64,000 nucleotides of DNA, taken from Eledone cirrhosa. Taxonomy: Eukaryota. The DNA lies in contig OZ024745.1 of the NCBI GenBank assembly GCA_964016885.1, forward strand, positions 88,164,001 through 88,228,000, in the 5' to 3' direction. Below, one piece after another: positions 1 through 64,000 of this stretch. The first letter of the stretch is position 1. Each line of letters opens with the position of its first letter. Under the pieces are notes generated by a model. That model made no database searches. It had not been told where the DNA came from and saw nothing but the letters and a program-made list of their open reading frames with translations. The translations under genes were made by a program, and so were the position numbers.

Positions 1-192
1 GAATCGTCCATGATTTTTTTTCAAACAAATTTTTGTTTGATAATTATATAAGTTTAAATTTTGGGCTCAAAATAATGTATGTGCACTTATATACAGTTAA
101 CAATAACAATTTTCATAAATGGCAATTTTAAACAACTGAAAACAACAAACCTTTGCGGAGCTCACGATAATACGTTTCCTACGTAGGTCGCC

Positions 193-224
<32 letters not shown>

Positions 225-500
225 TTTCATTTATTAGCCACAAGGGCCGACATGTAGGGGACAATACAAAGACAGGGACAGTGGGGGTTTACAATAAGGT
301 TGAGTAAAAGCGAGCAATGGCAAGACTAATTTAACAATGAAGATATACAAATATAAAATAAACTATGCATAAATATAACAAAATAAATTCCTCGATAGGG
401 GGTGGGCGACCCAGGGGTGACTCAGGTACCCCACCAATCCTGAACCACCCTGCGCTTCTAGGGCACCCAGGAGAGCACCCCTCTCCTCAAGTTAGCCAGC

Positions 501-3364
501 CTATAGGCGCATGGTCAGAGTAGGCCCATTCACACGAGCCATTCTCGACACATTCACCCACCTTTTAGCAAATGTACTGGGGGGGGGGTAGCACTTCTCT
601 CTCCACCCTCACCCTCCTTTCCAGGTGAAACTTGAAGAAGTTGATGAGGGATTGGCCGAAGAGACAAGTTACTATCTTCAGTCATTTTAATCTGGTCCAC
701 CATTCAACCTCTTTCGCAACGACCACCAAATAGAGGAAAATTTCCTGCTCTTCCTGACCTAAAGAAGGCAGCGATTCGATATTCACTATGGACTCGGCCG
801 ATAGCCGGATTCGTTCTTCACGCGACAGTAGCTGTTCGATATAACTCCACAAGTCAGTAATGCACGGACATTGGACAAGTGCGTGCAGAACGGTTTCGTC
901 GTTCTGTGCGCATCTTGAGCAGGTCCGTCTGACAGCACTTCCGTTCCTGTAGAGTTTATCCCGAACCGGCAGTGCCCACTGGTAGCACTGCCAGGCGAGG
1001 GATTTTTAGAAATTGTCCATCGTCCCCGGCTCAGACAGGTCAGTTCGACTTCGTCGAGGCCCAAAGCTTCTCCGAGTGCGTCATCGCACTTGCCCACCAC
1101 TAATCCTATATAGAACTCGAGAGTGGAAGTTCCACTGATCGCATTGCCCGCTTGGTAGAGGGCAGTGAGTGCCTGGCAACATTCCAGGTGCCAATCACCC
1201 AGTCTCGGTCTCTTCTTGACCCAGGACTGCAGCTCAGTCAAAGAAATGAGCTGCGGAAAGGCCCGTCTGATAAACCGCGACCACACTTGTTCACCGTTCA
1301 GGCAGAATATCTGGAGAGGTCGCAGCCTCAACGCACGTCTGTGCATCTTTAGCCACGGCATGGCCAGCACTCCGCGTAGAGGGTGGTGGCAGCAGATGGA
1401 CCGCCTCACTAAGTGAACTTGTCCCCTCCACAGGAATTTGAAGAGAAGCCGTTCCAACGTGATGAGGCGCAGACGGGGGCAAAGCATGACGGTCAGGCGG
1501 TAGTAGATGACAGACGCGACGTACGCATTCGCCACCTCCGCGCGATCTTTCAATGATAGATTCCTCCCAGCCCATTTTGGGGTGAGACTGGCTACTCTAC
1601 TCGAACCAAACCCCGAGCAACTTTACCGACCACCTCGATTTCTGAGGTGTCCGACACCATCACGCTGATGTCGTCCGCATAAGCCGACACCGCCTTTCCA
1701 CGTCCCGGTTCGAGTGTGATGCCCTGCAACAGCTCCAGCCTCCGCAGTAAAGTCAATATGTACAGAAGGGAACAGAGAGGGCACCCTTGACGGACCAATC
1801 GGGAGAGCCGAAATTGTTCCGAGAGGTGGCCATTAACCTTGACCACCGAGCGTCTGCTGCTGTGCATTGCAGAGATCCAGCTTCTGAAGACAGGACCGAA
1901 GCCAGCCGCTTTGAGGACCAACTCCAGATACCGATGGTCGACCCTATCGAATGTTTTCGATTGATCAAAATTGATCAGTGCTCCACCGAAGCCAGGTTTA
2001 CACCCAACCCTCTCTATGATGTATCGCATGAGGTGGAGATTGTCATGTATGGACCTGGATGGGATTGCGCAAGTTTGCGCCTCCCCAACCAAATCCTCGA
2101 CGACAAGCGTCAATCTCTTTGCTAACACCTTGGCCAAAATCTTAAACTCTGTGTTGAGCAGAGTTATGGGCCTGAAGTTGTCTAATGTATCCCTCTTGTT
2201 CTCGTCTTTCCTTATCAGCGTCACCACTCCCCTGTTCAGAGAACTGGGAGTACTCTTATTCTGCTGCCAATTGCAGTAGAGTGCTTCGAGGAGATCGGAG
2301 AACAAGTCTGGCATATTTACGTAAAGCTCGTAGGGCAGGCCATCCAAACAGGGTGACTTGCGCCTCAAGCAGCCGACAAGGGCGTCCTGAATTTCGGCTG
2401 AAGTAATCGGCCTTTCGCAGCGCTCAGCGTTGACCGTCGAGATGCGCGGCAATCCGTCAAGTAGGGAGTGGAATCCGCTACTCTCTCTGACTCGCCACTC
2501 CCTCCGAACAACCGAGCAAAGTGCTGGCGAAAGGCCTCACACATCCGCTTGGGATCGCTTATCTCGTGTCCGTCTCGGTCCACCAAAGACCGAATTGTGG
2601 TTTTATTAGCACGCTGCGCCTCCGCCACGCGGGCCCATCGAGCAGCTTTGGTTCCCTCGTTTCTCAGCGCACGCGCCTTAGCTCTGACAATGTAACCTTC
2701 GTGTTTCGCTTTGAAGAAATGGTCGAATGCCATTCTCGCCGCTAGCACGTCAGTTGCAATGCCACTACAAATAGCCTCGTCTAACTTATCTACCAGCTCC
2801 CCGTCCTGTCTATTTTCCTCTAACGCTAGTTGTTTGCTGAACTCTATCGAAGTTACCTAAATCTCTCTTTTGAGAGGCCCCCACCATCTGTTGTTGATGA
2901 AAACCCCTTTCAACTTTTGCTTAACTATATTGTTGGCTCGGTCCCTGTAAGCCTTACGTGCCGGAAATAACATGTTCAGCTTCCAATAACCCGATCCCAA
3001 CCAACGGGTTTTATCTAGGTCGACCATACAGATCACACATTTGTAATCTGAATAGGCGACCATTTTGAAAAGTGGGCAGCCTACAATATTTCTATCTATT
3101 TTCCTAATAAAGAACCTTTTTATTACGATCTAGATGACCCCATGCGGTTGGTCCATTCTATACTGGCGCATTGGGGAAATCTAGTCGATACCTGTCTGAC
3201 AGTTGGAACTGGCTTGAGCTTTTTGTACCCCCCCCCCCCCCACACTCCTATCAGATACTCACACACAATCCCAGCGTGCGTCTAAGATCGTTGAGCATGC
3301 GACCCTGCTTCCAGGGTGACCTCATGCCGCGAACATTTAAACTTCCTATTCTTAATATGGCCAT
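501..3364 (-). pseudogene. Tx1-like ORF2 (endonuclease/reverse transcriptase), multiply frameshifted, APE domain largely deleted
   Basis: ORF pieces 2857-3063 (GSGYWKLN), 2365-2748, 1592-2452 (RT core) and 786-1553 are colinear but in different frames. Terminal FAKRWVNVSRM...RL* ends at 501. Confidence 0.88.
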
Positions 3365-3393
3365 GTTGGCAAGCTAAAAGAGAGAGGGAAGGT

Positions 3394-5357
3394 TTACTTA
3401 CCTCCCGGGATCTTGTGAAGGTCGGGTGGTTCGACCTCCATGGTTGGTGGGGTTTCCTTTGGGAACCGCTTTAAAAGTCTCGATGTGGGTTTCATATTCG
3501 GGGTTCCCACGTCTTGAGGAAAGCTCTTCCCAATTTCTTTGAAGGAATCGAGTGACATTCGGACCAGAAGTAAATCATCTGGCACGCAAAATGTGCTCAT
3601 TTCAAAGATCTCACTCTCTGTTTGAACGTCCTCGCTTCGTGCTAAGAGTGCCATCAGTTTATCGTTGGCCATTCTGTATCACGAAGGTTTTAACATTTTG
3701 TTGGTGTGGTTTCATTTGTTTTCGTTTTGGTGACTGTGGTGGTGATGGTTTTGTTGGAGTTGTTTCGGGTATGTCTATGATTGTTGTAGGTGTGGTGTCT
3801 GTAATTTCAAGTATTTGTGTATTTATTTGTACTTGTGTTTGTTTAGCTTGTTTGCGTTTCGGGATTGTGGGGGTGGTGGTGATGTTGCTGTGTGTGCTGA
3901 TGTTATTGGGGAAGTGTTTGCGTTAGTGGTGTCTATATCTTTTGTTGTGTAAGTTTTTTTATTGTTTCGTTGGGGCTTTTTTTTTTTGTGAGTTTTCTCT
4001 GTATTTTTTGCACTTTTGGGTCTTCCTTCATCTTCGCTGCTGGAAGACAAAGGGTCTGTGGCTGTGAGTGTCTCTGTGTCCGTGTGTGCATTTATTGTTT
4101 AGTCTATGTGTATAATAGGTGGTACGGGGAGTGGGAGAGCTTTCCTCGTTTTCTCCTTGGATTGGTTTCGGTGTTAGTGGCGGTCCGGCTGTTTTTGATG
4201 TTGGTGTCCGTATCTTTGTTGGTGTTGTTTTTGGCAGTGGTGGTGCAGCTTTCCGTGCTGACACTGGCGTTGGTAACAAAGAGGTTTGCGACCCCTGCAT
4301 TTTTTGCGATGAGGGCAGATGGATTGCAGATGCTTTGCTTCCCCGCAGACGAAGCAGTGCGGCCTTCTTACCTCAGTGATTTGTTGGATTGTTGTCCCGT
4401 CCTGCAGGCGGGCAAAATCCGGGATGTTATTCATGTCCTCTGGTTTCATTTGGAGAAGAATCTCCAAAACCATTCCGCAGCAGTCTTCTCTCTCTGTCCT
4501 TTTGATATCCAGGAGGGTAGTGTCTGTCCCCTCCTTGATTACGCATCCCAGGAGCCACCATATGTTCATTCCTGGTGGGATGCTGGGAATGCGGACCTTT
4601 ACTGTCCTTTTACCCATGTAGGACGGGTGCATGATAATGCGTTCCGTTCTGAAAGGGGTCACCGAATGCTTAATAACAAGGGCCTCGGTTTTGAACAGTA
4701 CCAAGATGGTACCGAACTATTTGGCCCTTGCTTTATACTCTATGTCAGCTCCGATACTCTCCAAAGCAGCCTCGACCTCTGCTTGGATCTCAAGTTCCAC
4801 TCTGCGCGTCTGCACCCAAATGCATCGAAAGTACACCGTCCTCCTTTGCATGGCCGCTATTGCCCCGTCCGGGATGGTCAGGTTTGCCCAGGACTTCTCC
4901 CGTTTAATTAGCCTCCACGCCGGGGCCAACTGTTCGTCTTTATCGCTAATATCAATATTCAATAAGCGCTTTGTTTTTGCTGCTGCTGCAGCAAATGTGG
5001 TGCCTCTGTTGCCCTTGTTGTTGGTGTTGTCGTTCTTGCTGTTGTTGTTGGTGTTGTTGTTTTGTTTGTTGTTGCTGTTGCCTCTACCATCCGTGTTTAC
5101 ATTGAAGCTGTCGGTGTTATTGTCGTTGTTGTTCTGAGTTGTTGTGGTGTTGGTGGCGGTGGTGGCGGTGGTGTTGGTGGTGATGTCGTTTTCAGATGAT
5201 ACTGCTCCTAATACAGAAAGGAGGGTTGTGATGGTAGCTTTTGAGTTTTGCCTTCACTTTCAGTGGAATGGTCGACAGACATGTCTGTAGTAGTCGTAGT
5301 TGTGGTGAGATCTACAGTGGCTGCTTTGAACTTTTGACCTCAACGTTGTTTACCATT
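3394..5357 (-). pseudogene. Tx1-like ORF1 (gag-like zinc-knuckle protein), disrupted
   Basis: Fragments 4717-4962, 4174-4704 (CX2CX4HX4C) and 3394-3672 lie upstream of ORF2, separated by low-complexity Thr/Lys/Gln-rich linkers. Confidence 0.7.
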
Positions 5358-5587
5358 TCAAGGTCGAACATTTCAATTTTTTTATTTGGTGGGGAAGCGA
5401 TTTTTTTTTTAGTTTTAAAAAATAAATCTGAATATTCGGGTTTAAAGCCCGAATATTGAGAGCTCGCCCAAGCTTGAAACGTTAACGACAAGAAAATACA
5501 AAAAATGTTACTTTAAAACAGCTTAAAGTTACGAACCTTTTTCCCCGCTGACTTGTGCTTCTTCATACATGATTAATCATAATAATA

Positions 5588-5637
<50 letters not shown>

Positions 5638-7520
5638 TTGCTTATTGATAAGAAGGTAATGGGGAATTGCAGGAGGAGACACACTGATCTTGCCATGGGA
5701 TGGATAGACTACAGAAAGGCATTTGACATGGTGCCTCATTCCTGGATCACCAAAAGCCTGGAGATCTTCAGGGTGGCAGATAACATCAGACAGTTGCTAG
5801 GCAGGAGTATGGGGTCCTGGGAGACAGAGTTGACATCAACTGGAGTATCCTTGGGAAGCGTGAGGATCAAGAGAGGTATCTTCCAAGGAGATAGCCTGTC
5901 CCCTCTGTTGTTTGTCCTTGCCCTGATGCCCTTGACCATTATGCTGCGAAAAGTGAGAGCAGGATACAAGTTGGGAAGGGGAGAGCTTACCATCAATCAC
6001 CTCCTCTTCATGGACGATCTTAAGCTCTTCGGGAAAAGTGAGAAGGAGTTGGATGTGCTTGTTGACACTGTCCGTATTTTCAGCAGTGATATATGTATGC
6101 AGTTTGGTATTGGTAAATGTGGAGTCATTGTGATGAAGAGGGGTAGGTTGAGCAGAAGTAACGGGATCCAGATACCAACAGGTGAGATGATAAAGGAAAT
6201 TGACTCTGAGGAAGGATACAAGTATTTGGGCGTTCTGGAGGCTGATGGCATAAAGAACAAAAAAATGAAGGAATTGTTAAGAACTGAATACATTCGGAGA
6301 GTAAGGAGCGTATTGAAGTCACATCTGAACAGCAGAAATGCCATAAGCGCAGTAAATTCCCGAGCTGTGTCTATTATTAGGTACAGTGCGGGAATTCTGA
6401 GATGGAATGTTGCTGAACAAAAAGAAATGGATAGGAAGACTAGGAAGCTATTGACTATCTACAACATGTTCCACAAGAGGAGTGATGTCGATAGACTCTA
6501 CCTAAGGAGATCTGAGGGTGGAAGAGGTCTTATCAGCATAGAGGAGTGTGTTCAGATGGAGAAAAACAACCTATACAAATACGTGACCTATAGTAAGGAG
6601 CCAATGCTCAGAACTGTACTGAAGGAGGGGACAGTAGGCCAGGGGATGTCCAAGGAGGAAATAACATCAAGGAGGGAGAGCAGCCTTAAGGGAAAATCCC
6701 TTCATAGTACCTTCTTTGAGAAAACTGAATTTAGAGATCCACAGACATGGAACTGGTTGAGAAGAGGAGACCTCAAAAAGGCTACAGAAGGAATGCTAAT
6801 GGCTGCGCAGGAGTAGGCCCTCAAAACGAAGTGGTTGAAGCACCATATCTACAAGGAGGAGGCTAGCCCACTGTGCAGGATCTGTGGAGAGAGAGAGGAG
6901 ACTGTGGCTCACATTGTGTCCGAGTGTAAACACCTAGCCCAGACCCACTATAAGGGCTGGAGACACGATGTGATGGGCAGGGTGATCCACTGGCACCTGT
7001 GCAAAGTAAACAATCTACCACATTCTGAGAAATGGTATGAGCATAGGCCAGAGGCGGTGATGGAGAACAGTCAGGTGAAGGTGCTGTGGGATTTTAGGAT
7101 ACAGACGGACAAAAAACTGGAACACAATAGACCTGACCTGGTGATTGTGGACAAAGAAAAAAGATCGTGCCTGATTGTGGATGTGGCCTGCCCGTTCGAC
7201 ACGAGAGTGCAAGAGAAGGAGAGGGAGAAAATTAACCGATACCAGGACCTAAAGTGGGAGGTGAAAAGGATTTGGAACTGCCATGAAGTCAAAGTGATCC
7301 CGATTGTCATAGGCGCACTGGGGACTATCTCCAAAGGTTTCCAGGGATGGTTAAAGAAAATCGGCCCCTTCACGCTTTTTGGAACGCTTCAAAAGGCATG
7401 CTTGCTTGGAACAGCAAGAACCCTCCGATACGTCCTGAATATCTGAGGCTGCAGGTAGTGGCTTGATATTCAATCCAACGGACTTTCCAGTTAACCAACA
7501 TCAATGACTGAGATTCAAGG
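5638..7520 (+). mobile_element. 5'-truncated R4/Dong-clade (RLE) non-LTR retrotransposon, family A
   Basis: RT motifs WIDYRKAFDMVPH, GIFQGDSLSPLLF, LFMDDLKL. Then CRICGEREETVAHIVSEC, RHD and RPDLVIVD...DVACP..K (RLE). One in-frame TAG at 6814-6816 joins ORFs 5569-6816 and 6835-7446 in the same frame. (AAT)n on both sides. Confidence 0.93.
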
Positions 7521-7532
7521 AATAACAATAAC

Positions 7533-7577
<45 letters not shown>

Positions 7578-8560
7578 GGAAGAAGACGCACGAGGTGGTA
7601 GAAGGTCATGAAATCGCTCCCGTAAGTTTTTGATATTTAACATATTTAAATCTATTGTGCAATAACAATTCTTAGTACAAATGTTGCATAAACCACAGAA
7701 TGAAGTCCCATAAAATTTTCGGATCCATATTATATTGTTATATCGCTCAAATATTCAATTTTGTATTATATATTTTGTATTCAAAATAGAAAATCGTTAT
7801 AAATGGAAGAAAACACCCTCTGCCTACACTATATAGAACAGCCAAATAACAGCAATTTCACCAAAACCAGAAACTTGATACACCACCTACCCCATCACAC
7901 TAAATATAACAGCCAAATAACGGCAATTTCACCACCACCACCACCAATCCCAGCATCATAATAATAACTACTATTATTATTGTCTCAAGTTTTAACAAAA
8001 TGTTTAATTCCAATTTTACGGGAATATGTCAACACAATATATATTAAACAAACGCGACACAAACTCATAGATACTACATATCACAAAACTCAGTAACGAC
8101 AACTCCACCGCCGCCACCACTCCATCCATCATTGCTACCACTATCCCATCACCGCCGCCACCACTCCTTCATTGCTACCACCACTATTCCCCTGTTAACT
8201 TGAGAGAGAAAGGGGAAGGTGGCGGTATCACTAGACAAGGGAGAGGCTATCAAAAGATATAAATAGATTGACTTAGTGACCTGGCCACCGGCCAAACGTC
8301 AACATCAACAACTATGGCACTGCTGGCTCACCCCTTCCTCACCAACAATATAAAACGCCCCATCACCACTACCGACATAGCCAACAACAATAACAGGCAA
8401 CTTCAGCAAAAAGTATATTATATTATCGTAATGCACTGGGTGATTGCTGGCCTTGTGCCTGGAGGGGAGACAATTATTAATAATTTCATTCTTAAGCCAC
8501 GCAATGCTCACATTAATGAACCACTCATGATAATAACAATTTAAACAAAACAACAAAAAG

Positions 8561-11500
8561 AAAACCCCGTGACCAAGAAATACCGGGATGGCGGCCGGCG
8601 GGGAATAGCCCTCTAGTCTTGGTTGACACTCGTTCTAGAAGTGGTAACACGAAATGATTGCCCCTTGGCGGATAAGGATAAAACGCGACAAAATAAAGTA
8701 AATGTCTAATGATAAAATCTCATACCGGATCGGCCGTCACCCGGGTAAAAAAGGGTCGCGTCCCTCAGAGAGGAACCAGACTGGGGTCGAAAAATCAGCT
8801 AATGGTTCAAACCTTCCCATCACTTCGGAGCTGGAGACCTCCCATAACCGGAATACCCCTACTGTTGGCCCTCCATGCTCACCACCAAGAAATCCAAAGA
8901 AAAAGAGAGAAAAATGGTCAAGGGAAGATAATAAAGAAGACCTTGAGGCTTTCTACACTGCCATGTACTACCCATCAAATACATCGAATACAGAACAGAC
9001 ATATATCAACTGGAAAAAGAAACATCCCGAAAACAGAGGCTATATTGACAGTAACAAACTAGCCAATATACGAAGAAATATTGTAAGAAAAAAGTTACTA
9101 ACTGATATAGAAATTGATCAGATCAAGCTATTAGCACAAAGTCAGCGAAGGGAAAATGAAACATGTGTCAGTGAAAACGGGGTAAATTGTAACACTTCGA
9201 ATCCCAGGGTTGGGGCGGATTCACTGGCAACAGAACAAATTAAAGAAAGGATCGAAAAAGTGGAGGGAGTGCATGCTCAAGATGAAACTCCAAATGAAAA
9301 TAATGAGATCGTAAATAATAAAGAAATGAATGAGAATGAACTTGCCAACTTGAAGGATGAAATTATGATCGAATGGATGAAAATGAAAGAATCTGACATG
9401 GGGCAACGAGACACCCTCCCTAAGATCCAGAACTCCAAACAGAACCAAAAGATAATACACAAGACTAACATAATTCTCAAAAACATTATCATCACAAACA
9501 GACTAAACATTACTGATTTAAATCATCTCTATTATGCATCGGCTAAAGTCACCACTCACTTATGTGGAGTCAAGATGAAAAAACAAAGGAATTCCCACAA
9601 GAAATCTACTTGGCAAGAGAAGATCAATCGCCAAATAAACCTTCTCCGATCTGACATAGAAATGTTAACAAATTATAAAGTAGGTGAACATGTTAAATAA
9701 ACTAATCTTAGAAAATTGAAAAAAAAGTACAGTATAAAATCAACAAGTGACATAGACATGCTGATAGAAATGATCAAGCAAAAAGTGTCGGCCAAAGCTG
9801 CTCGTATAAGGCGCTTTGTAAAACGATCTAGATTCTATAAGGACAATAATATGTTCAAAAACAACCAAAGAAACTTCTACAGAAAAATTGGTAAGTTTCC
9901 AATAACTGCTAAATCAATACCACCCAAGGAGGAAGTGCAAGAATTCTGGGAAAATATAACAGTTGAACAGTTGCGCTTGGCTCTAAGAAAAACCAGCAAA
10001 TGGAAATCCCCAGGAAAAGACAAAATACAAAACTTTTGGATAAATGCCTTCAGAGAGTCTCATGAGCTGTTAGCCCAACTTTACAATGAAATATTTAAGG
10101 AGCCAGAAAAGATACCATCATGGCTAGTTAACGGCATTACATTCCTGCTTCCGAAGAATGATGAGACAAACAATCGCAAAAGTTACAGACCGATAGCTTG
10201 CTTGACCACAATGTATAAAGTTTTAACATCAGTCCTAACTGAATATACATATGACCACCTGATAACAAATGACCTATTTCCCATTGAGCAGAAAGGGTAT
10301 AAACGAGGCTCATATGGCTGTAAGGATCAGCTTCTGGTTAACAAAATGATACTGGATGATTGTCATAATAGACACAAAAATCTATCGATTGCTTGGATAG
10401 ATTATAAAAAAGCATTCGATAGTTTGCCACACACATGGATTGAAAAATGTTTAGATATTTTCAAAATATCCCCCGTTGTCAGGAGGCTTTTGTCATTCAG
10501 TATGAAGACATGGAAAACGACACTCCTTTTGAATAGTGAAACAAAATCACTGGAAGCTGGAGAAGTTAATATTAATTGTGGAATTTTTCAGGGTGACTCT
10601 TTATCACCGCTTTTATTCTGCATCGCACTTATACCATTAAGTAAAATGCTCAATGAAACAAAACATGGATATAAAGTCTATGACAAAACCATTAATCACC
10701 TGTTCCACATGGATGACCTGAAACTAGTTGCAAAAAATGATGAACGATTGCAAGGGCTATTATCCACTGTGGAGCAGTTCAGTGATGACATTAAAAGGGA
10801 GTTTGGACTAGATAAATGCGCCAAAGCAACGTTCACCAGAGGAAAGCTGCTGAAGTGTTCAGACATTAATCTTGATCGGGGGAACGTAATAAGAGAACTT
10901 CATCAAGAAAAAACTTACAAATATCTAGGTGTTTGTAAAGGAGACGGAATCAAGCACTCGACAATGAGGGAAAGGATAAGGAAGGAATGTTACCGCAGAG
11001 TAAGAGCAATCTTAAGAACGGAATTGAATGCAAGGAATAGGATCGATGCCATAAACAGGCTTGCCATACCAGTAGTAACCTACAGTTACAATGTCATCAA
11101 CTGGTCAAGCACAGAGATCCGTAGGCTCGATACGAAGATTCGAAAATTCTTAACCATGCACAGAATGCATCCCCCTAAGGCAGATATAGATAGAATATAT
11201 CTCCCTAGGAAAGAAGGAGGACGTGGGTTAATCCAGTTAGACATTGCGTTGAAAACTGCAACAATTGGTTTATCTACATATCTAATAAGGGAATCACATG
11301 ATTGGATGATCAAACTCGTTTTGAAACACGAAAGCATCAAAAGATCATACTCCATTACAAAAGATGCACAAAGATACAGTAATGGACTACACATTTCAGA
11401 AGTCCCATTTACTGCTGAAATGGAAAACACAGAAAAAGCAAAGCAGGTAAAAGTAACTGCAAAGAAAGAACTGCTACAGAAACTGGCTAAGAAATGGCAA

Positions 11501-12402
11501 GAAAAGCCTCTGTATGGAAAATACCCAGAGTAAGCTAACAATCCTGATGTTGACAAAACTTTAACCCATCAGTGGTTCGCATCCTCTGGACTGAAATGGG
11601 AGACTGAAGGACTGATTATATCAGCACAAGATCAGTGTGTGCCAACGAAAAATTACCAAGCCAACATAATAAAAAATGGATGCAGCCCATTATGCGGTGT
11701 ATGCAAAAAAACAACCAGAGACCATTGACCATATAATTTCAATGTGCAGTCCTATAGCTCCAACCGAATACTAAACAGGCATGACAGAGATGCACAATAC
11801 ATACATTGGATAATGTTTAAGCATTTTGACCTGCCCCATCAAAAGAATTGGTGGGAGCATCAACGACCTCCCATACTTGAAAAAGATCACATCTCAATCT
11901 TGTGGAACTTTAGCATCAAACAGACCGAAAAAATAGATGCAAATAGACCTGATATAATATTGAAGAACTTTAAAAAGAGGGTATGCCTGCTAATTGATAT
12001 GTATGTTCCAATAGACAAGAATGTATCTATAAAAACATTTGAAAAATTGAGCAAGTATAAGGACCTGGAGATAGAAATTGGAAAAATGTGGAAATTGAGA
12101 ACTAAAACAATACCAGTGGTTGTAAGCGCTCTGGGAATGATGCCTAAGGGGTCTAATGATTACTTATCGCAAATCCCAGGAAACCCGCGTATAGGAGAAA
12201 TACAAAAGATAGTACTAATGGGAACTGCCCATATACTAAGGAAGATTCTGTCAATGTAAGTACATCACAAGTCTAAACACTAAAGATGCATGTGTGAGTA
12301 TGTATGTTCTTTCTTGAACATGGCGGACCTTGTTGTCTCTTGAGGTCACTGGTTGTGACTTGGTGATAACTCGTATGAACATAAAGCAAGATAAATGCAA
12401 CT

Positions 12403-12403
<1 letters not shown>
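8561..12403 (+). mobile_element. Near full-length R4/Dong-clade (RLE) retrotransposon, family B, disrupted
   Basis: Single long frame 8702-12259 with stops at 9698 and 11531 and two compensating frameshifts around the CGVC...HIISMC knuckle. N-terminal KWSREDN motif. RT motifs YRPIACL, IFQGDSLSPLLF, HMDDLKL. RLE NRPDII..ID..VP..K. (AAT)n tail from 12404, followed by (GAA)n. Confidence 0.92.
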
Positions 12404-12465
<62 letters not shown>

Positions 12466-14546
12466 GAAGAAGAAGAAGAAGAAGAAGAAGAAGAAGAAGA
12501 AGAAGAAGAAGAAGAAGAAGAAGAAGAAGAATTTCATTCTCTACATTCATTTTTAAGACAAGTAAATTCTCTCATCTGATGACTGCCGACGATTTATTTT
12601 TTCTAGTGATATAGTTTTAAGTATCACAGTTTGTCACGGTGAAGTCATGTATGGTAAGACATCAAAAGGAAATAGGAAACATCTAAATAACCATGCAATG
12701 TTGGAGGTAGGGATTAGATAAAATAGGGATGGTGTAGAGGGGGGGAGTTGGCTGAATCTGGGAAAGTAGGTATAGATATATGCCTTCCTCACTTGCTCTG
12801 TTGAAAAGTGAAAATATTTAGTCACGTTAATATTACAGTTAAACATTGAAGAAGATAGAGTAGAAAGTAAAGTAGGCCTGAAGAAGTTGAGACCGCACTA
12901 CGAAGAAAATGTATTCGCCCATTGCGGGCTTCAATGAAATGGAAAATTATTTTGTCGGAAAGAAAAATATAGTGTTTGCAAGAAAAATTCAGGGAAGCTT
13001 GTAATAAACACACAAGTATTGACATTACCATCACTTGTGATATTATTGTGCCGTACAGCAGAGAGTTTAGCAATGGTATTAGTATCAACAATTACAAAAA
13101 AAAAATCCAGTAATCAATAGAAACAGTAGCAGTAATACGAACACAAAGCGGCAACAACTAAAACGAAAAATGCCAGAAAAATCCACGCAATTCAACCTAT
13201 AGGAATAAAAATTATAACCCTTACATGTAATAAAAATAACATCTTATACGACGTAAAAACTTAAAAATACAGCAAACATGACGATAGTAACATTAAGCAA
13301 ACTGTATTTTAATCCAGTCACAAGTATATATAGAAAGATTGATTCCCACTAATTCTTAAATTAATAAATTAGGAGTGATTGCTGTTTCCAAGAACGAAAG
13401 AAATAATTATTTGCGAGGTGGTATAGGATATGATATGATTTAGCTCAACATAAATTTCATGGATATTTAGATATCTTACCATACATTTCTTCATCGAGGA
13501 CGTGGACATATTGAATAATATATATGCTCTTTCGTTTGTATCAGAGTGTATAGAATTGGCTATAATAAGGAATGGTAAAAAGCAAGACAGTCTCTTTTTA
13601 CGATTTTCTCTAGGGTCAAATGAATTGTTTTTGCACTAAAGAGAAACACGTTTTGAATGAACAGTATTCTACAATCAGTATCATTTCATTTGAATTTGTT
13701 TTTGCTTTCAGGAGAACCCCGATCGATCTAACAACGTAACCAATTTCACCAGACATGACAGTGTAGGGAAGTAAATACTTAATGAAATTAGGGGAAACTT
13801 ATTTGGATTCAAATTAGATATAAAACTGTCATTACAAATATCTAATATAAAACCTCGTTGAATGTACAAACAGACAAACGTAATAAAGTAAAGTTAAATA
13901 TAGAATTAAACAAGTTTAAGTTTTTAATGTTTATTTAAGTTGTACACAAGTTCAAGTCGATCATGTGATACAGAAAGACAATAATGATATAATCTCATAG
14001 CAACTACATCATATATTTCACAGCTATCGCTATATGTTTGTAATGTATGAATATTCTTTCGGATTGATTATGTGATTCCGGTGTAATGAACACACACATG
14101 CAGACACATGCTAAAAACAACACACACAATAATCCATTTAAATATACACGGACAAACACAAACACACATATACACACACATACATGCAATGCAGATGATT
14201 TAATGATTACAATTGATTAAAAATTATATACTCACAGACACATGGGTTACGCTCCTTGAATAACAAAAAAAAATATATATGTATCTATTGTTAAATTATC
14301 ATTACCTCCATTGCACTTGACGAGATCTCATACATGAAATAACGTCGGGCATTTTAGACTGGAGTGAAACATAAGCAAAACTAATATGAGTTTAGTTAGA
14401 GTAGGATTTGAAACCGTAGGTAGTAAGCAAGTTTGTTGAGAAATTATCTATAATACAATGTTTTGTCTCTGTACTTAACATAGAGCATTCTTTTTCTTTC
14501 ACCTGCAATATTGAAACATTTGACACGTCACACACAGAGCGAGAAA

Positions 14547-15670
<1,124 letters not shown>

Positions 15671-16401
15671 GAAGTATTTCCGTAGGAAATGTAAAGGAAA
15701 AGAGAGTGCTCTATGTAGGCTACAGAGCGTATTAGTTATGTAATAAACAGCATAACATAATTATTTCATTTACCAGTGGCTGAACGAATAAATAACATGG
15801 TGTGTTTATTAAATATGGATTTGAGAACAAAATTTAGGAAATATGAAAGTGAGGCTGAAAGAACGGGCAAAAAGGATTCAGGGGAAAAAATATATAAATA
15901 AATATCCAGAACATAAACATACACGCACTCAACCACGCGCTTATATATAATAGTACGTAGACGTATACTTTCTCACATAAGTGTATTTGCGTCTACATGG
16001 AAATATGAATAGACACACATATATAAATATGTATACACACACATACACATACATACATAGAAACACAACAGGCTCTATACATACGCGCACGTATATATAC
16101 ACACACACATATATAAACATACACACATATACACACACATATCCATACACACATATATATATATACACATATCCATACACACACATATACATGCATATAT
16201 ATATATATATATATATATACCTTGATTAAATCTTAACCATTTAACATGTCAGGGTATGTCATGTATCATTTTATTTTATCTAATGTGGACGTACTATTGA
16301 ACTTGATTCAAGGACCTATGAAATATGTATAATAAAATTTAATTGATTACAAGAACATCTATTTTATTAATACTTGAATTTAATATATATATATATATAA
16401 A

Positions 16402-16456
16402 TATTTATTTCTGCCTCTGAACTACTTCTCAATGGTTTGTACTTATTAATATGTGC

Positions 16457-16508
<52 letters not shown>

Positions 16509-16568
16509 GCACATGCACATATTAACAAGTGCAAACCATTGGGAAGTAGTTCAGAGGCAGAAATAAAT
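16402..16568. repeat. About 58-bp inverted repeat enclosing a (TA)n tract
   Basis: atttatttctgcctctgaactacttctcaatggtttg... versus ...caaaccattgggaagtagttcagaggcagaaataaat. Confidence 0.8.
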
Positions 16569-17064
16569 AAATAGGATTAAAAAAATTCAAAAAGTATATA
16601 GGATCCAAATCCAAATCCAAATCAAAATCAAAATAAAGTCAGAAAGGGATGTGTTGACAACGAAGAGTGGGGTTTGGGGGTGGGGGTGTAGTGTGTGTGT
16701 GTCGTGAGAATAAAATATAAGTACAAACAACGTAAAAATAAACAAATACACACGATATATATATATAAATATACCTATAAACATATACAAATACACACAT
16801 ATACATGTATATATATACAAAACACATATATATACATATATATATATATACATACACATATACACATATATACATATATACATATATATACATATATACA
16901 TACATCCACATACATACGCATGCAAATACATACATATATATAGAGATAGATAAAAATCATAGGTACATAACCCACGTACATACGTACACACGCGGGCGCA
17001 CAAACACGCAATGAAAAATCAACACACGCATACAATTATACATATATACGTAATTCTATACACC

Positions 17065-17116
<52 letters not shown>

Positions 17117-17322
17117 AATATACATATACAGACACACAAACACATGCATGCATACATACACGTGCGTGTGTGTGTATGCATAAACATATAGGCAGACAAA
17201 CTATAAATACACACACGCTCGCAGGTGGGAGTTTAAAAGGGGGGGTACCAAAAAATGAAAAAGTATACTCACAGATTCATGCGCAAAAAAAAAATATATA
17301 TATAAATACAAATACATACATA

Positions 17323-17372
<50 letters not shown>

Positions 17373-17421
17373 CATACACACACATACACACATCTATATG
17401 TATATATCTCTATATATATAT

Positions 17422-19720
17422 TTCGTTTCTGAATTTGTTTAGCAAGATTCTTTATCTGAAATCGTGTGTTGAAACCGATATTGTTATACTTTGGGAGGGT
17501 CATGTTGCCAATAAGAAACACACGCACCAGTTACTTTCACTTCAATTTATTATATATTTATAAATTTATAAATTTACAAATCTACAAATTTATAAATTTC
17601 TGGTTGGTTGGTTGGTTCCACAACCAGATAGTTGTTTATACATAGTCATAGTCCTTTCGTCACACACTCTGTGACCTCTTCAGTGACTGGGGATTCCTCT
17701 CTTTGTTTCTGTACCTTTCCTTTCTTCTGTCCTACGCCATTTTGTTTGTGTGTGTGTTGTGTGCTCAGTTTGCGCATGCGCCACATCCGGGTGTCTGTGT
17801 GTGTTTGTGTTCATTTATCTATTTGTTTATTTATTTATTTACATGTTGTTGGTTGGTTGTTTTTTCTATGTGTGTGTGTGTTTTCATTTTGTCCTTAATT
17901 GTAAGTTGTGATGTTGCTGTTCCACTCATATTTTCTATTTAATTTTGGTTGTAATTCTTTTATGTTTACTGCCTCTGTAATTTGTCTAAACATTGCATCT
18001 TTTCTGTGTGTAGATTCTATTTTTATTTCTATGTTCTCTAATTTACCCTTGCGTTCTATCTTAGCATGTTGGTAGAGTATTCTTTAGATGATTCTTTATT
18101 ATCTTGAAGGTCTCGCCAGTGTCCATTTATCCGTTCCCCTATACTACGACAGCTTAACCCTGATAATGTACTCCCGCTACGTAGATGATATAAACATCGT
18201 AGTTAAGACACCCCCACTAGAGAACAGTCAGGAACTAGAGAAAAACACAATGGAAAGCATCCAGCAAATAGCAAACTCCATCCACCAGAGCATTAGAGTT
18301 ACTATAGACTACCCAAGTAGACACCCCAACCATCGATTACCTGTACTAGACACAGAGCTCTGGTTAGATACCATTAACAACCAAAAACAAATCCTCCATT
18401 CCCATTATGCCAAACCCATGACTTCCAAACATCTGATCCACCGAAACTCGGCCATTTCGGACCATACCAAAATCAACATACTGATTGCGGATTTGGTACG
18501 GGTGATGAGAAATGTGTCCCGCATGTGAAACCCCGAAAAACTAGGGAGACACATACAACACTTCATCCACCGTATGCAGTTCTCTGGCTACAATCAGAGA
18601 GATAGAATCAGAGTGTATAGAGGAGCCAGAACCAAATGGGAAAACATGGTAAATAATGATATAAATGGGACCTGCCCCTTTTACATGAGCAAATTTTGGA
18701 ATAGAATAGAAAGAACTAGGAACAAGGCCAATAGAATAAACTCATGGTATGATAGCAATAAATACCAGAGTGTAATGTTCATTGATACAACCCATAGAGG
18801 CGAACTAGTCTACAAATTTAGAAGGGCCCTAAATAAACATAAACTCAATATTAAGATAGTAGAAAGACCAGGTACCTCCGTAAAAACACTTATTAGCAAG
18901 ACATACCCGTTCCAAAGACCCTCATGTATAGATAAGAAATGTATAACCTGTAAAATAAGCCCACATGTTAACTGTAAAACTAGAAATGTAGTGTATAGCA
19001 TAAGATGTACTGAAGGACAATGTAGAGACAAAAATATAGTGTACATAGGTGAGACAGCTCGTGGTATAGGGGAACGGATAAATGGACACTGGCGAGACCT
19101 TCAAGATAATAAAGAATCATCTGTACTCTACCAACATGCTAAGATAGAACACAAGGGTAAATTAGAGAACATAGAAATAAAAATAGAATCTACACACAGA
19201 AAAGATGCAATGTTTAGACAAATTACAGAGGCAGTAAACATAAAAGAATTACAACCAAAATTAAATAGAAAATATGAGTGGAACAGCAACATCACAACTT
19301 ACAATTAGGGACAAAATGAAAACACACACACACATAGAACAAACAACCAACCAACAACATGTAAATAAATAAATAAACAAATAGATAAATGAACACAACA
19401 CACACACAGACACCCGGATGTGGCGCATGCGCAAACTGAGCACAAAACACACACACAGAAACAAAATGGCGTAGGACAGAAGAAAGGAAAGGTACAGAAA
19501 CAAAGAAAGGAATCCCCAGTCACTGAAGAGGTCACAGAGTGTGTGACGAAAGAACTATGACTATATATAAACAGCTATCTGGTTGTGGAACCAACCAACC
19601 AACCAGAAATTTATAAATTTGTAGATTTGTAAATTTATAAATTTATAAATATATAATAAATTGAAGTGAAAGTAACTGGTGCGTGTGTTTCTTATTGGCA
19701 ACATGACCCTCCCAAAGTAT

Positions 19721-19725
<5 letters not shown>
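17422..19725 (+). mobile_element. 5'-truncated Penelope-like element (Naiad-type RT + GIY-YIG) with an inverted copy of its own 3' end/pLTR (17422-18137)
   Basis: Motifs YSRYVDDI, LPVLDTELW, HYAKPM, MQFSGY, CIDKKCITC and NVVYSIRC..C...YIGETARGIGERINGH. 17476-18137 is the reverse complement of about 19070-19725. (TA)n on both sides. Confidence 0.9.
19518..19562 (+). ncRNA. Minimal type I hammerhead in the PLE pLTR
   Basis: AGTCA-CTGAAGA-G-GTCACA gagtg TGTGAC-GAAA-GAAC-TA-TGACT. Copies at 17644-17688 (-) and 30702-30746 (-), truncated at 32659-32692 (+). Hammerheads in PLE pLTRs are established. Confidence 0.82.
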
Positions 19726-19789
<64 letters not shown>

Positions 19790-20029
19790 ATAGATAGATA
19801 GATAGATATATATACATACAACAGATAGACACACATACACACACACATATATATATATATATATGTACAAATACATATATATGTGTATGTACACATATGC
19901 CTGCCTGCACATGCGCCCACATATATGTGAGTACACTTATAAAACATAGTGGGTATCTAAGGACGAGGAGATACACAAACACACAACCACACACATACAC
20001 ACACACACATACACCCACACACACACACA

Positions 20030-20141
<112 letters not shown>

Positions 20142-20863
20142 AATATACACGGGGGTGTATGATTGTGTATAGAAGATTATACTAATAAAAGGAATTCCAA
20201 CTTTGTCTGATTTACTCGTTTTATTTACAATGCTTTAAAATTTATAATGGTATTATAATGAAATAGTATGGTAGAATATTAAATGTTAAGTGTTAATTGA
20301 ACGTAATCTTCAGATTCATAATGTGTGGTGTCAGTCAAGTTTGCAATTGTCAACTATATATATATATATAAGAGAAATAGAGCCGACACTGATATATGAC
20401 CAACATCTCATAGATGACAACAAACACTACTTTTTGAAGAATCACCAGTCTGATGAGCATATCGATAATAGAGTCATTGGATCCATAACTTATATTGGTG
20501 ACCTTGAGCAAATCATCTCCGAGACACGCGTAACAGGGCGATACACATTATAAAAAACTAACTAAATGTAAATGAAACTTCATCGTTTTCCTATATATAT
20601 AAACAAAATTAGAACTTGATTTTCAGCAAGGCCTGCCGTAAAATAGCTCGGTATGCAAGGGAGGCTAATCAGACGATGTATGATTTAGAAAATTCTATAT
20701 ATTTTCAACATTGCAATCGAGTGGTAGAAAGTTATACAGTCATGATCAAGGTATATGACCCAGAAACATGTTGATTGTTCCTTGACACTACTGTTGAACA
20801 AACGGCAGCATAGCTTAGTAAGGCCCTTTGATTGCTAACAAAACGAGTATTATTATTATTATT

Positions 20864-21250
20864 AGGGCGGTGGATTGGCAGTGTCGGTAGATGGTCGGAT
20901 GCCATGCTTTGACGTATGGAGTTACGGCCCTTGCCATTCTAAGTTCAAATCCCGCCGAGGTTAACTTTGCCTTTCATCCTTACGGGGTCGATAAAATAAA
21001 GTACCAGTAATACACTGGGATAATTGCTGGCCTTGTGCCAAAAGTAGAAATAATTATTATTATTAGGGCGTTGGATTGGCAGTATCAGTAGAGGGTCGGA
21101 TACCATGCTTTGCAGCAAAGAGTTACGGCCCTTTATCTGAGTTCAAATCCCACCGAGGTTAACTTTGCCTTTCATCCCTACGGGGGTCGATAAAATAGTA
21201 CCAGTAATTCCACTGGGTTAATTTGGCTAAAAAAATAGAAACAATTATTA
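20864..21250 (+). mobile_element. Two tandem tRNA-derived SINEs with Nin/Deu-type core and (ATT)n tails
   Basis: A-box-like GGATTGGCAGTGTCGGTAG, B-box GTTCAAATCC, core GCCTTTCATCCTTACGGGGTCGATAAAATAAAGTACCAG. Copies about 20864-21060 and 21064-21250. Confidence 0.85.
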
Positions 21251-21427
21251 TTATTCGATATAACCTAAATATATATATTTTAATTATGTAATAAACAACA
21301 TAAGACAATTATTCCATTTACCAAAGGTTTCACGAAGACAGCCGAGCTAATCAGAGACGTGTGAAATCGCTCATCTGTAGCATACATAGAGCACTTTCCT
21401 TTCCTACGGAAATACTTCATATATATA

Positions 21428-21621
21428 TAACGAAGGAGTTTGGTTAAGGAACCAAATGGATGATAACGCACCAGATTACTCAATACTTAGGGTAGTAGAG
21501 TGAGTAATAGGAAAATGTATGACCCCGACGGCAGAGCTCAAGCCGTTTTGACGGCTATTTCTGGACTCCAGAAATAGCCGTTGAAACGGCTTGAGCTCTG
21601 TCGTCGGGGTCATACATTTTC

Positions 21622-21625
<4 letters not shown>
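21428..21625. repeat. Short dispersed element ending in a near-perfect 119-bp palindrome (21507-21625)
   Basis: Arms meet at CTGGA-c-TCCAG (centre 21566). Second copy at 33642-33835 in the opposite orientation. Partial copies at 21895-21956 and 25698-25808. Confidence 0.85.
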
Positions 21626-21675
<50 letters not shown>

Positions 21676-23869
21676 GGAAAAGAAAATGCTGACAAATTGT
21701 TCACAGTGAAAAATAGTTTAATTAGGAATAAGTGAGAATTAGTAATAGTATTGGTTAGTATTCAGTTTTGGTTTTAAGTTTTACCGGTTGCGCATTTTTA
21801 ATGCTTTTCAAAAATAATTTTGAGATAGAGCGTCCGTGATGTTTGCTCTAATCTGATTATATATATATATATATATATATATAAATATATGCATGGAGTC
21901 TAGAAATAGCCGTCGAAACGGCTTGAGCTCTGCCGTGGGGGTCATAATTTTACCTATATGTATATATATATATACATATGTATGTATTCGTGTTAATAGG
22001 ATTGGCTAAATCACTTGGATATTCCGCTCCAGGAGACACAGTATCTGATGATGGTGACCACTAGAACTATAAAACGCAAACAATTACCTCTAGTAATATT
22101 TTCTTGCACGGGCACCAAGTACTAAATTTGGAGGAAGGCCTTAGTTTATTGAAATAGCTCCTCTATTTCACTGCTACTTTACTTTATTCACTCCAAAAAT
22201 ATGAAAGGCAAATGTTTGAAATGAGAATATAATGAAATGTTGCAAAGTATTCTATTCCTCTTTCTAACGATTCTGCTAATCAAATGATAGATGAGTACGA
22301 ATTGCAACCAACAAAGTGTATATGATGATGATACAAAATGGCTGAACATTGTTCAGCGGAAATGGTTGATCAGAGCGAAACGTATAATGGTATAGATAAG
22401 AAAACGTAATCAGCCATAATCAATGACATTCGGGAAATTGATAACGGGTCTATTGATATCCTTCTATGGATTCCTTTACCAAATTAACAACTGCTAATAA
22501 AGATAAAGCCATGGTAGTGTTATTGTGATAAGTATTCATTCACAAACCGACAGCAAGTAATTTAAATAAGAATGTGTTTATACAAAAAGGAAGAAAATAT
22601 TGGATGATATATTTCCATGCATGATATGCCTCCAAAACAAAATCTAGGTGATCACAGATCGTATGAATATGATCATTGGTCTTCGTAAGGGGAGCTCACC
22701 CGGTGCTACACAGTTATGCAAACAACGGCCATTGGTTTCCTTAAAAAACAATAACTCTTTGAAGAAATTAATTTATCCATTTATTGACACATTTACACAA
22801 ATATATAAAGTTATCATACTATCTTCAGCCAACTATACCAGTCTGAAATAATCCTCTATGAGCAATGAAACCATTATGCGATGGATTTATCAACTAGAAA
22901 TCGCAGCTAAACTCCTCTCAAACAACACAGTTTCCATTCACCTAATCTGATAAGCATTAACAACCATTATTTCAGAAGTACAAATATTTACGTAGCCAGC
23001 TAAATCTTACAATCAAAGAAATAGCCTTATGTGTAGCTTGTCCTGCTTTGAATAACAGCTATATGACCCATCACCTTAAAAAGGGGCAGGTAAATACTAG
23101 ATAATGTATTTATAGATACATTGTTTGATACAAAAATACATGGATGTCGAGGGTTGTTTATAAACCCGCTCAATCGTGTATGGTCTTTAAAAAATGGATG
23201 ATATTTTCAAGCTCTAAATCTTAGGTTAATAATAGTAGTGTAAAGATGACCCAAGCTTGAACATTTCGCTTAATTATTTAACTCTGCTTTCATGCATATT
23301 ATTGTTGAGGTCCTGACCGAGCTACTACTGATCAAAAACTTTCGAGCTGTTACTCTGTACATGCATGTCAATAATATCTAATGTGTGATTCTAAAATGTT
23401 TATGATGTAGAATGTGAGCTGAGTAAGATTTGGACGTTATTTCTAGCAGAACAAATAAACACGTTGAGGATTCACTCGCTGCTTCATTCGGGTGTGATCA
23501 AGTTACGTGTCTTGTGAGAAAAATGGACAAGTTAAGAATCTCGACGTTTCTTCAAATATTCTATTTTCAATTAAATAATATAATCCATTGGCCTGAGGTA
23601 ACACATTTTGACTAGACCTCAGTAAATACATAGCACTTATTTCATCAGCACTGGAATAATGACAAACATGACCCCTGTGGAAATGAACTCAAAAGAAGAA
23701 GTATTAGTGTGTACCCTTTACTGTTAGCGCTATTCCACTGAGCACACTAGTACAAACTTGAGTTAAATAACTTCAGTGATTTATCTGTAATGGTGTCCGT
23801 GACTCTCTCTCTCGCTCTCTCTCTCTCGCTCCCTCTCTCTCGCTCTCTCTCTCTCTCTCTGTCTTTCTC

Positions 23870-23907
<38 letters not shown>

Positions 23908-23934
23908 GCTCTCTGTATATATATATAAGTATGT

Positions 23935-24391
23935 ATACGTTTCATTTTTTCCGTTTATCGTTTTCGGTACCCCGGCCGATTAACTCACTCGATATGCAAA
24001 TTAGGCTGCTCAGCCGTTAATATGTATAAGGAAAGTATATACTTTCAGACGTTCAACTATCTGGCAGGAAGGTATACGTTGCTGACGATAGCTAATAAGC
24101 TTGAAACTAGTACAACGTTCCTTTGTCAGTGTTGAACAAATGAGCAACGATGGTTGCTAGACACTGTACGGCTTAATTCGGGATGTTTGTTTACAAACAC
24201 ACCGGGCATTATAATAAATGTTCGGTGAATCCATACGGACATATATATATATATATATGTGTGCATGTATGTATATATATATATACATACTACTGTACGT
24301 CTGTATACATATATGTATGTACGTATACATACTTATATTTAAGTAACAGCCGTATTAAGAGGGAGAAATGAAATTTCGTTTCATTTTTTCC

Positions 24392-24395
<4 letters not shown>
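23935..24395 (+). mobile_element. ORF-less hammerhead-carrying pLTR-like repeat family in (TA)n
   Basis: Homologous copies at 44285-44815 (-), 59760-60195 (-) and 60230-60670 (-). Confidence 0.8.
24076..24118 (+). ncRNA. Minimal type I hammerhead ribozyme motif
   Basis: ACGTTG-CTGACGA-tAGCTaataAGCTt-GAAA-CTAG-TA-CAACGT. Homologues at 44556-44598 (-), 59973-60015 (-, covarying stem I) and about 60430-60472 (-, decayed). Confidence 0.8.
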
Positions 24396-24445
<50 letters not shown>

Positions 24446-24449
24446 TATA

Positions 24450-25681
24450 CAGGGGTTGGACAAAATAATGGAAACACCTTAAAATTTCAAACAAATTTAT
24501 TTTAATATGAGGTAGGGCCGCGTTTGGCAGTAATCACAGCTCGAATTCTACGAGTTTGAATTGTTTCCAAAGGAATTTTTGTCCATTCTTCAGCTAAAAC
24601 AGTCTCTAGTACTTGTAGCGATGATGGTGGAGGATATCGACTCCTTACTTGTTTTTCTAATATGCACCATAAATGTTAAATAATATTGAGATCTGAGGAC
24701 TGTGGTGGCCAGATAAATGTTCAACTTCACTAGAATGTTCCTCGTTCCATTCAGTAACAATTTTAGCTGTGAATTTGTGCTTTATCATCCTGAAAGATTG
24801 CGTTTCTCTCAGGAAACAGTTCCGCAACCATAAGATGAATTTGATCAGATAAAATGCTTAAATAGTCTTGACTATTAATTCTGCCATGAAGGGAAACCAC
24901 TGGGCCGGCGGATTTCCAAGATATAGACCCCCAGATCATCGCAGATCCTCCTCCATGTTTAACAGTTGGAAGAAGGCAGTCTGGCTCAAATGCTTCTATT
25001 GGCTGTCTCCACACGTATACTCGGCCGGTGTTTGGAAGTAAGGTAAAGGATGACTCGTCCGAGAAAATAACATTCTTCCACTGCTCTAGGGACCAATTCT
25101 GCACTCTAAACGCTTTGGAACGTTTGTTTTTGAAAGTAGTGGTTTTCCCTCCCGTGAAATTCGGCTTTGTGCAGCTGCCGGCGAACAGGTTTTGTGGAAA
25201 CTGGGTTCTCGGGGTGGTCATTAAGCACTGCAGTAATTTTGGGAGCTGTACTTTTGTGATCCTTTCTAACAATTCGCGTAAGAGTCCGACGGTCCCTATC
25301 TGAAAGTTTTGGTTTTCTTCCGGAGTTTTGTTTCGACGAGTAGTTTTTTCCCTCTTTCTCAAAAGCTGTCATTACTTTCGCGTCAGTACTTCTTGATACA
25401 CCAAACATTTCGGCTGATCTCATTACGCTACCGCCTGCCATACGAGCACCAACAATTTGAGCTCTTTGAAAGTCCGATAGATCTGTCATTTTAATGAATT
25501 TTAATTACCTTTTTCTGATGATATCTGCAAATAAACAGCAATTTTAACAAAACATATTAAGCAGCACTAATAATAAATAAATAAAAAAACATAAAAATAA
25601 ACAAGCTTTTGACGGTTTCATGGTTATTTCAAAATTATGATGCTATGATGCTAGGTGTTTCCATTATTTTGTCCAATCATG
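24450..25681 (-). mobile_element. Tc1/mariner DNA transposon, frameshifted transposase
   Basis: About 29-bp TIRs (..TTGGACAAAATAATGGAAACACCT) flanked by TA. HTH N-terminus MTDLSDFQRAQIVGAR. Motifs VIFSDES, TVKHGGGSAMIWG, FQDDKA, WPPQSSDLNII. Confidence 0.93.
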
Positions 25682-25828
25682 TATATATATATTTATTAGC
25701 TCAGCCGTCGGGGTCCTACTCGTTCCTATTACCCACTCTACTACCCTAAGTATTAAGTACTTTGCTGCGTTATGGTCCATCTGGTTCCTTACCACATTTC
25801 CTTCGTTATCTATCTATCTATATATCTA

Positions 25829-25887
<59 letters not shown>

Positions 25888-25972
25888 TCTTTTACTCTTT
25901 TACATGTTTCAGCCATCCGGCTGAGGCCATGCTGGGGCACCGCCCTTGGGTATTTATATATAAAAATATATA

Positions 25973-28620
25973 GTCTCACTCGCTTTACGCGTTTTAATTG
26001 TCCTAATAACTTATTTTGGTTATTATTGCACCGAAGTGAGATATATGATTTTTAATGCAATGAAATATCTATGATCTTCGGCAAATCACTGATGAGGGAC
26101 TTATTTTATTACATGTTACCCATGTGCTACCTGCAGTATTTTTCTCTATATTTTAATACATATATTTACCACTGCGATTCTGTGTTTTTTCTCTCTCTCT
26201 TACTGTCCCCCCTTCTCTCTGTTTCTCCCCCTCTGTCTTGTCCGTTAACTCTTCCTCACACTTTCATTCACTCACTGTTTTTCTCCCTCTTCTCTTCATT
26301 TCATCCTGCACTCACGAACGCTATTTTTTCTCTCTCTGCTCATAGCCCTCGTTCGTGTAGGTTCTATTCTCTAAGCGCTCATATATTCACCTAGCTTATG
26401 CTAAACAGAATAATTTTTGAAGCTTGTTTCTCCCCTACGGTATGCTATATTTTCTGTTGTTCTCCTGTCTCACTCGCTTTACGCGTTTTAATTGTCCTAA
26501 TAACTTATTTTGGTTATTATTGCACCGAAGTGAGATATATGATTTTTAATGCAATGAAATATCTATGATCTTCGGCAAATCACTGATGAGGGACTTATTT
26601 TATTACATGTTACCCATGTGCTACCTGCAGTATTTTTCTCTATATTTTAATACATATATTTACCACTGCGATTCTGTGTTTTTTCTCTCTCTCTTACTGT
26701 CCCCCCTTCTCTCTGTTTCTCCCCCTCTGTCTTGTCCGTTAACTCTTCCTCACACTTTCATTCACTCACTGTTTTTCTCCCTCTTCTCTTCATTTCATCC
26801 TGCACTCACGAACGCTATTTTTTCTCTCTCTGCTCATAGCCCTCGTTCGTGTAGGTTCTATTCTCTAAGCGCTCATATATTCACCTAGCTTATGCTAAAC
26901 AGAATAATTTTTGAAGCTTGTTTCTCCCCTACGGTATGCTATATTTTCTGTTGTTCTCCTGTCTCACTCGCTTTACGCGTTTTAATTGTCCTAATAACTT
27001 ATTTTGGTTATTATTGCACCGAAGTGAGATATATGATTTTTAATGCAATGAAATATCTATGATCTTCGGCAAATCACTGATGAGGGACTTATTTTATTAC
27101 ATGTTACCCATGTGCTACCTGCAGTATTTTTCTCTATATTTTAATACATATATTTACCACTGCGATTCTGTGTTTTTTCTCTCTCTCTTACTGTCCCCCC
27201 TTCTCTCTGTTTCTCCCCCTCTGTCTTGTCCGTTAACTCTTCCTCACACTTTCACTCACTCACTGTTTTTCTCCCTCTTCTCTTCATTTCATCCTGCACT
27301 GACGAACGCTATTTTTTCTCTCTCTGCTCATAGCCCTCGTTCGTGTAGGTTCTATTCTCTAAGCGCTCATATATTCACCTAGCTTATGCTAAACAGAATA
27401 ATTTTTGAAGCTTGTTTCTCCCCTACGGTATGCTATATTTTCTGTTGTTCTCCTGTCTCACTCGCTTTACGCGTTTTAATTGTCCTAATAACTTATTTTG
27501 GTTATTATTGCACCGAAGTGAGATATATGATTTTTAATGCAATGAAATATCTATGATCTTCGGCAAATCACTGATGAGGGACTTATTTTATTACATGTTA
27601 CCCATGTGCTACCTGCAGTATTTTTCTCTATATTTTAATACATATATTTACCACTGCGATTCTGTGTTTTTTCTCTCTCTCTTACTGTCCCCCCTTCTCT
27701 CTGTTTCTCCCCCTCTGTCTTGTCCGTTAACTCTTCCTCACACTTTCATTCACTCACTGTTTTTCTCCCTCTTCTCTTCATTTCATCCTGCACTCACGAA
27801 CGCTATTTTTTCTCTCTCTGCTCATAGCCCTCGTTCGTGTAGGTTCTATTCTCTAAGCGCTCATATATTCACCTAGCTTATGCTAAACAGAATAATTTTT
27901 GAAGCTTGTTTCTCCCCTACGGTATGCTATATTTTCTGTTGTTCTCCTGTCTCACTCGCTTTACGCGTTTTAATTGTCCTAATAACTTATTTTGGTTATT
28001 ATTGCACCGAAGTGAGATATATGATTTTTAATGCAATGAAATATCTATGATCTTCGGCAAATCACTGATGAGGGACTTATTTTATTACATGTTACCCATG
28101 TGCTACCTGCAGTATTTTTCTCTATATTTTAATACATATATTTACCACTGCGATTCTGTGTTTTTTCTCTCTCTCTTACTGTCCCCCCTTCTCTCTGTTT
28201 CTCCCCCTCTGTCTTGTCCGTTAACTCTTCCTCACACTTTCACTCACTCACTGTTTTTCTCCCTCTTCTCTTCATTTCATCCTGCACTCACGAACGCTAT
28301 TTTCTCTCTCTCTGCTCATAGCCCTCGTTCGTGTAGGTTCTATTCTCTAAGCGCTCATATATTCACCTAGCTTATGCTAAACAGAATAATTTTTGAAGCT
28401 TGTTTCTCCCCTACGGTATGCTATATTTTCTGTTGTTCTCTTGTCTCACTCGCTTTACGCGTTTTAATTGTCCTAATAACTTATTTTGGTTATTATTGCA
28501 CCGAAGTGAGATATATGATTTTTAATGCAATGAAATATCTATGATCTTCGGCAAATCACTGATGAGGGACTTATTTTATTACATGTTACCCATGTGCTAC
28601 CTGCAGTATTTTTCTCTATA

Positions 28621-28627
<7 letters not shown>
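25973..28627 (+). repeat. Tandem array of a 494-bp unit, about 5.4 near-identical copies, flanked by (TA)n
   Basis: Unit starts at 25973, 26467, 26961, 27455, 27949 and 28443. ORF-track copies are spaced exactly 494 bp apart. Confidence 0.97.
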
Positions 28628-28705
<78 letters not shown>

Positions 28706-29421
28706 GTATCTATTTATTTATTTATTTGTTTCTATGCTTAAATCTATATTTTTTACTTGCTTTCATTCTATTAATGTATATCCGTCTGTCTGTTTATTTA
28801 ATCCTTCTCTCCTTCCTATTTCTGCCTGTATTCATCAACAATTACTGTCTCTGCCTGCTTTCCTTTTCCTCCTTCATCTTTCTCTACCTCTTTCTCTTTT
28901 TTTCTTATTCATCCTTCCTTTTCTTCTCTAGCTCTAATACATCTACCCTCCCCCCTTTTCTTTCTATCTGTATCTTTATTATTAATATTATCTTTATTTT
29001 GATGTGATAGTTTGATTTCGTAATTTTGCTGGTTATGCATTTAACTGTATTTTCGTTTTCTCTTTAATCTTTCTTCCCCCCCCCCCCTCCGTTCCATCTG
29101 TTCTCCTTCTCTCTATATCTTTATGATTAATATTATTATTGATGTAGTAATTTGAATTTATAAATTTACCGTTACGCATATATTTTGTATTTTTTCTCAG
29201 TTTCCGATGAAATGACAGAGGTAGCATGTATTGTAAATTGAGTGCCACTAATTTCAGTGTTAAGCAATTTTTAGACAACTCTACCATAGAAACAATTGTT
29301 AGACTGTAAATAAATTTCCTTGTTTGTATTGTTGACCATGTTATTCTTCACCTTTTCACTTTATATATATATACAAATATGAATATATATATATATATAT
29401 AATAATAATAACATATATATA

Positions 29422-29612
29422 ATAATTGTTTCTACTTTAGGCACAAGGCCAGTAATTACCCAGTACATTACTGGTACTTCATTTTATCGACCCCGTAAGG
29501 ATGAAAGGCAAAGTTAACCTCGGCGGGATTTGAACTCAGATCATAAAGGGACGTAACTATGCTAGAAAGCATGGCATCCGACCCTCTACCGATACTGCCA
29601 ATCCACCGCCCT
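29422..29612 (-). mobile_element. tRNA-derived Nin-domain SINE
   Basis: Reverse complement of the 20864 family. Further decayed copies at about 41620-41765 (-) and 57070-57200 (-), and a 3' fragment at 8428-8482 (+). Confidence 0.85.
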
Positions 29613-29963
29613 TATATAATAATAACATTCGATTCGTTTGCAATTATGCAAACAACCCTCAATGTTATAGCCATGTCAGTATAATGAACCCTTCATTCTT
29701 GCACTTGTATTGGCATATGAACAGAGCTGCAGACACTAATGTTTCTGGGTGTCACTCTTCATCAGTACAGTTCACTGTTCACCTGCCAAACTGTCAGATC
29801 TAGTGAAAATATATGCTATTTTAAAAAATACACGGTGACTGATCGGCCAGATTTGCCTATTAGCAGACTGGCTGATCAGTCAAATCTGCATATTACCAGA
29901 TCCACTGATCAGCCAGATTTGCATATCAGCAGACTGGCCAGTCAGTTTCCTGTATACGAGCGA

Positions 29964-30298
29964 TAAATGGCCGGCTTTGCCAAATTCAAATCAAAAAGAA
30001 AATATTTGAATTTGGCAAAGCTGGCCATTTATAAAATCTGTTTCATACTGTTGGTAATCATCAGAGCTTAGCACTCGTCGATGCCTGATGAAAATTATAG
30101 ATGCTGGATTCTTATAGAATTCCAGTAAAAATCAGCAACTGATAATATAGAGCGATTGCCGGTCCAGCAAAAATTGAAAATTAGAATTGGTGCTCTGAAA
30201 TAGCGATGTATACATGAATATATATATAGTATATTTGGCAATATACTGTAGGCATCACCGAGTGCTAAGCTCTGATAATTACCAACAGTATAAAACAG
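29964..30298. repeat. 28-bp-arm hairpin (29964-30031) next to a MITE-like element with about 50-bp TIRs (30038-30087 / 30250-30298)
   Basis: Reverse-complement matches read directly. Preceded by three 33-bp repeats at about 29838-29945. Confidence 0.7.
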
Positions 30299-30434
30299 AT
30301 CTGTCAGCTTATCTCCCTTTGTTTGTTGAAAAAAGAAGTAAGTGACATAGTCAGTACTTTAAAATAATAGCGCAAGGGCTTCAAAATGTTTATAATTACG
30401 CATACAGTATATTGTCAAATATACTATATATATA

Positions 30435-30489
<55 letters not shown>

Positions 30490-30491
<2 letters not shown>

Positions 30492-32840
30492 CGTTTCTGA
30501 ATTTGTTTAGCAAGATTCTTTATCTGAAATCGTGTGTTGAAACCGATATTGTTATACTTTGGGAGGGTCATGTTGCCAATAAGAAACACACGCACCAGTT
30601 GCTTTCACTTCAATTTATTATAATAAATTTATAATAAATTTATAAATTTATAAATTTCTGGTTGGTTGGTTGGTTCCACAACCAGAAAGTTGTTTATATA
30701 TTGTCATAGTTCTTTCGTCACACACTCTGTGACCTCTTCAGTGACTGGGGGTTGCTTTCTTTGTTTCTGTGCCTCTCCTTTGTTCTGTCCTACGCCATTT
30801 TGTTTCTGTGTGTGTGTTGTGTGCTCAGTCTGCGCATGCGCCACATCCGGGTGTCTGTGTGTGTTTATGTTCATTTATTTATTTGTTTATTTACATGTTA
30901 CTGGTTGGTTGTTTGTTCTATGTGTGTGTGTGTTTTCATTTTGTCCTTAATTGTAAGTTGTGATGTTGCTGTTCCACTCATATTTTCTATTTAATTTTGG
31001 TTGTAATTCTTTTATGTCTATTGCCTCTGTGATTTGTCTAAACATTGCGTCTTTTCTGTGTGTAGATTCTATTTTTATTTCTATGTTCTCTAATTTACCC
31101 TTGTGTTCTATTTTAGCATGTTGGTAGAGTACAGATGATTCTTTACTATCTTGAAGGTCTCGCCAGTGTTCATTTATCCGTTCCCCTGCACCACGAGCTG
31201 TCTCACCTATGTACACTATATTTTTGTCTCTACATTGTCCTTCAGTACATCTTATGCTATACACTACATTTCTAGTTTTACAGTTAACAAGTGGGCTTAT
31301 TTTACAGGTTATACATTTCTTATCTATACATGAGGGTCTTTGAAAAGGGTATGTCTTGCTAATAAGTGTTTTTACGGAGGTACCTGGTCTTTCTACTATC
31401 TTAATATTGAGTTTATGTTTATCTAGGGCCCTTCTAAATTTGTAAGCTAATTCACCTCTAGGGGTTGTATCGATGAACATTACACTCTGGTATTTATTGC
31501 TATCATACCATGAGTTTATTCTATTAGCCTTGTTCCTAGTTCTTTCTATTCTATTCCAAAATGTGCTCCTATACAAGGGGCAGGTCCCATTTATGTCACA
31601 GTTCACCATTTTTTCCCATTTGGTTCTGGCTCCTCTATACACTCTGATTTTATCTCTCTGATTGTAGCCAGAGAACTGCATACGGTGGATGAAGTGTTGT
31701 ATGTGTCTCTCTAGTTGTTCGGGGTTGCACATCCGGGTCACGTTTCTCATCACCCGTACCAAATCCGCAATCAGTATGTTGATTTTGGTATGGTCCGAAA
31801 CGGCCGAGTTTCGTTGGATCAGATGTTTGGAAGTCATGGGTTTGGCATAATGGGAATGGAGGATTTATTTTTTGTTATTAATGGTATCTAACCAGAGCTC
31901 TGTGTCTAGTACAGGTAATCGATGGTTGGGGTGTTTACTTGGGTAATCTATAGTAACTCTAATGCTCTGGTGGATGGAGTTAGCTATTTGCTGGATGCTT
32001 TCCATTGTGTTTTTCTCTAGTTCCTGACTGTTCTCTAGTGGGGTGTCTTAACTACGATGTTTATATCATCAACGTAACGGGAGTACATTATCAGGGTTAA
32101 GGGGTCTTCTATTTGTTCTTTAAGTTTAAGTTTAAGCCTACTGTCCCACCATACCATGAATAAGTTAGCTATGTCGCCTGCAATGCTAACACCATTGTCT
32201 GCTCCTACCTCTTGGGCATATGTTTTTCCATTAAATTTGAACATATGTTCCTTAAGGGTTAGTTTTATGCTGGCCCCTACCGCATGTGCAATCATTTTCT
32301 TCAGTTCATCGTGGTTTTCGGGTGTCCGTATGGCTCTGGTCCACCCGTTCCATCTATCTGTGTGGGTTTTCTTGGCCATTGAGTTAATGGTAGGTGGTCT
32401 GTCTCTTGCTGGTCTTGTATGGCACATGTTGCTAAGGTCATATGTGTCTAGGTAATTATTACTATAGGTAAGTTTAAGTAGGAGTCCCAGCTCACTGGTA
32501 TCAATCCCACGGAACTCAACATTGCTCTCACTGATTATTTCTACGCATTTCTCCACAGCAAAATCCACGTCAATAGATGGATACAGGGACACAACATCCA
32601 TACTACCTATTATGCAGTTTGTTAGGTCCCTAGATCGGTTACTCTCGCCGATTCTGCTGAGGTCACAGAGTGTGTGACGAAAGAACTATGACAATATATA
32701 AACAACTATCTGGTTGTGGAACCAACCAACCAACCAACCAGAAATTTATAAATTTATAAATTTATTATAAATATATTATAATAAATTGAAGTGAAAGCAA
32801 CTGGTGCGTGTGTTTCTTATTGGCAACATGACCCAAGTAT

Positions 32841-32846
<6 letters not shown>
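30490..32846 (-). mobile_element. 5'-truncated Penelope-like element (Naiad-type), same family as 17422, with inverted pLTR piece at 32659-32846
   Basis: GSMDVVSLYPSID, YAQEVGADNG...ANLFMVWWD, YVDDI, frameshift near 32035, and an intact GIY-YIG ORF 30947-31837. Confidence 0.92.
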
Positions 32847-32873
<27 letters not shown>

Positions 32874-33160
32874 CTATAAATTATGTCCTTAGAATCATTT
32901 GATAAGATATATACTCAATTTCCTTTCCCAATTAGCATAATCAACCACACAAAAAACTAATTAAATGAGGCTATAAGATTAAAAGGCACCTGTGAAGAAA
33001 TAATAGATAAATAAACGATAGCCATCTATTCACGATCAACAGCCATAGAATATTTACCTACCATTTCCATAGCACGTGAAAATCGATTAAATATATCGTC
33101 AACCATACACAATTAGGTATAAAATTAAACTTAGACGAAAAAATTCATATACACTTACCA

Positions 33161-33255
33161 GAATTACGTTTCTACCCTTTAGGGTTTCGTTCGCTTTCGG
33201 AAATATCCTATCAAAGATAAATTCTCGAGCTTCGAACTCATCAGGAAACAAACTC
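33161..33255 (-). ncRNA. Canonical full type I hammerhead ribozyme
   Basis: GAGTTTGTTTC-CTGATGA-GTTCG...CGAAC-GAAA-CCC taaa GGG-TA-GAAACGTAATTC. All core nucleotides, G10.1-C11.1, a stable stem III and a GUA site are present. Confidence 0.88.
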
Positions 33256-33337
33256 ACTTGGATAAAGATTTTTCTTAAATGATCCCCGCCAGAAACGAAT
33301 TCAAAATGGCTAAGAACTGTGACGTGGTCAAGTCAGA

Positions 33338-33428
<91 letters not shown>

Positions 33429-33542
33429 TGGAACAGCAAGAACCCTCCGATACGTCCTGAATATCTGAGGCTGCAGGTAGTGGCTTGATATTCATTCCAA
33501 CGGACTTTCCAGTTAACCAACATCAATGACTGAGATTCAAGG
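33429..33542 (+). mobile_element. Extremely 5'-truncated copy of Dong family A within (AAT)n
   Basis: Near-identical to 7407-7520, with (AAT)n on both sides. Confidence 0.9.
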
Positions 33543-33575
33543 AATAACAACAATAATAATAATAATAATAATAAT

Positions 33576-33645
<70 letters not shown>

Positions 33646-33832
33646 ATGTTTAACTCTGACGGCAGAGCTCAAGCCGTTTCGACGGCTATTTCTGGAGTCC
33701 AGAAATAGCCGTCGAAACGGCTTGAGCTCTGCCGTCGGGGTTAAACATTTTCCTATTACCCACTCTACTGCACTAAGTATTGAGTACTCTGGTGCGTTAT
33801 GGTCCATCTGGTTTCTTGCCACACTTCCTTCG

Positions 33833-33865
<33 letters not shown>

Positions 33866-33934
33866 AATAAAAGGCAGAGTTAATAACCCCTATTGCTACC
33901 ATGTAATTAACAAGCTCAAACTACATATATAATA

Positions 33935-34197
33935 ATATATGTAGTAATAAACACAGTAAATCCTGTGTCTAAAATTACGAGGGTTGAAATACCACGTTGG
34001 TTTGACAAATTTAACCAGAAGCAAACGGAAAATACAGAAAATATAAAGACCATCTCAATAACTATTACATCTCCCGGACAGATTAAAGATTTAATCTGTT
34101 TCGCCCTGAGAATTGTGTTTGTAACAGATAATCCGTAGTATTTTAACCCTCGTAATTTTAGACACACGATTTACTGTTTTTATTACTACATATATTA
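33935..34197. repeat. Small fold-back element with about 60-bp imperfect inverted arms
   Basis: tatgtagtaataaacacagtaaatc.tgtgtctaaaattacgagggtt versus aaccctcgtaattttagacacacgatttactgtttttattactacata. Confidence 0.75.
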
Positions 34198-35643
34198 TAT
34201 ATATATATATTGACGTAATCAGTGATGTTTCTTCATTAGACGACGCACATTGTCGCCTCTACACAGTTCTTTAAATAAACTGTTGAAAGACATTGAGACT
34301 ATAATTACGAAATCACCAGAATTGGACACTAAAATAGTTTAGGAAATAACACAGATATAGCTGTTTCATAGCTTATCATTCTGTGTAATTATCCAATCTT
34401 TTCGTTATAAATCACTTTCGGGTCTTTTTAATTCTTATGTCTCTATAATTAATATTCTATATCGTTTTCTATTAGTAACGATAATTTAGTTCGTGTTACT
34501 TTAGTTTCTTTGATTTAACTAACGTCACTAACATCATTTTAAAACTAAATGATCATCACTATTCAACTGTGACAAACGTTTATGTCAAAGTATGCTGTTA
34601 TTTATTCGCTTCATTCTTAACATATGTAGCCTGTTTATTATCAATATAACTCCGTCAAAAATAACTTTGATATCATACTGGTGACTGTTCCTTTACGAGA
34701 CAAGTATAACATAAACAATCTGAATATTTAACTAAAGCTTGGTAAATGAATGACACACATCCAAATTAAAGACAAAAAGAACAACAATCCCCGGATATCT
34801 TATTCAGCTAAGGATGATTCTTTCTCCGATAATGATATATATTTATACGTATTTAAGCTAACCAAGTGAGATCAAATCCAGTTAAAGTATTGTCTATAAC
34901 ATTGAAGTATAACAGAAATAAAATATAGAGTATTAAAAGAAGAGATACAAAGGGAAATAAATAAAAAAAGTCAACATGGTACGAATGCTTTTAATTTGAA
35001 TCAATTTATCTTGAATTCTTTGGGCAAAACATCAACCATGTTGTTATTGTATTAAAGAATTTACTATATAATGCAGCATTGTAAGTAGAATGAATATTAT
35101 GATGGATTTTAGTGGCGTCGTTTTCATTGCAGTTGTACGCGTTCAGTATTAGGAAAATATTTTATCACTCAATATGAAATGTTGTGCTAACTTTGTTGAT
35201 TAACTGTGTAACAATCAGACATTGTTGGGAACGTGGCTTTAGAATGTTTTAGATATAGCCTATGGGTAGAATATGTGTCAAACACTACAATTTGATAATT
35301 ATATAGCGCAATCGAATGCTTATAGGGAGTCTGTGGTATTGAAATATCGTTAGAGAATTACTGGTGATTATTTCATCGACTGCAAAGAATGCAAAGAATG
35401 AAAAGATAGAAATCAATCGAAATTATTTGTATGCCGGTCGTAAAGGAAATTGTTAGGTAGGTAGATAGGTAGTTGATGTAAAGTATGTATCCATTTTTAA
35501 ATGTGAGTAATGCTTGGTGAGAGGCCAGAATAACATAAAATTGGTGGTGCTCCGATGGGGGAGTAATTTATGAAGTTGGCTTCTCTTTAAACTATTCCAT
35601 TATCACTTACATCCAGTATATTTCAGAACATATATATGCAGAT

Positions 35644-35744
<101 letters not shown>

Positions 35745-35765
35745 TTATATATATATATATTTATA

Positions 35766-36114
35766 TACGATATTAAACAAATGGAAACTACATTTATAAA
35801 ACCATATTTATTTCATTATATATATTTCAGGGATATCATATTAAAAATATGGTATGCCCTCTTCAGACATAATACAATATATAAACAGTTTTATAAATAA
35901 ATTTGACATACCTTGAAACATTTTACAACTTCCATTTAAAAAGTTGTTAAGGTAGTGAGAATGTTAAGGACGGTTAGAAAGAAAGACGGAGAAAAAAGAA
36001 AAAAAGGAAAAGAAGGAAAAAAGGAAAAGAAAGAGCGGAAGGTGAAGAAGATGAAGAAATGTATGTAAAGAGAAAGACACCAAATGAGAGATTTATGAGG
36101 GAAGGGGGTACTGT

Positions 36115-36147
<33 letters not shown>

Positions 36148-38118
36148 GTGTTAAGGATACTGGGAGAAATAAAAACAAAAACAAAAATAAATAAGGAGAG
36201 GTAGATCGAGTAATATCTATCATACGAGGTGGGAGAGATAGGGGAGGGGTGAGATACAGGAGATAGAGTTAAAACAGCCGATACATAAGTCCCGTCAAAT
36301 GTAGAGGGAGGAGGAGAGGAGATATACTTAGAAATAAAAATGATAGTTTTAAAATATTATGTTTCATCAGTCTATCAATTCCTATGAATTATAATGTAAA
36401 TATCAATATTCATGAATGAGACACATATCAATAATGTGTGAAAAAATAATGACTATATGTTTAGTTTAAAATCATGAAAAAAGTTGCTGCAGACATAGAT
36501 TGAACTCAACTTTTAAATATAAATATAAATTTAAAATTTAGTATATTTACTTAAGACTTTTAATTACTTTTTAATTATTTTTTAATTATTTTAGAAAACT
36601 TGGCGATAAATCTTTCGATTCCTCCAATTCTTTAAACCTTCTTCATGAGTATATAATTAATAATGTAATTAAACTACCTTAAAATGCTGATGCTCCCAAA
36701 TCTATTGAATAACATTTTTAAGCTAGATAAACTTTTATAATAAATATAAGAGCATCTGTAGAACAACCGGGTAACCTAAAGTTTTTTTGAATGATTTCTG
36801 CTAAATAAGTTTGGTGAATAATTTTGGTTTTGTTTGCTTTCGATTCTGATTGCTTCTAATGAACTTGGCAATATATTGTCAAATAAATTGGAAGGATTGA
36901 TTGATATGCGGGGCACACTGTGTTTCTTACGGCCCTAGATATTCTGGGGAGTGAAATATTCTTGGCGTTTTTTAATATTTTAATATATTGATATCTGTTC
37001 TATTCTATGCTTGAACGATAATCATGTATGAGAGGGCAAGAATATTATTATTATTACTAATAATGTATATTTTATGTATATGTATGTATGTATGTACATA
37101 TATGTACGGTAAAATCTATTTTAACGCAATGAAGCTTTTCATGTGAAATACAAATTTACAGAGCTGTTCACGTAAGCTCACATATGTCTATAATGTCAAT
37201 TTGAGATAACCTTCTCTTTTTCTTTCTCTTTTTTCTTTTTCTCTTTTTTCATGAAAATACATATATACTTATGTATTTCAGTATTTTTTTGAAGCTTTAT
37301 CTCAGATTTTGATTGTAAACCTAAGAATTTTTAAACTAAACATATAGTCATTATTTTTTCACACATTATTGATATGTGTCTCATTCATGAATATTGATAT
37401 TTACATTATAATTCATAGGAATTGATAGACTGATGAAACATAATATTTTAAAACTATCATTTTTATTTCTAAGTATATCTCCTCTCCTCCTCCCTCTACA
37501 TTTGACGGGACTTATGTATCGGCTGTTTTAACTCTATCTCCTATATCTCACCCCTCCCGTATCTCTCCCACCTCGTATGATAGATATTACTCGATCTACC
37601 TCTCCTTATTTATTTTTGTTTTTGTTTTTATTTCTCCCCGTATCCTTAACACTAAATGAATAAATAAATAAATAAATAATTACAGTACCCCTTCCCTCAT
37701 AAATCTCTCATTTGGTGTCTTTCTCTTTACATACATTTCTTCATCTTCTTCACCTTCCGCTCTTTCTTTTCCTTTTTTCCTTCTTTTTCTTTTTTTCTTT
37801 TTTCTCCGTCTTTCTTTCTAACCGTCCTTAACATTCTCACTACCATAACAACTTTTTAAATGGAAGTTGTAAAATTTTTCAAGGTATGTCAAATTTATTT
37901 ATAAAACTGTTTATATATTGTATATTGTCTGAAGAGGGCATACCATATTTTTAATATGATATCCCTGAAATATATATAATGAAATAAATATGGTTTTATA
38001 AATGTAGTTTCCATTTGTTTAATATCGTAAAATACTCCAAAATCTGTTGAGTGCTTTTATATCAGTTATAAAATATTTACTCGTTGTAACCCAACAATTT
38101 TAAATAAAATTTTTGCAT
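35766..38118. mobile_element. Large fold-back element: about 705-bp inverted arms (35766-36470 / 37329-38029), about 860-bp spacer, right extension, in (TA)n
   Basis: Arms are near-identical reverse complements. Outer ends carry a decayed hammerhead core CTGAAGA-GGG...CCCT-GAAA-TATAT. Termini are homologous to the 42558 element. Confidence 0.88.
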
Positions 38119-38608
38119 ATATATTTATATATATATATATATATACACAGTTCAATGAAGATATAGATTAGGTTATCGTTTGATATAGCAGGAAAAATGT
38201 ATTATGGTTTCGGAAGCTTGCCCTTCATCAAAAGATATGATGAGAAATAAATGTGGAATTCGAAAGATATGAGAGTGTAAAAGGTACGAACATCTTTTGA
38301 GAAAAAGCTCATGTCTGCTCAGTCAACCACATATATATATATATTTAGCTCTGTTTCTCGACCGTTATATCGCGTGACTATCTCCCCCTCCGCCTTTTGG
38401 GATTCTTTCTCACGTCGTGTAGACGCGTTCTTGAGACTAGTAAACTGAGGTATCCTCTTGATAAGTCGGCAGACCTCGCAAGGACTCTATATCTTTATGA
38501 TGTATTGTTTTTGTTTATGCCACGAAACTACGTAGTCGAGGAATCTAGGAGCAGTTTAGGTATGATACATTTTATTACTAATTATATCTAAATATTTCAT
38601 CTCTCTTC

Positions 38609-38711
<103 letters not shown>

Positions 38712-40214
38712 GTAGTAATATGTGCTTACACCGTATTTGCCTAAATAAATTTAGTCTATTAGTTGGGATTTAAGAAAACCTTCTGAATGGAAAAGAATAA
38801 AACGATAGGTATTGAGGTACAATAACTCACATCTTTGATTTGCCAGACCAATGTGTCACCATTACTCCAACACACCACCCATGCTGCCTTTCATTGAGTT
38901 AGAAGCTATATAACCATAGCAGGTATATATATGTATATAAATAGGGAGACACAAAGCAGAATTTGCTCAGGAACAGTTAGAGAATCTGAAAATTAGGTAG
39001 TAACAAGTGCTTATGCCGTATTTGTAGAATTTGTCTGTTAGATGGGATTTCTAAAAATCCTCTGAATGGAAAAAAGGATGAGTATTGAACCTACATCTTT
39101 GGTTTTACCATAACACCAACACGCCACCTATGCTTCCTTCTATTCAATTAGAAGCTATATAACTATAGCCGTTTCTAAACAAAGCCTGTTTTGTGTCTCC
39201 CTATTTATATACATATATATACGTGCTATTTGTTTCGAATGCGAGAGTAATGCGAGAATGATACCGGTTGTGATCGAGACATTAAAACTTCAAGGCTTCA
39301 TAAAGCGGTTGAGAATACCATGCGATATTAGTGTCAAGCAAAAAATCTGCCATGCTAGGCACTTTCTAAAGAAGCAATTATCTGTCTGAGGTACTTGCTG
39401 TCACTTTTTTGACAGATGACAACATTTTCCGCTACTTTTCCATCTACATTGCGTGACAAAAGAAATAATAATATTAAAAATAATAATAACATGAGCAACA
39501 AATTATCAACAGCAACATATATCATCGATCATTTGATCATTTGATTAATGTAAAATATGAAAGAAACCTCAAAACATAATTTCTGCTACCACGCCTCGCT
39601 TTGTTTGGGACAACTATGAACAGAGCAATGATTTTCAGGGATATAAATACATCTATGTAGTATAGAGATCGATTTGAGGGTGGTATTGTCATTGGTGATT
39701 TGAATTGAGACAAAAACTAGTTTGATTTTCTTTTATATATCCTCTGCTCCAAGCAATTTTCAGTTTAGTATATTTGATCTACGTGCGAAGCGTTCAATAG
39801 ATTCAAACAGGTTTTCTATTTTTAGTCCAGACACAAACTGAGACACATAAACCCAGACAAGAACTGACATGAACGTAAGCATTAAAACGCATTTAGTATA
39901 TATAAAAAAATCTTATATGAATATATATATATATATATATATGCGTGTGTGTGTGTGTGGGGGGGGGGGGGGGTATGTATTTGTTTGAGTGTATCGATGT
40001 ATTTGTTATCGTCACTATGTTCGCTTCCTCATCTCTCTCTCTGTCTCTCCCCCCTCTCTCTCTCTTTCTCTTTATATATACGAAACTATCTCATACAAAT
40101 ACCTAAATGCATGTGTCTGCATGAATTGATAGCTATATAGTTATATATAATAGTTATTGATAGTTTTATAGTTATATAATTGATAGTTATATAGTTATAT
40201 ATAATATAATATGA

Positions 40215-40246
<32 letters not shown>

Positions 40247-40493
40247 GAATGGGTGTATTTATATGCATATATATATATGTGTGTGTGTTAACATGTGTGT
40301 ATGTGAGCGGGAGAGAGAGCAAGAGAGAAATATGAAACGCAGGAAAGCAGAGATCATTGCATTGTGTTGAGTTCATATTCGTAGCTGTACACTGGATGTT
40401 TCAAGCGGCCATTACTAGGTGTCCCATAGGCACGAACGCACGTAGCTGATCAATAATATATGTGCCATGCAACACTCACGTATGCGCATACAT

Positions 40494-40536
<43 letters not shown>

Positions 40537-40538
40537 CT

Positions 40539-40602
<64 letters not shown>

Positions 40603-42557
40603 TATACATCAATATATACACATATATATATATACACACACACACATATATATAATATACATATATACCTCTCCTATGGAAGTCTAAATCTTCATCTTAT
40701 TGCTAGTCCTTATTATTCGCTCAAATGTTTGTGGGAGCTTTTTTTGAGTCCCCTCTACGTACAAGAAATATCACGCAAATTTTCATTAAACCACATGCTG
40801 GTGTTTTAAAAAGGAATTCAAAATCCTGAACTAGATAAGGTTGACAATAGATGCACATAAACTAAAATACAAAATAAAAAATGGAATTATTTTGATGGTA
40901 AATCTTTCCATGCAGAGCCGACCTGGCGCCAACCAAAGACAACAGCTTGCAGATATTGATTGCATTTTTAGATATATACTTTTAAACATGTGACTCAAAC
41001 ATTATCAATATGTCATAGATGAGAAAAACTTACATAAGCGTTTTATTTTTATTATCGTCCTTTTCAAAACGGATATAAGTCTGGAGAAGTTTCGTCTGCA
41101 TGCACGATATTATGTTTAAATCTACACGTTAATGTAGAATTGCTTTCGTGTGTAAAATTGTTTCACACGCTATTTGAAGACAGATTATTTCATGCTTTCA
41201 GAATTAATGCTTTTTGCATCGATTTCTTTTTTGTGTTTTTAAGTTATATAATTGTGTAGGAATTTCTGAATATCATTTTTCCCTCCCTCCATTTTTTTAT
41301 GTATTCATTTCAACATTCTATAGTAAAAAATAGATTTGAAATGATCGTCTCATTTTTCATTTCCACCCTTATATAAGGAATACGGTCTAAGCTTTCAAAG
41401 TAAAGTGTGATATGTATGTATAAAGCATATGTTTGTGGATGAAAAGATAAATGAAGTATTGAATACTAAAAGTAGAATTATATAACATATCATAAACTAT
41501 AAATTCACAAACGGTTAATACGAGTTTTTCAATTCCCATAATTTCAAAATTTGAAGACTGTAATAATGGTTTCTGATTTATGAACAAAGCCAACAATTTG
41601 GAGGAGGGGAAAGTCAAACTTTGGTACTTTATGTTATTGACCCCATAAGGATGAAAGATTTAGCTAACCTCGACAAGATATGAACTCAGATTGTAAAGGG
41701 TCGAAACAACTATGCCAAAAAGCATGTTATCCGACGCTCTACCGATTACTGTTAATCCACCACGCTAAGATGACTGTAATATTGAAATTATTTTGAAATT
41801 GTTTGTATGATAATTACATTGAAATAAACGTATATCTTCTCACCATGTGCCTACAAAAGGTACATTGTGTGAAAAGTAGAATATAGTAACAGGATTCTTT
41901 AGTTCTATAGATATGTAAATCAAGTTTCATTTATTACCTAAAAGTAAACTATACTAAAAGCACTGTCTGTCATAATCTTTAAAACTATATCACCTAAATA
42001 CAATGGCTCCTCAAACTCATTCATAATCAATTATATTTCGTGAGACTAAATGTCCGTCATCCTTTTAAAGGTCACATTACAGGCTAACATGTTTTTACAG
42101 ATAGTGTAAGATATATATTCTGGTGACCATGCGTGATTATTATTTAAGGCTTACTTACAACTCACATTCCGGCAGTATACAGCGTATCAATTCTATTTAA
42201 AATTTTATTTAAGCCAACACAAACCATTATCCTCTCAGAGTGTAGATGTGAGAAAAATATTATGCGACATCAAGCAGTTCATTACAGCTTTTTTAAAGCT
42301 AAGTTATATATTCCCAAAACAACTGGGATTATTTAGTGCGCATAATTATATCAATGTTAGATTCATTTATAGGCACGAGTGTGAAGTGTAAAGTTTGGTT
42401 AAGGCTGAAGATTTGAGGCGAAGTTACTTTGTAATAAATCAATAAAGCTGACCTAGGCAAACCTCCAGTGCTGGCTGTTTTCCGGCAATATTTCTAAAAG
42501 ATTCTACAAATAATATAATATTGCCACATACAAAATTCGCAATATATATATATATAT

Positions 42558-44180
42558 ACAATGATATTAAATAAATGGAAACTATATTTATAAAGCCATA
42601 TTTATTTTATTATATATATTTCAAGGGTACCAAGACGACATTGGACAACATTGGAACGCTTTCATCAGATAAAATACAAAGTTTGTTTTATAAATAGAGA
42701 CATACCCATGAAAATCATACCATATCGGTTGGAAATTCACTGGATAGCGGAAATATATTAGGGATTATTCAATGATTTATAGATATTAAAACCAAGTGGA
42801 TAAGATTGTTATGGAAATAAGTAAAAATATTATAATTATAATTATAATTTATATATAGTTATAAATGTTGAATTCAGGCGATGTCTACAAGAATTAAATA
42901 AATTCGTTCTTAGATTAGTAGAGTTCTTACATTTAAGTATGAAAAAAAAATGTGTGAATATGCAAATGAATATGTAAATAATTGAAAAAAAAATGTTTAT
43001 TTAAACAACATTGGAGACAGAGAGAGAGAAGATATAAGGAGAGAAAGATAGAAAAATAGTACGAGAGAGAGAGAAGAAATAAACAGGAGAGGATGAATAA
43101 AACTCATATAAATTGTATTTACGATTATTTACGTGTATTTACGTTCATTGTACGTGTATTTACGATTATTAGTTGTTTAAAATACGTTTATAATATAATA
43201 TTTTCTGTTATAAGTAGATAAATAAATAATTAAATAAATAAATAAATTACAAGATAAATAAATAAATAGATGGGTATATCATGTTATAGATAATTGTTTT
43301 AATGAGTTATGAGGGATATTGGTTTTGTATTTGATGTAAGTAAATATTAAGTTAAATTAAATTAAATTAACTGAGTTAATAAGAATATTTATATTTATAT
43401 ATTTTAAAATGGGAAGATACGGAAAAACTCCAGTTTTATTTATTTATTCGTTAGTATGAGACTATTTAGTCAAAATAAGTATAAATGTTGAAAGATATAT
43501 TTAGCTAGACTCAGTTAGTGGTTATAAATCTAATAAAAAATATTGAAAAAATATTAAAAATTTGAGAAAACTTTTTGAAAAAATAATTTATAAGAGATTA
43601 GTAATTTTTAAAAGAAATAAAAATTAAAGAAATAAAAATAAAGAATTACAAATTATAAAGATTAAAATTACAATTAAAATTAAAATTTTTTTAAAAATTA
43701 GAATTATATATGTATATATTTTATGAAACTTTAAGAAGTCGAATTATAGCAAATGCTATAGATATTATGATTTATAGATATTAAAACCAAGTGGATAAGA
43801 TTGTTATGGAAATAAGTAAAAATATTATAATTATAATTATAATTTATATATAGTTATAAATGTTGAATTCAGGCGATGTCTACAAGAATTAAATAAATTC
43901 GTTCTTAGATTAGTAGAGTTCTTACATTTAAGTATGAAAAAAAAATTTCCTCAACAGACAATTTACAGAATCTAGATAAAGCTGTTACCTGATGAAAACG
44001 TACCAATGTTGTCTTTGTACCCTTGAAATATATATAATAAAATAAATATGGTTTTATAAATATAGTTTCCATTTATTTAATATCATTGAATATTTACTCC
44101 AGTAAACTGTTGAGTGCTCTAAATCAGTTATAAACATTTATATTTGTCGGACTTACAACAAATTATATACCCCTTCTACT
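42558..44180. mobile_element. Fold-back element (arms about 42558-42690 / 43975-44088) with an internal about 180-bp direct duplication (42772-42950 = 43767-43945)
   Basis: Reverse-complement and direct matches read from the sequence. Flanked by (TA)n. Confidence 0.8.
42603..42676 (-). ncRNA. Type I hammerhead ribozyme motif
   Basis: TATTTTAT-CTGATGA-AAGcGTtCCAA...TTGGtACcCTT-GAAA-TATATA-TA-ATAAAATA. Perfect 8-bp stem I and palindromic stem III. Confidence 0.75.
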
Positions 44181-44224
44181 TATATATATCAGAGTTTAGC
44201 TTTAAACTATCTCTGTTATTGTAT

Positions 44225-44289
<65 letters not shown>

Positions 44290-44825
44290 GGAAAAAATGA
44301 AACGAAATTTGATTTCTCACTCTTAGTACGGCTGTTACTTAAATATAAGTATGTATACGTACATACATATATGTATACATACGTACAGTAGTATGTGTAT
44401 ATATATATATACACACATGCACACATATATATATGTACGTATGGATTCACCGAACATTTATAATAATGCTTGGTGTGTTTGTAAACAAACATCACGAATT
44501 AAGCCGTACAGTGTCTAGAAACCATCGTTGCTCATTTTTCAACACTGACAGATGAACGCTGTACTAGTTTCAAGCTTATTAGCTATCGTCAGCAACGTAT
44601 ACCTTCCTGCCAGATGGTTGAACGTCTGAAAGTATATACTTTCCTTATGCATATTAACGGCTTAGCAGCCTAATTTGCATATCGAGTGAGTTAATCGGCC
44701 GGGTTACCGAAAACGATAAACGGAAAAAATTAAATATATATATATATATATATATTTAAGTAACAGCCGTACTAAGAGTGAGAAATGAAATTTCGTTTCA
44801 TTTTTTCCGTTTATCCTTTTATATC

Positions 44826-45131
<306 letters not shown>

Positions 45132-45152
45132 TATATAATATATATATATAAT

Positions 45153-45198
<46 letters not shown>

Positions 45199-45220
45199 TA
45201 TGGATATATATTATATATGT

Positions 45221-46211
45221 ATAGGGTGAGGCTAACCTCTCGGTCGTTAATTACCTCGACGTTACCCTCAGTTGGTCCAATGGCTTGCACTTCCCGTATA
45301 GAAAGCCGAATGATACGCTTAATTACATAAGTAAGCATTCTAACCATCACGCCAGCATAACCAAGAACCTGGTAAGAAACGTTTCTTTGAGGCTTTTCTG
45401 TCTATCTACCAACGATCATATTTTCACCGACCATTCCACATATTACAATGAAGCTCTTGCTCGGAGTGGATTTGTCGATAAGGTAGCATATACAGAGTAT
45501 GAGAATAGGCCTAGGAAAAATAGATCCCGACGCATTATATGGTATAACCAACCATATAAAATGGAGGTGGCCACACCATTAGCTAAGATCTTTCTCTCCC
45601 TTATTATGAAGCATTTCCTCCCAGCACATAAATATAGTAACATTTTTAATAGAAATACCATTAAAATTTCTCACTCTACGACTCCTAACCTTGCAAATAA
45701 CATCACAGCTTCAAATTTAGCGAAATTACCAGGCCGTAGGAACACGTGAAACCCTGTAGCTAGTACTAACTGTAATTGTAGGAATCGGGTTGACTGTTCC
45801 CTATCCGGGAAATGCCTCTCTAGTAACATTGTCTACAAATGTAAGGTTGAAACACGCACGTCCCCTAGGTCCTACATAGGGTTAACCGCCAATAGATTCA
45901 AGCAGCGTCTTTACATGCATACCAATTCTTTTCTTAATCCTTCAAGAAGGAATATGACGTTACTTTCAGCTTATATCTGGAGTCTAAAAGACAACCACAT
46001 CCAATATAAGTTACACTGGGAGATCCTAGCTAAAGTAAGATGGTTTAACGGAAATAAAAGCCCATGTGACCTCTGCGTCGCTGAAGCGCTGGAAATACTC
46101 TACGCCAAAGACCACATCTTAAACAAAAAATCTGAGGCAATTTCGGCTTGTAAACATAAATTGCACAAAACCTTCCTGTACTACAGCCCCGCATTATACC
46201 CTAACGGATAG
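45221..46211 (+). mobile_element. Penelope-like element 3' fragment (RT thumb + GIY-YIG), Penelope/Poseidon-like
   Basis: PYRKPNDTLNYISKHSNH, IIWYNQPY, NCNCRNRVDC...NIVYKC...YIGLTANRFKQR, CDLCVAE, LNKKSEAISACKH. Confidence 0.88.
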
Positions 46212-47814
46212 TACGAACTATACGCGGATATTTTACGTCATGATGTGGTAGCTAAGTATATGTTATGTTTATACCGTTACTTATTTGTATAGGTAAGTAT
46301 ATATTCCTGTATGTTTTGTGAAGGTACGTATATTTTTCGTACGTATATTTGCTTGTATAATTTATAGGCGTATATATTATATTATATATACTGGTACTTT
46401 TTGTATATGGTTATGTGTATACGTGAGTTTTGCGTCTGTGTGAGTTTGCAGGTTCGTACGTATGTAGAGTGCGTGTATATGTGTCCTCGGTGTTTTGATT
46501 GACGTAAGTCTGCGAACATATGTGTATTTACATGTAGGTATCTGTGTGCGTGCGTTATATACATATTTATATGTGTATATTACTACAGGTTTATATAATT
46601 ATATGTATCTCGCACACACATACGCATATATATATATCATTTTTATATATATTTGTATGTGTACTTGGTGTATACGTCGTATGTGTGCGGGTACTGGCGT
46701 TGCGTGGGTTCTGTATGTGCGTGCGTGTTTTTTTGTGTACGTGCTTGTATTTGCATACCCATGGCGGGTGTTTTCGCGTATGCATGTTTATGAACGTATA
46801 TGGATGCGTGCATGTATATATTTAATTTCAATTACCTCTGTAATTTATTTACATTATTCTTAACTCTGAGGCCGAGAATCATTCGTTTTCCTAAACAGAA
46901 TTTTAGTCTACGACTTTATACGACAGTTATACCATAAATGTGGTTTTGTCTTTGAGTTTAATTGTTCTCACCGATCCACATTATGACATATTATCTTCGT
47001 TTTTTCTGTTTATTGCCAGAGAACGTCTCCACGAACCACCTATAGAATATTTGTCTACGACTTCATTTATGCTGTAGAAGATCACGCCATCTAGCGTCGA
47101 CTGTGAAGGCAGTCGATTAACTGCCCTTAGTTCTGACGTCACGTTCTGACGTCAGTAGCTGAGACAATAACACTTGGACAATGAGAGCTCGGAGACAATA
47201 GACGTGCTATCTCTATCGTGCTATCTACATGCAGTGATCCAAAGGATGACATCACACCATGCGGCAGTATATCACGACTTAAATATATCCCAACCTAGGA
47301 GCACTAATGTATTTGTATATATTCTGTAATTGCTCCTATTAAAACTGTTTTATAACATAAAATTGAGGTATGTTCCTTCTTCCTTGTTTGACTATGTGCC
47401 AGTAAACAATAACCAATTAGACGGGATGACTGACGACCATCGCCCGCCTAAAATACCATAAACGTGGTTTTGTCTTTGCGAGTAATTGTTTTTTACTGCT
47501 CCAAATAATAACGTATTATCTTCGTTTTTTTCCCGTTCTTTGCCAGGGAACGTTTCCACGAACAAAAGTATCGTCTTTCTGTCTTCCTTCGGTTGCAACG
47601 TTTTTTGAAATATTTACTTCTGCGTTCACAGATTGAGTTTGTTAGTTTCAGAAGATCCCGTTAAGGGTGAAAGCAGCGATTCTTTGCTTAAACTTTAATA
47701 TGCTATTTTATTAAATATTTGTTCTACGGTTCTTATATATTTGATATATATTTAAACTTATTGGGCCCTCTTCGGATTTTAGTCTTCAAATTTATTATTA
47801 TTACTATATATATA

Positions 47815-48626
47815 TCTAATATATATTTGTGAAATGGGTGGTGGTTGAAATTCAGATGTGCACGGTTAAATTGTAGTAGACGTGGTCGGTCGGACATGAT
47901 ATTTACACACCTATGTAAAAAGTGCCAAGGAAACAAATAGACGAGGTTTCAAATCTCTAACTTGAAAAAATGTGGTCCCTAGGGCCCCCAACACGCTCTA
48001 TTTACTATCGCGTTCGGTGAGTTATTTCCCCCTTTTCTAATACTTGGATGAGTTATTTAAAATTTCATACACATTTTAAAACTCATCAACGTCCTTTCGC
48101 TGTTAAAATACAGTACCAATAATTTGAAAAATATTATTGAAAATTTATTATAAAGAAGCAGTTTCAGGGAAAAAAATAGAAATATACACTTGGGGTTGGA
48201 CGGCGTACAATGAGAAGTGGAGCGACGTGAAAAGCGATGTTTATTAACAGCCAAATAGCAATGTCGATGATATGCGAGTTTGAAAATGCAGATTAATAAA
48301 CTGTTGCCTTCCACAGTACGTTTCATTTTCATTTTTCAATTACAGTTGCTCCATATTAAATTTAAATACTTCTCTAACGATCATACAGTACCGTTTTATG
48401 AAATCGATTCTGCAGTAAAATTTTACGAAATGCCAAATCGAAAAAGTCACTGATTTCTAACAAAAGAAATAAAACCCTTACCTTCTCATTGTACGCCGTC
48501 CAGCCCCAAGTTTATATTTCCATTTTTTTCCTGAAACTGCTTCTTTATAATAAACTTTCATTAATATTTTTCAAATTATTAACTTAATAAAAAGTGGCCC
48601 CGGGTGCAACCGGACTCAGCTGCTAG
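47815..48626 (+). mobile_element. Probable non-autonomous Helitron containing an about 100-bp-TIR insert (48118-48217 / 48482-48580)
   Basis: 5' A|TC at 47815. 3' hairpin CCGG gtgcaa CCGG lies 9 nt before CTAG|T at 48623-48626. Confidence 0.6.
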
Positions 48627-48640
48627 TATATATATATATA

Positions 48641-49060
48641 TAAGATCAAAAGATGGTTAAAAGAGTTCCAAGCATTTTATTATGCGCATTTCAAAAACAA
48701 ATATCATCATGGGATATCTGCGTTCTCATCAGATAAAATAGGGAGACATGATATGAAGCTTAAAAAACACTTGTGAATAGTGAAGTTTTAAATCAACATA
48801 TATGTTGATATGTTGATTTTAAATTTCACTATTCACAAGTGTCTTTTAAGTTTCATATCATGTCTCCCTATTTTATCTGATGGGAACGCAGATATCCCAT
48901 TATGATATTTGTTTTTGAAATGCGCATAATATAATACTTGGAACTCTTTTAACCATCTTTTGATCTTATATTATTTATACTCCAGTCCTACAAACTGTAG
49001 ACTGCTACTTATCCGATATTTGCATTGCTTTATTGTGGTACAATAAAACTCACCTCCTAC
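48641..49060. mobile_element. Fold-back element: about 160-bp arms (48641-48800 / 48808-48968) plus right extension
   Basis: Arms are reverse complements meeting at atcaacatat/atgttgat. (TA)n on the left. Confidence 0.85.
48674..48739 (-). ncRNA. Type I hammerhead ribozyme motif
   Basis: ATTTTAT-CTGATGA-GAAcGCAGATATC..GATATTTGTtTTT-GAAA-TGCGCA-TA-ATAAAAT. The + arm copy at 48870-48935 has A9->G. Confidence 0.78.
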
Positions 49061-51012
49061 ACACATATATATATGTAAAAGGTAAATAGAAATATTAATT
49101 CAATCGTTACAATACATGGAAGGAATACTGTTCTACATGCATTCAAATCTATGTTTCGTGACTATTGCAATCTCATTTATTTATGGGGGGAGGGGGGGGT
49201 AAGAGATTTTGGGTTGCTAGGAAAATTAGGGTCATGGACGTTATGTGTAAAGGATGATTAACCAAGTTGAATGTATTGGCATCAATTTTTGATTTTGTTT
49301 TTATTTATAGCGGTGATGTCAATTGTAAGTGCCTTTATTATCTACTTTCTTAGATGGAGGTATTCTTTCTTTTAAATACGAATCTTGTATCTGTTGTGTA
49401 TATGTATCATAATAAAATAAAGGGAAAAGTGCGGGATTGCATCCTGAATATATTTTTTATCCGTTAGTAAAATAAGTTGGATTACTTTGAATAGATAGTG
49501 AATGAATATTACATAATTTATGTACTAAATTTCGTAACACTTGATTAAATATAAATAATTTTATTGTTTATTTAAAGATTCACTTCTTTTAAAATTTTCA
49601 TATGTCAATACTTCTGGATTCTATATCATATCGCTTATATTAACGTTCATATATTTGCATCGGTGTATAACGTTTATATATAATATCGTCTTTTTAAATG
49701 TATCATGAAATGCTTTACCGATTACCGAAGTAATTACAGATTACAGTCTCTTCTCAATTTCTGTGCATGTTCTCAATTATGATTTTATTTGACGTATCAT
49801 ATCTACATGTATATATATTTGCGTATAATATCAATATGCATACTACACATGCTAGCAGAAAACCACCCTAGCGTGGTTTTCTGCTAGTATATATAATATA
49901 TTATAAAAGATCGTTGTCTTTGTGTGTGTCTGGGTTCGGTTCTACGAACGCCAGTAGCGTATTTGAACAAACATTGCATAAAGAGGTAATCATATTCTAT
50001 ATCCACTCGACTCACTGAATTTGAAATTCCAAACAAGACTGCATTTTAGAGTAACAAGTACTTTCCAACTATACTTACTTATACCTTTAGATTACCAACT
50101 GCATATCTTATCAATTGACAATTTCGTGTAATCGGTGATAAGGAATCAAATTTTGATAATTAGCCAGTGTAGTAAATTCAGTAAATTCAGAAGCATAACA
50201 TGATGCAATATTTCTTTTAGATTGTAACACCTTCGATAAACATACATAAATATAGTACAATCCCATATTTGATGGCCTGTACATTAGAAAGCTTGTCAGT
50301 GCTGCCTAATATACGCACAGCAAAACAAGGATGTAAGCACGTAGTGAATTAGAGTTTACTGTGTAAGAAATTATTGTGGAGTAGATATAAAAAGTATATG
50401 TAATTATTATTTACCCCCTGTGACATGCCTTAGACATAACACTTTGTGTATATAGTTATCAAGATCTTTTGATAGCGACTCTGATTTGAGTTCTTCCATT
50501 GAGCTTGAAGTAGACAACAACAAGTATCTCGTAATATGTGATACGATCAACAGAATACCAAGAGTTCAAATTGCAAAGAAATCATGGACTCAGATAAAGG
50601 TCTTCATAAACTTGCCATCACATCTTCAACGGAATATAGTATTAAAAATCAACGACATTATCTTTATCATGTAACAGCCACAGCAAGCAAAATCACAGCA
50701 ACAACAACTATAACATCAATAATATAAATCGCTTGAATATGTACATTTTGCTTGAACAAGATCAAGCTTTTACAGTATAATGTTCTTGTTATTTGTTACT
50801 TGTTTTAAAACGTGTTACGTTTGAAAGGTCTGAACAACGCCGTGGGAATACTGACTAATTTTAGATTGTTGTTTTAGCTGAAATCTTTCTATGAGACCCA
50901 ATGTCCAGGCAATTTCGAAGGAAGTAGAATGATTTCATTAGCAACAACCAACGAAAACCACTACAGTCATACCAATAATCGTAACATGGATCTGGAGATC
51001 CGTATGCCCAAC

Positions 51013-51360
51013 TCATCATCATCATCCCTTAACACTTTTCAGGGTCGTAGGGACATTGTAGTTTTGAACGCGGCACCAACTGCCTCCATCATCTCTGGCG
51101 GTCATCGGCAAGTGCTTGGGTTGTGGCAAAGTTCTTTGCCGTCCACTCACCTATGTCGTCTGTCTACCGCTTCCTCAGTCTGCCTCGCCTTCTCTTTCTC
51201 TCCGCACTGCTCCTTGGAAAATTGTCTCGGAAAGTCCGTTCGATTTTGTTAAATGCTCACAACCACCTCAAGATCCTCCTCTTCACCGTGGTCAGAAGAT
51301 CTTCAAATTGGCTCAAGTGCAGGGTGGTTCATTGTCGGGCTTCCTCATTCGTGATGCATT
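51013..51360 (-). mobile_element. RTE-clade LINE 3' fragment
   Basis: Minus-strand EDLLTTVKRRILRW...KRRRGRLRKR*TDDIGEWT...ADDRQRW, followed by a short (GAT)n tail. Confidence 0.72.
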
Positions 51361-51771
51361 CTGCATTTTCTGCATGAAATTGAACAAATCACCAACGCCA
51401 TACCTAAGGTAGTTATAATAGTAAAGGTTATGATTCATTGCTGAGGAACTTATCAAATAAAGCAACTTGTGTTGCCATGCCAATAATTATTCTGGGTATG
51501 TTATTTTGGTTTTATTTTTTCATGGGTGTATGTTTACTTATTTTCCCCTTAATCTACTAATCATACTTTATCTTAAAACACAGAGGAAATTCACAAATTA
51601 CCTTATTTTCTTCCATCTAGTTATCTAGCTAAAGGATCATTATAAGCTATGGAAGAGGAGAAACGTTAAAGTAGCTCTATAGAGACACACAGACGTTATA
51701 CACAGACGTTACACACACACACACACATACACACTCACAGTCACACACAAGCTGGTTTGAACTACAACTAC

Positions 51772-51842
<71 letters not shown>

Positions 51843-51904
51843 GAGAGAGAGAGAAGCAAAGTAATATCTACTACGCAATATATATATATATATATATATA
51901 TAGT

Positions 51905-52431
51905 GTAAGGAAGTAATAGGGACGTAAACAAGAGACGAAAAGGTGCACTTCATCAGTTGTTTACTACGTATCATAGATGTTTCGGCGCTTAAAACAGGAC
52001 ATCGATCTGGAGCGCGCCCGAGGCCTTTTATCCATCAAAACGCCATGAGGGAAAGAAATGATAGTGAAGAGAGAGGAAGAAAGAAAAAAAAGGGAAAGGG
52101 AAAAAAAAACAAAGTAAACATACCGAATAGAAAAGGGAACAAAGGACATTGGCACTTGTTAGTAAGTAACCGAGGAGAAAATAGAATAAGTTATACTGTA
52201 CGGATGGGTATAAGCCCGGTGGCCGTATAACTGCGGAGCAAGGTTTTTCAGTGGCGATCTCAGTAAAGTGAGAGTAGAGAGAGTGAGAGAGAGAAAGACG
52301 TAGAAACCGGAAGTGAGAGGGGATGAGTAAGAGGATAGAGAGAGGGGGGAGAAGGGAAAGGGAGTTAATCCAAAAGAGGTTTACGACACGTGTGTGACCA
52401 GGCCTAAAACAAGCAGATGGATAGGGATGAA

Positions 52432-52463
<32 letters not shown>

Positions 52464-52790
52464 AAGAGGGAGAGAGAAAGAGAGAGAAAAATAAAGAGAG
52501 AAAGGAGAGAGTCGATATGAAAGCGTGGTGGGACATAAGTCCGAACGGACAACAAATCGAGCAAAACAGGTAGAGAGGAGGTCACAGCAGTAAATACAAA
52601 AATACAGGCATAGAGACAGGCTGTGTGGTTAATGAAAACAAAGGGTAAGAAGGTAATAGGGACGTAAACAAGAGAAGAAAAGTTGCCCTTCATCAGCTGT
52701 TTACTACGGATCATAGATGTTTCGGCACTGTCCTGTTTTAAGCGCCGAAACATCTATGACCCATACTAAACAGCTGATGAAGGGCAACAA
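51905..52790. mobile_element. pLTR-like repeat: direct copies (51912-51987, 52651-52726) plus terminal fold-back (52683-52788)
   Basis: Direct and inverted matches of ...cttcatcagctgtttactacggatcatagatgtttcggc... Confidence 0.7.
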
Positions 52791-53393
52791 TTCTATTTCG
52801 GGGTAATTAGTTGATTTTCCCAAATTGAAAGCTTTTTTAGGAACTTTCAATGTTTATTTTAGGTTTTGCAGTCTAAAAAGCTCAGGCTATCTTAACTGAT
52901 AGTCCTCAGTGAAATATGTATAACGGAGTTTTAAATAAACCTAAATCAACTGAATATGGCCTCCTATCTGTTATTAATATATATATATATATATATGTTT
53001 GTGTCTGTGCGTTTGTGTGTATGTGTGTGTGTGAGCGTTGTGTGGTGAGTGTGTGTGTAAGTATATATAAGTTCAAACCAGTTTGATTCTGAAACATGGC
53101 ATTCTCTGAGACACTCCTGCAATTTTAGTGTCATTGTATTCTCCCATGTCATCGTATTCAGCCTACTTCATATAAGTGACGTTTGATTACATCCTAATAA
53201 TGGAGATTTGGGTGTCATCTTTGAGGGCTTCAAATTTTCTACCCTTATTTATCCTGGATCCGAGCCTTGAAGAACCCAGCAGAAGAGACGCTAGATGCAT
53301 TGGCTATAACACTACCCTCGGGTGATTCTAGATAAAGGTGTATATCAATACATATACAATATGTATATTATCACACACACACACACACACGCG

Positions 53394-53504
<111 letters not shown>

Positions 53505-53520
53505 ACACACACACACACAT

Positions 53521-53572
<52 letters not shown>

Positions 53573-54134
53573 GTCTGTATGAATGTTTTAAGTTGTAATC
53601 ATGTCCCAGCTATCTCAGTGGCTGTGTGAAAACGACAGACACTAGCGTTTCAACATTTTTATCTATCCTTCATCAGTGACATTTAATTATCTGTTGAAGA
53701 AGAAAATAATTTGTTATATTTAGTGTCTCTTGACACCAAATCTTTGACACACGTATGCGGTGAATTCTCAGCTGCCCTTCCTGGATCATTTAGTGTAACA
53801 CACAAATATATTGACGGTTCGAACAAAAACATGAACTTTCCTCTCTAAATATGTATGTAAAAACTAATAATTTTTCTTCTCCATTTTATTATTTTTCGTA
53901 TAAATATCCAATTTAATTGCCCTTTACATTTCCGTCGTTGAAAAAGTATGCAATGTTGAAACCGGTACACGATTAAATGCGGAAACTCCTACTTTATAAA
54001 TAAATGTTTTGATATTATACTGAAAAAATGCCTACACCATTTTCTACTGTATTTTTTCTTTATTACTATTTGTTTATATATATCAACTCGTGTGTCACTT
54101 TTCTACATTCCACACACATACACACGCACACACT

Positions 54135-54208
<74 letters not shown>

Positions 54209-54245
54209 TATATATATATATATGTGTGTGTGTATAGAGATACAT

Positions 54246-54279
<34 letters not shown>

Positions 54280-54284
54280 GTATC

Positions 54285-54365
<81 letters not shown>

Positions 54366-55072
54366 AGATTTGAATGGATACAGTTTAGTTGAAAGGAATT
54401 TATTGACACCTGTTTCTATAACAGTTACATAACCTAAAACAGCTATCTACAAACTTTTAGTTATGCAGACATTCAATATTTCAATGTTATTATTTACTGT
54501 CATTTCATCAGAATAATATTACTGAGGACCTATTTAGTTTTTATCGAGAATATTAGGAGGGAGGGGTGAAGTTGTTAGAAGAATAGTTGAAGGAGTGGTT
54601 TTTCGATAGCAGTGAGAATTCTTGGTGGCAGTGAGTAATTAGATTCCCATCTGTTGTTTTGACATTTTTTATAGAATATATTATTGGTTATTTTTCTAAA
54701 TCTATAGAAGGATTAGAGATAGTAAAGATATGCGTGGTTGGTTTTGTGTTTGCACTTAATTAACATTCAGACTTAAATTTTTCTTTCAAGTGTACGTATC
54801 CTTTCACCCACGCATTCACACACAAATATATTTGCACACCTCTACAAAATACATATACTCACAATTCACATATTCATACTTACATATATATACACATGCA
54901 TACACATATATATACACACATGTATTCATGTACATACATACGCGCTCATGTGTATACATTTTCATACTCAACTTATCTTTATATACACACGTATAGACAC
55001 ACACATATATACATACATACTCTAGTCCATGTGTACACACATACACATACATACACATCTATATACACATAT

Positions 55073-55139
<67 letters not shown>

Positions 55140-55406
55140 CACTTTAATACATGAATACACTTACATCTAACTATACACATCAAACATATATATATATTTA
55201 CTTATTTATATACATTTTCACATATATATACATACTTATGGACGTTTTTAGACACATTCATTATCGCATATTTGCACCTATTCTCATCAGCATATCTTTC
55301 CATTATTAGTGTGGTAATTTAAGGTTATTAATATATGTTGAGAAGACATTGTTTTTATATTATTCTAACTAGATTAAGGTTTATATAGTTGGGGGATGTC
55401 CCTCTT

Positions 55407-55655
55407 TTATGTAATATTCGGCTTGTAGTGGGAAAAAAGGGTTTTAGTTCTGTGACGGCAGAATAATGTTCGTTCAATTCTGTTATTCAGCAGTTTCTTC
55501 TTGTGTGTGATTATGTAATAAATCTCAAGATTACACAATTTGCAGAAATTTTGGCTCCTGGAAAAGCTTTGGGTTTTAGCTAATTTCTCCCATTTTAGGG
55601 TAAACTTTTGGTCGCTATCCCTGAGCGTCCAAGCTTTTTCTGCTAAAGTTGTTAC

Positions 55656-55687
<32 letters not shown>

Positions 55688-55775
55688 ACACACATATATG
55701 CGTGTGTGTGTATATATATCCCAGGTATCGAGTACTCTGTTGAATAATGGTCTAACTAGTTTTATCTGGTTCTGA
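55407..55775 (-). mobile_element. Penelope-like GIY-YIG C-terminal fragments
   Basis: TTLAEKAWTLRD...KWEKL...CKLCNLEIYYI...LLNNRIERTLFCRHR. Confidence 0.72.
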
Positions 55776-55917
55776 TACATATATATATATACATACACAC
55801 ACACACACACGTATATATATATATATAGAGGGAGAGAGAGAGAGAGCGAGAATAAGAGAGAAATACATAGACACATGGATACATGTTTACATAACAGACA
55901 TACACACACACAAACAG

Positions 55918-56002
<85 letters not shown>

Positions 56003-56331
56003 CGCGTAACTTGTAAATATATTAAAATCTAGAGAAACTGACAGGTAATATAAAGGAGGGAAGTAAATGTAGGATAGAAACAGTCAGAAAGACAAAAGTG
56101 AAAGAAAGAAAGAGTGAGAGAGAGAGAAAGCGAGAGAGGGAGGGAGAGAGAACCGAAGAACATGCAATTTAGTGAGAATAGGTAATTTAAGAGTTTGGTT
56201 ATGAAAAAGAAGCAGTCACATCACACGCAGTGAACTCTAGGAAAATAACAGAAAATAATAATGAAAAAATGAGTAAAGACATGTTAATGATAGAAGCATT
56301 AGGGAAAAAAAATGATAAATGGATTGGGGAA

Positions 56332-56960
56332 AGCGATGTGTAGATGTTTAGATAGAACGATAGCTATGTAGGTATAGAGATGTGTAGGTGTATAGATAGA
56401 ATCATAGCTACGTACGTATAGAGATGTGTAGGTGTTTAGATACAACCATAGCTATGTAGTATAGCGAGATGTGTAAGATGTTTAGATGGATTCATAGCTA
56501 TACTATGTATGTATAGAGATATGTAGATGTTTAGATAGAACCATAGCTATGTAATATAGCGAGATGTGTAGATGTTTAGATAGAACCATAGCTATGTAGT
56601 ATAGCGAGATGTGTAGATGTTTAGATAGAAGCGTACCTATGTAATATAGCGAGATGTGTAGATGTTTAGATAGAAGCGTAGCTATGTAGTATAGCGAGAT
56701 GTGTAGCCGTTTAGATAGAACCATAGCTATGCAGTATAGCGAGATGTGTAGATGTTTAGATAGAAGCGTAGCTATGTAGTATAGCGAAATGTGTAGATGT
56801 TTAGATAGAAGCGTAGCTATGTGGTATAGCGAGATGTGTAGATGTTTAGATAGAACCATAACTATGCAGTATAGCGAGATGTGTAGATGTTTAGATAGAA
56901 GCGTAGCTATGCAGTGTAGCGAGATGTGTAGATGTTTAGATAGCTCTGCTATGTACGTAT
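56332..56960 (+). repeat. 45-bp minisatellite, about 14 copies
   Basis: Unit TAGCGAGATGTGTAGATGTTTAGATAGAA(CCA/GCG)TAGCTATGTAGTA. Gives the 15-aa periodicity of ORF 56503-57126. Confidence 0.92.
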
Positions 56961-57615
56961 AGAAAGATATAAAGATATGCAGTTTGTAGAAGAATGTTTG
57001 TAGAAATGTTGAGTTAAAGAAGGGAGATACACTGACATTTATGAAATATATAGACATATATAGATTTAGGAACAAGGCCAATAATATTTTGGGAAGGGAA
57101 AGTCGATTAAATTGACCCCAGTGCATTACTGGTGCTTTATTTTATCGAACCCGTAAGGATGAATGGCATAGCTAACCTTGACTGGATTTGAACTCAGATT
57201 GAGATACAGAAAAGTAGCAAGAGAAATAGAAATTGAGACATAAATTCTGTTGATGTATGTGATTATGTATGTGTTTATATATGTGTGTGTGTTTGTGTGT
57301 GTGTTTATGAGTATGTTTATGAGTATGTTTATCAGCGTGTTTATGTGTATGTTTATGTGTGTGTGTTTGTGTATGTGGTTGTGTATGTGGTTATGCGTGT
57401 GTTTGAGAGTGTGTGTGTGTGCATTTGAGTGTTTGTTTTTGCGTGTGCGTTTGAGTGTGTGTGTGTGTGTGTGTGTGAGTGTGTGATAGTGGGAGAAAGA
57501 CAGCGAGAAATATTTGAAAACAGGTAGAATGAGTTTGGAAAAAAGGGACGTTAAATTATTTAAGAATAAGAATAAGGGAGAAAGAGAGAGAGTAAGAGAG
57601 AGAGAGACAGAAAGG

Positions 57616-57671
<56 letters not shown>

Positions 57672-57871
57672 TAGAGAGAGTGAGAGAGAGAGATAGAAAG
57701 GGGCGGCAGAATAGAAGCTTTTGAGAAAAGATGAAACATATCGAGTTATATATCACATCATCTATACATACATACATACATACATACATACATACATACA
57801 TAAATACATACATAAATACATGCATACATACATACATACATACATACATACATACATACATACATACATAC

Positions 57872-58012
57872 ATGGCTGCGATAGCTGGTACCTTCAGAAT
57901 TTGCAAAACATTCTTGCGATTCAAGGGATGACAATTTCTTTTCTTTTACAACCTTGCCACCAGGTAGGTGGCCGGTCAAAAAAATATATCCGAAATTAAG
58001 AGAAAGAGATAA
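57872..58012 (+). mobile_element. Short 3' fragment of R4-clade family C in (CATA)n
   Basis: Matches 59436-59573, with (CATA)n on both sides. Confidence 0.88.
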
Positions 58013-58068
58013 TAACATACATACATACATACATACATACATACATACATACATACATACATACATAC

Positions 58069-59573
58069 AAATTTGGTGAGTCCAAGTGTGCATATTTGGC
58101 AGTAAAACGTGGAAGAGCTGTGCCCTCCTCTAGAAATGTAGAGATGAACTGCCTGACAATACAACCTCTACAGTCAGGTGACAACTACAGATATCTTGGA
58201 CAGGATGAGAATGTCAGATATGATGGACCCATAAATAAGGAGAGCACCAGAACTGAATACCTCAGAAGAGTAAAGAAAATATGATCATCAGACTGTCAGC
58301 GTACAACAAATACATTGCCCACAATACTTATGCTGTGCCAATTCTAAGGCCAACATTTGGTCTGCTGAACTGGTCATTGCAAGAACTAAGTGAGATGGAT
58401 GTTAGAACTCGCAAACAACTCAGTGTTACTGGGAACTTTAACATCAATGGTGATGTGGTTAGGCTACACTTCTCACGCAAGGAAGGTGGCTGGGGTCTAA
58501 AATCCATATTAACATCATATGAGACCCGGATAGTAACACTGAAGCAACATCTTCAACAGAGGAAAAAGGTTGGCAACCATCTTGCCCAGGTTTATGAGCA
58601 TGAAAAGAAATATATCATTAGAATAGCCACTGATCTGGAGGAGAGATATGGAATAAAGCGTGATATAAATCTCTCACACAGAGAAATCGGAATATCCTAT
58701 TCATTGTTCAAACAAGATGAAAAAATTGACCAATTTACAGAAAAAGTTGTGCATGGATACTTAAGACGTAAAACACAGACCATAGAGGGGATAAACCACT
58801 CAAAAAGGCTGGCATGGAGTTCCGAAAAGTTTATGACATCACACCTCTATGCAATACAGGAACAAGAACTCCCTACCAAATATCTGCTGCACAAAAGGGG
58901 AGGGCCATCAGCTGACAATAAATGTTGGCTATGTAAAACAATGATCGAGGATGTAAGCCACATTGTTTTCAGCTGCGAAAGAATGTCATCTCGCTACTAC
59001 CTCCCCATGAGACACGATGGGATAGCTAGAACCATCTGGAACGCACTTCGGAAAACAACATTAACAACAAACGAGGAAGAATATATTGAGACAGATGGCA
59101 CTAAGGAATACTGGTGGAACCTGAAAATAAAAACTGCCACCAAATTAAAGCACAACAGGCCTGATAATGTTGTTTGGGACCACACATTGAAAACGTGTTC
59201 TGTTGTGGAGATCAGCTGCCCGTTTGATGTAAACGTTGTCAGAAAAATATAGGAGAAGGAGGACATCTAAGGACCATTGATGAGGGGTTTACAAATCCAG
59301 TATCCAATATATACCTTTAGCTTCATACCCACCATTATTGGAGCTACGGGTTATATACCATCCCGCTTGGACCAAAGTATGACTGAACTTGGATTTACAG
59401 ACAAAGAGCGCAGCTCCCTAATTCATAGTCTACAAATGGCTGCGATAGCTGGCACCTTCAAAATTTGCAAAACATTCTTGGGATTCAAGGGGTGACAATT
59501 TCTTTTCTTTTACAACCTTGCCACAGGAAGGTGGTCGGTCAAAAAAATATACTCGAAATTAAGAGAAAGAGAT
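58069..59573 (+). mobile_element. 5'-truncated R4/Dong-like RLE retrotransposon, family C
   Basis: YRYLGQDE, RKEGGWGL, CWLCKTMIEDVSHIVFSC, RHD, NRPDNVVWD...EISCPFD, IPTIIGATG. Stops and frameshifts present. (CATA)n on both sides. Confidence 0.9.
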
Positions 59574-59576
59574 AAC

Positions 59577-59610
<34 letters not shown>

Positions 59611-59674
59611 TGAAAATTTTAGTAAGTAAGTTAATTTTTGAAATTTTTTTTAAAGTTTCTTATTTTACGTCTTT

Positions 59675-59755
<81 letters not shown>

Positions 59756-60663
59756 TATATAAATGTAAGTATATATACGTACATACATATATGTATACAG
59801 ACGTACAGTAGTATGTATATATATACATACATGCACACATATATATATATGTACGTATGGGGTTACCGAACATTTATTATAATGTTAGGTTTGTTTGTAA
59901 CCAAACAGCCCGAATTAAGCCGTACAGTGTTCGGCAACAATCGTCTACCTTTTGTTCAACACTGACAAAGGAACGATGAACTAGTTTCAAGCTTATTAGC
60001 TATCGTCAGCATCGTATACTTTCCTGTCAGATGATTGAACGTTTGAATGTATATACTTTCCTTATGCATATTAACGGAATGAGCAGCCTAATTTGCATAT
60101 CAAGTGAGTTAGTCGGCCGGGCGTACCGAAAACGATAAATAGAAAAGAATGAAATGAAATTTCATTTCTCACTCATAGTACGGCTGATACTTAAATGTAT
60201 ACGTATATACATGCGGCTGATACATATATGTATACGTATATACATATATGTATACAGACGTACAGTCGTATGTATATATATATACATACATGCATACATA
60301 TATAAAAGTACGTATGGATTTACCAAACATTTATTATAATGTTCGGTTTGTTTGTAAACAAACAGCCAGAATTAAGCCTTACAGTGTTCGGCAACCATCA
60401 TCACCCTTTTGTTCAACAATGACAAAGGAACGATGAACTAGTTTCAAGCTTATTATCTATCGTCAGTATTTTATACCTTCCTTTCAGATGATTGAACGTC
60501 TGAAAATATATACTTTCCTTATGCATATTAACGGCTGAGCAGACTAATTTTCATATCAAGTGAGTTAGTACGTCTGTATATATATATATGTACGAATACA
60601 TACTTACATTTAAGTATCAGCCGTACTAAGAGTGAGAAATGAAATTTCATTTAATTCTTTTCC

Positions 60664-60717
<54 letters not shown>

Positions 60718-60769
60718 GAAAAGTATAGAAATTATTCTAGCAAGAAGCCAACAGTATTCCATAATATAT

Positions 60770-63221
60770 AGGTGACTATAGCGTCAAAATGGAAAAAAAG
60801 AAATATATATATATATATAAGTGGTAACACAACAGTTAGTTCACACTACCGAGAACAATTGTTTCACCTTAGCGGAACCTCAGCTCGTAATGGTCATGGT
60901 TATACGGAACAAGAAGGAAAACCGTATGAACGCGCATGCGCAGAAACGGTCGATTCACCCAGGTAATTCAAAACTGCGGGCGAGAGGTATGAAGCAGATA
61001 ACTGCGAAAGTCCGAAAGGTTCTAGTTGATGAGAAAATTACAATGTTGTTGTTATTCAATCCGGAGCGTTGTAGTTATGCAACAGGTGTTTCCAGACATG
61101 GGGACAAACGCGTGAAGATTTCAATTCTTGAGTTTAGGCAATCGCTATTGCGTAATCTCTTTAGAATATTTATTCGTTCATCAAGATGGGTGCCCCTTGC
61201 GTATGGCTTAGACTTAGTGATGGCTTTCCATTGAAAGGAGTAGTATATACTTGAGTCCTTGAGGGACCATACGTGGCTCGCGAGTATCGTGGATGATCGT
61301 TTGTCCGGGTACCTAAAGGTCGACTGATGGTTCAGGAAGCGTTCCTTAAATCGGCCCTCATGCATACCCACATATGATTTGACCTCCTGTGGTTGATTTG
61401 GTCGGTTAGAAGTGACCACAGCTTCATAAACTACAGCTGGTGTGTTACATTGCTGTTGAAAGGGACAAATTCAGGCTTCGGCAAAAGCAACCTGGTGGGG
61501 TGTTGCTCTTAGGGCTGTTGGTGATGTGGGCCTTCATATTCATAGCGCAGGAGTACCCTAGTTTTACTCTGTATCTGTTAAAGATGGAGCGATATTTGTG
61601 AGCTATGGGAAAGTGTCTATCTAAGATGGCTAAAAAATGTTTTGCGACATTAGTTTTAACGTTGAGTGAGAAGGGAGGAGAGAACCAGATAGTTTGTCTA
61701 TTGTTACGCTTTCTTTTCTTATTGCTGTTGTTGTTAGTGGGAGAGTAACTGATAGGTTGCGAGAAGCCGCTGTTAGCTAACGCCGTGTTATAGTAGGGTG
61801 CCTCTCTGTCAAAGATAGCCTTATTACAGGAGAGGTTAGAGATTCTAGTACTGCTATTATTTACGAAGTTTCTAAAAACAGTGGGAGGGTGGCATGAGTC
61901 CTTGTGAATGTAATTAAGTTCCTCGTTAAGCTTATGGAAGGGTCTGAAGGTATGTCTGCGAAGGTCTAAATTACTGTCTAAGAAATCTACGCTAGAGAGG
62001 TTGGTAGCTACTGTTATCCTAAGTCCTAACTTATTAAAGGTAGAAGTTAGGTCTGTTTTCAACCGGTCGAGGTTGTGACCACTTTTATGGCTCGATAAGG
62101 TCAGGCCCTCGTCGCGGTATGTTCCCGTGTGGAAGTCCGGGAATCTAACACGTAATATGTCTAAAGTCGCATACGTCAGCACTGTCAAACGACCCCATGG
62201 AAACGTCGAATGTTCTGAAGTGGTTGACTTCTTTGCCCAGGCTACTCCGTTGTTGAAGAGGAGGGTTTTCCGGCAGTGAGTGATGATCTCCCTGTCTAAA
62301 CATAGTCAGTAGTGTAAGTGGTAGCAAATATTAACAGGGTCTCTGAGATCCACGGATAAAAATCTACAATTTCGAATTGAGTGAACTTCGCTTTTTGGGG
62401 ATTTGAAGGAGCTAAACCACTTAATGACGGAGTCGTTGTTCTCCCACTGGGACAGGTTAGACTTGGTCCTAATGGTCTTAACTATGTTTTTAAGTATAGC
62501 CTTACTGAATAGTCCAATATCCGTGCATGCCGGGTTTAGTAGGACTAGAAGTAAAGTCTACCTTGTGATTTTCAGGGTCAGGAACGCCTCCCGCTTAGCT
62601 AAGCTTTGTAGCTTCTCTATCTAGCTTAAGGGCGGCGGCAACGTCTTTGGCTTCTGTATTGATATCGTGGTAGGCCATAGAATTAGCCTTCTTATATTTA
62701 GAGGTAATAGCGTTATGGGCCAAGTGGCTGTGAGTAGTGCTGTCGACTTCGTAAACATTATTGGTTTTGTCAGAAAGAACGAAAGTGTTATTGGAAGACC
62801 TAAATTTCTTAATATCATTTCTAAGTTTAGTTTGAAAAGTGTTAGGGTGTTTGCGAAAGGAAATGTTAGCGACTAACTCAAGAAGGCCCGCTTCAGATGG
62901 AGCGATTTCAGTTACCTTAGAGGGTAGGCTCTCTATTTCAGGTTGAAGCTGTTACTGGTGCCTGTAATTTTGCCGTCAGAAGCTAGGGCTCGCCATCTTA
63001 AGCGTCAGACGACATCTTCCGCTTTTTGTAGGAGAAGCTTTTGGTAAATATGGTTGGAGGGAGTTGGAATATCCATTATACGAACTAGATTACTCCCTGA
63101 AGAATAATCCCACTCCCCCAACCATGTTTACCAAAAGATAATCCTACAAAAATAGGAGGATGTTGTCAGACGCTTAAGATGTCGAGCCCTAGCTTTTGAC
63201 GGCAAAATTACATGCACCAGT
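60770..63221 (-). mobile_element. Nearly full-length decayed Penelope-like element with inverted duplication of its 5' end (63110-63221)
   Basis: N-terminal NIPTPSNHIYQKLLLQKAEDVV*RLRWRA. RT FDVSMGSFD, YRDEGL, FLD. WFSPPFS. GIY-YIG SYVGMHEGRFKER. Decayed hammerhead at 60845-60891 in the 3' region. Confidence 0.88.
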
Positions 63222-63486
63222 ATGTGTGTGTGTGTGTGTAGGAAGATGATTCTATTAGTAGAAATGGGGGCGGGAGTTTAGTGTGTATCGGTGTGTGGGA
63301 GAATGGTTAGCATTTTAAGATGGAGAGAATATATTTGTGTGTGTGTGTGTAGAAAAATGATTCCGTTAGTAGAAATGGGGAGTAGTTATGTGTGGGTGGG
63401 GGGCATGGTTAGCATGTTAAGGTGTTAGAATATTAACGTATTAAGGTTTATTTAGCTCTGGTCTTTATTTTCGAATATAGGTGTTA

Positions 63487-63517
<31 letters not shown>

Positions 63518-63589
63518 CTGTTTGGATGGTTGGCATATTATGGTTTATATTAAACTATATTTAATGCTGGTCTATATTTTTGAATAAAC

Positions 63590-64000
63590 ATACTTTCCTT
63601 ATTTATTCGTATTTGTTCTGTTGTATTGTCAGCGCAAAGATAAAATGGGAAGACTTGGAATTTGGGTGTCTTATCACTTGCGCATATGTCTAGATGTGCA
63701 CTGAGTGATATATGTCTTGTGGTAGGGTCTGTCTTGTCATTCTGTTTCTGAGTGTGAGTTTAGTTTGTCCTATATAATCTTCATTGCATCCTTTACATTT
63801 AATGGCATAAAATCAATTAGGTTCCACAATTAGAGCGACCATATTTTTTGACAGTTGGTTGTGTGTTTGTGGTAGGCAATTTGGCATTGGTGACTAATGT
63901 TTTTAGTGATTTCGGTTGTCTTTTGCTTTTGATTATTTTGTGTGTTTCAAGGGCTTTTTTCATTCTTGGGTCTTGTTTCAATAGTGGGATGTTCTTGTGA
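63590..64000 (-). mobile_element. Penelope-like (Neptune-like) linker + GIY-YIG fragment, runs off the window
   Basis: Minus-strand LKQDPRMKKALETHKIIKSKRQPKSLKTLV, CNEDYIGQTKLTLRNRM, AHLDICASDKTPKFQVFPFY. Confidence 0.7.

What the first reader, a model, noticed from the sequence alone, without database searches (positions are those of the whole stretch)
33150..33338. Single-copy, fully canonical monomeric hammerhead bracketed by splice-donor motifs
Seen on the minus strand: CAA|GTGAGT overlaps the 5' strand of stem I. Then CTGATGA, stem II GTTCG/CGAAC with an extended inner hairpin (TCG/CGA, TATC/GATA), GAAA, stem III ACCC-taaa-GGGT, a GUA site (cut between 33173 and 33172) and an about 11-bp stem I, followed at once by CTG|GTAAGT. 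A YY1-like GCCATTTT lies about 50 nt upstream. Unlike the other motifs here, stem III is stable, so it should cleave as a monomer. No second copy or ORF occurs in the window. Inference: either the pLTR/intron start of an unseen PLE family or a domesticated ribozyme in which donor choice competes with cleavage.
Basis: partly seen in the sequence, partly recalled or inferred. Interest (0 to 1): 0.72.

Follow-up and report, generated by a model that had tools for sequence, protein, structure and literature searches.

The report
Multicopy hammerhead retrozyme with Penelope-type intron
This hammerhead motif is real but not unique: it sits in one truncated copy of a 685-base non-coding repeat present hundreds of times in this animal genome, and about one copy in sixteen begins at exactly the predicted cut, which likely records the RNA cutting itself in the cell before a Penelope-type enzyme likely copied it into DNA.

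Summary
The type I hammerhead is present as described (cut 33173/33172, minus strand), but it is neither single-copy nor domesticated. It lies in a 5'-truncated copy (33343-32869) of a 685-nt ORF-less unit with at least 357 genomic copies. Copies form head-to-tail partial tandems, end at two fixed points in (TA)n and often carry 5' inversions, the marks of Penelope-like (PLE) insertion. Two sister families (658 and 695 nt, 72-78% identical) keep all three stems through compensatory changes. This is a non-LTR retrozyme, likely a PLE pseudo-LTR that lost its ORF and kept a predicted 169-nt intron; no autonomous partner was found. The upstream donor is not conserved in the sisters, and the 'perfect' GTAAGT is private to this copy. 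Most useful result: 20 of 32 copies truncated in a 7-nt interval start exactly at the scissile bond, usually after a T, which suggests cleavage in vivo; about 94% of copies read through. An upstream decoy strand is predicted to block the fold in context. The RT-GIY-YIG ORF 184 nt downstream belongs to a different PLE. This scan noted cut-site starts before, for other families in this genome. Cleavage and splicing are untested.

The parts
32869..33343 (-). 5'-truncated copy (unit positions 205-685) of a 685-nt non-coding hammerhead repeat, family A; 92% identical to the L020 monomer
33161..33255 (-). Type I hammerhead motif: stem I (11 bp, one bulge), CUGAUGA, extended stem II, GAAA, 4-bp stem III with UAAA loop, GUA
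   Evidence: compensatory changes in families B and C
33172..33173 (-). Predicted scissile bond (after A33173); sister copies pile up with G33172 as their first base
32990..33158 (-). Predicted 169-nt PLE-type intron (donor GTAAGT here, GTATGT in other copies; acceptor TTCTTCACAG); retained in every genomic copy examined; splicing untested
33252..33257 (-). GTGAGT donor-like motif in the 5' strand of stem I; only TGAG is shared with families B and C, so likely a structural motif and not a donor
33289..33302 (-). Upstream strand complementary to the 3' strand of stem I and the cut site (predicted decoy); unchanged in 29 of 34 family A copies
33303..33327 (-). Promoter-like motifs: YY1-like GCCATTTT (kept in A, B and C) and CRE-like CCACGTCAC; the CCAAT-like box found upstream in full units is cut off in this copy. 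Motif names are recalled; promoter activity untested
32845..32868 (.). (TA)n tract at the fixed 3' end of the unit (likely the primer and target)
33344..33428 (.). (ATT)n tract at the truncated 5' end
30427..32848 (-). Neighbour, not part of the unit: broken PLE of another family (RT 32685-32035, RT end and GIY-YIG 31864-30947, own minimal hammerhead 30741-30705, inverted copy of its 3' end at 32848-32659)

Best explanation
This is one truncated copy of a multicopy, non-coding hammerhead repeat (a non-LTR retrozyme) that likely derives from the pseudo-LTR of a Penelope-like element and is likely copied into (TA)n tracts by a Penelope-type reverse transcriptase supplied in trans. Shown: copy number, tandem ORF-less unit, two fixed 3' ends, 5' inversions, covarying stems, excess of starts at the scissile bond, intron retention in DNA. 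Inferred mechanism: (1) Pol II transcribes tandem copies from the internal promoter-like region. (2) The hammerhead cuts part of the RNA; an upstream decoy strand probably keeps cleavage partial. (3) A PLE enzyme nicks (TA)n and starts copying at unit position 685, or 112 nt further on (the PLE 'tail'). (4) On a cut linear RNA it runs off the 5' end, giving 304-nt inserts that start at the cut (about 6% of copies), often with an extra T that fits untemplated addition. (5) On a re-ligated circle or an uncut multimer it reads through, giving the other 94% and the partial tandems. The window copy is a read-through product that stopped 177 nt upstream of the cut; with one hammerhead and no tail it is likely inert.
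For: Copies. Anatomy (78 independent copies from 95 loci): 70 end at unit 678-685, 5 at 104-121, 63 are followed by TA-rich DNA, 12 have a 5' inversion, 31 have a head-to-tail junction. Longest stop-free frame 79 aa. Families B and C keep all 15 core stem I pairs and all 14 stem II pairs across the three families with different letters (read by eye). Family B has 988 matches and a tandem array of about 30 kb. Cut-site starts: 22 of 23 truncated copies lack the element's A before the cut; over positions -2 to +4 the counts are 0, 1, 20, 5, 2, 2, 2 (counted by eye; binomial P 5e-10); family B 16 of 19. The base before the cut is T in 19 of 23, and in 14 of 15 with a clean (TA)n flank, 6 of them TT. 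Duplicated parts within one insertion are closer to each other (95.2%) than to other loci (91.6%) in 20 of 20. Tails, inversions, tandems, 5'-UTR introns and (TA)n bias are PLE hallmarks (PMC8557442, PMC11167929, PMC2377424).
Against: No cleavage, RNA or splicing data. No autonomous partner was found, so PLE mobilisation rests on insertion marks. The positional control for family A spans only -14 to +4. In family B a broad shoulder of starts lies at +3 to +19, so a stall near the ribozyme may add to the signal. Family C is inconclusive (6 matches, 3 of the 4 cut-site starts preceded by TA). In family B 0 of the first 100 listed matches start at the cut. The acceptor AG is broken in 3 of 14 family A rows, and the donor is shifted in C. 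Rfam finds no hammerhead. Earlier notes on two families of other genomes report no excess at the cut.
Confidence: 0.82

Rival explanations
1. The unit is the pseudo-LTR of an autonomous PLE whose ORF-bearing copies are rare or were not sampled; the copies seen are its truncated ends.
For: Layout of promoter-like motifs, hammerhead, intron and two RT start points matches pLTRs (PMC2377424, PMC11167929). An RT-GIY-YIG frame lies 184 nt downstream in the window. Only 78 of at least 357 copies were examined.
Against: 31 of 78 copies cross from unit end to unit start with no ORF between, and no same-strand PLE frame joins any copy upstream (nearest hit 226 nt away, 29 aa; 8 window peptides as queries). 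The neighbouring PLE has its own hammerhead and tail, a (TA)n tract separates the two, and its other window copies lack this unit. Families B and C are also ORF-less.
Confidence: 0.1
2. The element is as described, but the pile-up at the cut comes from the reverse transcriptase stalling at the folded ribozyme, and the RNA is not cut in vivo.
For: About 94% of copies read through. The hammerhead fold is disfavoured in context. Family B shows starts spread over +3 to +19. For an Anolis PLE, uncut RNA was the main substrate in vitro and no reads ended at the cut (PMC11167929).
Against: A stall at the base of stem III would be expected to copy the unpaired A first (inference), yet 22 of 23 copies lack it. 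The same nucleotide is used in family B, whose stem III is not predicted to form as a monomer. The peak falls on a G, which gains nothing from pairing with (TA)n, and exceeds the TA-favoured +1 position 20 to 5.
Confidence: 0.15
3. A domesticated single-copy ribozyme in a host transcript, where choice of splice donor competes with cleavage.
For: Intact core and a consensus GTAAGT donor in this copy.
Against: Hundreds of copies; ordinary 92% identity, 5' truncation and a 6-nt deletion; upstream donor absent from B and C; surrounded by simple repeats and transposon fragments, with no host ORF evident in 24000-64000.
Confidence: 0.02

Closest known systems
Metazoan non-LTR retrozymes (Cervera and de la Pena 2020, PMC7229834, parts 2-4 of 6 read; Li, Clavereau, Pollet 2026, bioRxiv 10.64898/2026.07.22.740005, parts 1-3 of 5 read)
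   Same: Type I hammerhead in each unit of an ORF-less, low-GC tandem repeat; monomers, dimers and long arrays; co-occurs with PLEs.
   Different: The unit is longer than the 170-400 nt invertebrate examples, though within the 51-972 bp range of the preprint. It carries a predicted spliceosomal intron and two fixed RT start points, and copies pile up at the cut; the parts read describe none of these. Circular RNA is not shown here.
PLE pseudo-LTRs: D. virilis Penelope (PMC2377424, passages), Anolis Poseidon PAc (PMC11167929, parts 1-2 of 4), overview in Craig et al. 2021 (PMC8557442, passages), PLE hammerheads (PMC4209133, parts 1-2 of 4)
   Same: Partial tandems, inverted 5' copy, a 'tail' between two RT start sites, AT-rich or (TA)n targets, hammerhead next to a retained intron.
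   Different: No ORF. The tail is about 112 nt against 30-40 bp. Family A has a 4-bp stem III, whereas metazoan PLE hammerheads are mostly minimal or palindromic (families B and C are palindromic). The intron starts 15 nt after the cut, whereas in Penelope the intron end overlaps helix I. For PAc no RNA ends were seen at the cut; here DNA copies start there.
R2 retrotransposons with a 5' HDV-like ribozyme (PMC6765202, passages; the match of 5' junctions to the cut is recalled)
   Same: A self-cleaving ribozyme can set the 5' end of the copied RNA.
   Different: Different ribozyme, autonomous element, fixed rDNA target; here only a minority of copies start at the cut.

Membership tests
Type I hammerhead ribozyme | Core CUGANGA, GAAA and NUH with three helices, open at helix I | tested here: met
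   stems kept by compensatory changes in B and C. Rfam models do not score it, perhaps because of the long stem II insertion (inference).
Type I hammerhead ribozyme | Self-cleavage 3' of NUH | not testable with these tools
   Indirect only: genomic 5' ends at that bond. Context folding disfavours stem I.
Non-LTR retrozyme | Type I hammerhead in each unit of a tandem repeat | tested here: met
   L020, 31 head-to-tail junctions, family B array. The window copy itself is a truncated monomer.
Non-LTR retrozyme | No protein-coding capacity | tested here: met
   Longest stop-free frames 79, 65 and 72 aa in A, B and C.
Non-LTR retrozyme | Dispersed multicopy, low GC, no LTR/PBS/PPT layout | tested here: met
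   the terminal repeat is a variable part of the unit itself. PBS and PPT were not searched for separately.
Non-LTR retrozyme | Expressed as linear and circular monomer RNA | not testable with these tools
   No usable RNA data (see Tried and rejected); read-through copies fit a circle or an uncut multimer equally.
Autonomous Penelope-like element | RT and GIY-YIG ORF between pLTRs | tested here: not met
   No ORF in the unit or joined to any of 78 copies; the adjacent ORF is another family.
PLE-mobilised element | Partial tandems, 5' inversions, tail with second start site, microsatellite target | tested here: met
PLE-mobilised element | Intron retained after retrotransposition | tested here: inconclusive
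   Donor and acceptor motifs present and 0 of 10 donor-variant copies are spliced forms, but splicing in RNA is not shown.
PLE-mobilised element | Sequence shared with the pLTR of an autonomous partner | tested here: inconclusive
   None found in the fetched loci or by one pattern search; the genome was not searched exhaustively.

The most novel reading that the evidence does not exclude
The genome holds a nucleotide-precise record that hammerhead-cut, uncapped, unspliced RNA is a direct template for Penelope-type reverse transcription. Cleavage 15 nt before the donor removes the cap and so blocks splicing of the first intron, which would explain why Penelope-like elements keep introns through retrotransposition, and an upstream decoy strand sets the split between cut and uncut RNA.
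Probability: 0.25. Interest if true: 0.72.

Novelty: new member of a known kind. Interest (0 to 1): 0.42.

Why it matters
As flagged, the locus is an ordinary dead repeat copy. The family is more useful. The role of hammerheads in PLE-type elements is open: Craig et al. call it unclear, Cervera and de la Pena proposed cleavage without in vivo evidence, and Frangieh et al. saw no RNA ends at the cut. Copies that start at exactly the scissile bond give sequence-level evidence that cut RNA is sometimes the template. An ORF-less unit that keeps promoter-like motifs, intron and both RT start points also supports the proposed PLE origin of retrozymes outside vertebrates, and offers a 685-nt substrate for testing how cleavage, splicing and copying interact.

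Tried and rejected
Rfam: nothing at gathering scores and no hammerhead at E up to 5. Sequencing runs: no RNA holder listed. Contigs of 4 runs of unknown kind, one study, were laid on a family A copy; none of the 15 joints shown (3 more not shown) matched the intron; this is no evidence on splicing, and the depth was not used as a copy number. Linking the hammerhead to the adjacent RT-GIY-YIG ORF: rejected, since it has its own hammerhead, tail and inversion, and a (TA)n tract lies between. Autonomous partner: two sister-family searches gave only ORF-less units (the output was cut, so I saw the unit in L130 and the ORF scan for only some of its 20 loci); a two-family DNA profile over L001-L100 and the window found only further sisters; a loose-end motif had 0 matches. 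Spliced genomic copies: 0 of 10. Family C replicate of the cut-site test: inconclusive. Upstream GTGAGT as a working donor: rejected. A decoy equivalent in B and C was not evident in the folds. Circle versus uncut multimer: within-locus identity fits both. Lunse et al. 2016 (PMC5785218) was not held, and the preprint's supplements were not seen; either may bear on the claim that cut-site starts are undescribed. Sequence look-ups in earlier scan notes found nothing for families A or B.

Full report
Observation. The minimum-energy and centroid folds of 33280-33150 are the hammerhead fold, though the energy is not unusual (z -1.11). My scan found it as the only strong type I motif among 5 candidates in the window; with stems of at least 6/5/3 bp it hit 0 of 200 first-order Markov windows. 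Rfam does not score it. There is no second copy in the window.

Copy number. A search of the window's genome (3.0 Gb) with 33100-33340 scored 40 of 2571 candidates; all 39 besides the window are 93-96% identical. An exact 25-mer over stem III has 55 matches on 17 contigs and its reversed control 0. The 19 bases after the cut have 357 matches. These are lower bounds.

The unit. Flanks differ from copy to copy. The shared sequence is a 685-nt monomer, seen in tandem in L020, with CUGA at unit position 310 and the cut at 381/382. Its longest stop-free frame is 79 aa. The window copy is positions 205-685 (33343-32869), 92% identical to the L020 monomer, between (ATT)n and (TA)n. From 95 family A loci, 78 independent insertions remained after merging near-identical ones. 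Of these, 70 end at 678-685 and 5 at 104-121, 63 are followed by TA-rich DNA, 12 have an inverted piece at the 5' end and 31 cross head-to-tail from 685 to 1. These loci were picked by sequence at the hammerhead, so they are not a random sample. Partial tandems, an inverted 5' copy, microsatellite targets and a tail are the PLE pattern (PMC8557442, passages). For an Anolis PLE the tail is the stretch between two internal RT start sites (PMC11167929). I read positions 685 and about 112 as those two sites (inference).

The neighbour. An RT frame (32685-32035) and an RT-end plus GIY-YIG frame (31864-30947) lie 184 nt downstream on the same strand (weak Pfam RVT_1 and GIY-YIG hits below cut-off). 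They are interrupted by stop codons. This element has its own minimal hammerhead (30741-30705), an inverted copy of its own 3' end (32848-32659) and further window copies at 92% that lack our unit. Its CxxxxCxxC linker fits Neptune or Nematis (clade not tested by a tree). It shares only the (TA)n target with our unit. With 8 PLE peptides from the window as queries, no same-strand PLE frame joins any of the 78 copies upstream.

Sister families. Family B is 658 nt and family C 695 nt; pairwise identities are 75.8, 72.0 and 78.4%. Both are ORF-less tandems. B is younger (97-100% among top hits), has 988 motif matches and forms an array of about 30 kb on C1. Stem I is GTTTC/GAAAC in A, GTCTC/GAGAT in B and ACTTC/GAGGT in C. 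Stem II is GTTCG/CGAAC, ATCC/GGAT and GTCCG/CGGAC. All these pairs are Watson-Crick or G-U (by eye; one representative per family). Stem III is ACCC-TAAA-GGGT in A but the palindrome ACC-AT-GGT in B and C, which is predicted to pair only as a dimer.

Splice motifs. The downstream donor is GTATGT in 13 of 13 other aligned rows and in all 100 listed matches, so GTAAGT is a private change. B keeps GTATGT; C has a GT about 11 nt nearer the cut. A pyrimidine tract with AG follows in all three families, giving a predicted 169-nt intron (33158-32990); the AG is intact in 11 of 14 family A rows. The upstream GTGAGT is TTGAG in B and C, so only TGAG is conserved, probably as part of helix I (inference). 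None of the 10 copies with a base other than A after the GT is a spliced form. This matches intron retention in PLEs and the 5' intron of Penelope (PMC2377424; PMC4209133), but splicing is not shown.

Folding in context. With 20 nt of flank, stem I pairs at 0.90-0.93; with 70 nt upstream it falls to 0. The cause is 33302-33289, which pairs with the 3' strand of stem I and across the cut. Forcing stem I costs 4.8 kcal/mol in the window copy and 0.6, 3.1, 0.6 and 1.8 in four others. The strand is unchanged in 29 of 34 copies, which may reflect descent alone. These models ignore tertiary contacts and co-transcriptional kinetics.

Starts at the cut. L020 and L023 begin at the cut, so I tested this genome-wide. 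Among the first 100 listed post-cut matches, 3 start exactly at the cut and 1 elsewhere in the 14 nt upstream. A pattern that excludes the two G's before the cut gave 25 matches; I dropped 2 as mutated intact copies. The pattern allows starts at -2, -1 and 0, yet 22 of the 23 lack the element's A at -1. Most are 304-nt inserts (382-685) between (TA)n tracts. A wider pattern gave 33 matches, 1 intact; the other 32 fall at -2 to +4 as 0, 1, 20, 5, 2, 2, 2 (counted by eye; P 5e-10 against an even spread). The base before the cut is T in 19 of 23, and in 14 of 15 copies with a clean (TA)n flank, 6 of which break the repeat phase with TT. That fits an RT adding untemplated A at the end of an RNA (inference). 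In family B, 19 of 22 matches are truncated and 16 of these lack the A, about 2% of copies. Against a simple reading: about 94% of family A copies read through the site; 0 of the first 100 B matches start there; B loci picked further downstream show two inverted arms at 0 but also starts at +3, +5, +5, +9, +10, +12, +16/+19, +34 and -14; family C is inconclusive; and family A was not measured beyond +4.

Template. Within 20 tandem insertions the duplicated parts are 95.2% identical to each other and 91.6% to other loci, higher in 20 of 20. That fits copying round a circle or from a homogeneous tandem transcript. Cut-site starts need a linear cut RNA, so both forms were probably used.

Comparison. 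The element meets the sequence criteria of animal non-LTR retrozymes (PMC7229834; bioRxiv 10.64898/2026.07.22.740005) and fails the ORF criterion for an autonomous PLE, while showing PLE insertion marks. I found no description of an intron-bearing retrozyme or of PLE or retrozyme copies starting at the hammerhead cut in the listings or in the parts read; the library is incomplete, one relevant paper was not held and the preprint's supplements were not seen. Craig et al. call hammerhead function in these PLEs unclear, and Frangieh et al. found no reads at the cut. The host is probably an octopus, from a recalled SINE and an earlier scan note; I did not test this.

Earlier scan notes, read after my tests. 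Several report retrozymes with PLE marks in this genome, three report excess starts at or just after the cut in other families, and two from other genomes report none. One of the latter led me to check for a downstream shoulder. These are unchecked AI notes and I do not count them as support.

Verdict. A real hammerhead in an ordinary, probably inert copy of a retrozyme family; not domesticated. The family-level record of starts at the cut is the part worth following. Interest 0.42.

Noticed in passing
window 30427-32848 (-), further copies 19814-18153 and 17384-18149: Broken PLE with RT, CxxxxCxxC linker and GIY-YIG, its own minimal hammerhead (30741-30705) and an inverted 5' copy; Neptune- or Nematis-like.
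   Followed up: partly
window 45225-46211 (+), 62951-61075 (-), 55751-55407 (-): Fragments of at least three more PLE-like RT or GIY-YIG frames; candidates for the enzyme that moves the retrozyme.
   Followed up: partly
window 37929-37978 (+), 42668-42611 (-), 48732-48681 (-), 54511-54448 (-): Four weaker hammerhead-like cores with AT-rich stems, from other repeat families.
   Followed up: no
G000:C1:92985992-93015759: Tandem array of about 30 kb of family B units, period about 657-665 nt, apparently with higher-order structure.
   Followed up: no
L075 1077-1734; L130: Sister families B (658 nt, young) and C (695 nt) with palindromic stem III; L061 holds a fragment of a possible fourth sister at 85%.
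   Followed up: partly
window 25504-24763 (-): Tc1/mariner-like transposase in two frames (HTH_Tnp_Tc3_2, E 7e-7, below cut-off).
   Followed up: no
window 26056-28370: Five tandem copies of a 494-bp unit, seen as repeated identical frames.
   Followed up: no
window 58257-59252 (+): 331-aa frame resembling the C-terminal part of a non-LTR retrotransposon (by eye).
   Followed up: no
L005-L008, L012-L014 (C12 17.0-17.5 Mb); L063-L066 (C25): Family A copies carried inside larger segmental repeats, with identical flanks.
   Followed up: no
L036: Tandem copy whose last unit has lost positions 365-545 including the cut site; it is the copy that extends furthest into the upstream unit.
   Followed up: no
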